In this document: positions 1 through 64,000 of the stretch, piece by piece
Layout of the letters: the number at the start of each line of letters is the position of its first letter
How positions within the stretch are numbered: position 1 is the stretch's first letter
Source: Penicillus capitatus
Taxonomy: Eukaryota > Plantae > Chlorophyta
NCBI GenBank assembly: GCA_965649825.1
Contig: OZ287710.1
Location: 248,001 to 312,000, forward strand
Length of the DNA: 64,000 nt
Direction of reading: 5' to 3'
Notes under the pieces: model-generated
Told to the model about the DNA's origin: nothing
What the model saw: only the letters and a program-made list of their open reading frames with translations
Database searches by the model: none
Made by a program: the position numbers and the translations under genes

Positions 1-373
1 TGCCCGCAACGAAGAAGCGTCTGGCGGATGCCATCGCCAGTATCAAACAGGTTGTGCCAGTCAGTATCGAGAAGAATTACTGGGTGAAAGCACGGGAAGG
101 GCTCCGTCTTCAGGCAGGCACCATGCGATTTGATCTGAACACCATCGCCTCGTCTCTGGGAGACAGAGCCTCGCAAAAGGCAGCACGCAAAAAAGCAGAC
201 AACTTTTTCGTTATTGTATATAATCTTCAGTCTCACTCTTTTATAGAAGTGTGAGATTCGTGTGGGTATAGGTGGAGGAGCTGGACAATGCATTGCGCAA
301 AAAGGATCAAGAAGCAGCTGTCGAGGCCTATCAGAAGACCGTGGCTGCGTTGGATACACTCAACCTTGGATGA
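1..373 (+). CDS. PSBQ: Oxygen-evolving enhancer protein 3 (PsbQ), 5'-truncated by the window edge
   Basis: YWVKAREGLRLQAGTMRFDLNTIA, then a GT-AG intron (216-271), then VEELDNALRKKDQEAAVEAYQKTVAALDTL-stop; resembles the chlorophyte PsbQ C-terminus. Confidence 0.85.
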
Positions 374-800
374 GGTTTTGACTCGTACCAGAGAGAGGAG
401 AATTTTGAAACGCCCTTATCTCTCAACCCATTACAATACGTTCCTTTGAGGTTTCTCCCATTGACGATTGTTTTGAGCCGTACTTTGTGTAAAGCGCGTC
501 TGGGTTCGTGCAACACACTACGTACCTGATGACGGCCTGACGCAGCTCCAAGACAAGAAATGGCTCAAACTGTGCGAACTGCACATGCATCCAGAGAGAA
601 CTTTATCGTCCGTCGGTCAGTCGGTGTCGACATGCAATTTGCAAGTCGTTCAAACGATGTGCCATTGGTTTCGGCAGATGAGCCTCTGCAGCAAGTTCAC
701 ACAAAGTCTCGCGATCGACAGAAGCCATCATCATCGCCACAGACATACGGATTACCATCCTCCTAGAGTCGATCTCCGTGCGATTGACTGTCCATTACTC

Positions 801-816
801 AAAAAAAAAAAAAAAA
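801..816 (+). repeat. A16 homopolymer run
   Basis: Directly visible between PSBQ and the Maf gene. Confidence 0.9.
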
Positions 817-954
817 GAAAACACAAACTCTGAAGCATAGCACTTCGTTTTCTTGGAGGCCTTACATCTTTTACAGTTGTTGGTTGGCGTGGGAGAATAG
901 CAATGATGAGCGAACGGAGTGGTGGTTGCATGCAGTGCGTCGTATTGATGGACG

Positions 955-1584
955 ATGATTGTGAAGCACCTCGATCACTTGACTCAGCGACGCATCGTTC
1001 TGGCCTCTCAGTCGCCTCGACGCGAACAGCTTTTATCTCTGATCGGCTTAAAGGCGCGAAAATACCCGTCGCGTTTTGAAGAGACGTTGCAGCCAAGGGA
1101 CTTTCCATCGCCTGCGCACTATGCCATCGAGACTGCAAAGCACAAGGCGATCGACGTCGCGGCCTCGCTTCCTGATCTGTATGATCTGATCATTGCCGCA
1201 GACACGGTCGTCGAAATCGAGGGCGACGTGCTGGAGAAGCCCCAAGACAATGCGGATGCTCTGCGGATGCTCATGCGTCTATCGGGCCGTCAGCATCGCG
1301 TCTACACCGGTGTCGTGCTCATGTTGCCTTCTTCGATCGAGCAGCCCGATCTCGAAACATTTTCTGCCGAAACGCAAGTCTGGTTTGACGATTTCGATCG
1401 CGAAGAGGCATTGGCATACATCCAAACAGGAGAGCCAATGGACAAGGCAGCGAGTTACGGGATTCAAGGCTACGGCAGTTTGCTGGTGAAAAAAATCGAT
1501 GGATGTTACTTCAATGTCATGGGTCTACCCCTACACTCCTTGGCACAACATCTCAAGAAACTCATCGAAGCGCAGCGGCTTTAA
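955..1584 (+). CDS. Maf/ASMTL-type dTTP/UTP pyrophosphatase
   Basis: Single exon, 209 aa; motifs IVLASQSPRR, IIAADTVV, LEKP, LSGRQH, DKAASYGIQ, NVMGLP. Confidence 0.92.
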   Translation: MIVKHLDHLTQRRIVLASQSPRREQLLSLIGLKARKYPSRFEETLQPRDFPSPAHYAIETAKHKAIDVAASLPDLYDLIIAADTVVEIEGDVLEKPQDNADALRMLMRLSGRQHRVYTGVVLMLPSSIEQPDLETFSAETQVWFDDFDREEALAYIQTGEPMDKAASYGIQGYGSLLVKKIDGCYFNVMGLPLHSLAQHLKKLIEAQRL

Positions 1585-3241
1585 GGATGAGACATGTGTT
1601 GGCGGAGAAGGGGAAGGAGGTGTGGGGGGAAACTGTCCCAAGTGGCCCGACGGTTATCACATTCGGGATCGTAACATCGTTGCTGATACTTTAGATACTG
1701 AAGATCGACTAAGTAGTACACATGGTTGCTTTTGTGTGCACGTCCAATGCGAAGGCAGTAGTGTGATCCAGGTCCAACAACGTTGTACGAGACCATGCCG
1801 TCGTACCCCAGAAGCAGAACCTTCGTCACCTGTCACATCACAGAATGCTCCCGTGTCTTGAAGGAATTTGGGAAGTGCGTCACAGTGGCAGGTAATTGAG
1901 AGATGTGATGGATGAGGTTTTCGAGGACCGGAATGCAGGAGATGGCACGTTGTTCATAGTAACAGGGTCCGTGATCGACTTGAGACTTCTGCTGAAGCTC
2001 CACCGATCGTCCCAAAAACGGCACTGCCTTGTTGGCAGTACGAAGAACGGAACATGAGCTGCCTCGCTGCCAAGAAAACAAACCCGTTGCGATCACCACT
2101 GTGTCAGCTAGAAGCTACTCGGAAGCTGTCCATATCGTCTGTCACGTCAAGCAGATGTGTGCCCGGAATCACGTTGCCGATCAGGGAAAGATACAGAAGC
2201 CGTTGCGTGTGCCTCTTCCCCGAGGCTGTGTACTTTGCCAGCGAGAATCGCCGAGTCGGTTTCAACGGATTCTTCTTTCCATGCTTCGAACACCACAGCA
2301 TACGGAACGATCGATTCCTACAACCCATTCTCACACATTCACCACACACCTCTCACACATCCATCACACTTTGTATAGACCCCTTCATCGATAAAGCACC
2401 CCGTTCCAGACGCTTTCTGCACCGTGAATGTCGACGGCGGCACCCGGGAAAGAATCTCCTCTGTGATCCTCTTGATCTGAGTATTGCTCCGGAAAGCGTG
2501 GTCCTTAAGACGGACGATGAGATGTCTGGAGAGTTTGGTCTCCGTCGAGGCATCCATTTCCATCACGAAGGCATTCCTCAACGATAGGTTCCATCGTCGT
2601 TGCAACACCTTGTCCAATTCGTTCAAGAGTGTCTCCACCATGGCATTGCCATCCAGATGCTGATTGAATTCTCTTTGGTATTCAAGATCGAAGTACAAGT
2701 GGCAAGGGAGATCCTCTTCGAGGATTTCGTAGTAATGTACATCGCGAAGCTGCCGCGAAGCCATACGTTTCCACAAGGACATATAATCCGTCGCAAAAAA
2801 TGTCCAGATCGAACGCGTTCCATCTGCGCTCCGTTTCTCTTCGCTAAAGACACGGATCGGCCTCAGAACGGCCTCGTCATTGCCTTCAGCACCAAACGCT
2901 GTGTCTCTCGGTCGCCTCGGTGTGACATAGACGACGTCTCGCAGGGCGTCGGTCATTTCGCTTAAGTACTGGCCTTTGATATCTTCGCCGGCAGGCGGCG
3001 CCGACACAAGACGTCGCTCGATCGTCTTGGATCCAGAGCACTCGCGTGTCGCCCGTGTATTGTGTTTTCTCGTTTCCTGTATTGCAGGAAGCAGTCGATC
3101 AAACCGTTCGAATCGTCCTCGGATGCTCTCCATCCAGGGCCACGTCTCTTTCCACACCGGATAGTCGATACCCAACGTCGCGTCCTCTTCATCCAAACGC
3201 AGACGCAACGTGTTTTCTTGACCCGATACAGGGCGGTGCAT
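1581..3241 (-). CDS. PRIMPOL: DNA primase-polymerase PrimPol (3 introns; start uncertain)
   Basis: AEP motifs HYYEIL, LYFDLE, KLSRH and IDEGVYTK|NRSFR; C-terminal zinc finger YCLRIGRAHKSN...QRCYDPEC. Confidence 0.9.
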
Positions 3242-3340
3242 TTCTTTGAAGACGCAGAGCGTGATAAGGGCAAGAACACGTGAACGGACCAAGTTCTCAG
3301 TCAGACACGTCGAGCCGTTAGACGAAGTACTGCCAGCACG

Positions 3341-4584
3341 ATGGGCATCATTATCGCCGCGATGGCGTCGTCTCTCGATCGAGCTGCATCACCGAACAGA
3401 AATGAAGCTCCGCTGGCCGAACACGTCTCGTCAAAGCGCGAAGGGATTTTCGCCGAAGAAGCCGATGTTCTGCACAAAAGGCAGAGACAGGAGGAGCCGT
3501 TGACGACAGCGCAGACCGAAGTGCAGTTACCACCAGTCGCTGTGAATGGCGGGGTGGATGTTTCTTTGCCTGACCTTGGCTCCCCACCCTTACCTTTGGC
3601 CGTCACGATGTCTAGACTCGACAAGGCATCGACCATTCATCTCGCAGAATGCCTCATGAAAGTCACATCCACCAAAGGATACCGAACCGTGTGGCCATCT
3701 AGAGAGATGAGACCATCGCTGATGAATGCACTTAGGCAAGGGCAACGCATGGCGTGACGGAAGGAACGTGGTACTTTGAAGTGACGGTTGAATACTTGGG
3801 CGAAACTGGACATTGTCGAGTGGGATGGGCAACCAAACAGGCACATCTCCACGCACCGGTTGGCATCGCAGGGTCATCCATACCAGCCACCACAACCTGT
3901 TTGTGTAGGTCGGCTTCGATCGACACGGCTACAGTTACAGAGACATTGAAGGTACAAAGGTATGTTTCACTACAGAATACTGTTGTCTGCCTCATACTGA
4001 AGTGGAGCGACCCTTTGGCAGCAACACAAGGCGGAGAGGCAGACATATGGATCACCTTTTGCGGCTGTCTGCTTTGTATACTGGTAGTGTCTGGCTTGAG
4101 TGATCAGTTCTTAGGGTGATGTGATTGGCTGTTTGATCCATTTGCCGTCCAAGTCCAGTTCTGCTGTTGAGGATGGGCAACTCGTCCCGGCGACACAGGG
4201 AGATCAGCTGTTGCCGCATAGCTTCGTTGGTTTCTTCAAGAATGGCCAGTATCAAGGCATAGCTTTCGAGTCTGTGAAGCTTCTCACACTTTTGGGCCGT
4301 TTATTCATGTGTGACCGTTTGTAGGGAGATCCTTGAAGGGACGTACTATCCAGCCGTGTCCATGTTCACACGACCGGAGCAAAATCGCGGCGTCACTCTT
4401 TCTCTCAATTTTGGTTCGGAAAATTCACAATCCATCAATTTCATACGAACAGCATGTCATGTCATCAGGTCCAGAGTTTCTCTACATTCCATCTGGCGAT
4501 TCGATGGAACTCGCAGCAGATCCATGCCCGTTAAGCGAGATGGTATTGTTCAACAAAAAGGAGACACTTTCTTCGGGCCCATGA
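3341..4584 (+). CDS. ASH2L: COMPASS subunit ASH2/TRAUCO (SPRY domain), 5 introns
   Basis: Spliced: KGYRT|[61 protein letters not shown]. Confidence 0.88.
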
Positions 4585-4980
4585 TTGTATCACATGTGTA
4601 TCATTGTCGCTTCGTAAACATATCATTGTTGCTTTCACAGTCAAGCGGAAGACGGTAACGGCGTCTTCCGTGAAGACACACAGTTTGACAGATGACGCAC
4701 ATTGAAGAGAAACGGACACACGCATTGAATGGGGCGATGCACATAGGTTCTTTGTTGTGCAAATCTTTGCTCAAAGATGCAAAAGACAGGAGAAAAGGGA
4801 AAACAAGAAGAAAAACAGAATGGATATGCTGGGTTGAAGCTCAGCAATTATCCGAACAAGGCACACCCTCACCGTAAAATAAGAAGAATCAGTAAAGTCC
4901 CAAAAAATCGAAGGCTAACTACACGTCGTACGTACGCATCGAGTACAATATAATGATACGTCAAAAAACAGCGTCACTTT

Positions 4981-7413
<2,433 letters not shown>

Positions 7414-7553
7414 TTTCGCGTTCGCTGACGCTGAGTCGCCGTCAAAAGCAGAGTTACAAAACAAAGAACTTCGGCTACGAATGTCCGCGGCTGCGTCGCG
7501 AACAGAGTCATGATGAGAAATTCGTACGTCACATCACGTCATCGTTTCGCTGG

Positions 7554-9150
7554 TCACCCTCGAAGCATGGTGACCACGCTTTCGAGCGCAAGCTTGAGAC
7601 TGAATTCGTACGAGGCTGCTAGATTCATGACGCTCTCCTGACCGTCTGGCAAGAAGGAGACCGTTTCTGCAGACAATCGCAAAGTTGACGACGTCAATCG
7701 CACGGATCACGATACCGCTGGGTGTCATGCGCTTCTTGCTGACGATCGGCATCGACGGCGTCAGTGTCTGAGAAGGGATACGAATGATGTCTTGAGCAAA
7801 CAGCATGTCTGCAGCGGGATGTGCCGTGAAGGCGATCACAGGCGTTCCCAGTCGTTTGGCTTCTAATGCCAGTGCACTGATCTGCGAAAAGAGTGAGACC
7901 GCGACAGGTGTGATGCAGAGCATGCGAAAAATCGATACCGTGCTGTAGAAACTGGGTCCTGCGGAGACGAGGAAGACGTCGTCCTCTGCGATCTGTGGCA
8001 TCGACACATCCGTCAGACAGAATGCATCCATGCCCAGTTCATTGAGACTGTGCGCAAAGGCTTGCAATGCGAGGCCTTCGACGCCGACGCCATGACAGAT
8101 GACACAGCGTGCATTGCGCAGCGTTCGGCACAACGACTGCATCTCCCGGCTGTCGATGCCTGTCATCACCGACGAAATCTCGGCAACGACAGAATCCACA
8201 ATCTCGCCAAAATGCTGCATCTCCTGTCGAGAAAGAGTGAGAAAAAGAGTGAGTTCAACAGAAAGCGACTTCTTCCAATCGCCCTTCTCTCGGTCGTTTG
8301 TCAATCGGCGGGTTTTTATCTGGAGGATGTTTGGTGCGTGTGCTTCCCCCCTGCAGCAGAGTCCTGTATGAGGAACACAACCCGCAGGTCTGTGTGCATC
8401 GACTTTGTTGATGCCCCCTGTCTTCGTTGAGCGATTTCTCAGCCATGCAGAAAGCTGATCGCTGGTAACATCTCCGTTGTGTTGTAAAGCAGTCAAGAGT
8501 TTTCGACGAGGGATCGGATTGCCTGAACACCATGCACGCATCGTTCCACGCGATCGACGGCGGAAGGAGAAGGCACTTGAGTTCAGGTAGTCATCGAGGA
8601 CGCGTAATTGGTCATTGTTTGGCTTCCATTTCGTTCTCTTTGGAGTCCCCCTTCTGCTTCTCGATAGCTCCGGCAAGACATCCACCATTTCATCGTCTTC
8701 AGGCAAAACCCACTTGGGTGTTTTTAACTGCTCCAGTGTCGAGGATGATCGTTCCGGCAAAATCTCGTCAATCAGTGCATTCACGTCTCTTGCTATTTTA
8801 TTCGACTGTCCATCGGAGATCCCATCTTAACAGATCGAATGCAGATTGGGAGGATGGCTTACAGGTATATCCACGGGATCCGTTGGTCCGATATTTTTGA
8901 CAAGGCCGTGGCAAAAGGTCGTTTCTTGATGAAGCTTTTCTTCTGGTGATGGGCTTTGTTGTATCGCCGAGACCTTTGACAATGCTCCCGGAAGATGCTC
9001 TGTTGGTATTTGGGCCAATGGATGGACGGTAGGATTCCTTCCCGTTCTGTTCACGTTCCTATGAAAATCATCCAGGTACAGCAATTCCTGCATGCCGCCC
9101 TCCACAACGTTATCAAAACCGATCATGTCTGACAAATGCGTTTGTATCAT
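7554..9150 (-). CDS. Homeodomain-like (WOX-like) plus SIS (HxlB/plant SIS-type) fusion protein, about 7 introns
   Basis: KRTKWKPNNDQLRVLDDYLNS|SNPIPRRKLLTALQHNGDVTSDQLSAWLRNRSTK, followed in the spliced frame by CHGVGVEGL, DDVFLVSAGPSFYST, VIAFTAHP, VMNLAASYEFSL. Confidence 0.7.
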
Positions 9151-10007
9151 CTACACGACCGACCACACACAAAGGAGATCAGCCACCTCCACTTTTGCCA
9201 ACCGTGCGTACTTCGGAATAGAGCTGCTGGGCACTTGGCCCGTTGGTGTCCGTAAGGACGTTACTATTCGGTAAGTCACGGTCTGACGGAGTTCCGCCAC
9301 AGTGTTGCATACTGGCGCGATATCAGAAAGAATGAAATGTCATAAGGCGCAGCAACAAACGCGCGAATGCTCTTGTTCGATACTCAGCCACTAGACAACG
9401 CCAAACTCCATAAGGGCGTCGGGATGGGGAGAATATGCCGGATGCGTTGACCCAACTAAAATCGGCCACCGTCGTTAGGTTCGGTAAACGGCGGCACTAG
9501 GTCAGGACGCCGAACAGTTTTTCCCTTGGTTGAACCGTTCGCATCTTGAGCATTGCCGTGGCCGTCACCGCGGAGAGAGCAACGGAAGAGTGGCGATAAA
9601 CGCCATCGAGACAGGGCATCAAAACGTTCGCGTTCGCTGCGAGGCCTACCTGAAGCAACGCGTGTGATCCACGACTTGGCTTGAGAGGAAAACGTGTTGG
9701 AAACACAAAATTCCGCGCGGAAACAGATAGCGACCATTGTGTTGGTCATGGATACCATCACCGCAACCGTCGAGCCATGGAAGCCGATAGCCGCCATATA
9801 CTCCATCTTTCCTTTCACCGATACATCGACAGTGCTCGCGGTCGTGCCGTATTTGCCAATCTATGCCTGGCCGCCGCCAACTCGACATGCGGTGCAACAT
9901 CAGCGACAAGGACTGAGGACCATTGTTTACGAAAGGACGTTTCATTAGGGGACACGTCGATCGATCCGTCTCGATTTTCGCTCGTTCGATTCTCTTGTTG
10001 CGCAGAC

Positions 10008-12177
10008 ATGTGGTGGCACATAGCTCTTCGGCGCAATTGTTTGGCATGGCTGTTGCTATTGGCGACGACCGTCGAGTACGGAAACGCCTTCTATCTCCCC
10101 GGCGTCACGCCTCGTGATTTCCAGAAGGTACTTGAGAATAACATCTCCTCGACTCTTGAACTGCATATCTTGGTTGATGGTGTCAGGGAGAGAGCATGAC
10201 CGTCCGCGTCAATAAACTGATGTCAACGAAGACACAGTTGCCTTATGAATACTATTCACTTCCTTACTGCCAACCACAAGACATGAAATCTTTCTCTTCG
10301 AATCTCGGTCAGAAACTCAGAGGCGATCTCATCGAAAACTCACCATACACGGTGAGACCACAGTATGACGGTTCGTGCGTTGTTGATGTCGCTGTTGTGT
10401 GACGCATAGTTTAAGATGCGCACGAATGAGCAATGCAGATATCTCTGCCGAATCGAGCATCTGGCCGAAGACGATGTCAAGCTCTTCCACTCACGCATCG
10501 ATGATGACTACCGAGCCACGATGCAAGCATCCCTCCCTATCCCATGACCATCGCTAAAGGTCCTGATGATTGTGACAGGATTTTGGACAATTTGCCTTTG
10601 GCTACGGCCCTTGCACATCGAGACAATGGCAATCAGATGAAGCTCTATGCTCGGGGTTTCTTGATCGGAGGCAAAGAAGGAGAAGGAGACAATGCTGTTT
10701 ACTACCTGAACAACCATCTGCAGTTTAAAGTGCTCTACAACGTCGATGCCAAATCGGATCAAGCACGTATCGTGGGATTCGAAGTGCAACCATTCAGTGT
10801 GGAGCACATCTATGAGGGTTCCTTCCAAGATCTTGGAAACAGCACCAAACTGAAGACCTGCAATCCCGATAAAGATATCTATGTCTCGGCGTCGTCTTCT
10901 GCGGGACGTCAGCGCATTGAACCTGGTGCCGAAGTCGTTTTCACCTATGGCGTGACGTTTGAGAACAGCAGCATTCCGTGGTCATCCAGATGGGATGCCT
11001 ATCTAATGATGGTGGATGATCAGGTGCATTGGTTCTCCATCGTCAACTCCGTTATGATCGTCCTGTTTCTCTCCGGCATGGTCGCCATGATTATGTTAAG
11101 AACCTTGCATCGAGACATCGCTGCGTACAACGAAATGCAGACCGCCGAAGAGGCCATTGAAGAATCTGGCTGGAAACTGGTAAGCTCGATGTCACGCCGC
11201 CATTTCTCACGATCGCTCTCCTGCCTGCCACGATATAGGTGTGTGGAGATGTTTTTCGTCCACCCACTCAACCGTCTCTGCTCTCGTCATACGTGGGCGT
11301 GGGAACGCAGATTCTGGGTATGTCTTTTGTGACCATGATCTTTGCCGTGCTCGGATTGCTCTCGCCTGCCAACAGAGGCGCTCTGATGACAGCCATGCTG
11401 GTGCTCTTCGTCTTCATGGGATACTTTGCTGGCTACTACTCTGCTCGCATCTACCGATGTCTCAAAGGAACGGAGTGGAAGAAGACAACCGCCACGACAG
11501 CCTTTCTCTTTCCGGGAACCATTTTCGGCATTTTCTTCACTCTCGATATCTTTCTCTGGTATGAGCAGTCCACAGGTGCCGTGCCCTTTGGCACGCTCTT
11601 CTCTCTGTGTTTTCTGTGGTTTGGCATTTCGGTGCCGCTCGTCTTCCTTGGCTCTTTTCATGGAGCCAAGGCGCCGGCGATCGATTTTCCTGTACGAACC
11701 AATAAGATTCCGAGACAGGTGCCAGAACAGCCTTGGTACATGCGACCTGTCCTTTCCTGTCTCATTGGGGGAATCCTGCCCTTTGGAGCTGTGTTCATTG
11801 AGCTGTTTTTTATTCTCTCCTCCCTTTGGCTTCACCAATTCTATTACCTCTTTGGCTTCCTCTTCCTCGTTTTCTGCATTCTGGCCGTCACATGTGCCGA
11901 GATCTCTATGGTCCTCTGCTATTTCCAGCTGTGCAGTGAAGATTACCATTGGTGGTGGCGATCTTACTTTACGTCGGGATCCTCTGCACTCTATCTCCTG
12001 CTCTACTCTGCCTACTACTATACAAAGCTGGACATTCATGGATTCGTTTCGACGTTGCTCTACTTCGGTTATATGCTGATCATTACCTATGGCTTCTTCT
12101 GCCTTACGGGGACTATCGGCTTTTTTGCCTGTTTCTGGTTCGTCCGCAAGATTTACGCGGCCGTCAAGTTTGATTAG
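10008..12177 (+). CDS. Transmembrane 9 superfamily member (TM9SF/EMP70/TMN)
   Basis: Signal peptide plus AFYLPGV; VNKLMSTKTQLPYEYYSLPYC; ILDNLP; QVHWFSIVNS; EESGWKLV; SPANRG; C-terminal RKIYAAVKFD. Confidence 0.95.
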
Positions 12178-12258
12178 ACGTACGTCTGTTGTCAGTCGAT
12201 GTCGCCGACGACGTAGTGAATCGAATTGAACGGGTTCCGTCGCCGCCCATCTCTTTCT

Positions 12259-12975
12259 ATGTTGCGTCGCGTTGTGCCGAGCGCACTGTCGCTTCGAGGG
12301 CTCCTCTCCGCGATGTCCTCGACCCAACACGGGGTCCAGACAACAGCCTACGATATCGGCAGCTCGACAAATATCAAATGGCATGAAGGCGGCGTCTCGA
12401 GAACGGCCAAGGAGGAGCTCCTCAATCAGAAAGGATGCGTTCTCTGGTTTACTGGACTCAGTGGCTCAGGCAAAAGCACCGTGGCCTGTACCCTCGAACA
12501 CGCATTGCGTGAACAGGGCAAAGCGACGGTGCTGTTGGACGGCGATAATATCCGTCATGGACTGAATTCGAATTTGGGTTTCTCTCCTGAAGACAGGGAA
12601 GAGAATATTCGAAGAATTGGCGAAGTGGCAAAGCTCTTTGCAGAGAACGGCCTTTTGACACTTGTGAGCTTCATCTCTCCTTATCGTCGCGACCGAGAAC
12701 GTGTCCGAGAGCGTTGTGGAAGCAAAGATTTTATCGAAGTGTTCATGAAGATTCCGCTCGATGTCTGCGAAGAGCGCGATCCCAAAGGACTTTACAAGGC
12801 AGCACGAGCTGGTAAGATTAAGGGCTTCACTGGAATTGATGATCCGTATGAAGAGCCCGAAGCCCCGGAGCTGACATTAGAAGTAAAAGATGCGAAAGGA
12901 GACATGAATTCGCCTCAAGTCATGGCTGCCGAAATACTATCGTATCTATCTTCTCATCACTACCTCAAAAGCTAA
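12259..12975 (+). CDS. Adenylyl-sulfate (APS) kinase with a short N-terminal targeting-like extension
   Basis: [52 protein letters not shown]. Confidence 0.96.
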
Positions 12976-12999
12976 TCATGGACAGCGATGGAGGAGGCT

Positions 13000-14283
13000 T
13001 TAATGAGAAGATTCACTGACAAGTGTTTCCAGTTTTGAATAGGTATCTGCAATGTGTTTGACAACGGGCATCCCTTCGGCATCGATCCATCGTCGTGTGA
13101 CTTGGATGTGGGTGTGGGCCAGGAGGGGAATGAAGGTACCGTGGAAGGATATGTCGATGCGACACCAAGGCATGCTCTGCAGTCGTTGCAACATGAACTC
13201 CACCATCGCGCGTTTCTTCTTCCAGTCATCTGGCAAAGTGGAGGAGAGATCGACCTCTTCCGGCGGCGCCTTCGTCGACAACCCCTGCTGCGGCGTATCC
13301 ATGCGATAGGAGACGGAACTGCTGAGAGGCTCAGCAACAGCGGCAGGCAACTCTGAAAGATACCGGAGAGAGGCATTGGCCCAGCTGACTAACGCATCTT
13401 GCTGTACATTAGCGTAACATGTCCGAGATTGAAAAGATCTGAGTGCTGAGAGAAAGTACCCTTCATCTGGCAAATCGTGTACCAGACGGCAGAGAAGCGG
13501 CATCTCAACCTGGTCTCCATCGCGCTTCCCATCCATCAGGAACAGCTGTCGACCTGTAAGACGGTAGATGCGTGACATGACAAACGGCGCAATGCGTGTT
13601 ATGAGGGGACGCAGCACGGAATATCCCATCCACGGTATGGCTTGACTCCAGTTGAACAATGGCACCTGTGCCTCTCCCTCCAAAGCACAGCCGAGATGTG
13701 GCGAGGCAATGGAGAGATAGTGCCGGGGCTTAAGGCCAAAAATCGTCTTTTTTTCTGGATCGTAGTGCACCCCGCAGGCGTATCGACTGATCAGTCCTCC
13801 CATCGAATGGACCAAGAACGAGATCTCACTGAGTTGTGGACAGGATCTGATAACGTTCTGAATTTCATCGGAGAGTCTCTTGGCACAGGAACAGATGCCT
13901 CCAAAGGTCTGCAGACGGCGGTTGGCATGACTGGCGTAGAATACCGATTGACTGGCGGGACCATCGAACGATGACATGAGCTGTTTCTTGAGCACGTTCC
14001 AGTTGGTGGGTGCACCGTTCAGACCATTGACCATGACAATAAGGTGTCGGGCATGACTTCGATCGTGTCCCCTTTCCACAAAGAAGGTATCGAGCCTGAC
14101 GCGTTCGACGTCTACTCCAGGAGGCATTGCCACGTCAACGCGGGGAGGTGGTCGACGGAGACGCTTCGGAAAACGAACGACGCCGCGGGACGAGGGACCG
14201 GTACAGTAAATGGAAACGCTTTTATAAGGAGGCCGTCTTTCAGGTAGGCGTAGGCTCTTTACTGGCTGATACCGCTGTAGCAT
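13000..14283 (-). CDS. DUF676/ROG1-type putative lipase (alpha/beta hydrolase), single exon
   Basis: HLIVMVNGLNG, ISFLVHSMGGLISRY, SIASPHLG, TGRQLFL, FQSRTCYAN...D. Confidence 0.85.
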   Translation of the reverse strand: MLQRYQPVKSLRLPERRPPYKSVSIYCTGPSSRGVVRFPKRLRRPPPRVDVAMPPGVDVERVRLDTFFVERGHDRSHARHLIVMVNGLNGAPTNWNVLKKQLMSSFDGPASQSVFYASHANRRLQTFGGICSCAKRLSDEIQNVIRSCPQLSEISFLVHSMGGLISRYACGVHYDPEKKTIFGLKPRHYLSIASPHLGCALEGEAQVPLFNWSQAIPWMGYSVLRPLITRIAPFVMSRIYRLTGRQLFLMDGKRDGDQVEMPLLCRLVHDLPDEGYFLSALRSFQSRTCYANVQQDALVSWANASLRYLSELPAAVAEPLSSSVSYRMDTPQQGLSTKAPPEEVDLSSTLPDDWKKKRAMVEFMLQRLQSMPWCRIDISFHGTFIPLLAHTHIQVTRRWIDAEGMPVVKHIADTYSKLETLVSESSH

Positions 14284-15168
14284 GATTTGTGAAAAGAAAA
14301 GAATACCCCGTCATGTCATCAGAAGACACGCCTGACTTCGATCTCCATTACAAATCGTCATCTGAAACCAGACACACTCGAGTGAACAACAAACGAAGGG
14401 CGAGATATCGGGGAAGGGAGATCCTAGACACCCTCGTCACCTCATCCAGACACAGAACCTTAATAACAGGTTCATAAACGATTAATGAAAGCATTTAATG
14501 CGAAAATGCGCTTCGAAGAGGGATGGCCTGTGCGAGCTCGATGCGAAAGAGAACGCGAGATTAGTTGTCATCGTTATCTAAACGACAAAACCGAGATAAA
14601 TGGAGTTCATTTAGCAGGAATGGTGGTAATAGGATAACGGGCAGGTAAACATTATGATGAAGGAAGTGTCTTAGGCATCATCTACCTGTCCTTACCGTCG
14701 AGGCTCCGCCGTCCTTCGAGCCACATCCAATGCATACATCCCACATGTGCCGCCCTTAGGGTGTGCAGACACATGGACTGGGTGGGCATTCGCAGTTCCT
14801 CCCTTAGACTACAGACACCGTGTGCGTCGATCGGACCATGCTTCGGCCGATTACCGTATCGACAGGGGCGATCGTGTCATCGCAGGTCTCGACTGAGCCG
14901 CCGGACGCATTCTTGCCGTACTGGCTGTATTTCGTCGCGCGCTCTGCATCGCCAATCGCGCCGCAAATCGACACCACATCTCTTCGCCTGCTGCGTTGGA
15001 AAATGCGTCACATAAATGCGCCAGATGCCATTCGACATCGTACATTGCATCTCTCTTACGCTGCGAGCACACGCTTGTTTGTTCTATTCGCTGATTCTGC
15101 GTCGTCTTCCGAGTTCTGAATATTTTTCTCTTAGAGCTTATTGAGAAGACGCCGTCGTTCCCGCGACG

Positions 15169-16776
15169 ATGAACGTCCCCCTGGTCGGGAACGTCGATTG
15201 CGGGACCAAGATTTCGACGCGCATTCCACCGCGTCATGTGCGTTGCGTCCATGGACGCAGTCCGTTGCTGGAGCCAAGTGGGCTGTCGGCGTTTGCCGGT
15301 GGTCATATCCATCGACCACGACGAACGCGACGTCTTTCGCGCGACAAACGAACAACCCCAGTCGAAACGGCGTTGTCGTCGTCACGTACGATACGATGCG
15401 CCTGTGCAGAAACAACAGTACCGCTGCCGCTTTGCTCTCCGGACATACAACGCACACAAACGCACACCACGGCGCCACCTCCGACCTATGTCAAAGCACC
15501 GGGCAAGATCATCGCAAGTGAGCGGTCTCCCCGCCGAAAAAATACCATAACGCCATACGCCGTGTGCAGTTGGCGATTTGCATGGCGATCTGCCCAAGAC
15601 GATTCACTCATTGGAATTGGCGGGAGTTGTCACTCGGGACGATCAAGGATGGCCCAAGTGGTGCGGAGGAGATGCCACTGTTGTCCAATTGGGTGATGTC
15701 TTGGATCGGGGAGATTGCGAAATAGGTTAGAATCCACTGCATCTGTGGATGTCCCCTTTGCCAATGGATGTATGTTCGTGCGGATAGGCATCCTGATGCT
15801 GCTTCGTGATCTGGGACATCAAGCAGAGAAAGAAGGCGGCGCTGTCTACATGATCAATGGAAATCACGAAAGTCTAAATGTCTGCGGGAATTTCAGGTCA
15901 GTTCGCACTCTTCTAAAAAGTGTAAGAAGAGTGATGGTATGTGTAGGTATGTTACGAGAGGAGCCTATTATGAATCGGCACTTGCCGCTGGTTTAACTGG
16001 GGAATTGTGCCTGAGCTGGGATGAACAGCTGAAGGCCAGAATTGACTTGTACTCTCCAGGAGGCGTCGTTGCAAGAGAGCTCGCCAAGAACCCCACTGTC
16101 CTGGTTGTTAATGATACCGTCTTCGCACACGGAGGCCTGCTTCCCATTCATGTGAACTATGGGTTGGAACGAATAAACGCCGAAATGGCTGCCTGGATGC
16201 GAGGCGACGTTACAGACATTGGCCGAGCGACGCCTCCCTACATCGCGATGGGTGGACCGAACAGTATTCTTTGGAATCGAACGTTAGCGCAGGAGCAATT
16301 TCCCACACCGTATGATAAATTCTATGCTTGTTCTCTTATCAAATCTGTTCTCAAAAAACTGGACGCCAAAAGACTTGTCGTGGGTCACACACCACAAGTG
16401 AGATCATCATCGCACACATCCCTATCCTCCATCCACGACGCGCCTGTCTTTTCAGATGTCGGGCTGCAATTGTGAGTGCAATGGTGAGATCTGGAGGGTC
16501 GATGTTGGAATGTCCGAAGGTGTTCTGAACGCCCAACCTCAGGTCATCATCATCGACAAAGACAGTACCGGGAGTACCGTGATTGACGTCGTTCAGTCAC
16601 TGTCAGCCCCGCCTGACACATTGGCTGCATCTCTTTACACTGAACAAAACAATATTCAATCAACCTCTGTCTCTCTCGAGTCCTTTGCCGTTCATAGTCA
16701 TGGCACCCATCATCGTCACACTCATGTGCAGATGATGAGCCGTAAACTTGTGTCGAGATTGAAAGCTTATTTCTGA
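15169..16776 (+). CDS. Shewanella-like protein phosphatase (SLP1-type PPP metallophosphoesterase) with transit-peptide-like N-terminus
   Basis: Spliced IIA|IGDLHGD, QLGDVLDRG, NGNHE, VFAHGG, VVGHTPQ, RVDVGMS. Confidence 0.9.
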
Positions 16777-17081
16777 TTGTTTGTTGAATGATCTGTCCTG
16801 GGAGTGTCTTTGCCCTTCTGCCCCATTTTGACAGAGTAATAATGAATTGTCGTCGGCCTGCTTGCTCAAAGGGATGATGCCACCGTTCTTGGTTTTTTGA
16901 TTTCTACTGATATTATGTGTTCGGGCAGAAAACTTAAACACGTCAGACGGTGTAATTGTCTCTTTTCGGTGCGAAAACCTCAAATCATTGATGCAATCAT
17001 AACGAAAATGTATTCTGGTGTGCACATGTGACTAAGAACAAGCCGTTCCTCTGTGAAACGCTGTGACTGTTCTCCCATACG

Positions 17082-19611
17082 TCAACTCTCTACGACGCCT
17101 ATGACAACGCCAGGTGTGAAAAGACGGCTGATCGGTTGATGTCGTCGACCAGAGAGGAAGGAGAGGGGGCCACTGTTGGGTTCCGGCATGACGAATTGAA
17201 CGGCGTCGTCCCGAAGGTGATGATCCTCAGGCCACAGCTTGGAAAGGGCATCTTCTAAAGCGTCCACCTGATCCCTGTCTTCCAAGGCAACGGATTGAAG
17301 TGCGTGCACCGCCCTGTGAAGTCTCTGTTGCAGATGTGTGGGCAGACATGTGGCTAGGCCATGAAGAGAAGGCTGCGTCAACTGCCAGATCCAGGGAAAG
17401 ATGCGCTCCAGGCATCTCCTTTCTTCGATCCACCCGCAGAAAGTTTCGATCAATGCTTCCGAAGTGGCCTCGGAGAGATGCTGCAGAACGGGCGATGTTC
17501 TCTGCATCAGCCGAAAGAGTTTTAACGGATAGGGCAGCGAGGCACAGTATAGGGCATCCAGATCATACTCAATCAACGATGGAACGTCCTACATGCAGAC
17601 AGATATGGGCACACATGCACAGACCATACCATATACTCTTCTGGCAAAAGCACCTTTGTGATTGCCCGTATACCCTCGAGACCCGTAATGGTGTTGTTCT
17701 GGACATCGCTGTGTGGCGTTTTGGTCTGAATGGACTGCAGAGATTGCCGAATGCAGAGCATCTCATCCTGTAGGCCGCATTCAGAAGGCAACGCACTAGA
17801 TCACGCCTCGACAGACTTGAACGGAAGAGGAGAGATTCTCGACTCTGTTCGAGATGTTCTCCATGGCACTGTGCAGTTGGGACTGGTCTTCTTCCAATCT
17901 TGCCAATTGCTGTTCGACTTCGCTCTCTTGTCTGCTTGGCGAGGCACCATTCCGACTGTCTTTTTTCTTTGATGACGATGCCTTTAGCCGATCCAAGTAT
18001 CCCCTTCTCTCAGGGCGTTTGACAACTGGCAGTCTTTGTTGGTCTATGGACAGCTGCCGTACCGACCGAACACGTCTGCTATGTCTGCTTTGCTGACCTG
18101 GAGGTTGCGGCAAAGCCGAGTGCATGTTTGGATTGCTTGCCATCTCGCTCGCCTCTTCACGAACGCATCCCACATCTGTCTCTCCTCTCGAGGCGCTCAG
18201 CATGGAGAGGGCATCGATATCTGTCTCCATCTGTCCGTCTATGTCACCGCCGTTCTCTAAAGAGCACAATGCGCCGGCAACGACAAAGGCAGCGCGTTAT
18301 TACGAGGATTGAATAGAGACATCTGTACGCTTGGGATTTCATGCGTCGAATCCGAAGCGTGGCCATCGGTTTCGGCGCAGGCGAACGGAGACAACGACGC
18401 ATAGAGCTCCAGAGTATGGTGAATCGCATCGCGTACCGTTTTCACCTAGACGGATCCGCTCACCTGGACGCCACAATGAACGACAGCATGCACTCGATCG
18501 AATCGCTGTCGTTGGAGGCGCTCTTTGATCTTGCGGACGGTTTTCTTCTTGGCGTGAATCAAGTCTTCGCCAAACAGCACCGCCACGCAGCGCAGCGCAT
18601 CGACGGCCGCTTTTCGCACAAACCAATCTGTACTGAGCAGTAAATGCAGCAATCCATAGCCACTGTGCTGTGCGCTCTCTTCACGACCGACAAAATGGAA
18701 GACGAGTGGACGAAAGGCCGAGCTGCTGGACTGGATGCCAAACAACACGGCCGAAGGAGATCCTCCAGATCCATCTCTGAGGATTTACCTTCACCACGCC
18801 GTTGGGTTCGTGCGTCTTGCCATCGACCGAAGCGAGTGCCCGCAGAAGATGCGCCTTTGCTGTAAACTGTGGGTCTTTGAGACGGCGTAAGCAATCCTTG
18901 ATCAGTTCTTTGTCAAGCGATTCCAGCCAGGGACTCATCTACACTTCCAGAGAGGGTGTCCTGTCCTTTGCGAGTCGTGTGTTTGACGCCTACTTCGCCA
19001 AGAGCATCGCTCGCTGCGATTTGTATTTCTCTTTTTGTATCTGCCAAAGCTTTGAACAGCCGCTTCACGAAGACATTGGATGTATTCCCGTCAATGAGCT
19101 GCTTATGAAAGAGCGACCACTCCTTGGCAATTCTCGAAAAGATAGTCGACGCCGTCTCACGCACACCGGCGTCACGATCCTATATACGCACGCGCATCTA
19201 ATTGGCGAAGCGTGTTGCTTTGGCCGTCTCTACGTGAAAACTTTGCACGAGAAATCGCGTCGCCTTGGCGAGGATGGAGGGCGAGAGAAAGACGCCACGT
19301 TCGGGACACTCCGAGGATGCCAGCGAAACGAAAAGTCGCAGGCACTCCTTCCGAGCAAAGTTCTTTTGGTGGGGCTCGATGCGACAGAGACACGTCACGA
19401 AAGACGATACGCCTTTGGCATCGAGATCCTAGAGCACAACAATCACTCGAGGCGTTGTTGGCGTCACACGTACACGGATGACAGCATTGAGCTCGTTTAC
19501 GGCAGATTTGACGGTATCTCGATCTTCCAGTTTGTTCAGACCGGACAGGAGCAGTTCTCGTCGAATGGAATCGGAGACGCGCGACGTCGAGACCGACACG
19601 ACGGACGCCAT
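17082..19611 (-). CDS. TORTIFOLIA1/SPIRAL2-like HEAT-repeat microtubule protein
   Basis: LNKLEDRDTVKSAVNEL; HEAT exons (CLRRLKDP, DWRTRK-like); coiled coil; C-terminal LKLFRLMQRTSPVL...IFPWIWQL. Confidence 0.72.
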
Positions 19612-19836
19612 CTCTCACTCTTCGACCTAGACGTTGGACCTGTCACATCTGTACGCTTCTCCTGTCATGTCACGGGCGACGCAGACGGCGAGGTTCTTGA
19701 GGCAAAGCGGAAGGAATTGCTTTCCGAAGACGTCAAGGACAGAGGAGGAAGATGAGACAGATCTCGTAGATCTGGCTTGTGATGTGACATCTGACGTGAC
19801 GACATTCTCGAGTGGGCGGGTGTATGATGCCCAACC

Positions 19837-21973
19837 ATGACGCTCCAATGGAGTCGGCAAGGCAAACAGGCGCTTCGTTTCTGTTGCGCACTGTGCACGT
19901 CGGCGACGGTAACGACGCTGTCTAAATGCCATATGTCTGAGCTCGAGGCTCTCCAGTGGCGGATTCTGTGACGGCTTTTGTGTTTTAGACGTCGCCCTTC
20001 GGAGCATCATACGATGAAATCTGTTGAACGTGCGTTGCGTGATTCTGCGACGCATGGGGTGTTGTTACCAGGAATTCTCGAATACTTTGGCTCGGGATCT
20101 GTACGGACGAACAAACTGAAGGAATTTGATTCTGTGAGTGTCAGCCTTATCATCCACTCTCTCGGAAGACTCTCTCAGGTCGGAATCTCACTCTTTCTGT
20201 AGATGATCATACCATACGTCCATGTAGGATCTGGAAGTGCGTCGATCGATACCGTTCAAGAGTTTAACGCAAGATTTTGTTGAAGAGGCAGTCAAGCCAG
20301 AACGTCTGCAGTCTTTTGATGTGCTCAGTCTTGCACAGCTTCTTTATGGCTTCTCCTTCTTTAAGGTCATTCCATGTACTGTTCGCATTGCATAGACGTC
20401 TTCGCAGGACATCAAGGATTTCCAGATTGACGCTGTCGTCGAGTTTGTGGTTCGCGATGAGAACATGAAAGGAGTGAATGCAAAGACGCTGACAAGCCTT
20501 CTCACATCTTTAGCACGGATGAAATACAAGAGAAAGAATATTCTCGACAAGTCACTTTCTCATTCTATCTCACTCTTTTTGACATGCCTGGCCAACAGGT
20601 TGGCGAAGAAGGCCGTCGGGTTACGTAAGTTCATGCTGAGTCAGGAACTCAGTAATACGTTGTGGTCCTTTGGTGTCCTCGGGATCAAGGATTCAAGTAT
20701 TTTGAAGGCCTTGACGTGTGAGATGCTCCATCCACGTATTCTTTCATCCCTGACGCCACAGGCACTGTCCAATATTCTGCTTTCCTGTGCACGGGTGCAT
20801 TTCAGACACCGCCCTTTCCTTGAGCCCCTCATGGTCGAGATCGTACGATCCTACCGATTGAGAGGATACGAAGAACAGCATCTGGGAAACCTTATCTGGG
20901 CCACGGGTCGCCTTCGCTGTGGACAGGAATCTCAACACAGAGCTTTGGCACAAGAGTGCTTCGCACCACAAAGGCTCAGCAGATTCACCCCTCTACACAT
21001 CTGCAACATATTTACTGGGTGATAACACATTCTCGCTACAATCCTCGTAGGATGACGGTGATGCTAGGTGGGCACATGCGGAGTGCTGCCCTCATGAAGA
21101 GGCCTATCACACATTGTTGCACACAGTGTTGCATCCATCACACGGCATCATCTCTTCCTTTTCGTCCGATGAGCTTTCCAAGTTCGTATGGTCCGTGGGA
21201 AAGCTGCGGATGACGACAAAAGAAGATTTTGAAGTGATCATCGAATTGGCTGTCAGGCCAGAACGTCTCAAGCAATACAACAATCAGGATCTATCGAATA
21301 TCTGCGTTGCCTGTGGAAAACAGCGATTCCAGAAAAACGAGATCCTTCGATCGCTCGTTGAAGAGGTAGCTGCATCAGAACGCATCGTCACTTACAACGA
21401 TCAGCAGCTTGCTAACATCACGTGGGCCTTGGGAGAAGTGAGATTTCTGACCGTCTCTGTCTCGCTTATGCGATCGTAGATGAACATCCGAGATCTCTAT
21501 CCGCTCCGTCTCTTGGCGAATTACATAGTGGAATCAGATACCTTCTGCCAAAAACCCTCTCATGTTATCATGACATTGCGTGGCTGGGCCCACGGGCGCT
21601 TCAAGCAAGGCACAGGCACATGATATAGCGTTTGCGACTTTGTGTGTTCCTTAGCTACGAACAGGGTCTCATAAGAATCGTGAGCGAGATTCTGAAACCG
21701 GCATCCGTGACGCAATTTCTTCCGAAAGATCTGCGCGCTGTCCTCTGGTGTCTCCGAAGACTCGAGTCCGTCTACCGCCGTTTGACGAATGTCATGCAAC
21801 GTGTCATCTTTTTCAGGTTTAAAAAAGGATACATGATTCGACTGCTGGAGGATCATCTGCCAGAAAACAACAGAGGGGTGATGACCCGATTCCGTCAGCG
21901 GTCGATGGCACAAGATGACAGACGGTGGCCAGAACTCTTTAGCATTCGAAGACAGCTCCCCAGTCATCTATAA
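19837..21973 (+). CDS. Helical-repeat protein with 39-aa OPR/RAP-associated-like repeats (probably organellar RNA binding)
   Basis: Repeats SQELSNTLWSFG, PQALSNILLSCA, EQHLGNLIWATG, DELSKFVWSVG, QDLSNICVACG, QQLANITWALG; 39-aa period; start approximate. Confidence 0.7.
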
Positions 21974-23764
21974 GGACACCGTTTGATGTTTCCTTCTCTC
22001 CAGTTCTCTGTGAACTCGGTGTGTGAGTGCGGGATCCATGTGAGGCAATGTGGGTAGAAGCCTGTGAATACTGATCAAGTCTGGTTCGTGGAGACGATGG
22101 AGTTTTCCAGAATGTAGCCAGTATTCAAAGACCTCTTGAAAGAAGTAGAATACGGTCACCTCTCCATAATCCCCTGACTGAAATCCCAACAACGCGTGCT
22201 TCACATCGGCGGCTACTAGAGAGGAAATGCGTCTATGTGTCCTCAACTCCTTACAGAAGCGCGCATAGAACGGATCATTCTGAACCTGAAGACTGCCCAA
22301 TGCCTTCAGAGCATTCGCCAGTTCAAATGTCTTGAATCTTTTCATCCGAGATACTCGTACGACTTCGCGAGCGAACTTGTGAATGGTATCCGTGTCGTTA
22401 AGTTGTAGATCTACCCATCCCTGAAGAATGGCACAGATCTGTTTTTCATTGAATTGCTGGATCTTGTGCGTTTGGCTTGTCGTTTCCACCAATCGATCGA
22501 TTAAACTCAATTTCTGTAGCTTCAGTTTCCCAAAGGACCAGTTCAGTAAAGACAGCTCTTGATGATTGAACGTGGGCAAACGCACAGGCGCTGTCACTTC
22601 TTCAGCCATCAGCTCAATACTTTCTGCATCCTCCAGTCCCATCACAGCCCATCCCATCAATACATTACACATTCCTTGTGCCGTTAACCGAGCCAGAATA
22701 GCGGGTTTCATAACGTATCGAGCAAGCTGCTGTGCACGTTCTCTATTCTGGTAGTCTAGTCTACCCAGTGCCCATGTGATATTAGCCAGCGACTGTTCCT
22801 CACAATCCTCCTCCTGCAATGTCCGTAGGAGTCTCTCCACCAGATTATCGACGATGTGTCTATGGCTATGCAACGACAGACGGGCCATGGCTACAAGGAT
22901 ATTGGAATAGTGCTGTGGCTTTAGATCAATAGGCTGGTTTCTGTCTCCGAAGCTATTCGACAGGACCTCTCGGACGTAAGGACTGAATTTCTTACCCAGA
23001 CATCCCCATGTCCAAACAGTCATGGATTTCTCCCTTCCTTTCATACTCTTCCACTGATTGACTGCCCGGTTCGACACATGATGCAGAAAAGAGACATCTG
23101 TGGCATCCAGCTTGGTGCTAGCCCATAAGGTATTCGCACATTCCCGTGCCTGAAACGCCTTCAACTGCCGCTGGACGTGCTCTTGACACAGGGATCTGAA
23201 TCCTTGAATATCATTGGTTTGCGTCACGGCCATGGTGTACAGAATTTGTGTGAGATCGACAGGGTTACACTTTCTGAGGCGATTGGCGTTATTCAGTTCA
23301 ACCAGAATGGCATGTAATACACGATCTCGCAGTGGCCGATGCATACTGAGCCATTTCTTCTTGTGGCATACGCTCAGACAGTAGAGACAGAGACTGAGAT
23401 CCTTTTCCGAAGCCGATCTCAGCATCAACTGATTGAACTGCGCCAGAGCATGGACCAGTGTGGTCTCGGCAGACCGTTCCATCCGCGAACAAACATACAG
23501 CACACGCGAAACGTCGCTCGCACTGAACTTTGCCGCACTTCCAGCCCGATCAACGAAACGCTTCAGATAGCGTTCAAATCCTGGCATCGGTCGGTTCTTC
23601 TCTCCTATCTCATGTTCCACGACTTTCTTGATCTCTTCCTGAGCTGAACGGGAGGATGTTTCACGTACCAACAGCAGACGACACGCGAGCACTGCTTTTG
23701 GTCCCAGGGACCGCCACCTGGGCAACATCGAAGCTTTAAATCGGTAATACGATTGATGTGACAT
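21968..23764 (-). CDS. Second 39-aa helical-repeat protein, single 598-aa ORF
   Basis: RECANTLWASTK, EQSLANITWALG, AQGMCNVLMGWA, HQELSLLNWSFG, FELANALKALG; Arg-rich N-terminus. Confidence 0.75.
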   Translation of the reverse strand: MSHQSYYRFKASMLPRWRSLGPKAVLACRLLLVRETSSRSAQEEIKKVVEHEIGEKNRPMPGFERYLKRFVDRAGSAAKFSASDVSRVLYVCSRMERSAETTLVHALAQFNQLMLRSASEKDLSLCLYCLSVCHKKKWLSMHRPLRDRVLHAILVELNNANRLRKCNPVDLTQILYTMAVTQTNDIQGFRSLCQEHVQRQLKAFQARECANTLWASTKLDATDVSFLHHVSNRAVNQWKSMKGREKSMTVWTWGCLGKKFSPYVREVLSNSFGDRNQPIDLKPQHYSNILVAMARLSLHSHRHIVDNLVERLLRTLQEEDCEEQSLANITWALGRLDYQNRERAQQLARYVMKPAILARLTAQGMCNVLMGWAVMGLEDAESIELMAEEVTAPVRLPTFNHQELSLLNWSFGKLKLQKLSLIDRLVETTSQTHKIQQFNEKQICAILQGWVDLQLNDTDTIHKFAREVVRVSRMKRFKTFELANALKALGSLQVQNDPFYARFCKELRTHRRISSLVAADVKHALLGFQSGDYGEVTVFYFFQEVFEYWLHSGKLHRLHEPDLISIHRLLPTLPHMDPALTHRVHRELERRKHQTVSL

Positions 23765-23793
23765 CTAGCCACAGACAAGGGCGTTCTCAGAAG

Positions 23794-24468
23794 ATGCGAA
23801 AACTCAAGTTCCATGAGAGGAAGCTACTGAAGAAAGTCGATTTCCTGCACTACGCCGATGAACACGAAGTGTTCGAGAAGGAGGTCCGTGTGGATACCTC
23901 GGCCATCGTTCCATCGATCGCCCTCCGTCTCGTCTGTGCTTAGCCCTTCCCTGCTGCAGATGATGCGTCAGTTTCATCTTCAGAAACGCGATGACTATCG
24001 AAAGTATCTCAAAATCTGTCAAAAGATTCGAGACCTGGTCGATGTCTTGCGTCGTCTGGATGCCGCCGATGCCACACGGATCGATCTCACCGAACAGATC
24101 CTCAACAAGTTCGCCGCATCACTCACATCTGGACAGCATCGCACTCTCTTCTCAATAGACTGTACAACGCCGGCGTCATTCGACGCAAGAGTGGATTAGA
24201 AGAGATCGCGAAGCTCTCGGTCGCGGCCTTCGCTCGCAGACGCCTCGCCGTTGTGATGCTGCAGACCAAGATGATGTCAAACGTCAAGGAAGCCGCCACC
24301 TTTATCGAACAAGGCCACGTTCGCGTGGGACCAGAGATTGTGACCAATCCTGCTTTTCATGTCACGCGTCATCAGGAAGACTACATTGCCTGGGTCGATA
24401 CCTCAAAGATCAAGCACAAGGTGATGAAGTATAATGACGCGCTGGATGACTACGATGTCCTAAACTGA
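23794..24468 (+). CDS. IMP3: U3 snoRNP protein IMP3 (S4 domain)
   Basis: MRKLKFHERKLLKKVDF; FARRRLAVVM; FIEQGHVRVGP; EDYIAWVDTSKIK...YNDALDDYD. Confidence 0.95.
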
Positions 24469-24815
24469 TGGCATGGGTGAATGATCGCGGTTGTCGCTTT
24501 CAGCGAAGACAGCACGCATTCTCGTATCCATCGACATCGATTCGCGTGTCGGTCGTATGCCCGGCATCCCATCATCGTCTGGCCAATCATGTGCGTTTTT
24601 GCATTCGGCGATTTGCGCAAACACGTTCTTGACACACGCGTTCGGACCTGTTTGACTGCGCGGCGCCAGTTTTGTCGGCTAAGCCATTGTTCAGCCAATT
24701 CTATTTGGTATTATGCGTCTCTGCCAGAGCCTTGAACGCAACATGAACCGTCTGTCCTGCCCTCCGCAAAGTAGGCAGCTTCGTCTGTGCTTCCTGACCA
24801 TTGCGTTACCATGCT

Positions 24816-25559
24816 ATGTGTGCCGCAGTCGGAGGTGCCTCGTTCGGCGGGGCAACGAGCCGTCAACGCGTGACGCCAGTTTCGCCCCACCCGTCGCGGT
24901 TTGACGAGAGCCTCGAAGCGCGCTCGTATGACAACGCACACCACTACGCGAGTGGCGGGGGTTGTGGTGGCATTCCTTCCCGTTCGAAACCGCTCTTTCG
25001 TCTTGACATGACAGCAGGAATCGATATCCTCTCCGACTCGTCCGGCCGCTCCCTCGAGAGCATTCATGTCGTCTTTGAAGACGTCGAAAAACTGTCAGAG
25101 TCGCTGAAGGAACATCAACAACGTTTGGAGGAAGAGATTTCTGTACAGGGTGGTCAGAGCAGTACAGCTGCGATTCCTATACCGTTGGCCCCCGGACAAC
25201 TGACTCAGGCGTTTCACAATCTGGCAACCTCTCCTGTGATAGCGCACAACACATTTGCGAGATCTGCTCCTGTTCCCGTGCCCAAACATCCATTAGCAGC
25301 AGGGAGTTCCGTTTCGCGATGTCCACTCATGGAAACGGAGAAATTCGTCCCGCCCCATGTCCTGGCGGATCGCATGTGTAACTGCGATCCGATACGGAGA
25401 GAGATAAGAGGAACATGTCGTGGACTGTCATCTCTCAGAGCGCGAAACGCCATTTTCGCACAGTTGGGTTACTTTGACGGATCTCTGGACACATCGTCAC
25501 CGCCGTCAGATACTTCTGGACCAAAACAAACTCCGATGTGTCTAAACCAGGATTGGTGA
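24816..25559 (+). CDS. Senescence regulator S40-like (DUF584) protein
   Basis: SAPVPVP, FVPPHVL and LRARNAIFAQLGYFD fit the S40 C-terminal pattern; start approximate. Confidence 0.7.
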   Translation: MCAAVGGASFGGATSRQRVTPVSPHPSRFDESLEARSYDNAHHYASGGGCGGIPSRSKPLFRLDMTAGIDILSDSSGRSLESIHVVFEDVEKLSESLKEHQQRLEEEISVQGGQSSTAAIPIPLAPGQLTQAFHNLATSPVIAHNTFARSAPVPVPKHPLAAGSSVSRCPLMETEKFVPPHVLADRMCNCDPIRREIRGTCRGLSSLRARNAIFAQLGYFDGSLDTSSPPSDTSGPKQTPMCLNQDW

Positions 25560-26337
25560 TTACTATTAGAATTCCCAATCCTTGTGCAAACGCACATAAG
25601 GATCGTTTCAGCAGATTGGATATTGCGAACGGAGTGTATGCATGCAGATGCGTCCTCTACTGTTCTCTGCTTAAGCCATTTGATTTGTCCTCTCTCTATC
25701 TTTCTATACATGTCTGGTGTTTACCTTGACCTGATTGGCTGTTCACAACATCAACACCAACAAATATGCAGTTTCATTTCGTTTGGTAACTTCTTACCCA
25801 ACAACAACGTGCCAGATTGCCTGGTAGATAGGTACGACAGTTGCATCGTGGTCCGCTGGCCATCCGTTTGATTCTCCGACGCTTTTGGATGTCATGTCGT
25901 TTGGTGATAGGGATGGATTGCACGAAGTCGATGTTTCGTTAAGGGATGATGATGACCAGTTGGGGCTGTGATGGTTACGATCCATCTCTTTCATGCATTT
26001 GCTGCTGGCTGTTTCGATGCGTCACTTTGTCCTCTTTAAGCAACGATCTCCTCGATGAGGACGATGGACATCGACACCAGTCCACAGATGGTATTTTGAA
26101 GAGAAAGGATACGCGGATGTTAAAAGGGACCTTATTCAATCATTCGTCGTGAGAAACACATTTTTTCATGAGTAAGCGCCGAATGGTGTGAGAGCGACTT
26201 AGCGGAACTACTGACGGCCACACCATCCCAACAGCGTCTTAATGCAATTTGTCTTCTAATCGACATACACTTTCTTAAATACAGCCGAAAAACGAAAGCA
26301 ACAACGTGTATAGAGGAGAGCAAGGATCATATATCCG

Positions 26338-28188
26338 TCAGACCTGATTCTCACAATCAACAGCAGCAGGATGCTTCAATTCAAGAAACATCAAAAGAGA
26401 AGGCATGGAAATCAATTCAAGCTTGGATAGAACGAAATCAAGAACGGCATCCTCGTACATAAAACGCTGATCAACGTCCAGCGAGACGAGGTCACGTCTC
26501 ATGGATGCCATAAATGTCTTCTTTACTTCAATTTCGCGAATGAAATCTCCTTTTTGAGGATAATGGACATGGAATACAAGGGTCATTTCAATGGGGGTCA
26601 ATACTGTCGAAGCAGAATCTCGAGACGCAGCTTGACTTAGGGAACGAGAACTGTGAGACTTCAAATCCCAGATAGTTGAGGTCACGTGCTCAATTTTGTC
26701 GACCGCTTCACACTTGACATTCAGATCCACCTCGTCGCCGTCCAACGGTTTCAATCGGATACGGTGCGGTCCACTGATGTCGAATGCACTTGATGTCTCG
26801 TCATTGAGCTTGATCAAACCGATAGAAATGTGGCATTCAGATCCGATTCTGAGGTGAAGAATAGGTTCTCCACTGCCCTCGACCATACCGACCGGAATCT
26901 CAGACATACGAAGCATACGCTTCAGCAGTCCGGAATCGGGTCGGGGGAGAACTTCTTCAATCATGACAGATAGCATGTATGCCAAGTTGGCATCTTTATG
27001 CTCTAAGGACTGTACAAAACTGCCGAGTTGTGTGTCGATGGATCGCACGGCGGGCAATGGCGGCGATGCCGATTCGGATTCGGATGGCTCATCTTCCGAA
27101 GCTTTCTGGTCATCACTATTCAACTCCGACGATGCTTCGCGGCTGGCACAAGACGATGTGTAAGAGCCAGATGCATCGACCCCGTCATCACACTCTGAAT
27201 ACACCATCCATCGCTCACGTTAAAGACAGACGGAGTCGCAGAGGTGGTGATGGGTGGCCTTACCTGATCCCTTTGAGCCGTATCTGATGTCGAGGATAGT
27301 GACATCGGGTATCCCGACTTTGCCCGAGAAGGGAATCTCGGAGCGTGAACGGGAGTGGCTACAGTTTTGGAGGTGAACGGCAGTGGCTCCTTCGGGAGCA
27401 TCCGGCGGCAAAACGTAGATCCTTGGTGTCGGCACTCCAACGGTATCTGTTACTTGTCCGTTCTTTTCCCATGACTTCTGTGCAGGCGAAAACACATCGC
27501 CGTCCAGATCGCGACCCCACGGACGGATCTTCATCGTCATCTTGTGCACAATACCTTAGAAAAGCACACACGTCACATCAGCCAATCTGTTTGCTGACAG
27601 CGATCTCTTCACTCACTCTTAACGCCCAGCCCCAGTTTATTCAACAGGCTTGTCTCTGCTGTTTTTATTCCTGTTGAATGATGTGACAGCGCTGTGATGT
27701 ATGTGGAGGCAAAGGGAGGGTACCGTGGCTGGTTGATGCTTCATGCATGTAATGGACTTCAATGTCCCGAACTTCTTTCTTCTTTGCTGTTTCCGTTTCG
27801 TCTTCTTTGACACCGGCGATGTCACCTTTCGATATTTTTTCCACTTCTTTCGTGGCGGCATTGTCAGCAGAATCATCGTTCGTGATGCGACGCTTAGATA
27901 GCGCCCAGAGGACGATGAGGAAGAGGAGTGCTCCTAAACCCGCCCCAATCAAAAACAGCAGAGCGCCCAGAAATGCAAAGCCATTTCCCTTCGTCAATTC
28001 ATCCCAATCTGCAACAGACACCGTCTCCCTCGGCCATCAACGCAAAGCACATGTCAGACATGCTGGAACAATAATGGCACTACAGGTGCCAACGACGGCA
28101 ATGGCGATGAGCGTAGCAATAATACTGATCTACTCAGAAGCTCCCTGGCATCCAAACGTGACAGAAGATGAGATCACACTTGCTTCAT
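26338..28188 (-). CDS. Unknown protein with two N-terminal hydrophobic segments and a long soluble tail (5 introns)
   Basis: GT-AG exon chain MKQ|ISIIATLIAIAVVGTCSAIIVPA|YWDELTKGNGFAFLGALLFLIGAGLGALLFLIVLWAL stays in frame into the 26338-27207 ORF; no family recognised. Confidence 0.6.
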
Positions 28189-28799
28189 CGGCGCAACAGA
28201 GAGGAGCAGATGCTAATTTCCTTTTCTGTTGCTCAACAGGATGTGAATTGCGACTCCGTTAGCTAAACAGCAGGAATTCCAGCGCGCGCAGTACCAGTCG
28301 CGTCGGGGACGAAGCTACGGCAGTGTTATTCAGTGGTGTCAAAATGACCGTCGGGCCTTGTCGACTAGCTTATGCGAAAGAAGTCGCGTCCGAATTTCTT
28401 TTATGAATCAGTAGAATGCAGATGACGGTTATATACTGTTGCGTTGACATGACGGTGAATGGTTGATGAATGGTTGATGGTCTACGCAGCCGTGGCCGTC
28501 GGTACGTGTGCCCGCACGCGACGGCTCGTCTCCCTCGATGCGATAGCAACGTCACATCATGTACGATGCGCATAAAAGGAGCCGTTTCGCGTCGCTTCTC
28601 CAAACGCGCAATATCATTCCAGCTGAAAGGCATAAAACGGCAGCTGGGGATTTCGTTCCCTTCACAAAACTCGAAACCAAAAGCGAAGTGCGTTTTCGGT
28701 GGCCAACAGTTCACGGGCGACTTACCCAAAGTCAAACAACACGTCTTCGGTCCACAAAGATCGCCTCGAACGCGGATGTTGTGTCTCTATAGGAAGACG

Positions 28800-29575
28800 A
28801 TGGAGAAGTTCACGCGCGTCGAAAAGAGAAAGGAAGATATTCCGATAGGCGAAAACGAAGTGCGCGTTACAGCCGTGGGTCGCTTGTACAACTACGTGAA
28901 CTACGCTGCTACCTTATACAATGTATACCCGTCAAGGCAAAACGAGGAAGCAGTGTGTGTTCGTTCGTGCAGGAAAAAGGCCAAAAATCGTTAGTTCTGA
29001 AAGGAATGGGCAGGGCCATCAACAAGACTGTTTCCCTGGCCGAGATCATAAAAAGACGTGTTCCGGGGTTGCATCAAGTGATGGAGATTGGCTCTGTTGA
29101 GATCACTGACACATGGGAGCCAAAAGAAGAAGGTTTGAACGAGTTAGAGATCACCCGTCATGTGTCGGTGATTACCATCACCTTGTCGAGTGAAGCACCT
29201 GCCGATATCAAAGTCCCTGGCTATCAGCCACCTCTCCCTGATGATGAAGTGAAGCCGCTCTTGGATGAAGACTCCGAAGCTGCGCCAGCTCGCAGGGGTC
29301 GCGGTCGCGGCCGTGGCCGTGGTAGAGGTCGTCGTGGCCGCGGTAGAGGAGGCCGCAGTGAAGAAGACCCCAATGATGATGACGAGCTGATTGAAGGAGT
29401 TGAACATGCCGAAAGCAGTGGCCGTGGTAGGGGACGTGGAAGAGGTCGTGGACGTGGTCGCGGACGTGGACGCGGACGCGGAAGAGGTCGTGGACGCGCC
29501 CCAGCTGCCAGCAACACAGGGACGGCGACCACAGACCCTCCTGCTGAAGCACCCAATGGAATCTCCAAAGAATGA
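28800..29575 (+). CDS. Alba/Rpp25-like nucleic-acid-binding protein with RG/RGG tail
   Basis: ENEVRVT, LKGMGRAINKTV, AEIIKRR...GLHQ, DTWEPKEEGL, TRHVS, GYQPP. Confidence 0.92.
29291..29497 (+). repeat. Coding (RG)n low-complexity repeats in Alba
   Basis: Two runs of CGN/AGR-GGN codon pairs separated by an acidic spacer. Confidence 0.9.
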
Positions 29576-30291
29576 GAGACAACATTTCTGACGACACACG
29601 CACGTACAATGATGACAACAGCGTCATACAGAATCGATGACCCCATGAAATTTCTGCACATCTATGTTGTTTTCAATCTCTGAAGAATGTTGATGAATTT
29701 GTCATACAGATTGTTGTCCATGCGCCATCAGTTTTGCACGGTGCTTTGTTATTTTGGCCAAAAGTCACATTAAGGTTGCTGCTTTGCATCGAATTTTTGA
29801 GAGACACTGGTTTCGAATACCAAGAACAACACTAGTTGTTGTTCTAGGCTTAACGAGGCACACGATCAGGCTTTCTAAGATTACTCCCTCTGGCAATCTA
29901 TACCTTTTTGTTCGTAAAAGGTGTCTGTTCATAACCTTTTTACATGCATTGGAAGAAGCCATCCATCAATCCAATCCATACATCAGATGAGATTCCTACT
30001 TTTGTGAGCTCAATGAATTTCACTAAGATTTGAATCGGGAAAGGAGAGGGAGGGAGGTGTTGGCATCTGATGTGGTATCTTTCTGAGTCTTTATCCATAG
30101 ATCTGAAGCCGCGGGGCGAAAAGGGGGTTTACCGACGTACAAGCATGTTAACTGTGGTAGCATCCACGCACCTTTCTTATGTGCAGAGAGAAGCAAAGAT
30201 ACATTCAATCCAGTGCTCTTAACAAGACATCTACTGTAACTCGTGCAAGTTAAGCCTGAATCGAGGAGGCGCAGGCGGAGGAAGACGAGCA

Positions 30292-30877
30292 CTATTTCTT
30301 CAAATGTCTCCAAGGAAAACACTTTCCATCATCGTTCGGCGATTTGGCTAGGTGAACAATGATCTTGTTCTCGAGCTTCTTCACTCGACATCTCTCTGGA
30401 TCCACCTGTCATGCACAGACATGTCTGTCAGTCACATCATCCAATCCAAGCGCTATCTGGTCCGACATCGCCTTCTAGTTGGGCGATCGATAAACGCAGA
30501 ATGGCATTGGGCTTATAGTTCTCGATGTTGACACAGAAGGACTGAGAGTTGAATTCGGATGAGATGTCTGAATCGGCCAACCGGCCCACTCCCTCCAGTG
30601 GAATGTACACCTTTGCATGTTTGTCATCATCGAGAAACTGATAGCGAGAGACAGATTCGACGACGGGCTCCATCACCGCCTTCTCCTTTCTCAGCGCCTG
30701 ATGCACAGGAGGAGGCGCTGGAGCTTCACACGTTCCCCTTGGCTGATGCTAATGACACAGCAAAGACAATGACAACGATAACAGTAGGGAAGCGCTCACA
30801 GCATAGTAATAGGATTGCTCTTTCTTCGATTCTAGACTCGCATGGAGAGCCGATTTCGCTTCCCCTCCCTCATTCAT
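30292..30877 (-). CDS. CS-domain (p23/CacyBP-like) co-chaperone
   Basis: MNEGG...KEQSYYYA|H; YQFLDDDKHAKVYIPL; GD|VDPERCRVKKLENKIIVHLAK...WRHLKK. Confidence 0.75.
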
Positions 30878-31038
30878 CCTGAAAAAATCCAGAGAGCGTC
30901 CACGGCACGCGATGAAGCCAAGGAAGTCATACGGATTGGACGTTCAGAAGAGAGGCGTCTCCCTCAGTCGCAAAGCAAAGACAGGTCAAGTCCACACAGC
31001 AGACGAAGGAAAGTGTACGACAAGAACGCGCTGTGACA

Positions 31039-32889
31039 ATGCTGCCCAGCAGATGGATGTCCTGTGTCCTGCGAAGTGAATGCCCAACCGACGGCGCCTA
31101 TGGACAGCGTCATGGACTCGATGGGGACTGTTGGTTGTAGTGCCCGCCGCTGTGCGATCGTTTGGCAGTGGAAAGAAGATGCTGGAGACGGAACTCAAAC
31201 CGTGTCTTCATGCACTCTACAAGATTGTCCATCCCGACCTCTTCACACAGATGCCAGACGAACAGGCAATGCATTCGTGGAGGATACAGAGAGCGGAAGC
31301 TGACAGCATTGTAGGCGGAGAATGCTCGGTCTTTGAAACTGTTACACGATTATCTGAACCAATCTCGAGGAGACTATGCTGGACCGACTGCCCCTTTCAG
31401 ATTCGTGTTCTTCAAGAAGCAGGAGAGCGGAACAGATGAGCCCACGAAAGGTGACGCGATCGGTGATGGAACCCGTCCGCCCGCATTTCACATGTCTGCT
31501 TGATCCTAGACGAGCAGGCGTGCGAGAAAATCTCAATGGTGTTGCCTCCGCCAGTAACAGTGCCTCATGACTTTCCGCTTCCCTCCTCGACACGCACCGC
31601 TTTGAAGAAACTACTGACAGCGTTAGGAATTTCGCCCGATCTCATGCGCAACGTCGTTGGCCACAAAGGACACCCGCCGTATGTATTGGATACTGATCGA
31701 TGTGATACTGTAGTTGGATGTGACGGGAGAGCATGAAAGTCTACGCCGTTTCTTGGTCAACGCAGCAGAGCATGTCAGATTTAATGAAGCAACGATGCAT
31801 CTTGCCACCCAACGCATCCACCATGCCAAGACCGTGTTCAGACTGTTGCGTCAGGCACAGTGATTTGACAGTCTCACACCTCGATCTTCTCTGTGCACAG
31901 GTGATTGTCAAGATCAGTGGAACTGCAGAGAATATCTCGGCGCCTGAACAGGCAACCCTGCTCGAAGTGCGCCAGATCTAAGGGAGAGATATCGTCTGCG
32001 TCAAAAGGGTGCTTGTTTAGAGGTTGGCATGTGTGATGGATCGAGTGCCTTCTGTCGATATGCGCCATCAGACCATCGTGATCGGCGGCGAAGGAATCGA
32101 CGCCATCGGTCGTTTGTGGATCTCGCCGTCGGATTCCGCCGAACAATGGGAGAACGCCATTTCGACGGCAAACCTCCATCTCATGCAGCAGAGAAAAACT
32201 CTGATCGAGCAGATGAAGGAACAGGAGAACGTCGTTGCCCAACTCATGGGGGTCGGCCTGATCTACACCTCAGACGACTTGCGTTCGCAACCACACTACT
32301 CAGCATTTCTCAAAGTCTAAACACCTCCGCAAAAGCGTCAACAGGAGTGTTGGAAATGCTGAGTTGGCTGACAGGATACGAAGACTATGGCAGAGATGAC
32401 TGGAATGGTATCCCTGTCCAAGTTGGACGTTGCCCTATGCGTTGTCCCCCAGCGTCAAGACATGACCGATGAAGAGGCGATCAGCATCGATCCCGACCTC
32501 GGTTTCTTCCGTATTCCGATACACACCAGTCCCGCTCAGATTTATCGTTACATCCAAGTGCATCAACCGCAAGCTTCTCTCAGTCTTAAACTCCTTTGGA
32601 CGTTTAGGATCACCGAGACCATGCCGTCGAAATCGTCGCACGGCATATTCAGAAGGAGAAGATGATGGAGAGCATAAGGCAAGAGGTGCGTCGGAGGTTG
32701 AAACTGAGAAAGCTGCATCGGGATCCGATCATCTCGCTCACACAATTTCATTCCGCGTGCCATCGACTGCTTCAGAATTCACGAAAATTTGGTGATTGGA
32801 CAGATGGTCTGTCTCTCAGAGTCTCCACCTCCAATCGTCTTTTCAAACGCAGTACACAAGTGGACATCCATTGGAACTTTGCGCTGTAA
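31039..32889 (+). CDS. TCAIM-like mitochondrial protein (DUF4460/DUF4461)
   Basis: LYKIVHPDLF...AENARSLKLLHDYL; C-terminal ISLTQFHSACHRLL...VDIHWNF; start approximate. Confidence 0.72.
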
Positions 32890-32907
32890 ATCCGACTGTC
32901 GGTCTGT

Positions 32908-32915
32908 GATGTGAC
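32908..32915 (+). promoter_or_regulatory. GATGTGAC element upstream of the RAB5IF-like start (one example of a window-wide motif)
   Basis: One of about 24 copies found by eye, about 20 of them non-coding; function inferred only. Confidence 0.45.
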
Positions 32916-32950
32916 GTCTCGTCGCGTCGTGTCTCCAGTGAGCAAGCGCT

Positions 32951-33289
32951 ATGAAAACCAAGTCCTCTTCTATCTGGGAGAAGCTTCAGGACGCGGAATC
33001 GGCGGATTGGACGCAGGAGGAAGTGAAGACGGCGATACATTGGTTTCGTCAACTGGTGTCCTTTCTCTGTGGAATACTGTGGGGCCTCATACCTTTTACT
33101 GGACTGAATGGCTTTCTCACGCACCTCGCTGTGAACACTGTCGGAACGTTCGTTTTCTATAGCGGCGTGCTAAAAGTGGAGGCAGAAGATTTTGGTGGAC
33201 ACGCGGTTCTGACACAGGAGGCATTGCCACCCTCTATCTCAATGTTCTTACTCATGTGGATTCTCACTTACAGTTTCGTGCATTTCTGA
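32951..33289 (+). CDS. RAB5IF/RCAF1 (Rab5ip/EMC6-like family) membrane protein
   Basis: IHWFRQLVSFLCGILWGLIPFTG...EDFGG...FLLMWILTYS; 112 aa, single exon. Confidence 0.85.
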   Translation: MKTKSSSIWEKLQDAESADWTQEEVKTAIHWFRQLVSFLCGILWGLIPFTGLNGFLTHLAVNTVGTFVFYSGVLKVEAEDFGGHAVLTQEALPPSISMFLLMWILTYSFVHF

Positions 33290-33933
33290 TACTGAAATAG
33301 CAATGTCTTAACGTCTAACCGTTCCTGCGTCATGCTCAACGCGGCGGCGCTTCGCCTAAGACGTTTTTTCAGCCTCGGCCCGAACCTCTTCGATCGGCAG
33401 CGCCTAAACACAAGTGTCTTTGTCACATGACGCGTCGAAGGGGGCTGACGAGATCGGGTTTGAGAAAGTGATGCACCACAGTGGCTCCAGCAAGCATCGA
33501 TATGAATGCCACCGTATACGCTTTGAGATACATGATGGAAGCGACGATTGCCGAGAAGAGCTGACGTCATCATCGATCCCGTTATAAAACGACTGTCATT
33601 ATCTGTTCAATCGGACACTCACTCATTTATGTGCAGGACTGAGAAATGGTACACGGACAAAGGCATCACTGAGAAATGCACTTCCAATCATAATCTCACA
33701 CTTTTTTTCTTTCAAACTGTGTGACCTTCAGATAAAACGCAACAAACGTTCGTTGTGTACCCCACGTTCACCACAAGACCAAAAATCAGCACCACGTTGA
33801 GCATGTCCACGTGGCAATGGATGAAACCTTTAATTGACGTAGAGGATTGAATCTTGCAAGCTGTCTGCTTATACAAGTTGGATAGAAGAGAGATGAAATC
33901 AGCTTGTGATTTATGAGTAAAATTTGCAGATTA

Positions 33934-36644
33934 TTATGAAAAATGCAGTGCGTCGTCCATCGGAATGTACTGAAGTTTCAATTGAATCTCGCCGCGATCG
34001 TAACCCTGCAGCTTAAACCACTGCCTCATGCTTCCAGGAATGGTATCCCGGACGTTCGCGGCCAGCTGCTTCATTTCGATCTCCAGATCACCCAGAAAAT
34101 CATCTCTTGTCGCAAAATCTCGATCGAACACAGTGATCTGGAGCTTTTCTGTGATGGGGACATCGAAAAACTCAAAGTTCACGTGGAACTCCGGTTCGCA
34201 TGAGGCATTGACGACATGCGTCTTGCGTACTGTGTTATTCAATTTGAGCTTCACATACGGATCCGAGGTGCCGCCTCGATCCATAGCCACGAGATCTCTG
34301 CAGCGAATAACGGTCACCATCACGGCTCCGATGGAGGAGGTGCTCGTTCGCATGTTGTGGAAGGGAGTGTAGACCATCTTCAGATGAACGGAGCCACGGC
34401 CGATCCCTGTACCATCGGGGTGTGCGAAGTCATTAGGTCCTAACGCATACCAATCGTCCACTACTTTTCCTGAACGTTCGGCAACAGGCCGAACCGGAAT
34501 CGCCACACGTCCTACAGCAATATCTGCTCTCTCGGACGTCACGCAGATCGATGCTCTCACCTAAGAATTCCTTGGCATACACGGATTCTTTGAGGTTCTT
34601 AATGATGTTTAATGATTTGAAGACATCTGTGACGTTCAGTATGTCCACATCGTATGCTATGATAGAGATGTTTTGTGATCTCGGTTCCTACAGAAGCGGA
34701 TCGAAGAGAGAGGATAGATGGCTTGTGTGGACTTGGATGAGTAAATGATGGACTTCGTCGTCCCATGTGGGATGCAAAGTTTTCTTAATCACTGCTGTTG
34801 TCGATTTGCGTTCCGGTCGAGTCCAGAATTCCAGCATCGGATCACTCTTGCCATTCACGTCTGCTATTGGCAGTTCCTTTGCTTCGACGATCTTAACCGT
34901 CAGCACACCGACATGTCTCAACTCCAGATCCTCAAGGGGACCAGTCACAGACTCGTTCTGCAGACAGAGAGATTCAGCGATGGATCTAACGGGGAGGCCA
35001 CAGTTGTCGTGCCTCAATGATGGGAATGACGTAGCGGTTTGGCCAGACGTAGAGGTTCACAAGGGTGTCCTGTATGAAGGAGTCTAACGCTGTCTTGACC
35101 ATTGTCCCGCTCACACTGCCGCCGAGTGCCTTTCCAAAATCAACCTTGAATTTCAGGGTCGGCGTCTTGGGAAACGTTGCAATCACTGCACCAAATCCTG
35201 GCATCTCTTTCACCAAGGGCTTAAAAATCAAGCGCAACGTGCCGAAGCAGCTAATGTTCGTCACTTTGGGCTGCATTTTCGTCACTTCTCTACAGAACAC
35301 AGCCCACGATCGAGCAAGCATCGCTTCCACAGGTGAGAGACGTCATGCTCGGAATGTTGGGTTCAATGGTAAGAGTAACATTTGCATCGCCGCACCAACG
35401 GATGTCGATATCTAACACCATCTCCGTTTTTGTTATGTCGTAGATTTCGACACCTGTGTATATCACACATCGCCTCACTCTTTGACAAATAACTTCAATT
35501 CTCTCGCCTTCGATTCTGAAAGGCACGTCTCCGAATCGCAGACGGCTGAAAGAAATGTCTTTGAAAAGTGGCGGCTTCACAGACTGTAAAATAGGTTCCA
35601 CAGATTCCTAAAGATCAACGACATCTTAGCCAAAGAGTGATGCCTGAAAAGTGTGACCACCTTAATAGCTGCACAAATGGCCTTGTCATAGGATGGCCAC
35701 ATCTGGGAGAGTGCCTTATTCAACCACTCAACGCGATCTTTCTTTCTGTAGCTGAGCCACGTCGGCAGATCCTTTAGCAAAGCCTTCATGCCCTGCACTC
35801 CAGGCGTCGTGTTCAATGCCTCCGCTTGGAGCATCTTTCTCTTGACGTTCTTTGTATAGAGATAACGGTAACCCAATACAGCAGCAAAAGTCAGCACACT
35901 GTACTGTACCGTTTCCCATTTATTCACACCAAGCCATCGTATCACCATTAACCAAAAGAGAGAGACCACTGCCATAATCGCCAACAACAAAGTCCTTGCA
36001 TGCACGTGGTACACTTTCCCCACGGCATTCTTCTCTGACACCGGATCCGACGGCGCAGGATGGTTTGGCTCCGTCTGAGCTGTGGATGTCTCAGCAGGAG
36101 ATGTGTGATTCGGTGCTGTAGATACAGGAGACACCGAAACGGATGGGGCGGTCTCTTGTGGCACTTTGTGTTCTTTCTCATCCTCTTCTGTCTTGTCGAC
36201 AGGTGGGATCTCATCTTTGTCCTCAACCACTTCGGTTACGGTTGCCGGACTGCTATCGTCTTCTTTTTCGTCTTCTTTTGGGTAGTCGAGTTTCGTCTGA
36301 CTTGTTGTCGGGATCGTTAAGGGTGCCTCTTTTGCAAATGTCACCGTTTTGGCAACTGCTGTCTTGCCAGCGTCCAAGAGACGGCTCATGCCAATGCCTT
36401 TCTTTTCGGGAGTGACAGGCTGCTCTTCTTGAATGGCGACGGGCGTGGCGTTGTCTTGATGTGACGACTTGAGACTGGCGCTGTCTGTCGGTTGGACCAG
36501 AGACTCAGACTCGGCACTCGTGGTGCGCATCTCTGGCGAATCTTCATTCTGAAAATCCTGCGACATGCGGGTGCTTGTATTCCGCATTCTATCGCGGAGT
36601 CTCCTGACAGACTTCAATGGGTTCTTCATCTTCGGTACGGGCAT
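33934..36644 (-). CDS. Synaptotagmin/extended-synaptotagmin-like protein (TM, SMP, two C2 domains)
   Basis: LPTWLSY...VEWLNKALSQMWP; SFSRLRFGDVPF; C2 motifs DVNGKSDP and DRGGTSDPYV, FDRDFATRDDFLG. Confidence 0.9.
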
Positions 36645-37207
36645 CACGTCCTGAAAAATGCGTTGGCAACTTCGAATGACTCAATATTTGCCGCGCGGCA
36701 CCGACTGGACGTCACATCTGCCTGTCCATTCCCGGCGGCCCGCTGCGAACATGGTGCGTCGTTGTCTGGAGGCAGACGAATGGATGACGTTCGTTTTGCT
36801 GTAGCCGAAGCAGATTCACGAGACGAAGGACTTCCTCCTGACGGCTCGTCGCAAAGACGCCCGGTCTGTTCGAATCAAAAAGAAAAAGGGGATGACGAAG
36901 TTCAAAGTCCGCTGCAAGAAGTATCTCTACACACTGTGTGTGACCGACGCCGATAAGGCACAGAAACTGCGACAATCCCTTCCGCCAGGTCCAGTCCTTC
37001 TCTGAGCGTGCTCTCAGATCATCTCCCCCGAACGTACACACTTTCTAGGGCTGGAGATCAAGGAGGTGTGAAACAACGAAGACGAATCTCACACACTTGT
37101 TGAGCGAATCTCACTCTTTTTGAGAGACGATGTTATGTGTCAGTAAGATGGCTTGGAGGCAAAAAATCTTTATGTTCTGAGGCTGGATGATGTGACGTCG
37201 CTTCTCG

Positions 37208-39664
37208 ATGGTCCGGTTCGCTCTGCGCAGTGTTCGACAAGGATGCCTGCACTGTGCATCCATCTCAATCGACGTTCCTTTCGCATTTTTGCGCCTTTAT
37301 TCCTCGACGGAAAGATTACATGGTCGTCGCGGTGTTGTTGGGCGCGTTGCGGCACCTCGTCCTTTGTCTGCCGTACGCGTGAAAGACGAAAAGCCCTTGT
37401 ACACGGACGATGCATGGTCTGCGATTGTCCGGAACGGAAGAGTGGATACCAAAGGTGTCGAAGATTACCTTGCTAAGCTCTCAGACACACAGAGACATGC
37501 AGCAACGGTGTCTGCGAAGGTGATCCGGGTGATCGCGGGTCCAGGAAGTGGTAAGACGCGTGTGTTGATTTCCCGAGTGGCCACGCTGCTGTCGCAGTAT
37601 ACGTCTCCAGATCGCCTTCTCTTGCTGACCTTCACCAACAAAGCGGCCAATGAGATGCGCGATCGACTGGAGACGCTTTTTCCCAGAGGTGCTTTGCTCG
37701 ACAAAATCTGGTCCGGTACATTTCACTCAACGGCGGCGAAGATGTTGCGGCGTGAGATGGAGCGATTGAAGGATGGGAGAACATCGACTTTTCGCATCAT
37801 CGACGAAGATGAATCGTACGAGATCATCGCACGGATCGTCGCAAAGATGGAGGACCACGAATCCATCATCCTGCCATCCGATTCTCGTGCGATGCAAAAA
37901 GAAAAGAGAGAAGCCAATGCCCAGTTAAGAAAAGAAATCCGGGAGAAGACGAAAGACCTCGCGAAACGCATCGCACGGGTCAAAGAGTCGTTGGTGACGA
38001 CACATCGGCTGACTGGGAGAGAAGCCGGAAGGCAGTTCGTGCTGCAGGCTGATATGCAGGAGCCGCAGAGGCATTGGTACGAGAATGACAGTTTTGTCCG
38101 ATGCTTTGATCAATATCATGCGTATCTCCGAGAACAGAACCTGGCGGATTTTGGCGATCTAACCAGCTGTATGAATTACCTGCTGAGACATGACAATGTC
38201 GTGCGGCAGAAATACAGAGGAAGATTTGAGCACATCTTGGTCGATGAGATGCAGGACACCAATCTCCCTCAGTACGAGTTTCTTCGTCTGCTGCTCGGGA
38301 GCTGTCGAGAGATGGAGAAGGGCAGAAGTTCGCTGTTCGTTGTGGGTGACCCGAATCAGTCCATCTACAGTTTTCGAGGAGCGCAAACTGCGAATCTGAA
38401 CAAATCTCTCGAGCAAGACTATGCAAAACTCATGACGACGATTCTCCTTGTCGAAAACTACCGATCCGTAGCAGACATCGTCCAGACATTGGGCAGAGTG
38501 GTGAAAAGACTTCTCCCAAGTGCATTGTACCGTGAGATGATCATTCAGAGAAAAGATGAAAATGAGAGAAGAGTGTGTGTGAGAATGTTGCGAAGCGATC
38601 GCGAAGAAGCGGCCTTTGTCAGTGACGCCATCAAAGACTTGACAGAAAACAAGGGCTACAGCTTCGATCAGATCGCTATCCTCTACAGAGTCCACAAGCT
38701 CAGTTTTCGTTATGAGAGCGAACTGCAGAGGCAGCAGATTCCGTTCTCTGTAAAGGGTCAGTCCTTCTGGGATAAGGCAGTCGTGAGAGACTGTGTTGCT
38801 TATCTGCGTTTTGTCATCAATCCAGGCGATTTCAATGCTTTTGAACGTATCTACAATGTTCCGTCTCGTGGTATTGGCGAGACGACGCATAATAATATCC
38901 AAGTCTTCTGTGAGACGGAGGGTCATAAGTTTCCTCAGTACTTAGTGGAGGATGTGATGGATGCTGATACGACAGCTCTGTCCGTTGAAGAGGTGAAGAT
39001 TCCACAGCTGGAGTTGCCAAAGAGCGCAAAGGTGACCAAAAAGGCACAGGACGGAATTCAGGCACTGCGCCAGATATTTGTTTTCTTGCGTTCTGCTGCC
39101 AGAAGAGGCCGACCTGACGCTGTACTCGAAACGTTGTTGACAGACGGCGGCTATCGTGATTACGTTTCGAGAAATTCCAATAGCTCCACAGACGACAAGA
39201 AAATCGCCAAGAAGCTGAGTGCACTGGAGGAGTTGAAAGAAGCCCTTCAGTCTATGCAGAGATTGGACAGTTCGACCCATGCCATCGGTCTCGATGCCCT
39301 GACGAAGTTAATCCAGGATGCATCTCTGATGCGAGATGTCGGAGACGAGAACGAAGACGACGGCGTGCAGCTCATGACCATCCATGCAGCAAAGGGACTG
39401 GAATTCAAGGCCGTATTCTTGGTCGGATGTGAGGAAGGCATCTTCCCTCTGCCGGATGAAACGAACAATCAAGAAGATGAAGAGCGATTGATGTTTGTCG
39501 CTGTCTCGAGGGCACAGGATTTCTTATATATCACCCACGCACGAGAAAGGTTCTCTTCTTATCTGGGCCGAGCTGCTATGCGGTATCCGTCTCGTTTTCT
39601 GGAATCCGTTTGTGGAAGCAATGGCCACAGCGTGAGCCCTTTCACACGAAGCCAGGCATTCTAG
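37208..39664 (+). CDS. UvrD/PcrA/Rep SF1A DNA helicase, intronless, with transit-peptide-like N-terminus
   Basis: AGPGSGKT, LTFTNKAA, GTFHS, LVDEMQD, VGDPNQSIYSFRGA, NYRS, LMTIHAAKGLEF, LMFVAVSRA. Confidence 0.95.
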   Translation: MVRFALRSVRQGCLHCASISIDVPFAFLRLYSSTERLHGRRGVVGRVAAPRPLSAVRVKDEKPLYTDDAWSAIVRNGRVDTKGVEDYLAKLSDTQRHAATVSAKVIRVIAGPGSGKTRVLISRVATLLSQYTSPDRLLLLTFTNKAANEMRDRLETLFPRGALLDKIWSGTFHSTAAKMLRREMERLKDGRTSTFRIIDEDESYEIIARIVAKMEDHESIILPSDSRAMQKEKREANAQLRKEIREKTKDLAKRIARVKESLVTTHRLTGREAGRQFVLQADMQEPQRHWYENDSFVRCFDQYHAYLREQNLADFGDLTSCMNYLLRHDNVVRQKYRGRFEHILVDEMQDTNLPQYEFLRLLLGSCREMEKGRSSLFVVGDPNQSIYSFRGAQTANLNKSLEQDYAKLMTTILLVENYRSVADIVQTLGRVVKRLLPSALYREMIIQRKDENERRVCVRMLRSDREEAAFVSDAIKDLTENKGYSFDQIAILYRVHKLSFRYESELQRQQIPFSVKGQSFWDKAVVRDCVAYLRFVINPGDFNAFERIYNVPSRGIGETTHNNIQVFCETEGHKFPQYLVEDVMDADTTALSVEEVKIPQLELPKSAKVTKKAQDGIQALRQIFVFLRSAARRGRPDAVLETLLTDGGYRDYVSRNSNSSTDDKKIAKKLSALEELKEALQSMQRLDSSTHAIGLDALTKLIQDASLMRDVGDENEDDGVQLMTIHAAKGLEFKAVFLVGCEEGIFPLPDETNNQEDEERLMFVAVSRAQDFLYITHARERFSSYLGRAAMRYPSRFLESVCGSNGHSVSPFTRSQAF

Positions 39665-39762
39665 CCCCCTTCTTAGTATTGCCTCCACGAAACAACGTTG
39701 TTGGATCCATGGGTGGAAAAGTGTGGCATAAAGTGGCCGTCACATGATACAGTTTGACATGA

Positions 39763-41281
39763 CTATGACGTCTCTCGCAGTTTTGCTTCGATCCGGGTGA
39801 CGATCTCAAGCCACTGTCTTGTCAAACGTTTCTGAATCGAACGATAGACGATATTGGCTTGATTGGAATGCGGTTTCTTAAGACTCTCAATATCACTCTC
39901 CAAAGGGCCTGTTCCTGCACTCCCCTCCAGGCTGTCGCGGTGCCATTCCAGTAGCTGCTTCAGCCTGGAGACCTTGTCCAACAAAGGTACTGTTGATCCC
40001 AACGTACGCTCGTCTGAACTCGGGACAAGCATTTCCAGCACCTCCCACGCTTCTGAGGAAATCCATGCTTCGACTTGTGCTGCAGATGGTTTCTCTTTCG
40101 ATTTGAGCTTGATCGAATTGACAGCGTCTCTTCCTGGAAGAATGATAGAGGGCAGGACTTGACGTGCCTCCCAATTCTCCAAAGGAATCCTGAGCTGATC
40201 GTATGGATTCACATCGAGGACGAAACCGTAGAGGAAGAGGAATTCTTCATTCGATCGATCGCCATAGCTGATCGTCAGTTCTGTCCTCTTTCGCAGTCGC
40301 TGTCCTTGATTCAGCATCTTGACGTCGTAAAAGCACCTGCCTTCACGCCAAGCAGCCTGCCAACTGCATCCATACCCTCTGAGCAAGGAAACCCGAAAAG
40401 AGTGAGATGCCTACGTGCAGTTTGGATCGGAAGAGTGATTGAAGAAATCCAGTCCGGGAATGATACCAAGACACGGGGCCGTTCCTCCAGCCGCCGCATG
40501 CGGAATCTCCATTGCCCTTGACCAGACCACCGCAATCGCCCACATAAAATCGGTCGAACTCAGATTCCATCGTGGCGATATACCTGTCACACGTCTTTCC
40601 ATACACATGGCAGCGAACGTCATGAACCTCACCGAGTTTTAGGAAGAGACTTCCCAACGAGCGCTCGATATTCTCCCAACAGGCAAACATGTCATCTTTC
40701 ATCTGTTCAGCCGCCATCATCAACGACGTCCCTTTCAGTTCTTGAAGCTTAGAGAGAGGGTATGTCAAGGGTGTCTGGATTCTGAGGGGTAACATCTGAA
40801 TCCATTCATTCCATTGAGAACGCTCCTTAAGCTTCTTGTGGATGAGAATGTACAAAGCCAGAACGACAGCGGGGGAGAGATTAAATTCCTCATACATTTC
40901 GTAGAGGTCACGTCCGATCAACGGATCGGCAAAGGGCGTCTCGATTGTCAAAACGATGTCGCAGGGGAAGGAAGCCACGGTGTTCGAAATCTTCTCCCCC
41001 ATCACACGCAGAGCCCATGATTGATTTGAGGTTGGATGCAGGAAGACACCATTGGAATCGCATATCTGCTGCCACACGTGATGATGGGGAATGAGATATG
41101 GGGACCGTACGTTTGAGGGCGAAATGCGTAATCTCTCAACAATGGCACCTTTGCTCGTCAACCATTGCCAGAATACCTCCCGTTGTCTCGCCACGCTGTT
41201 TGTAGAGAGAACGCCTGCGATGAGTGAGCATGCTGATGCTGCGCATGCCAGAGCCAGAGCTGCACCGTTCGCCCACGACAT
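39763..41281 (-). CDS. SET-domain protein of the Rubisco LSMT/SETD3-like class
   Basis: FWQWL..G, SQWNEWIQMLP, FMWAIAVVWSRA, IIPGLDFFNH, ISYGDRSNEEFLFLYGF; an alternative upstream ATG exists at 41416. Confidence 0.85.
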
Positions 41282-41332
41282 GTCATCAACGGAACGAATC
41301 GAGACATTAACCGCTATCCCGTGGTTTTCTCG

Positions 41333-41689
41333 ATGTCTGCGTTGATCACGCGGCTCTGCGCCGCCTCTTCCGATAACTACGGCTGGACATTTGAGAAAAC
41401 GAAAAGAAATGGCCATCGAGACAAGAGAGTGAGAACTCTGCCACTGAAGAGCATTAACCGACCGCTGAAGAAGACACGAGCGAATGACCCAAAGAAAGTG
41501 GAGGCTTTGATGAAGAGCATCGCCGAAATTGGATTACAAGAGCCAATAGATGTTTTGGAGGTGGAGGGTATGTACTACGGTTTCTCTGGATGCCATCGTT
41601 TCGAAGCCTGCGAGCGACTGAACATGGAAACCATTGACTGTAGAGTGCGCAAGGCCACAAGAGCCACACTCAGAATGCACCTCATGTAA
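41333..41689 (+). CDS. SRX: Sulfiredoxin
   Basis: PIDVL...YYGFSGCHRFEA signature, KVEALMKSI, LRMHLM end. Confidence 0.93.
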   Translation: MSALITRLCAASSDNYGWTFEKTKRNGHRDKRVRTLPLKSINRPLKKTRANDPKKVEALMKSIAEIGLQEPIDVLEVEGMYYGFSGCHRFEACERLNMETIDCRVRKATRATLRMHLM

Positions 41690-41771
41690 TGAGAAGAGTC
41701 AACGCGGACAAGTGCGTGCAAGAGGTGTACCCGAGCGGCAGATGGATGAGCAGGCGTTGTCGAAAAGGGGA

Positions 41772-42938
41772 TCACGAAAGAGCTGCTGAGTTTCGGTCGG
41801 AATGCATCGGCGAAGCGATGATGGTCGCTGTTCGGATGGCGGCGAAGAGGCTGATAGCTAAGATCGGGCCAAGAAGCGTTCCTCCAATCATGGCAGCAAC
41901 TCCCTGCCACCTAACAGCATCCATCACAGCACAGGTAGGTAGGTGTCATACAACACACGTGACTTTACCTGTAAAGGCGGCGAAGAGTGATCGTGATCGA
42001 CAACACAGTCATCAGGTGCGCCGAAACAAAAACGAGATGCCACTCCTTTCTGCCAGTACTTTAGCACAAAACAGTAGATACGTTGACTGCCAAAGAGATA
42101 TTTACCTGCTCGTCTCGCTGAGATAGTGAATGAGAGAGGAAAGCGCCAGAGCACACGCGACAAGGATGCTTATCCCGATAGAGATCTCCAGAAAAACTGA
42201 ACATCCATCGCATTGGCACTGTTGGCGTATGCGCTGCTTCTGCTTACGGATGTAGAGGATGACAAGGACGAGAAACGTCAGAAGGGATGGTAGCAATCCA
42301 TAGATAAAGAATTCGACAAACGCTTCTGGCACCGGCGATTCTGTCGTGACAGAGTCATCCGCCGATTCGGCCGCCTCCCCATCTTCGTCAAACCGAAAAC
42401 CTTCGCGATGCGTCGCATCGATCTTGTTCTGTAGCCGTCTGCACAGATCCGATATCGATATTGTCGCGGAGGGCATACAGAAACGGACGTTCGAAATCGT
42501 TCGGGAAGATTTCGGACCTGTGCGCCGCAGATCTCACAGGAAAGACGGCGCTTTAGACGAAACCATTTCATCGCGCAGTGCAGATGGACGACATTGAGTC
42601 CATCCAGACATCTGCATGACTGCTGTCCATGCTTGAGAGAGATGGTTGGTGTACTTGCAGCCGAGTCGAATGGCACTGCCGCTGTCGAAATCTGATGCGT
42701 GGATCGCTTCCAGACAGATTCGACAGCAGGCGTCGCCCTTATCGTCGATCGCGTCTCCGTCTACCGACACGGTGAAGGACGGAGATGCGTTTCGCTGTTC
42801 TTCCGAATCGGCGCAGGCAGACGAAAACGATAAGACGGAGGATGCCTCGTCCGAGGTCTCCGCCACATCGCTCTGGGAAAACACCGGTAATTGCTCGACG
42901 GTTATCGCAGTAGCGTCGCCGCTGTCGTTGTTCTGCAT
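41772..42938 (-). CDS. RING-CH (MARCH-type) membrane E3 ligase
   Basis: CRICL...LGCK|CLDGLNVVHLHCAMKWF...CEIC, followed by about four hydrophobic segments over spliced exons. Confidence 0.8.
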
Positions 42939-43118
42939 AGATGCCGACGAGAACGTGAAAAGGGAATTGACACACGGCTATGGAACGCATCGACATTTCC
43001 TGCGATGGACGTCTCCTCTTGTGGATGCCAACGCACGTCGCGTACATGCGACAATGATGTGACAGGTAAGGATGGCGCGCGTGCCCTCGCTTTGGGCGGC
43101 GTCAGCACTGCCATCATT

Positions 43119-46100
43119 TTACACTTTCTTCGCGAGTGTCCTCTGTTTTGTCGCGCTTTCGACGACCTTCTCCTGTACGACGAGTCCCTTGCGCTTGCGC
43201 ACAGCGAAGATGAGATTTCGAGCGAGATTAACGAATTCGCTATTCGCCTCGTCTCCAAACTCTTCGCGCTCTTCTTCCGTCTTCGGTACGAAAAAGGGAT
43301 CGACCGGGAGTCGCTCCCAATGACTTAAGAGAACGCTGCAGCTCGCTGCTCCACTCGATTTGCTCCGCAGTTCGTCGGCCAGACCAAAAGACGCTTCGAC
43401 AGGGAGATACGCATGGACGACAAAAACATCGGCACCTTCACGCAGCTCCTCACGCAAAATCCGTCCCCGTCGGCGAGAGATAACGGAATAGACACCCGAA
43501 AGGAACTCAGCAGACGTCGAAATCTGACAGAGATACAAAGCCTCGACGAGTCGTGGATTCGCTTCCATGAGTGCTTGACGGCAACAGGATTTCACAACCG
43601 TCATGATCTACACCAGTCCGTCTCACCAAAGAGTGATACTCAGGAATCCGCACGTATACCTGTCCGTGAAAGGGACCGTATACCTCTTCGCCAAAATCGG
43701 GTTCCTTGGAATTGCCATTGACATCTAGTGTTTGATTGAGTTGAGCATCGATGTCAAAAATGACACCCCACATGGGCTCATCGCATAGAGGGCCTAAAAA
43801 CAGGCACAGCGGTTTCGTTGGAGTTATGGGAAGCGTTGGAGTGACCTGCGGCGGTGGCTAATTGAAATCCGGCAATGAGACCGGACTCTAGATCTCGGTA
43901 GATTCTGGCGGAGAAGGGAAGCGCCTCTGGTGGAGATTCGTCACACGTCTGGACGAGTCCCAGCTGCCGGGCAGCGTCAGGAACTCGAAACTTGACAAGC
44001 TTCTTTTCCACTGGCACCTGAGAAAGACGATCCGCTACAGCGATCGCCGTTTAAAAGACCAAACCTCGATAGCAACGGCACTCCGAGATTGCGTATCTTC
44101 GTCGTCCTCTTCGCTTGCTATTTCGGACTGGATGCCGTTTTGCTTGGCGGATAGAGTGGCTGTTGGCGCAAGGGTCGCTGCGGGTCGACGAATACTACGC
44201 TTCTTATCCAAGAGTACAATATTCGTGAGCGATGGATCGAAGAGAGATGGACTGTCCACATTCGATGTCATAAGAAGATTGGGTCCGATTCTCTTCGGTC
44301 CCAGAAACCAGATCCTCTGTTTACACGCACACAATATCACCTAACAAGCATCCATCAGTAGCTCACCTGTAATAATTGCTGAATGGGTAACGGAAGTTCT
44401 CTGACAGTGTCCTGCAGCTTTGCTATAAATTCTTCGCTCCCTGCGGTGGATCTGTGGACAAGAAGTTGCTGAAGGGTCTCTTCGTTTTCTGACAGCAGAT
44501 TCGACAAAGACTCTGCATCCACATCACTCTTTGCGGAACAAGATGATGCATGTCTATCATACCCGGCAAGGGCCGTGCTCGGACGCGAATGTCACATGCG
44601 CCAGTGGGTGTGGATGCCTCCACGATTTTCGATTCCTCCGCGTCCGTTTCTTCTTCTGCATCAATGACCGATTCGCGAAAGGCGACAAGAGGTGGAGACA
44701 CCTAAAGGACTCGGATACGATACGGCAGATGATGTCTGCGACTGGGTCTTACCTCCAACTCGATCATGGCATAGCGCTCTTTCAGGTCTTTTAGACATGT
44801 GAGGAGATGCACCTCTCCTGCTGCAGCAATAACGTGTTCTCCTGTTGAGAGGATCTCCACTTCGACAAAGGGATCTGCTTTGCCGAGAAGTCGGAGACCT
44901 TTCTCCAGCTTTGTCAGTTCAGAAGGCAGGGCCGGTTCAACGGCAACACGTACGATGGCTGCACACTGAAACGTCATCGAAACAAGGGGCGCCGAGAATG
45001 GACAGCTCGACAGCGTTGCAGACTTGTGCACCACCTCATCCAGCCCTTCAATGGCCAATACATTTCCAGCAGGAACTTCCTAGATCGCAATGTCTGTAGA
45101 CAATCGGCGATCGTCATGGATAACAGACAGACTTTGAGAGATTCTAAGCCGCGTCCCATCATGAGATAGAGATTGCCCAGTACTGCGGTCTGCCTGTGTC
45201 GGGTGCACGGCTCCGATGGATCATAAGCTGCGGATAGCACATGAATGCGCAGCCCGCGGCGAGCAATGCCACTGAAAACACGGCCAAACGCCAAGAAGAC
45301 ATCGCCTGTCTCTCTTCTCCTCTCGACCTCTCTGATCCACAGCTCTGTATTCATATCAAAGGAGAAGTCGACGAGCGCGACCTTGGAAACCAGGAAGCAT
45401 CGACAGCAATCATTTTGGAAATGTATATGATGCACGGAGCGGCCTCTTCGCTGCTGGAGAGCTTCAGACTTTCTGTCACATCTTCGTAATGCTGCTGGTT
45501 TCTATTGGAGAGACGGGCTCCGAATTTGTCTTTGCTGGACAACAGATGCGTCATGCGCAAAGACGCAGCATCCTACACCCGCACATCAACAGCGACAACG
45601 GGCGAGTGCTTTACTGACCTTTGGACTGGGCAAATGATGGATAACCATCGACAGAATCGCTTCAGACAGAGGAAGCCACGCCGACATTACAGCCTAGAAA
45701 CACGCCTCCCCTCCGTTTCGCTCGAGCACCACTGTGCGGACCTTGAATGACTGCTTAACGTCTTTTGAGAGCAACGGTCTGGTCGCATCTGCCTGGAGAT
45801 TGCGCCCCTTGATGATCTTTCCCAAGATCGCCATATAGTCGACATCCGTTTCGAGAGCCGTGTATGCCTACTGCCACGAGATTGTGTCAGAAACGGCAGC
45901 CGGAGCGCGCGATGCACAAACATTGTAGAGTGGTTCCAGAATGAACTGAACGAACATGGGTTTCTGTACCTTCACTCCCGTTCCCTGTTTGATCTTCGCG
46001 ACGGACTTGGTCTTGGACTGATAGTGGTAGTCGCCCCACAGCGCTTTGTTCAGTGCCGTGACATTGGCACCCAACTTCTCAGCATACATCTCTGCAAACT

Positions 46101-47031
46101 GCTGAATCCTGAAGCCCCATCCATCGATCGCACTGCCGAAAGCAACATTGCCTTTGATAGGACTAAATGCATCAGCTTCACGGAGTCCCCAATTTCCTTC
46201 CAGCACATCCGTCGACTGTTCGTTTGCTGCATCTTTTGCCTCTTCATGCGCAAGAACGGCATTGGCTTCTGTTAAGTACTGTTCCGATTCGAAGGTGCTC
46301 ATAATCAAATTGACATCGCTCACAATCTGCTTGAGACGTATGTATGTCTCCGTTGGTGTCATCTTGAGCGACACAATGAGTCGGTCAATCTTGTTGATGA
46401 CAAGACAGGGATGAACCTAATCCATAAGCCACAGCGCAATGACTGAACGAGGCCTGTGTGTTGTGACACACTTTTTCATCCCACGCTTGTCTCAGGACCG
46501 CATGGGTTTGGATACAGACACCTTCGACGGCATCCACAATCACCAGACAACCGTCGGTTAACCGGGCAGCCGTAGATACTTCGCTGCAGAAGTCCACGTG
46601 TCCCGGAGAATCGATGAGATTAATCAAGAACCCTTTCTCTACGGTCTTATCTGCCCCTTGGTCATCCTCATGCACACATCCCGTCTGACAAAGTGTGATC
46701 CGATGACTGGTCACACTTTTTGCGGTGCTGGATAGACGAGAGAGATGGAACTGGATTTCATAGTGATGCCGCGGATTTGTTCGTCTTCTCGTGAATCGAG
46801 GTAACGCAGCTCTCCCACGAGTTTTGGATGGATGAGGCCATTGGAAGCGATGAGGTTGTCTGATAGAGTGGTTTTGCCATGGTCCACATGGGCCAAGACA
46901 CTGATGTTGCGAATGCGTTCCTGTAAGAGTGTCGTGCAGAAAGAGGTCGAGAGTGCATTGAACACACTTGGCGTCTTTGGAGGCGGCGCAGCACTTCGGT
47001 GGGCACCTGCATCGTTTCCCAAGATGTCCAT
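43119..47031 (-). CDS. EFL1: Elongation factor-like GTPase 1 (EFL1/RIA1)
   Basis: [62 protein letters not shown]...SHW, VRKRKGL...[11 protein letters not shown]. Confidence 0.95.
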
Positions 47032-47045
47032 TAATTCTCGACGCT

Positions 47046-47852
47046 TCAGTCATTTAATGAAACAATCGTATAGACGTCGCTTCGCTGAAAGGCAGGACGA
47101 ACGTCGCAACTGTGTGTCGCATTCTGTTTTGCTGTCGGCGATGTCGCTGGCGACCCATGGCGCGACAGCGGAAGCGCACGGATCGCATTGTTAAGTCCAT
47201 CGCTGTCTGAACAATGCGCAAGGCATGCGTCGTCCTCGCGGTCGTTCATTGAACACATAGCTTCCCCGTGCTTCCGAAAGCAACGTTTCATGATACACTT
47301 TGAGTCTGAAACATGATGTGGTCCGCTTGTTTGTCTCATGTTGTTTCTTGTAAGCTCCCTCAAAAATGTTCCCAGTTGTCCGATCAAGCGACGGGGTCCT
47401 TGTCCATTCCGGATGCAATGGATCTCTTCGTCTTTCTGGCTCTCAGTACAACACCAAGTCTGTAGGGTACATTTCGAATCTCCTTTTGTCTTTCTCTTCG
47501 TGAAAACGCATAGTCCTCTCGCGCGATGGACATCGCAAATGCAAGATCTTCGCCTAAAGACAGGGTGAGTGGGCAGATGCAATTCCCCTGTCCATACACG
47601 AGTGGGTGGACCTTGCTGCGCGTTGCGCCTCATACAGTCGTCATACGACGACAACGCCATCTCCGTAGTACACGCATTCTTCGCCTCCTCTTGCGTCACA
47701 CTGGAAACGTGACTCTTAGGACAGAGTTCGCTACAAGCGACGTGAACAGAAACGCCAAGTACATAGAGCGACGACGTCCCACTCGGTCTCGTGTTACGTA
47801 AAGTGCCAAGGCCGATCCGACGCAGCGGTCCGTTAGCGTCCTTGCAACACAA
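47046..47852 (-). CDS. Unknown cysteine-rich protein (true start unresolved)
   Basis: 268-codon open frame with about 14 Cys in the last ~220 aa; no family recognised. Confidence 0.45.
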
Positions 47853-48428
47853 CGCTACACGGAAGAGACGGTTTATACAACGGTCACATCATATGCTAGA
47901 ATGCAGAGGATTCTAGGCAGACACTCTTGACGAATACGCATCGCCGACACCTGAACGATTTCGACGCGATCTCCGTGGCGCGGTGTTTTTGTCAAAGGCG
48001 CATTTTCAATGAACGAGACCCAATCGCATCAGCATCTCTCTCTAGCTCACCACCTCTGCATCTATAACAGTGATGCCATGTACCACGGAATGCCGATGTA
48101 CAAACAGAGCGGCACATTCAAACATGACCCCGCCGAAAAACGCCTCGTCCGTCCAGAGAAGAAAGACCGTCTCCAGGATCCAGAAATGGGCGTCCTGCGT
48201 GAGCCGTCATCCCAATTTGCATCCCAGTACTGTGCCGCGTGCGTGAAGAGGGTCAGAGATGTCCAGCAACGAATCTCGATGTCATCATGACTTCGAAGAT
48301 GTCCATCATTCGCCATCGACGCCGTCTCGTGCGTAGGCATGTCGCCGATGAGCCATGCACGTACCTACCCACATCCTTTCTTTCTCCCTCCTTCCTGTTT
48401 CTTCACTTATCCTTTCATTCATCGAAAG

Positions 48429-49714
48429 ATGGCGTCTGAAAAAAGCAAAACACCAGTGAAGAAAAAACGTATCGCGCCGCAGAAAGAAGCTCCATTGCCC
48501 GTCGTGGCGTCCCTCCCTGAAGACATCATCGCTGCGAGCTTCCACGACGATCACAACAACGCAACGACCTCGACGGCGGGAGGGGCGCAACACGGCATTT
48601 CTATAAACATTCGCCAAACGCCGATGGTCAACATACATTCCGTAAACCCCTTCTTCCATGTGCATCTCCTTCGACCACGTCCCACGTTGAGCAGATACTC
48701 AAAGAACGTGGATGGACCTGGCGTGAAGCTCCCTCGAAAGATACCGAAGTCTCGTGCGCTTGTTCGATGGTCTGCATGACGTGTGTACGTACAGAGTCCG
48801 CAGAATGCTGGAGGGGGGCTTCGGACACAAGTCGATGTCGTCAAACGCGTCCTGGAACGCCAGACACGTCTCTTCCAGGTTCGTGCCACTCGACAGCGAT
48901 CCGTGGGGTCTTAATGAGAACGCGTTCATTCTATTGTAGGTCCGTGATGCATTGTCGGCATCGGAGTCAGAGATTTCGGACAGTGGAGAAGACGAAGAGA
49001 GCGACGTGCCGTCGGAAATGGAGGCGACAGACGACGATGATTCCATGAGTGGCGGCGGCAGTGGCGGCGGCAGTGGCGGCGGACCATCTTCCCCCAAAGA
49101 ACCGATCGTCGATCCAGTAACACAGGTCTGTACTGAGCAACCGTCCGTCGGGTGGGTAAAGAGAGATGCTTTAGGCAGAGACGGAGGCCAAGGGCGAAGA
49201 GGCGTTGGAAGAGGCTTTGGATGAGGAACAGGAAGAGGAATGGGGATTGAAAAACATAGGCGATTACGATCTGGAAGACGATTTTATTGACGACAGCGAA
49301 GTGCTGCACTATCTTGATAACATCACAAAGAGGACGAAGTTCTCGGGGTTCTATATCCATAAAGTGTGGCACATGACAGTGGTGATGTGACGTGTGGATG
49401 TGTGATGTGGACAGGGTCCACTGAAAACGTTTGATGCATCTGCCGAGCAGAAGCCGACACGTGGACACGCAAAGAAACCAAAGGGAGAGGGCAAAAGCAA
49501 AAACGAGGAGACACAGCCGCCGAATACTCAGGCCAAACAGAAAACGGCTGCCACAAAGGCAAGAGATGGTCTTTTTGATCTGTGCACGCGTGATCTGCTG
49601 TTCTGCATTGACTAGACGAAGAAGGTGCTGCAGAAACGTCCACTGCCCCGTGTCGAAAAGAGCGATGCTGCACCAGAAGAGCCAGCTGTTTCTGCGACTG
49701 CTGCAGAGAAGTAG
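48429..49714 (+). CDS. HPC2/ubinuclein-like (HUN domain) protein
   Basis: YDLEDDFIDDSE...KFSGFYIHK|GPL matches the HUN pattern; acidic, Gly-rich linker. Confidence 0.78.
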
Positions 49715-50260
49715 ATCTTCTAGGGTCATTCTGTATCAATAAGGACGCGTCCTTCTGCCTTTGTGGAGCAGAGGAGAAACCTGTACAGTTCCGTCGTTTG
49801 TTTGTGGAGATGATACTGCACAGATATAGTACATATGTAAAATTAGTTACAAGGCAGCGTGCACAAGGGTTTACCAAAATCAGTGTCAATGTCAACCAAA
49901 TGCATCGCAGAATCGATTGCGTGTGTCAAACAGAAGGCCCATCCGCAACAACCGTCAAGAAGAAAACTCTTGTGCACTGCTCCAAAAAGACCAACATCCA
50001 GTTACGTCCTCACATTCATCATTTTATTTCCATCAAGGCGAGGTCGGTCATCATTTATTGCCGTCAATACCAGGGTCAAATCAAACAGATGTGCATCGGA
50101 AGTCATTGAGGTCTTGGTTGTCTTTGTGCGAAAATCATTGTTTCTTGATGAAATCACAGAAATCAAAAGTCCTTAACCGTTTCATCTCCACAGGTCTCCT
50201 CCTCCACGTATACATTGTTCACGCTTCGTTGAGATCTGAACAACGGCGAAAATGGCCAGA

Positions 50261-51250
50261 TCAATTCGGGAGGGTAATAGAGATGAAGGATGGTGTACCT
50301 TCATCCGCGGCTGGTGCAATGGTGGACATCATAGGCTCAAAGAGAGCGGTCATGTCACTTTCCTGTTCGAATGGGCAGTTAATGGCATTTGCCAAACAGA
50401 AACTCTCCTCGTAGCAGTAAGCACAGGGCCACCAATTCACATTTGGCTCGAGCACAGACAATTCATCGCCTCTGTAGCCAAAGATGGTCTACAAACACAC
50501 AAACATCCATTCAGCCATCCTGCCATGTACGACTGGCAGCGCACAATATCTGGATCCGAGGCAATGATGCGTTTCATCTCTTCTGTGTCTTCAAAGACGG
50601 CGGTCTGTCGGGCGTTAATAAAGTCCAAAATGATCGGCGTGTGGCAGTTCGGGACTCCCTGATCATCGAAGACAGCTGGGTCTTCAACGGTGCACACCCG
50701 ATCGAGAAATGCTAAAGGAGAGCATGCGTTTCGAACAGTCTCATGAATATACAAGAGGTCTTACGCTCTCCATAGCTGGCAAAGTTGTAGACATCTGAGA
50801 GTCTCGAGGCAAGGGATGGATCCAATGCGGCCATCGCAATGCCTTTCATCACGACAACGTCGGCATCGTTGACACGCTCATCGGTTGTTTGTAGAGCACG
50901 TTCTCGCAGCTCAGGGGGAAATCTCAAACCCAGTCCCAACGCACGCGAATCGTTGTAGTTCGTCAGCAGCCATGCCACATTCTCGGCGCTGCCAGAGAGA
51001 ACGGAGAGCTGCATGGCAAGCGTCAGATTGAGGGGATCGGCATTGTAGCCCGAAGGAAATGGAGCAACGGAGAGCAGAGTATCGTAGGCTTCATTGGTTA
51101 CGGCATTGAAGAGCGTCTCCCGCGTCACCGTCGAGTCTCGATGGAGCAGCACTGCACAGAATTCTTTGAACGGATAGATGACGGACTCTGTTAAAACGCA
51201 CCGCGACATGAGGCAAAGGATGAGAGCATCAAGAGAAGAAGCGGCAGCAT
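50261..51250 (-). CDS. Secreted protein of unknown family, paralog 1
   Basis: Signal MLPLLLLMLSSFASCR; three GT-AG introns of 50-56 nt; core LGLGLRFP...DADVVVMKGIAMAA; tail CAYCYEESFCLANAINC. Confidence 0.7.
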
Positions 51251-51602
51251 TCTTCGTGTCCTGTGGCGACGAGGAGAGCAGCAGTCGGAGAGTAGTCGTG
51301 CAAACAGTCTATGAAGGCCTCGGATAATAGCTTTAGTGGATCTGCCAGATGCCGCCCACGGCCGCCGCCAACCGTCATCGAATGGCCGTTGATTCTGCAA
51401 ATCAGTCAGAAGGATTCAGCGGTATCCGCTGCAGTGTTTTTTGAATCTAACATGAAATGTTGTTTTCCACAGACAGATCGCCTAGAATAGGATCATAAGG
51501 ATTAATACACAAACACAATATGTACAATAATCATCTATCTTAATTATTAATGCACCGATCCGAGATCGCAGCAGCATTGAACATCGAAGACAAGGATAGT
51601 CC

Positions 51603-52821
51603 TTATTTCGGTCGGCACCAATGCACGTGTTTATTGCAGAATTTCTTTTTCCAGCAGTGAGCGCACAAAAATGTCGCCGCTGGTTGTCCAATGACCAACA
51701 AAGAACGCGTACTGCTTTCTTCCGGCTGGTATACACAGCAGAGTCGTGAGTGAGATAGAGGGCGTCATTTGAAGCGTCTTGCCTGTGGACGGCCTTCCAC
51801 AATTTGTGTCATGAGTTCGAGATCACTGAAATCTTTTCTCAACCGTTTGCGTATGCGATGCATCTCTTCCTCTGTGAAGCAGTTTGGTATGTCCGAGAAA
51901 TCATCTTCTGCAACGGTAGACGCTTCGGCCTCCACTTCGAATTCGAACTCGAAATCGTCGCCATTGTAAGAACCTTCCCAGTGCTAAGCACACCACGTCC
52001 TGTCACATCAACGGAGCATGTGCGAATGGTATCCTTGCTTTTGTCTTGATTTCTGGGTCGGCATGAATTGTGAAAGTCCCCGACGAGTTTGTGATTCGTT
52101 TGAAGGAGGTCTTGATCACCGTTTTGTTTTTTGAGATGGTGCCAAGAGATTTGGATTCTTCGGGGCAAAGATTATTGTCAAAATCTAAACCGTAATGTGT
52201 TCGTGCGTTTGCTGCGCACGGCAATAGAGACAGACGTACCGATTCCGTAGATAGCCCCAACAAAAATTTCTGTCAGCTTGTCAGACATGTCGTGTTCAAC
52301 AGCTGCCAAGGCCATTCCTTTTAAGGCCACAACATCTGGATCTGCGTCGCGGACGTTCGTTTTGATGAGGTATTTATTCTTGAGCGATTCGGGAACAGTA
52401 AATCCAAGGGCTAGATTTGGAATATCATCGATATCCCTCAGCAGTCTCGATAGTTCCTCAGTCTCGGCGTTCAAAATGGCATCCCTGACTCTCTCTGTCA
52501 CATTCCTTTCCTCCACCGGAGGTGGCGATGACGGATTCGTCTCGCTGATGACGACTGTCGAAGGTGACGACCGCGTCTTTGTGTAGGTAACGGAGGTTGT
52601 GCTTGACGCCGTGGCAGTGGCTGTCGCCGATGCCGAGGAGGAATGCGTGACCGTCCGCGTCTCCGTCACGAAACCTTCGTCCGTGTTCTTATCCTCGCCA
52701 AACACACCTAGAGCGAATCTCTATCATAGCTGCAGAAATGGACACGGGACGCACCCTGCGGTGATTGAAGGCAGACGAGAAAAGTCGCCAAACGCAAAAG
52801 AGCGAGGAGTGAGAACCGCAT
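51603..52821 (-). CDS. Secreted protein of unknown family, paralog 2 (Ser/Thr-rich stalk)
   Basis: Signal MRFSLLALLRLATFLVCLQ; core LALGFTVP...DPDVVALKGMALAA; IPNCFT...FSDLELMTQI; tail CAHCWKKKFCNKHVHWC; needs GC-AG intron(s). Confidence 0.68.
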
Positions 52822-53298
52822 GTTTTCAATCTCGCGACCAAGGTCGTGTATGTTGATGCACTCGGACGAACTTTCTAACTTCTGACTGACCGAGTGAGGT
52901 ACGCTGAAGTCTATGTTTCTTCTCAGTTCTTATCCGACAAATGCGTAACGGCGATTTCGAAGGTGTTAACCGTCAAGAGCATGTTGACTACCATCAGTTT
53001 GTTATGTATTGGAATTGTACATCGCTAGGATTCACGGGACGAGGCCGTTTAGCTGTCTAGCAGACGACATGCAATCCGTCTACCCGACAATGCCAACATC
53101 ACAACCAAACCACGAAGAAAGAATTATTGCAACATTCGGGGCAAAGAGGCCCCGACTTCGGTCTCGTGGAAAAAATGCACATCACATCTTATCAAGCGTG
53201 TCGAAACTGAGAGGAAACGAGAATGTCATCGGAAAGTTGACAGACAGAAACTCAAAATGCAGAGAGGCGGCGGTGCGGCAGGTTAATGGATCACGTGT

Positions 53299-54007
53299 TT
53301 AGCACCACGGTGCATTCTTCACGCAGAACTTCTTCTCGAAACAGATGCTGCATAGAGAGCAGTCTGCAGGCTCTCCTTTAGCGGCAAGTCTGCGTCGACC
53401 ACCATTGCCGGCTTCTTCTTCTTCTTCGAAAATCTCTTGGGGATCGGCGTCCAAAATGGCTTGCATCTCTGTTGCATTGCTGAAAGATTCAAAAAGTCCC
53501 TTGAATGTGGAGGCCGGGTCCGCAACGAAGCCCGGCCCTGAGGAACATATGTTAGCACGAGGACACGGAAGACATGGGCAGTACCTTGGAGGACTAAGAC
53601 AGCTGTGAAGACCTTCGCCAAGGCATCTGGGTCGCCGTTTCCGAAGAGAATCGCATCCGCAAATCCGCGAATGGCATTGACATCGGGATCACCGAATCGC
53701 GTGGGAGTCACGCGCGTGAAAAGCGCCTCTTGTTCGGGTTCGTAGCGGAATCCACGAGCCACCGTGGTGATATTGGTGACGTTGCTGAGAATCGACTGCA
53801 ACGCGAATGCATTGCCGGCGAGGATGTGTTCACGAATTCTCAGAACGAACTGTTCTTCCGCTTCTTCCTCTGGTGTCAGTGTTGCCTCTGTAACAAGACG
53901 CTTGCCCATCGAGACTGCCATAGCAGAAAGAAACGCTCACGTGTGTAGCAACTGCAGACGAGTACTGAGCATATCGCAACAAAAAGGAAACTCTTCGACG
54001 AAGACAT
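53299..54007 (-). CDS. Secreted protein of unknown family, paralog 3
   Basis: Signal MSSSKSFLFVAICSVLVCSCYT; core VARGFRY...DPDVNAIRGFADA; GRRRL, then CSLCSICFEKKFCVKNAPWC-stop. Confidence 0.72.
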
Positions 54008-54137
54008 CTAGTAAAGGACAACGAGAACGTCGATGGTCGATAAACGAAATAGGCTTGGTCACAACGACAAGAGCTTTCTGAACTTGGCCAACGAGATGTC
54101 ACGTTTAAAGGATCGACGGTTTAGTCAGAGCGCCGCA

Positions 54138-56114
54138 TTAGCTGCTAATGACGCCTTCAAAAAGCCGCAATTCGTGATCGTCCATTTCGCCTTCCTTGGT
54201 CCACATATTTCTCCATGGACCGCCGGGCAGCTGAAAAGGCGCAGAGCAAGCGTACAACATCGAAAGCATAGAACATTCGGCACGTTGCTGTCGCTTTGCC
54301 ATATTCAATGCATCAAGCGTCGATGCGAGACACTCCTGTTCTTACACGCCAAGCGACACGTGTTCTTACAGAGGAGGATTCGGATGGTGAGGAGGACTCA
54401 CGCGAACTTCATCCAGACGAGCGCTCATCTGCTCAAAAGCATTGTGGATTGCCTGATTTGCCCAAGGACGAGACACAAATTCTCTCAAGGTGTTAATCGA
54501 CTGTGGCGTCTGCCCCTTGAATTGGGCAAAGTCATCTTCCAGGTCAGACACCTGCTCTTTATATCTCTCCGAGTCGTCCGACAGCTTCTCCAAGCAGCTC
54601 TCCAGCTTTTCAGTCACGAGCTTCATATACTCGTATCTTTGGTAAGCTTTTTTGAGAGGATCAAAGTCAGGCGACTCGATTTCGGACAATGCCTGACCGG
54701 CTTCGTTTTCATTCGAGCTGTCATCTGCAGTGGCGGAATGCGAAGACGGGAGGGTTTCGACCGAACTCTTGTTGAAGAAACTGGAACGGAAGATCGATGC
54801 CGAGGTGCGATGTCCGTGCTGAAAGACAGCAATCGATGCATCCAAGTCGTGGAAGCTGCCCAGAAACTGCGTCGAGTGTTTGAACTTCCACACTTCGCAG
54901 TTTTCCATCTCGGATCCCGATGCATCGCCGAACAGCGCACAGGCAAGCCACCCAAAACGCAATCTGAGGACGTCGGAGCCACATTGGCAGTACATGAGCT
55001 CCGGATGACGCGTATCTTGCCACAGCTGCACTTTTGTCTTCTTTTTGGATTTCTTCTGCAGCTCGACCACCTCGACCAAGTGCAGCTTCGCCGTCGTTTC
55101 CTTGAGTGTACAGATTCGGGCACCCATGGATGTGATCATCGCATCCGAAGCCGGCACGATTTCGGGCGTGATATCTTCAATCAGGGCATGGCTATAGAGC
55201 ACGCCGTATGCTGTCCCTATCGTCAGCGTGGTGCATCTCTTCTCATACGAAGCGGATGAAAGACAGACGGCTTGATCACACTCCGTCTGTGCAAAATCTG
55301 TTTCCCATTCCGACAATAATCCGTTATTGATGGGACCCTGCATCGCCGGGACGTGCTGTACCTCAAACTCTGAACCCCGACTCACACATTCCGTCAACAG
55401 GTCCTTCAGGGTATCCTTCGAGATGGTACACCGTCCGGCGGCTTTCAGAATATGCTCTTCCAGTTTTAGCCCCATCGGAAAAACTGGACACAGTACGAAG
55501 AGGCCTCCATCTTCGTACAGTACGAAAATGCTGAACAGTCCCCAAGGAAGTGAAGGGGCAAATCCGATATCGACCGGAAAGGCATGTCGTGTATCGGAGA
55601 TTCCCAGCGGCGCAATGTCGTAGCGCCTGAGGCGATAAACGCGTTCAGGAAACAGCGGCTTTTCGGTGTCATACAGCTCCAGCGTCGCATCGGCCTTCAG
55701 AACGCATAGGGTCTCGGTCTCTCCGGGAAACAGACGTACGCATTGCACGTCAACATCTTCCAGCTTGATGGGTTGATAGAAGGGCACCTCGAATGCCTCT
55801 TTGTCATCGCCGTAGCGTCGGGTGTCAAGTCGAATGACGCCGAACGCTGATGGCTCTTCGCCTTTGAGCAGCAGTGAACGTCCGCTGTCGGAAACGGACA
55901 CGTCCGCGATGGAGAACGGCGGCGAGGGTGTCGGTTGAAAGAGCACTTCGACATCGCAGTCGTCGAAGTCTCCCGCTCGTTGATGCTCCACCGCAAACTT
56001 CCGAACCGAACTGCGACGAAAGCGACCGATTCGACCGTCGACTCCGACGCCATAAACGACGCCGTTTGCAGCACAGCAAAGACGATGCGGACCTGAGGAG
56101 GACACTCGCTGCAT
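54138..56114 (-). CDS. Nucleoporin NUP88/Nup82-like (beta-propeller plus coiled coil)
   Basis: LFSIFVLYEDGGLFVLCPVFP resembles plant NUP88/MOS7; propeller N-terminus and helical C-terminus; 3' end approximate. Confidence 0.7.
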
Positions 56115-56530
56115 CCCGTTTCAAATGTAATGTTTTCATTCGACGTTTCTATTTCGTATATGCAGGATCCTTTGCCAGCGAAACGTCAATGCTCATCTTC
56201 TATCCCTGTAAGGAGTCGTCGATCGGATGCGAGGCGCCGTTGTGGGGAAGGAGTATTGCTTGACTGGTGTCTTTCTTTTTTTCTGCGATCTCTGGTACCG
56301 CCGAATGCACCGTGGATGCTCATCATTGCTTCATTACTTACTTCTATTTGCTTTGCCCATTCGTCGATACGCGCACGGACGAACGAACGAGAGACAGAGT
56401 ACGCACGCACGTACACAATCACGTCACTGTCTGCCTCTGTGCTGGCTAAGAAGGAACCTGTTCGTAGGCATTCACAAACTGTTCGGCTGAATTGCGTGCC
56501 TTTCCGTTTTGGACGCTCCTCCAAAGAAAC

Positions 56531-58470
56531 ATGTCAATGGACGACTCCTCTCAATTTTATGATGCCGAAGAGTACTTCGAAGCTCTATCGGATTGCACCG
56601 AAGATTATGTCGACGTCCAAGGTGCCTCGCACCTTCATTCCACTCTGAGACATGTTGTCCGTCCATCATAGACGACGTGATGAGCGAGACGTCTATTTTG
56701 GATGATGATTATCTCCATCGACTGGCTTTCTACGGAGATATCGAACAGCTGGAGGAAGAACTCAGGAAATGTACTTCTGAGGACAAAGTCCGATTGGATG
56801 CACAAGGAAACACCGTCCGGCTGTCCGTTGGCATGACCAGAGAAGAGACAGATGTGTGTCTGTGCAGATCTTGCATTTGGGTGTGCTGCGTGGTAACAAA
56901 GATGTACTGAGAGTGGCCTTGGAGGCAAAAGTCCCTTCCGATACAAGAAACGCCCGGGGATGGACGGCTCTCGATGAAGCGATCGCTGCAAAGGATCGAG
57001 ATTGTGTTTCTCTGCTTTACCTCCATACTGTCCAGGAGATGAAGGCAGAAATGAAGATCGCTAAAACACAGCTCGTGCAAACCCTTCAAGAAATGCCAGA
57101 TTACTCCATGGAGGTCCGTTGTCTGCACGTGGGGTATGGCTTGCGGGACACCAAGCGTGATCTTTAGCTTTCGTGGCAGCTGGGCAGTCCAGTCATCGGC
57201 TATCTTCTGCGAAAATTTGCGCCACATGACACGTATAAAATCTATAAGTCTGGATCCAAGATACGCGTGGATGGCACATTGATGGGCATCAACAAAAATA
57301 CATCTTCTGTTTTACCAGAGTGGAAGAGAGGCGATTTTTCGCTTCTTTTCGATGGGAGCACCACCCCTGCACTCATCTATCTCGTCTTTCATGATACAAG
57401 TAAGCATCACGTCACATCACCGCCTGAGCACAAGCCGTGTTATGACAGAGGAGTATCTGGATCTGACGGAGGAGAAGCTAGAGAGAAAACGAAATGGGCA
57501 ACTCGATTTTGATGCCGATCTCATCATGGCAAACGGAGCAGGGAAGACCAAACTTAGAGCCACAGATTTTCGGTGTGAAAACACACATCAGCCGAGCATC
57601 GTGATTGACTGAGACAGGCGTTGTGCAGATTCAAACCAGTAAAGGGGTGGCTCAGCAAACACCAGACAGAAAAGATCGAGAACTGGACGACGTATATCTA
57701 CGAAGCTTCGGGGAAGATGACAGCCGTTCGCCGACTAAAGTCCCATCTCGATATTCCAACGAATTGCACTTATGAAGGCATGACACACTTGCCCCTTTGC
57801 TCACTGCGATGATGATGAGGGAGGGTTTGCCGTACTAGAGTATCTCAAAATGCAGATCATCGAGGACACAGTCGTCGAGATACCTGTCAACCCACCAGGA
57901 CTAAAGGGATCTGCGAATGAAGAGGATCCAGAAGCGGCGTCGTTTGTAGGTGATTGCAGTCCTGTTCGGTTAATACAGATGATGCGACAGGAAATGGCTT
58001 CCGAGAAAAAAGTGAAGCCAAAGAAGCTAACAGGGCGTTGCTGGATGGCTGAGAATTTTCCAATGTCTCTGCGTCAGCTGCTTCCGCTGCTGGATGTCGT
58101 CGGTCACGCTAACAAACATCTTGGCAGGGTTTCCAAATTTATGCGGAAATACGGCGACATGAACATGTTCCCTGTTCGAATCCAAGTCTCTATTCCCACG
58201 CTCTTATCTGTCTGCCAGCTGCTGACGTGATGTGACTGATCACAGGTTCCTCTGCTGCTGACAGTCTATTTGATGGTGTCTTTCAAAAAGTTCAAGCTCA
58301 CAAAGTCACCAGACGGCTGGTGTGATTTGCCCGAAAATTATAAACGCGTGAAACTTGGAAGTGCTATGTCAAGCTCCTTGGCTGCATTGCAGGGAAAGAA
58401 ATCGGCCGACAGCAGCGGCAGTTCTGACGAATCCTTTTCGAGATTTGCAGAGCAAACTATCGATTATTGA
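56531..58470 (+). CDS. ANKRD13-like ankyrin plus GPCR-chaperone (DUF3424) protein
   Basis: DAQGNT|ILHLGV, NARGWTALDEA, MPDYSME|LSWQL, APHDTYKIYK, RVDGTLMG, WMAENFPMSLRQLLPLLDVVGHANKH, FPVRIQ|VP. Confidence 0.9.
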
Positions 58471-58722
58471 CCTAACCAACCTCGTTCATTCCTTCGCGGG
58501 CCACATTTGCGCGCATGCATGCAATGGCACAAACCTGGGTGTTAGGACGATGGTATCTTGCCGTAGAAGGTCTGTTTCGATACGATCTCAGGCACAGATG
58601 GGAAAAGCTTTTTAATTATAACAGAGTGATTCTGGGAGTCATCTGATTTCTCTTCTTGTTGCTGTCATGAGTCATCGCTTCTTGATTGTTTCTTGGCCTT
58701 CTTGTACAAATCATCCCCTTTC

Positions 58723-61700
58723 TTACACAGGCCAATGACTTTGAAGTGCTATACAGTGGACCTGATTGTCGCGACAACCCAATAAGAGACATGTGCTGAG
58801 AATGATTAAAGGAGAAAACGCTTCATGTGGAAGCTTGTAAGCTCCATAGAGGCCAACCTCATTTCCTTCATTTGCATCATGGACCTTCAAACAGAAGAGC
58901 ATCTTTGAATGACCGACAAGAAAAATCCAGAAAGCTGAGGCATCTGGCGGGTCACATAAACAAATGCTTGGCGGACGCGAAATGGATTCCGAATAAACGT
59001 GGACAGTGAGGAGTATGCTCTGTTTTGTGCTTTCTATCAAGATCAGCTTCCCTGATTGTGTCACGACCAACATTAGCCAATCATCTTCTCTCTTCACAAG
59101 GGTCACGGGGGCAAAAATTCGATCGTGCAGATCTGTGGACCAGGCAGAAATGCCTAGACGCATTGGGTTGAGATTTTCTGTTTGATTTTTTCTAAAATGG
59201 ATGGACCTGTCTTACTGAGGCATTGCAATCTGCCTTCGACTGTGGGGAACAACACTTCATTTCCCATCCATTGAGGTGCACTAAAGATGGGATCTTTGGC
59301 TTTGTAAGCTGTCTGTTCGCTGAAGTCTAGTCCATCATCATCATCTTCTGACATCTCCAAAATGATGACATGTCCAGAAAGCGTGGCATAACAAACAAAA
59401 CGTAGCTCTGCGTGAAAACAAGGGGGTGCCGAAACAAGACCTGGTGTCTTTATGCTAGAAACAGATGACATTACGCAAGGACTGGTCGAATTGTTCTCAA
59501 TACCTACCTAAGATGTTCTCTTACGTTTAAGAAAACAGTAAGGGTGGAATCGTCGAGCGCTGACCAGAGAGCGCCCTTCCAGGGATCCATGACCAAAGAT
59601 GTTCGGATTGGACTCGACAGTTGAATCTGGCTTTTCTCCACTCCATCTTCTAAGGCCAGCACATGAACACGTGCGTCAGAGGTCGGTATCCACACATCAA
59701 GATCACGGGACGCCATGACACCGAGTGCTGCTCGACCTGCAAAGCCAATGCCGTGCTGCTGTGTTGTTTTGCCAGGGAATGGCGGACGTGCCTTCTACGT
59801 TAGTGATCCAATGACGATACCCTGTCCTTTCATCGAAACAGGCAACACCACCTCCATGACAGGATGCCAGAACAACAGCAAACTGCGGTATCTGTGATGG
59901 AGTGCTGTGAGGAGAGGGATGGGTGGAGAAGTGCAGGACAGTGAGAGGCCCGTCAACGCACTCGCACATTTTTCCACTCCATTTCATCGACAGCACGGGG
60001 TGATCTGAAACGAACGCCTCTAGTGCGTAAGGAAACGATTCGCTGAGCCTTCCATCTGGTGTCACTGTTCGGTAAGTGTGATGCGGATGGATGATCCGGC
60101 AATGAGGTCGCAAAGAACTGTCTCGGGCTTTCCACTCCTGGAGATTCTGCTTCAAAGAGACCTCTGGAATGTGGACACTCGTGTCGCATGACTGGAGGTA
60201 GTGTATGGGGTAAGTTATGCCTTGTTCCTGTACATCCCTTGATGTCATCGTCATTTTTTTGCGTTTTCGAGAGAGCATCTCCTGATCCTCATCCTGCCTT
60301 GTCTCTTGACGTGTGCTTTCTTCTTCAGAGACGGTAGCGATCTGGTAAGAATGGTCCCCGTCTTGGAACAACGTGACATGCGTTGGTGCTGTGTCGGCAA
60401 CCTCTGTACGGACCGAAACATTCGGCGCACCCCTGATAGAAGCTGCCAGCTTTCTGGCGGTGGGATAGGCTTGGACTAGTAAAGGATCGATCTGCAACAG
60501 ATCTGCCACTTCTTCCAGCGCGATCGAATCCCCTCCGCAATAAAAGAAATCATCTGTCGGTTCGATTGTTTCATCTCCCAGGACTCCACGGAAGGCACAG
60601 AGGAGGTCTGCTTCATTTAGGAAGCGTGTTGGATGGATAAATGATCTTGGCCGGATCTCTGGGGAAGGAAGACGATGTCTCATAACCTTTCCCGAATCCG
60701 ATCGTGGAAAATGGTCGACAAAGAGAATGCAATGGCGATCCAGAGACACATCCACAGAGCAATCCATTCTCAGCGTTTTTCGAATCGACTCTCTCAGAGG
60801 TGTTTCATCTGCACGAGGTAAATGGAGAATGTCGAGAGCAGCGATGACGTACTTTCCGGCTTAAGGTCATCAGAAGCTATGATGTAGATGACAAGGTCAG
60901 GGTGCCGCGAAACGGCTACGGCATCTGCAACGGATTTGAGTTTTTTCAACGATCTCTCGATTTCTAGCAGATGCACAAACTTTCCCGAGAGTTTGACGCG
61001 ATGATCCAGACGGCCACAAAACCACAGCAATCCTAACAGCACTTCCAGAGACGATTGTATATATGAGATATCTCGTAGACCTGTCGAATCGATACATCCC
61101 AGATCGCCCGTTCTGAAAAGCGTGACCTTCGATTCAGCAGGTCGCCAATCGTCGGACCAAATTCCATTCCCTTCTTCCATGGCCGTCTGTAGAATCTCTG
61201 CGGACCACTCAACGAAGGCAGATGCTGAATGTGACGATGGCGACTGGCCAGATTCATAAAACAAGCCACAACCACCGACGCAGATCTCTCCTTTTCTTTC
61301 ATCCCTTGGTGCTGAACTCTCCCCAAAATCGACGTTGAGCGTTTCATCCCTCTGTTCGGTTGTCGGTTCCAGGAGAAAAACGCAGGACTGCGAAATTGGA
61401 TGCCCGAGTGGCAGGCTTTCACGGATGGCGGAAGTGGGAGGGTGATAATCCTTCAGAACGAAGTCGGGCGAAATCTCAAAGCAGGTACTGTCGCCTGCCG
61501 CCTCTGTACATCCATAGAGATTCAGAAACCGACACTGAGCAGACACATGTTTCCGCACTACCCTGTGCACCCACGTCCCTTATAAGAATTTCAAACGTAC
61601 TGTTACTGTGCAGTATCCTCTGTCAACGGCTCTCCGCTCGAAATCACGATCTTCAAAGGAAGGGGAACGTGACAGCTGTTCTTTTCTCGATCGAGATAGT

Positions 61701-62693
61701 CAAACCATGACTGTAGAAGAGATGGAACGCTAACCTGCAGTCGGAAAGCCATAGTATTCAGTAAAAGAGTGAGAAATGAGATTTTGAGTGAGATACCATG
61801 TGTGTCACACGCATTTCTGTAACGCTCTCCCAAAGATCTTTGGGTTTGTACACCGTCGATCTTGGAAGAATGACCAAAGTCGCTTCTGCAAGCAGCGGTC
61901 CAAAAATCTGCCAGATGCTGTCCACGAAGGTTGGCTGTGTCGTCCACGCCACCCTTTACAGTAACTGAAATCCTTCCTTCCCTTTGAGGACGTGCCTGTC
62001 AGTAGGATGCCACGGATGGAATGTCGACATCCATCGACATCTATTCAAAATGCCTCTCTCCGTTCCATTCACCCCTTTCGCCACTCCTGTACTTCCGGAA
62101 GAGAACATCGTGTAACAATGGTCACAGTCTCCGACAGCGTCCGCTACGCAGATGTCTTTCATGGACGCATCAGTTGCCGTCTTGCTAAGGGCACTGGGCA
62201 AAGTATCCACCATCAGGACAGAAAGATCCACTGATGCTTTCTCAAGTTCCTTGACATGGATGGTATCGCTGATCACTAGGGACACGTGCGCCTCGGCGAT
62301 GATGCGCTGCATTTCTTGAACAGACCATCCTGGATTCATCGGCACGAATATCCCACTACAAAGAGATAGCGTGAGATGCACAGCAGTCGTGCATCAAGGG
62401 TTACCCGATCTTCATCACGGCTAAAGTGGACACGATATAAGAAACAGATGCGGGAAGCAGAATACCAACACACTTCATCGGCCCTACCTCATCACCTCTC
62501 CTCTGCAATTCTTGTGCCAAAATCACGACCTGTTGACGCCATCGCCCTCGCTCGGGCATTCTCTCTAAAACCGTACCCGGGATAGAACAGTGGTGGCAGG
62601 GTATTCATGAAAGGAGCATGGGTGTTCGCCAGCAGGGCATTCGAAGATCGACCATCGTCGGTCGCCCGTCCAGATGGAATTGAAGAGACGCAT
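58723..62693 (-). CDS. AASDH/ACSF4-like NRPS-type protein: adenylation, carrier (PP-binding) and PQQ-like propeller domains
   Basis: YTMFSSGSTGVAKGV, SSGEPL, NLYGCTEAAGD, FRTGDLG, GRLDHRVKLSG; carrier DDFFYCGGDS; C-terminal propeller repeats. Confidence 0.88.
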
Positions 62694-62736
62694 GTTCGTG
62701 GCGTCATCCGTATCATCTCCGCTTTATTCCGTCACG

Positions 62737-63036
62737 ATGTTGGGTCAGTTCAACGCGAAACTTCGAACGGCGTTCATTCATGAACCTATCGTGATGTGGA
62801 GCTGTGCCATCTCTTTTGCAGGTCACATCCGAGCGCACGCGCCTCTCACTCTCGCGTTTCTATTCCAGGGCTGGTCATTGCCGTCGCCGCACCGTATCTT
62901 AAAGAATCTATGCAAGAAAAGAGACCCGTCCGCGTCATTCCTGCTCGAGAAGTGCGTTTCATCCCAACCCTATTCGATCCGGTCACTGAGACTGTGAGGC
63001 ATCTAGATGATTTCTAAACTAAAGGAAAGGAACTAA
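62737..63036 (+). CDS. Small single-TM protein, probable complex I subunit NDUFA3/B9-like
   Basis: AFIHEPIVMWSCAISFA|GLVIAVAAPYL resembles the 9.5-kDa/B9 subunit pattern; about 65 aa. Confidence 0.55.
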
Positions 63037-63078
63037 AATGGAGATCTTTAAGATAGCATCTCTTCCCCATCTTTCCAT

Positions 63079-63957
63079 CTATTCTTCAAAATCTCCGATC
63101 GTTGCTTTGATCGATGCGATGTCCAAGTAGAAATCGACAGCCTCTTTTGCATCGGCCGGAAGACTCATTGTAATCCCTGAACATAATCTCCTCCGCGGCG
63201 TCATGCGTTCTTACAAAAAGAGTGACATACCGAGAGACATGATCTTCGAGTGGTTCATTTGTGTGACTTCCGGAACGATTTTGCCTTTCCAGGTCAGAAC
63301 AAAGCCATTCAGAGGGATCCTCACATCATGCCATTCTTTCGTCCTGGACGTTGGAAGCTGAGGAGAAGCGACGTGCGATGTGACGTACCGGCAGGAGAAG
63401 AAGGATTGCCAGATGTCTTCGGATTCGCCACCCGTCACGAAATTGTAGACGCGGATGTTTGCCAAGAAAGGCATCGGTGTCCCGCGAATCCTCATGACCA
63501 GTTGACTAAACTCGGATAGATCCAGAAATTCTCCACTGTTCTAAAACGGCTTATCTCACACAAAAGGTCACACTTTGGAATGCGTAGACATGTGATCGGA
63601 TGCCACAGAATCCGCTGCGTTTGATCTTGGAGGCCTCGCGAATTTCGGTTGAGCAACGACCGGCGAATGTCACAAATCCCTCCTGTCTCCCTCGATCACG
63701 CTTCGCTTATCTGTTCGAGCAACGGACACAGACCTGAGGGTTGTGCGTGAGGTTGGTGACGGAGGCTCCGCCAAAGGAGGCGTCACTATAGGCGCTCAGA
63801 GATTCGAAGTCTTGCACTTTGGTGAAATCATAGAGCAGTCTCTCCGACTGGAATCGCATAGGATCCTTGACTGACACACATTCTGTGCAGTGACGGCACA
63901 AGTGGACTCACAGTTCTGAACGATGTTCTGCACTTCGCGTAGGACGCGTCGCCACAT
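63079..63957 (-). CDS. Complex I intermediate-associated protein CIA30/NDUFAF1-like
   Basis: RLLYDF...YSDASFGGAS; LMRIRG; WHDVRIPLNGFVLTWKG; IMSLG; DFYLDIASIKA. Confidence 0.85.
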
Positions 63958-64000
63958 CGAAAACAGACGTCACATCACGCACTATCTTTGATAAGTTTGC

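What the first reader, a model, noticed from the sequence alone, without database searches (positions are those of the whole stretch)
7554..9150. WOX-like homeodomain fused to a SIS sugar-phosphate domain: a possible eukaryotic analogue of RpiR regulators
Seen: after removing a 54-nt intron (8523-8576) the protein reads KRTKWKPNNDQLRVLDDYLNSSNPIPRRKLLTALQHNGDVTSDQLSAWLRNRSTK. This has the WOX-type RWxP..QL start, LxxxGxI/V, and helix-3 W48/N51/R52/K55 (R53 is Ser). Canonical introns (62 and 46 nt) keep the frame into a SIS domain; the raw ORF 7534-8784 also crosses both domains without a stop. Established: bacterial RpiR/HexR/MurR regulators combine an HTH with a SIS domain to sense sugar phosphates, and plant stand-alone SIS proteins carry GVGREG and SAGPGGFST. 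Here these are GVGVEG and SAGPSFYST, so the conserved Arg is lost, which suits a binding rather than catalytic role. Inference: a metabolite-responsive transcription factor built independently from eukaryotic parts. I know of no such architecture but could not search databases.
Basis: partly seen in the sequence, partly recalled or inferred. Interest (0 to 1): 0.8.

Follow-up and report, generated by a model that had tools for sequence, protein, structure and literature searches.

The report
Green-algal homeodomain–sugar-isomerase-domain fusion protein
The window holds a real seven-exon gene of a siphonous green alga that joins a WOX-like homeodomain to a sugar-phosphate-isomerase-type (SIS) domain; it belongs to a conserved but undescribed green-algal family, and this copy has lost two of the SIS domain's most conserved motifs.

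Summary
On the minus strand, 9150-7554, lies a seven-exon gene for a 426-aa protein.

The same model is intact in two related assemblies, and the same exon order is seen in a more distant one. Intron lengths differ by non-multiples of three, exons carry no indels, and substitutions pile up at third codon positions.

The fusion is not unique to this genome. At least 16 database proteins cover both domains in one chain. They come from Ostreobium (at least two paralogues), Caulerpa (two), Myrmecia, Trebouxia, a transcriptome-project (MMETSP) transcript cluster and uninterrupted ~3-kb contigs.

The homeodomain's nearest solved relatives are WUSCHEL and STENOFOLIA. It lacks the WOX loop insertions and the WUS box.

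The window copy is degenerate. It has lost the family's near-invariant Arg (GVGVEG) and the C-terminal HxNLE motif.

I found no paper describing this architecture. Sugar-phosphate sensing is plausible by analogy with RpiR regulators, but it is untested.

The parts
8863..9150 (-). Exon 1: start codon ATG at 9150 and the variable N-terminal region (MIQTHL...)
   Evidence: ORF 8827-9150. The MIQxHL start is conserved in L001 and L009. No Pfam hit.
8806..8862 (-). Intron 1, 57 nt, GTAAGC...ACAG
   Evidence: L001 has a 2-nt deletion here, and the GT-AG ends are kept.
8577..8805 (-). Exon 2: the rest of the N-terminal region, then the homeodomain N-terminal arm and helix 1 (PKRTKWKPNNDQLRVLDDYLNS)
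   Evidence: Helix at residues 21-32 of the AF2 model.
8523..8576 (-).
   Evidence: It is 62 nt in L001 (8-nt insertion) and 22% diverged. The Caulerpa model g5967 carries a 20-aa insert at this exact spot, and the ~3-kb contig ORFs lack it.
8404..8522 (-). Exon 3: homeodomain helices 2 and 3 (...KLLTALQHNGDVTSDQLSAWLRNRSTKTGGINK)
   Evidence: W48 and N51 are present.
8351..8403 (-). Intron 3, 53 nt, GTCGAT...TGCAG
   Evidence: It is 52 nt in L002 (1-nt deletion). That breaks the raw ORF but not the spliced one.
8270..8350 (-). Exon 4: linker, read in a different frame from the raw ORF (GGSTRTKHPPDKNPPIDKRPREGRLEE)
   Evidence: It encodes the family-conserved KRxRE + acidic motif, for example Ostreobium KRPREEG. 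The unspliced frame lacks this motif.
8224..8269 (-). Intron 4, 46 nt, with a pyrimidine-rich 3' end. It contains an in-frame TGA (8258-8256) if retained
   Evidence: GT-AG ends and length are conserved in L001 and L002.
7939..8223 (-). Exon 5: first half of the SIS domain, including GVGVEG (8091-8074) and SAGPSFYST (7965-7939)
   Evidence: PDB YckF E=7e-8. TIGR03127 E=2.5e-18. AF2 pLDDT above 90.
7882..7938 (-). Intron 5, 57 nt (not 62)
   Evidence: Splicing gives ...SFYST|ISALALEA, colinear with the family's ...SYYSTVSALALEA without a gap. Relatives' raw ORFs P0017, P0018 and P0020 stop following the family sequence right after SAGPSF(Y/L)..., consistent with reading into an intron here.
7716..7881 (-). 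Exon 6: second half of the SIS domain (ISALALEAKRLGTPVIAFTAHPAADMLFAQDIIRIPSQTLTPSMPIVSKKRMTPS)
7667..7715 (-). Intron 6, 49 nt
   Evidence: 43% diverged from L001, against 4% in the flanking exons.
7554..7666 (-). Exon 7: last SIS helix (ETVSFLPDGQESVMNLAASYEFSLKLALESVVTMLRG) and stop codon TGA 7556-7554. The family's C-terminal ~17 residues with RHTNLE are absent
   Evidence: Aligns with Caulerpa and the family. L009 also ends shortly after MLR.

Best explanation
A single nuclear gene of an unnamed bryopsidalean (siphonous) green alga encodes a 426-aa protein. In order, the protein has a poorly conserved N-terminal region, a canonical-length homeodomain whose nearest relatives are WOX homeodomains, a disordered linker carrying a conserved KRxRE basic patch (NLS-like), and a PHI/HxlB-type SIS domain. 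It is a divergent member of a homeodomain-SIS family conserved in core chlorophytes.

Most likely mode of action (inferred): a transcription factor in which the SIS domain is the oligomerisation module. PHI enzymes and RpiR-type SIS domains are dimers or tetramers. Such a module would present two to four homeodomains to repeated DNA sites. In canonical family members the SIS domain may also bind a sugar phosphate that tunes DNA binding, as in RpiR, MurR and NanR regulators.

The window copy has lost the near-invariant Arg of GxGR and the C-terminal HxNLE. It has therefore probably lost isomerase chemistry, and perhaps the ancestral way of binding ligand. Its SIS domain is nevertheless still under purifying selection.

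Sub-probabilities:
- Single fused gene and family membership: about 0.93.
- DNA-binding regulator: about 0.65.
- Ligand-responsive in this copy: about 0.3.
For: Gene model:
- The 7-exon CDS of 1281 nt is intact in the window, L001 and L002, with GT-AG kept at every intron. Intron lengths differ by 1, 2 and 8 nt, and exons have no indels.
- Codon-position differences are 20/16/62. The SIS domain has 20 synonymous against 5 non-synonymous codon changes.
- Exon 4, read in the spliced frame, encodes the family linker motif KRPRE.

Fusion seen elsewhere:
- One HMMER stretch spans both domains in P0006-8, P0011, P0012, P0015 and P0027. P0003, P0013 and P0163-P0168 carry both domains by their sequences and alignment.
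- Sources include Ostreobium CAD7695506.1, Caulerpa g5967 and g474, Myrmecia KAK9809893.1, Trebouxia KAL0052458.1 and an MMETSP transcript.
- ORFs of 530-550 aa lie uninterrupted on ~3.2-kb contigs from several SRA runs.
- The syntenic locus L009 has the same exon order.

Homeodomain:
- AF2 predicts three helices with pLDDT 76-95.
- The Foldseek top four hits are WUS and STENOFOLIA homeodomains, probability 0.99, rmsd 2.4 A.
- The family profile hits STENOFOLIA at 1.8e-6 and WUS at 2.4e-6.

SIS domain:
- YckF, AF1796, MJ1247 and the HPS-PHI fusion are the best hits by sequence and by fold. TIGR03127 gives E=2.5e-18.
- RpiR-family regulators come next by fold.

Degeneracy of this copy:
- 157 of the 158 stand-alone-size homologues that carry the GxGxxG motif have Arg there, and 154 of 180 end in HxNLE. 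The window has GVGVEG and stops before that motif.
Against: - There is no transcript from this species, and no experimental data exist for any family member.
- The window homeodomain alone is below Pfam's cut-off (16 bits against 22.9). It has K5, R50, S53 and K55 where the family has R5, K50, L53 and R55.
- The L009 orthologue has lost Asn51 and Arg5 and is 3 aa shorter. The window/L001 homeodomain shows 5 synonymous against 5 non-synonymous changes. DNA binding in this sub-lineage may therefore be relaxed.
- Losing the Arg and HxNLE argues against ancestral-type ligand binding in this copy.
- The oligomeric state and the nuclear location are assumed, not shown.
- The Foldseek E-values for the small homeodomain are weak (0.2).
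Confidence: 0.6

Rival explanations
1. Two adjacent genes, a small homeodomain gene and a stand-alone PHI-like SIS gene starting at ATG 8220 (MQHFGEIV...), have been joined by eye. The open frame between them is chance in a very compact genome.
For: - Genes here are only about 200 nt apart: the stop at 7554 is followed by the phototropin ATG at 7356.
- The Met of MQHFGEIV lines up with the N-terminus of bacterial PHI.
- About 66 open codons arise by chance roughly 4% of the time (own estimate).
- If intron 4 were retained, the homeodomain protein would end at TGA 8258-8256.
Against: - The homeodomain frame has no stop before the SIS domain unless intron 3 is spliced and intron 4 is retained. 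That stop would lie about 35 nt from the supposed SIS start.
- Exon 4 encodes a family-conserved motif and joins both neighbours in frame in three genomes, despite intron indels.
- Both domains lie in one ORF on ~3-kb contigs, in an MMETSP transcript, and in independent gene models from four named species.
Confidence: 0.04
2. The SIS domain is an active sugar-phosphate isomerase. The protein would then be a moonlighting or nuclear-tethered enzyme rather than a ligand-controlled regulator.
For: Canonical family members keep GVGREG, MGxSFE and the C-terminal RHTNLE, as do bacterial PHI-like proteins.
Against: - The window copy lacks the Arg and the HxNLE tail.
- The whole green-lineage clade replaces the bacterial SGSGET loop with SAGPxxxST.
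- Scores are far below the HxlB equivalog cut-off (66.6 against 160 bits).
Confidence: 0.1
3. In this sub-lineage the homeodomain no longer reads DNA sequence. The protein has drifted to another role, for example a partner or dominant-negative of the canonical paralogue through SIS-SIS contacts.
For: - The homeodomain evolves faster than the SIS domain: 5 synonymous/5 non-synonymous against 20/5.
- L009 lost Asn51 and Arg5.
- The window copy departs from the family consensus at positions 5, 50, 53 and 55.
- Caulerpa and Ostreobium carry several paralogues.
Against: - The window and L001 keep W48, N51, R52 and a basic N-terminal arm.
- The three-helix fold is predicted with high confidence.
- The gene has no frameshifts or stops in four genomes.
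Confidence: 0.15

Closest known systems
Bacterial RpiR/MurR/HexR/NanR regulators (HTH_6 + SIS)
   Same: They share the order: an N-terminal helical DNA-binding domain, a linker, then a C-terminal SIS domain. The SIS domain is similar by sequence (NF008590, E=2e-6) and by fold. Full-length NanR and RccR align over about 290 columns.
   Different: The DNA-binding domain here is a eukaryotic homeodomain, not HTH_6. The SIS domain is of the PHI/HxlB subtype and is closer to enzymes than to RpiR sensors. The gene is eukaryotic and split by introns. Ligand response is untested.
6-phospho-3-hexuloisomerase (PHI/HxlB; YckF 1m3s, MJ1247 1jeo) and the green-lineage stand-alone PHI-like SIS proteins
   Same: These are the best sequence and fold matches. 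Canonical family members share GxGRxG, MGxxFE and the C-terminal HxNLE.
   Different: The window protein is fused to a homeodomain. It lacks the Arg and HxNLE, has SAGPSFYST where bacterial PHI has SGSGETKS, and scores far below the equivalog cut-off.
WOX-class homeodomains (WUSCHEL 6ry3, STENOFOLIA 6wig)
   Same: They are the nearest solved homeodomains by profile and by fold. They share R5-W6-x-P8, Q12, a Gly before helix 3, W48, N51 and R55 in the family consensus.
   Different: The family homeodomain has the canonical 60-residue length, without the WOX loop insertions. It has K50/R50 where WOX has Q50. No member has a WUS box.
Plant HD-ZIP III/IV proteins (homeodomain + START, some with MEKHLA)
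   Same: This is the eukaryotic precedent for a homeodomain fused to a small-molecule-binding domain (own knowledge; Mukherjee et al. 2009, PMC2775110).
   Different: No leucine zipper or START domain is detected here. The partner domain is a sugar-phosphate-type SIS fold, not a lipid-binding fold.

Membership tests
Homeodomain (PF00046) | Three-helix homeodomain fold | tested here: met
   AF2 predicts helices at 21-32, 39-48 and 54-69 with pLDDT 76-95. Nearly all Foldseek hits with probability above 0.2 are homeodomains.
Homeodomain (PF00046) | Signature residues W48 and N51, and a basic N-terminal arm | tested here: met
   The sequence reads ...SAWLRNRSTK, with KRTKW in the arm. Position 53 is Ser in the window and Leu in the family.
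Homeodomain (PF00046) | Score above Pfam's gathering cut-off (22.9 bits) | tested here: not met
   The window homeodomain scores 16-16.5 bits, E about 0.01. All 10 family homeodomains match at E<=0.1, best 9.9e-7.
WOX class | [quoted passage not shown] 2009) | tested here: not met
   The W6-to-W48 spacing is canonical. In the profile alignment, STENOFOLIA and WUS carry 4-5 extra residues relative to this family.
WOX class | WUS box (TLxLFP) downstream of the homeodomain | tested here: not met
   A regex found none in the window protein or in 14 family members.
WOX class | WOX homeodomains are the nearest relatives | tested here: met
   In the PDB profile search STENOFOLIA scores 1.8e-6 and WUS 2.4e-6, ahead of bicoid at 5e-5. 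The Foldseek top four are WUS and STENOFOLIA. The margin is modest, and no phylogeny was made.
SIS domain / PHI (TIGR03127 HxlB) | SIS alpha/beta fold closest to PHI enzymes | tested here: met
   Foldseek gives YckF at 7e-13, then AF1796, the HPS-PHI fusion and MJ1247. phmmer gives YckF at 7e-8.
SIS domain / PHI (TIGR03127 HxlB) | Equivalog score cut-off (160 bits) | tested here: not met
   The window scores 66.6 bits and Caulerpa 90.5 bits.
SIS domain / PHI (TIGR03127 HxlB) | GxGR(E/S)G loop with its near-invariant Arg | tested here: not met
   The window has GVGVEG. Of 158 homologues that carry the motif, 157 have Arg.
SIS domain / PHI (TIGR03127 HxlB) | C-terminal HxNLE | tested here: not met
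   The protein ends ...VVTMLRG*. The motif is present in 154 of 180 homologues and in YckF. A similar downstream string in another frame is broken by a 2-nt indel in L001.
SIS domain / PHI (TIGR03127 HxlB) | Isomerase activity on hexulose-6-P / fructose-6-P | not testable with these tools
   This needs an enzyme assay.
RpiR/MurR family | N-terminal HTH_6 domain | tested here: not met
   Pfam finds only Homeodomain and HTH_NDX signals.
RpiR/MurR family | C-terminal SIS domain that binds a phosphosugar effector | tested here: inconclusive
   The SIS similarity is real. Effector binding cannot be tested here.
Chlorophyte homeodomain-SIS family (unnamed) | Colinear homeodomain, KRxRE linker and PHI-like SIS in one chain | tested here: met
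   BLASTP against Caulerpa g5967 gives 4e-54 over residues 153-425. Single HMMER stretches cover 147/152-425 in P0006-8. The linker motif is present.
HD-ZIP III/IV (homeodomain + START) | Leucine zipper and START domain | tested here: not met
   No such Pfam hits on the protein.

The most novel reading that the evidence does not exclude
Core chlorophyte algae possess a eukaryotic 'one-component' regulator. A sugar phosphate, for example a Calvin-cycle or pentose-phosphate intermediate, would bind the PHI-derived SIS domain and switch the oligomeric state or DNA binding of a WOX-related homeodomain, coupling carbon status directly to transcription. The window copy would be a ligand-blind or dominant-negative paralogue.
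Probability: 0.3. Interest if true: 0.8.

Novelty: new variant of a known kind. Interest (0 to 1): 0.62.

Why it matters
Direct metabolite sensing by a DNA-binding protein is routine in bacteria and rare in eukaryotes. Here a homeodomain is joined to an enzyme-derived sugar-phosphate fold, and the fusion is conserved across Bryopsidales and Trebouxiophyceae. The proteins exist in databases, but I found no paper that describes them.

If the SIS domain senses a phosphosugar, this would be a convergent eukaryotic counterpart of RpiR regulators. It would also be a new link between photosynthetic carbon flux and gene control in green algae.

The finding also bears on the early history of WOX-like homeodomains in chlorophytes. 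Finally, it exposes gene-model errors in public annotations: a retained intron in Caulerpa g5967 and a truncated Ostreobium model.

Tried and rejected
- Pfam on the raw ORF gave only a weak HTH_NDX hit. The domains emerge only after splicing and with family profiles.
The only 62-nt GT-AG candidate (7938-7877) shifts the SIS frame. Homology supports 57 nt instead, and the partner of the 46-nt intron is 53 nt.
- A possible eighth exon encoding ...ADIRSRSSLF, which resembles ...MRSRHTNLE, downstream of the stop. I rejected it because it lies in another frame with no usable splice, is broken by a 2-nt indel in L001, and L009 also ends early.
- The two-gene model (see rivals).
- Literature. Searches combining SIS domain, sugar isomerase or hexuloisomerase with homeobox, homeodomain, Chlorophyta or Caulerpa found nothing relevant. 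The Caulerpa genome paper and the Mukherjee 2009 classification do not mention the architecture. No paper in the library gave PHI active-site residues, so I argue from conservation only.
- The SRA runs behind the ~3-kb contigs could not be tied to a species or a library type, and the contigs carry no poly(A) tail. Their transcript nature is inferred from the absence of introns.
It was rerun with alignment A4.
Full report
**Observation.** The raw minus-strand ORF 7534-8784 (416 aa) exists and runs through both regions. GVGVEG (8091-8074) and SAGPSFYST (7965-7939) are present.

**Gene model.** I aligned the locus with two related metagenome contigs: L002 (nearly identical) and L001 (about 90% DNA identity). 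This yields a seven-exon model on the minus strand.
- Exons: 9150-8863, 8805-8577, 8522-8404, 8350-8270, 8223-7939, 7881-7716 and 7666-7554. The stop codon TGA is at 7556-7554.
- Introns: 57, 54, 53, 46, 57 and 49 nt.
- In all three genomes the CDS is 1281 nt, every intron keeps GT-AG, and no exon has an indel. Three introns differ in length by 2, 8 and 1 nt.
- Window/L001 differences fall 20/16/62 on codon positions 1/2/3. The SIS part has 20 synonymous against 5 non-synonymous changed codons.
The 46-nt intron (8269-8224) is real, but its frame-restoring partner is 53 nt (8403-8351). The SIS intron is 57 nt, not 62.
- Exon 4 is read in a different frame from the raw ORF. There it encodes IDKRPREGRLEEE, which matches a linker motif conserved across the family, for example KRPREEG in Ostreobium and KRERE/QEDD in Caulerpa-like sequences. 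This validates introns 3 and 4. Only with both removed do the homeodomain, the linker and the SIS domain share one frame. The 1-nt deletion inside intron 3 in L002 breaks the raw ORF but not the spliced one.

**Domains.**
- SIS domain. It is of the 6-phospho-3-hexuloisomerase type. The PDB hits are YckF (7e-8), AF1796, the HPS-PHI fusion and MJ1247. NCBIfam TIGR03127 RuMP_HxlB gives 2.5e-18, far below its equivalog cut-off, followed by a MurR/RpiR model at 2e-6.
- Whole-protein model. An AlphaFold2 model of residues 140-426, built with 15 family sequences, has mean pLDDT 82.9. It shows three helices in the homeodomain, a disordered linker and a confident alpha/beta SIS fold. Foldseek returns YckF, AF1796, HPS-PHI and MJ1247 first, at 1e-12 to 1e-10. 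Full-length RpiR-family regulators NanR and RccR and the MurR SIS domain come next.
- Homeodomain. The window sequence alone is weak in Pfam (16 bits). All ten family homeodomains match Pfam Homeodomain (best 1e-6). A family profile finds STENOFOLIA (1.8e-6) and WUSCHEL (2.4e-6) ahead of bicoid and other homeodomains. A homeodomain-only model (pLDDT 74) has WUS and STENOFOLIA as its four best structural matches, with probability 0.99 and rmsd 2.4 A. The E-values are weak (0.2) because the domain is small.

**Not a WOX by definition.** Mukherjee et al. 2009 define WOX by extra residues in both loops. Here the W6-to-W48 spacing is canonical, and WUS and STENOFOLIA show 4-5 extra residues against the family profile. 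No member has a WUS box. Position 50 is Lys in the family and Arg in the window, where WOX has Gln. 'WOX-like' is fair as a nearest neighbour. 'WOX member' is not supported.

**The fusion is a conserved family.**
- An exhaustive HMMER search found 633 homologues. Most are bacterial PHI-like proteins. Seven representatives cover the homeodomain and the SIS domain in one matched stretch (P0006-8, P0011, P0012, P0015, P0027), and two further long proteins (P0013, P0021) also carry homeodomain sequence. A profile search added six more fused proteins (P0163-P0168).
- Named sources are Ostreobium quekettii (CAD7695506.1 and at least one more paralogue), Caulerpa lentillifera (g5967 and g474), [Myrmecia] bisecta (KAK9809893.1) and Trebouxia sp. 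C0006 (KAL0052458.1). There is also an MMETSP transcript cluster whose fuller relatives, P0167 and P0168, carry the complete homeodomain.
- Several 530-580-aa members sit as uninterrupted ORFs on ~3-kb contigs from separate SRA runs. They lack the 20-aa insert that the Caulerpa genome model shows at the window's homeodomain intron position. This is best explained if they are transcripts. The library type could not be confirmed.
- A more distant relative, L009, keeps the synteny EMP70 - homeodomain-SIS - phototropin and the same exon order.
- Together these points reject the two-gene reading.

**Organism.** The neighbouring phototropin is 71-72% identical to those of Codium fragile, Bryopsis and Ostreobium. 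Closer matches are unnamed. The window therefore comes from an unnamed bryopsidalean green alga with a compact genome and introns of about 50 nt.

**How this copy differs from its family.**
- The family consensus is RWKPxxxQLxLLEQHFxSGYTKPTPELxAAVQxAGxATExQVSVWLKNRLAR ... CCYGVGREGLVMK ... LVSAGPSYYST ... MGxSFE ... RHTNLE at the C-terminus.
- The window protein instead has KWKP, WLRNRSTK, GVGVEG and LAASYE, and it stops about 17 residues early, without RHTNLE.
- Among 180 stand-alone-size homologues, Arg follows GxG in 157 of the 158 with the motif, and 154 end in HxNLE, as YckF does.
- Fragments from the window's closest relatives have N, P or N at the Arg site (P0017, P0018, P0020). L009 also ends soon after MLR. 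The Caulerpa g474-like group (P0011, P0170) has Lys at the Arg site and no RHTNLE.
- The loss is therefore specific to a sub-lineage, not a property of the architecture.
- In L009 the homeodomain itself has lost Arg5 and Asn51 and is three residues shorter. The window/L001 homeodomain shows relatively more amino-acid change than the SIS domain.

**Mechanism.**
- Shown: one gene, a homeodomain fold, a PHI-type SIS fold, family conservation and purifying selection.
- Inferred: a nuclear DNA-binding regulator in which the SIS domain supplies oligomerisation. PHI enzymes and RpiR SIS domains are dimers or tetramers, and WUS binds repeated sites as a dimer (both from my own knowledge). In canonical members the SIS domain may also sense a phosphosugar, as in RpiR-type regulators.
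- The window copy probably lacks isomerase chemistry, and perhaps ancestral ligand binding. It may act without ligand or together with a canonical paralogue.
- Rivals: two genes (about 0.04), an active moonlighting isomerase (about 0.1), and a homeodomain that no longer reads DNA (about 0.15).

**Novelty.** The proteins are in UniProt and NCBI as 'Homeobox domain-containing protein' or 'hypothetical protein'. Seven literature searches and two key papers gave no description of a homeodomain-SIS architecture. HD-ZIP III/IV (homeodomain + START) is the eukaryotic precedent for a homeodomain fused to a ligand-binding fold. RpiR is the bacterial precedent for a DNA-binding domain fused to SIS. I rate this a new variant of a known kind. 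It is real and conserved, but its function is untested.

Noticed in passing
window 5441-7356 (-): A phototropin gene (LOV-LOV-kinase) starts only 197 nt downstream of the homeodomain-SIS stop codon. A ~55-nt intron appears to split the LOV1 NCRFLQG motif. The EMP70 - homeodomain-SIS - phototropin order is conserved in L001, L002 and L009.
   Followed up: partly
L009:3480-3760 (and L010): The orthologous homeodomain in a more distant relative reads ...KPAWKPNNDQLRILDRYLNSQSLPKILKELQRAGSVTHCQLSAWFKRRHRRQP. Arg5 is Ala, the near-universal Asn51 is Arg, and the domain is three residues shorter. This suggests relaxed or altered DNA binding in this sub-lineage.
   Followed up: partly
P0003 (Caulerpa lentillifera g5967.t1), residues ~286-305: The public gene model carries a 20-aa insert (IVIFQTLSPNRPPECLCFLG) exactly where the window has its homeodomain intron. 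It is probably a retained in-frame intron, which hides the homeodomain from domain scans.
   Followed up: partly
P0169 / P0397 (Ostreobium quekettii): NCBI lists a 226-aa 'SIS domain-containing protein' (CAD7697233.1). EukProt holds a 529-aa model, probably of the same locus since it sits in the same 90%-identity cluster. The short entry is probably a truncated homeodomain-SIS paralogue. P0010 and P0016 look like similar fragments that begin just before the KRxRE linker.
   Followed up: no
window 8224-8269 (-): If the 46-nt intron were retained after intron 3 is spliced, the protein would end at TGA 8258-8256. That would be a homeodomain-only isoform, about 35 nt before an ATG (8220) that could start a SIS-only product. 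This is possible alternative-isoform logic and is untested.
   Followed up: no
window 37208-39664 (+): An intron-free 818-aa ORF has full UvrD/REP helicase domains (Pfam 1e-67). That is unusual among the intron-bearing neighbours, so it may be an organelle-targeted gene or one of bacterial origin.
   Followed up: no
window 9151-9400 and 7357-7553: The flanks of the gene are about as conserved with L001 (9-11% divergence) as its N-terminal exons (12%). Introns 2 and 6 are far more diverged (22% and 43%). The short intergenic regions may therefore be under constraint.
   Followed up: no
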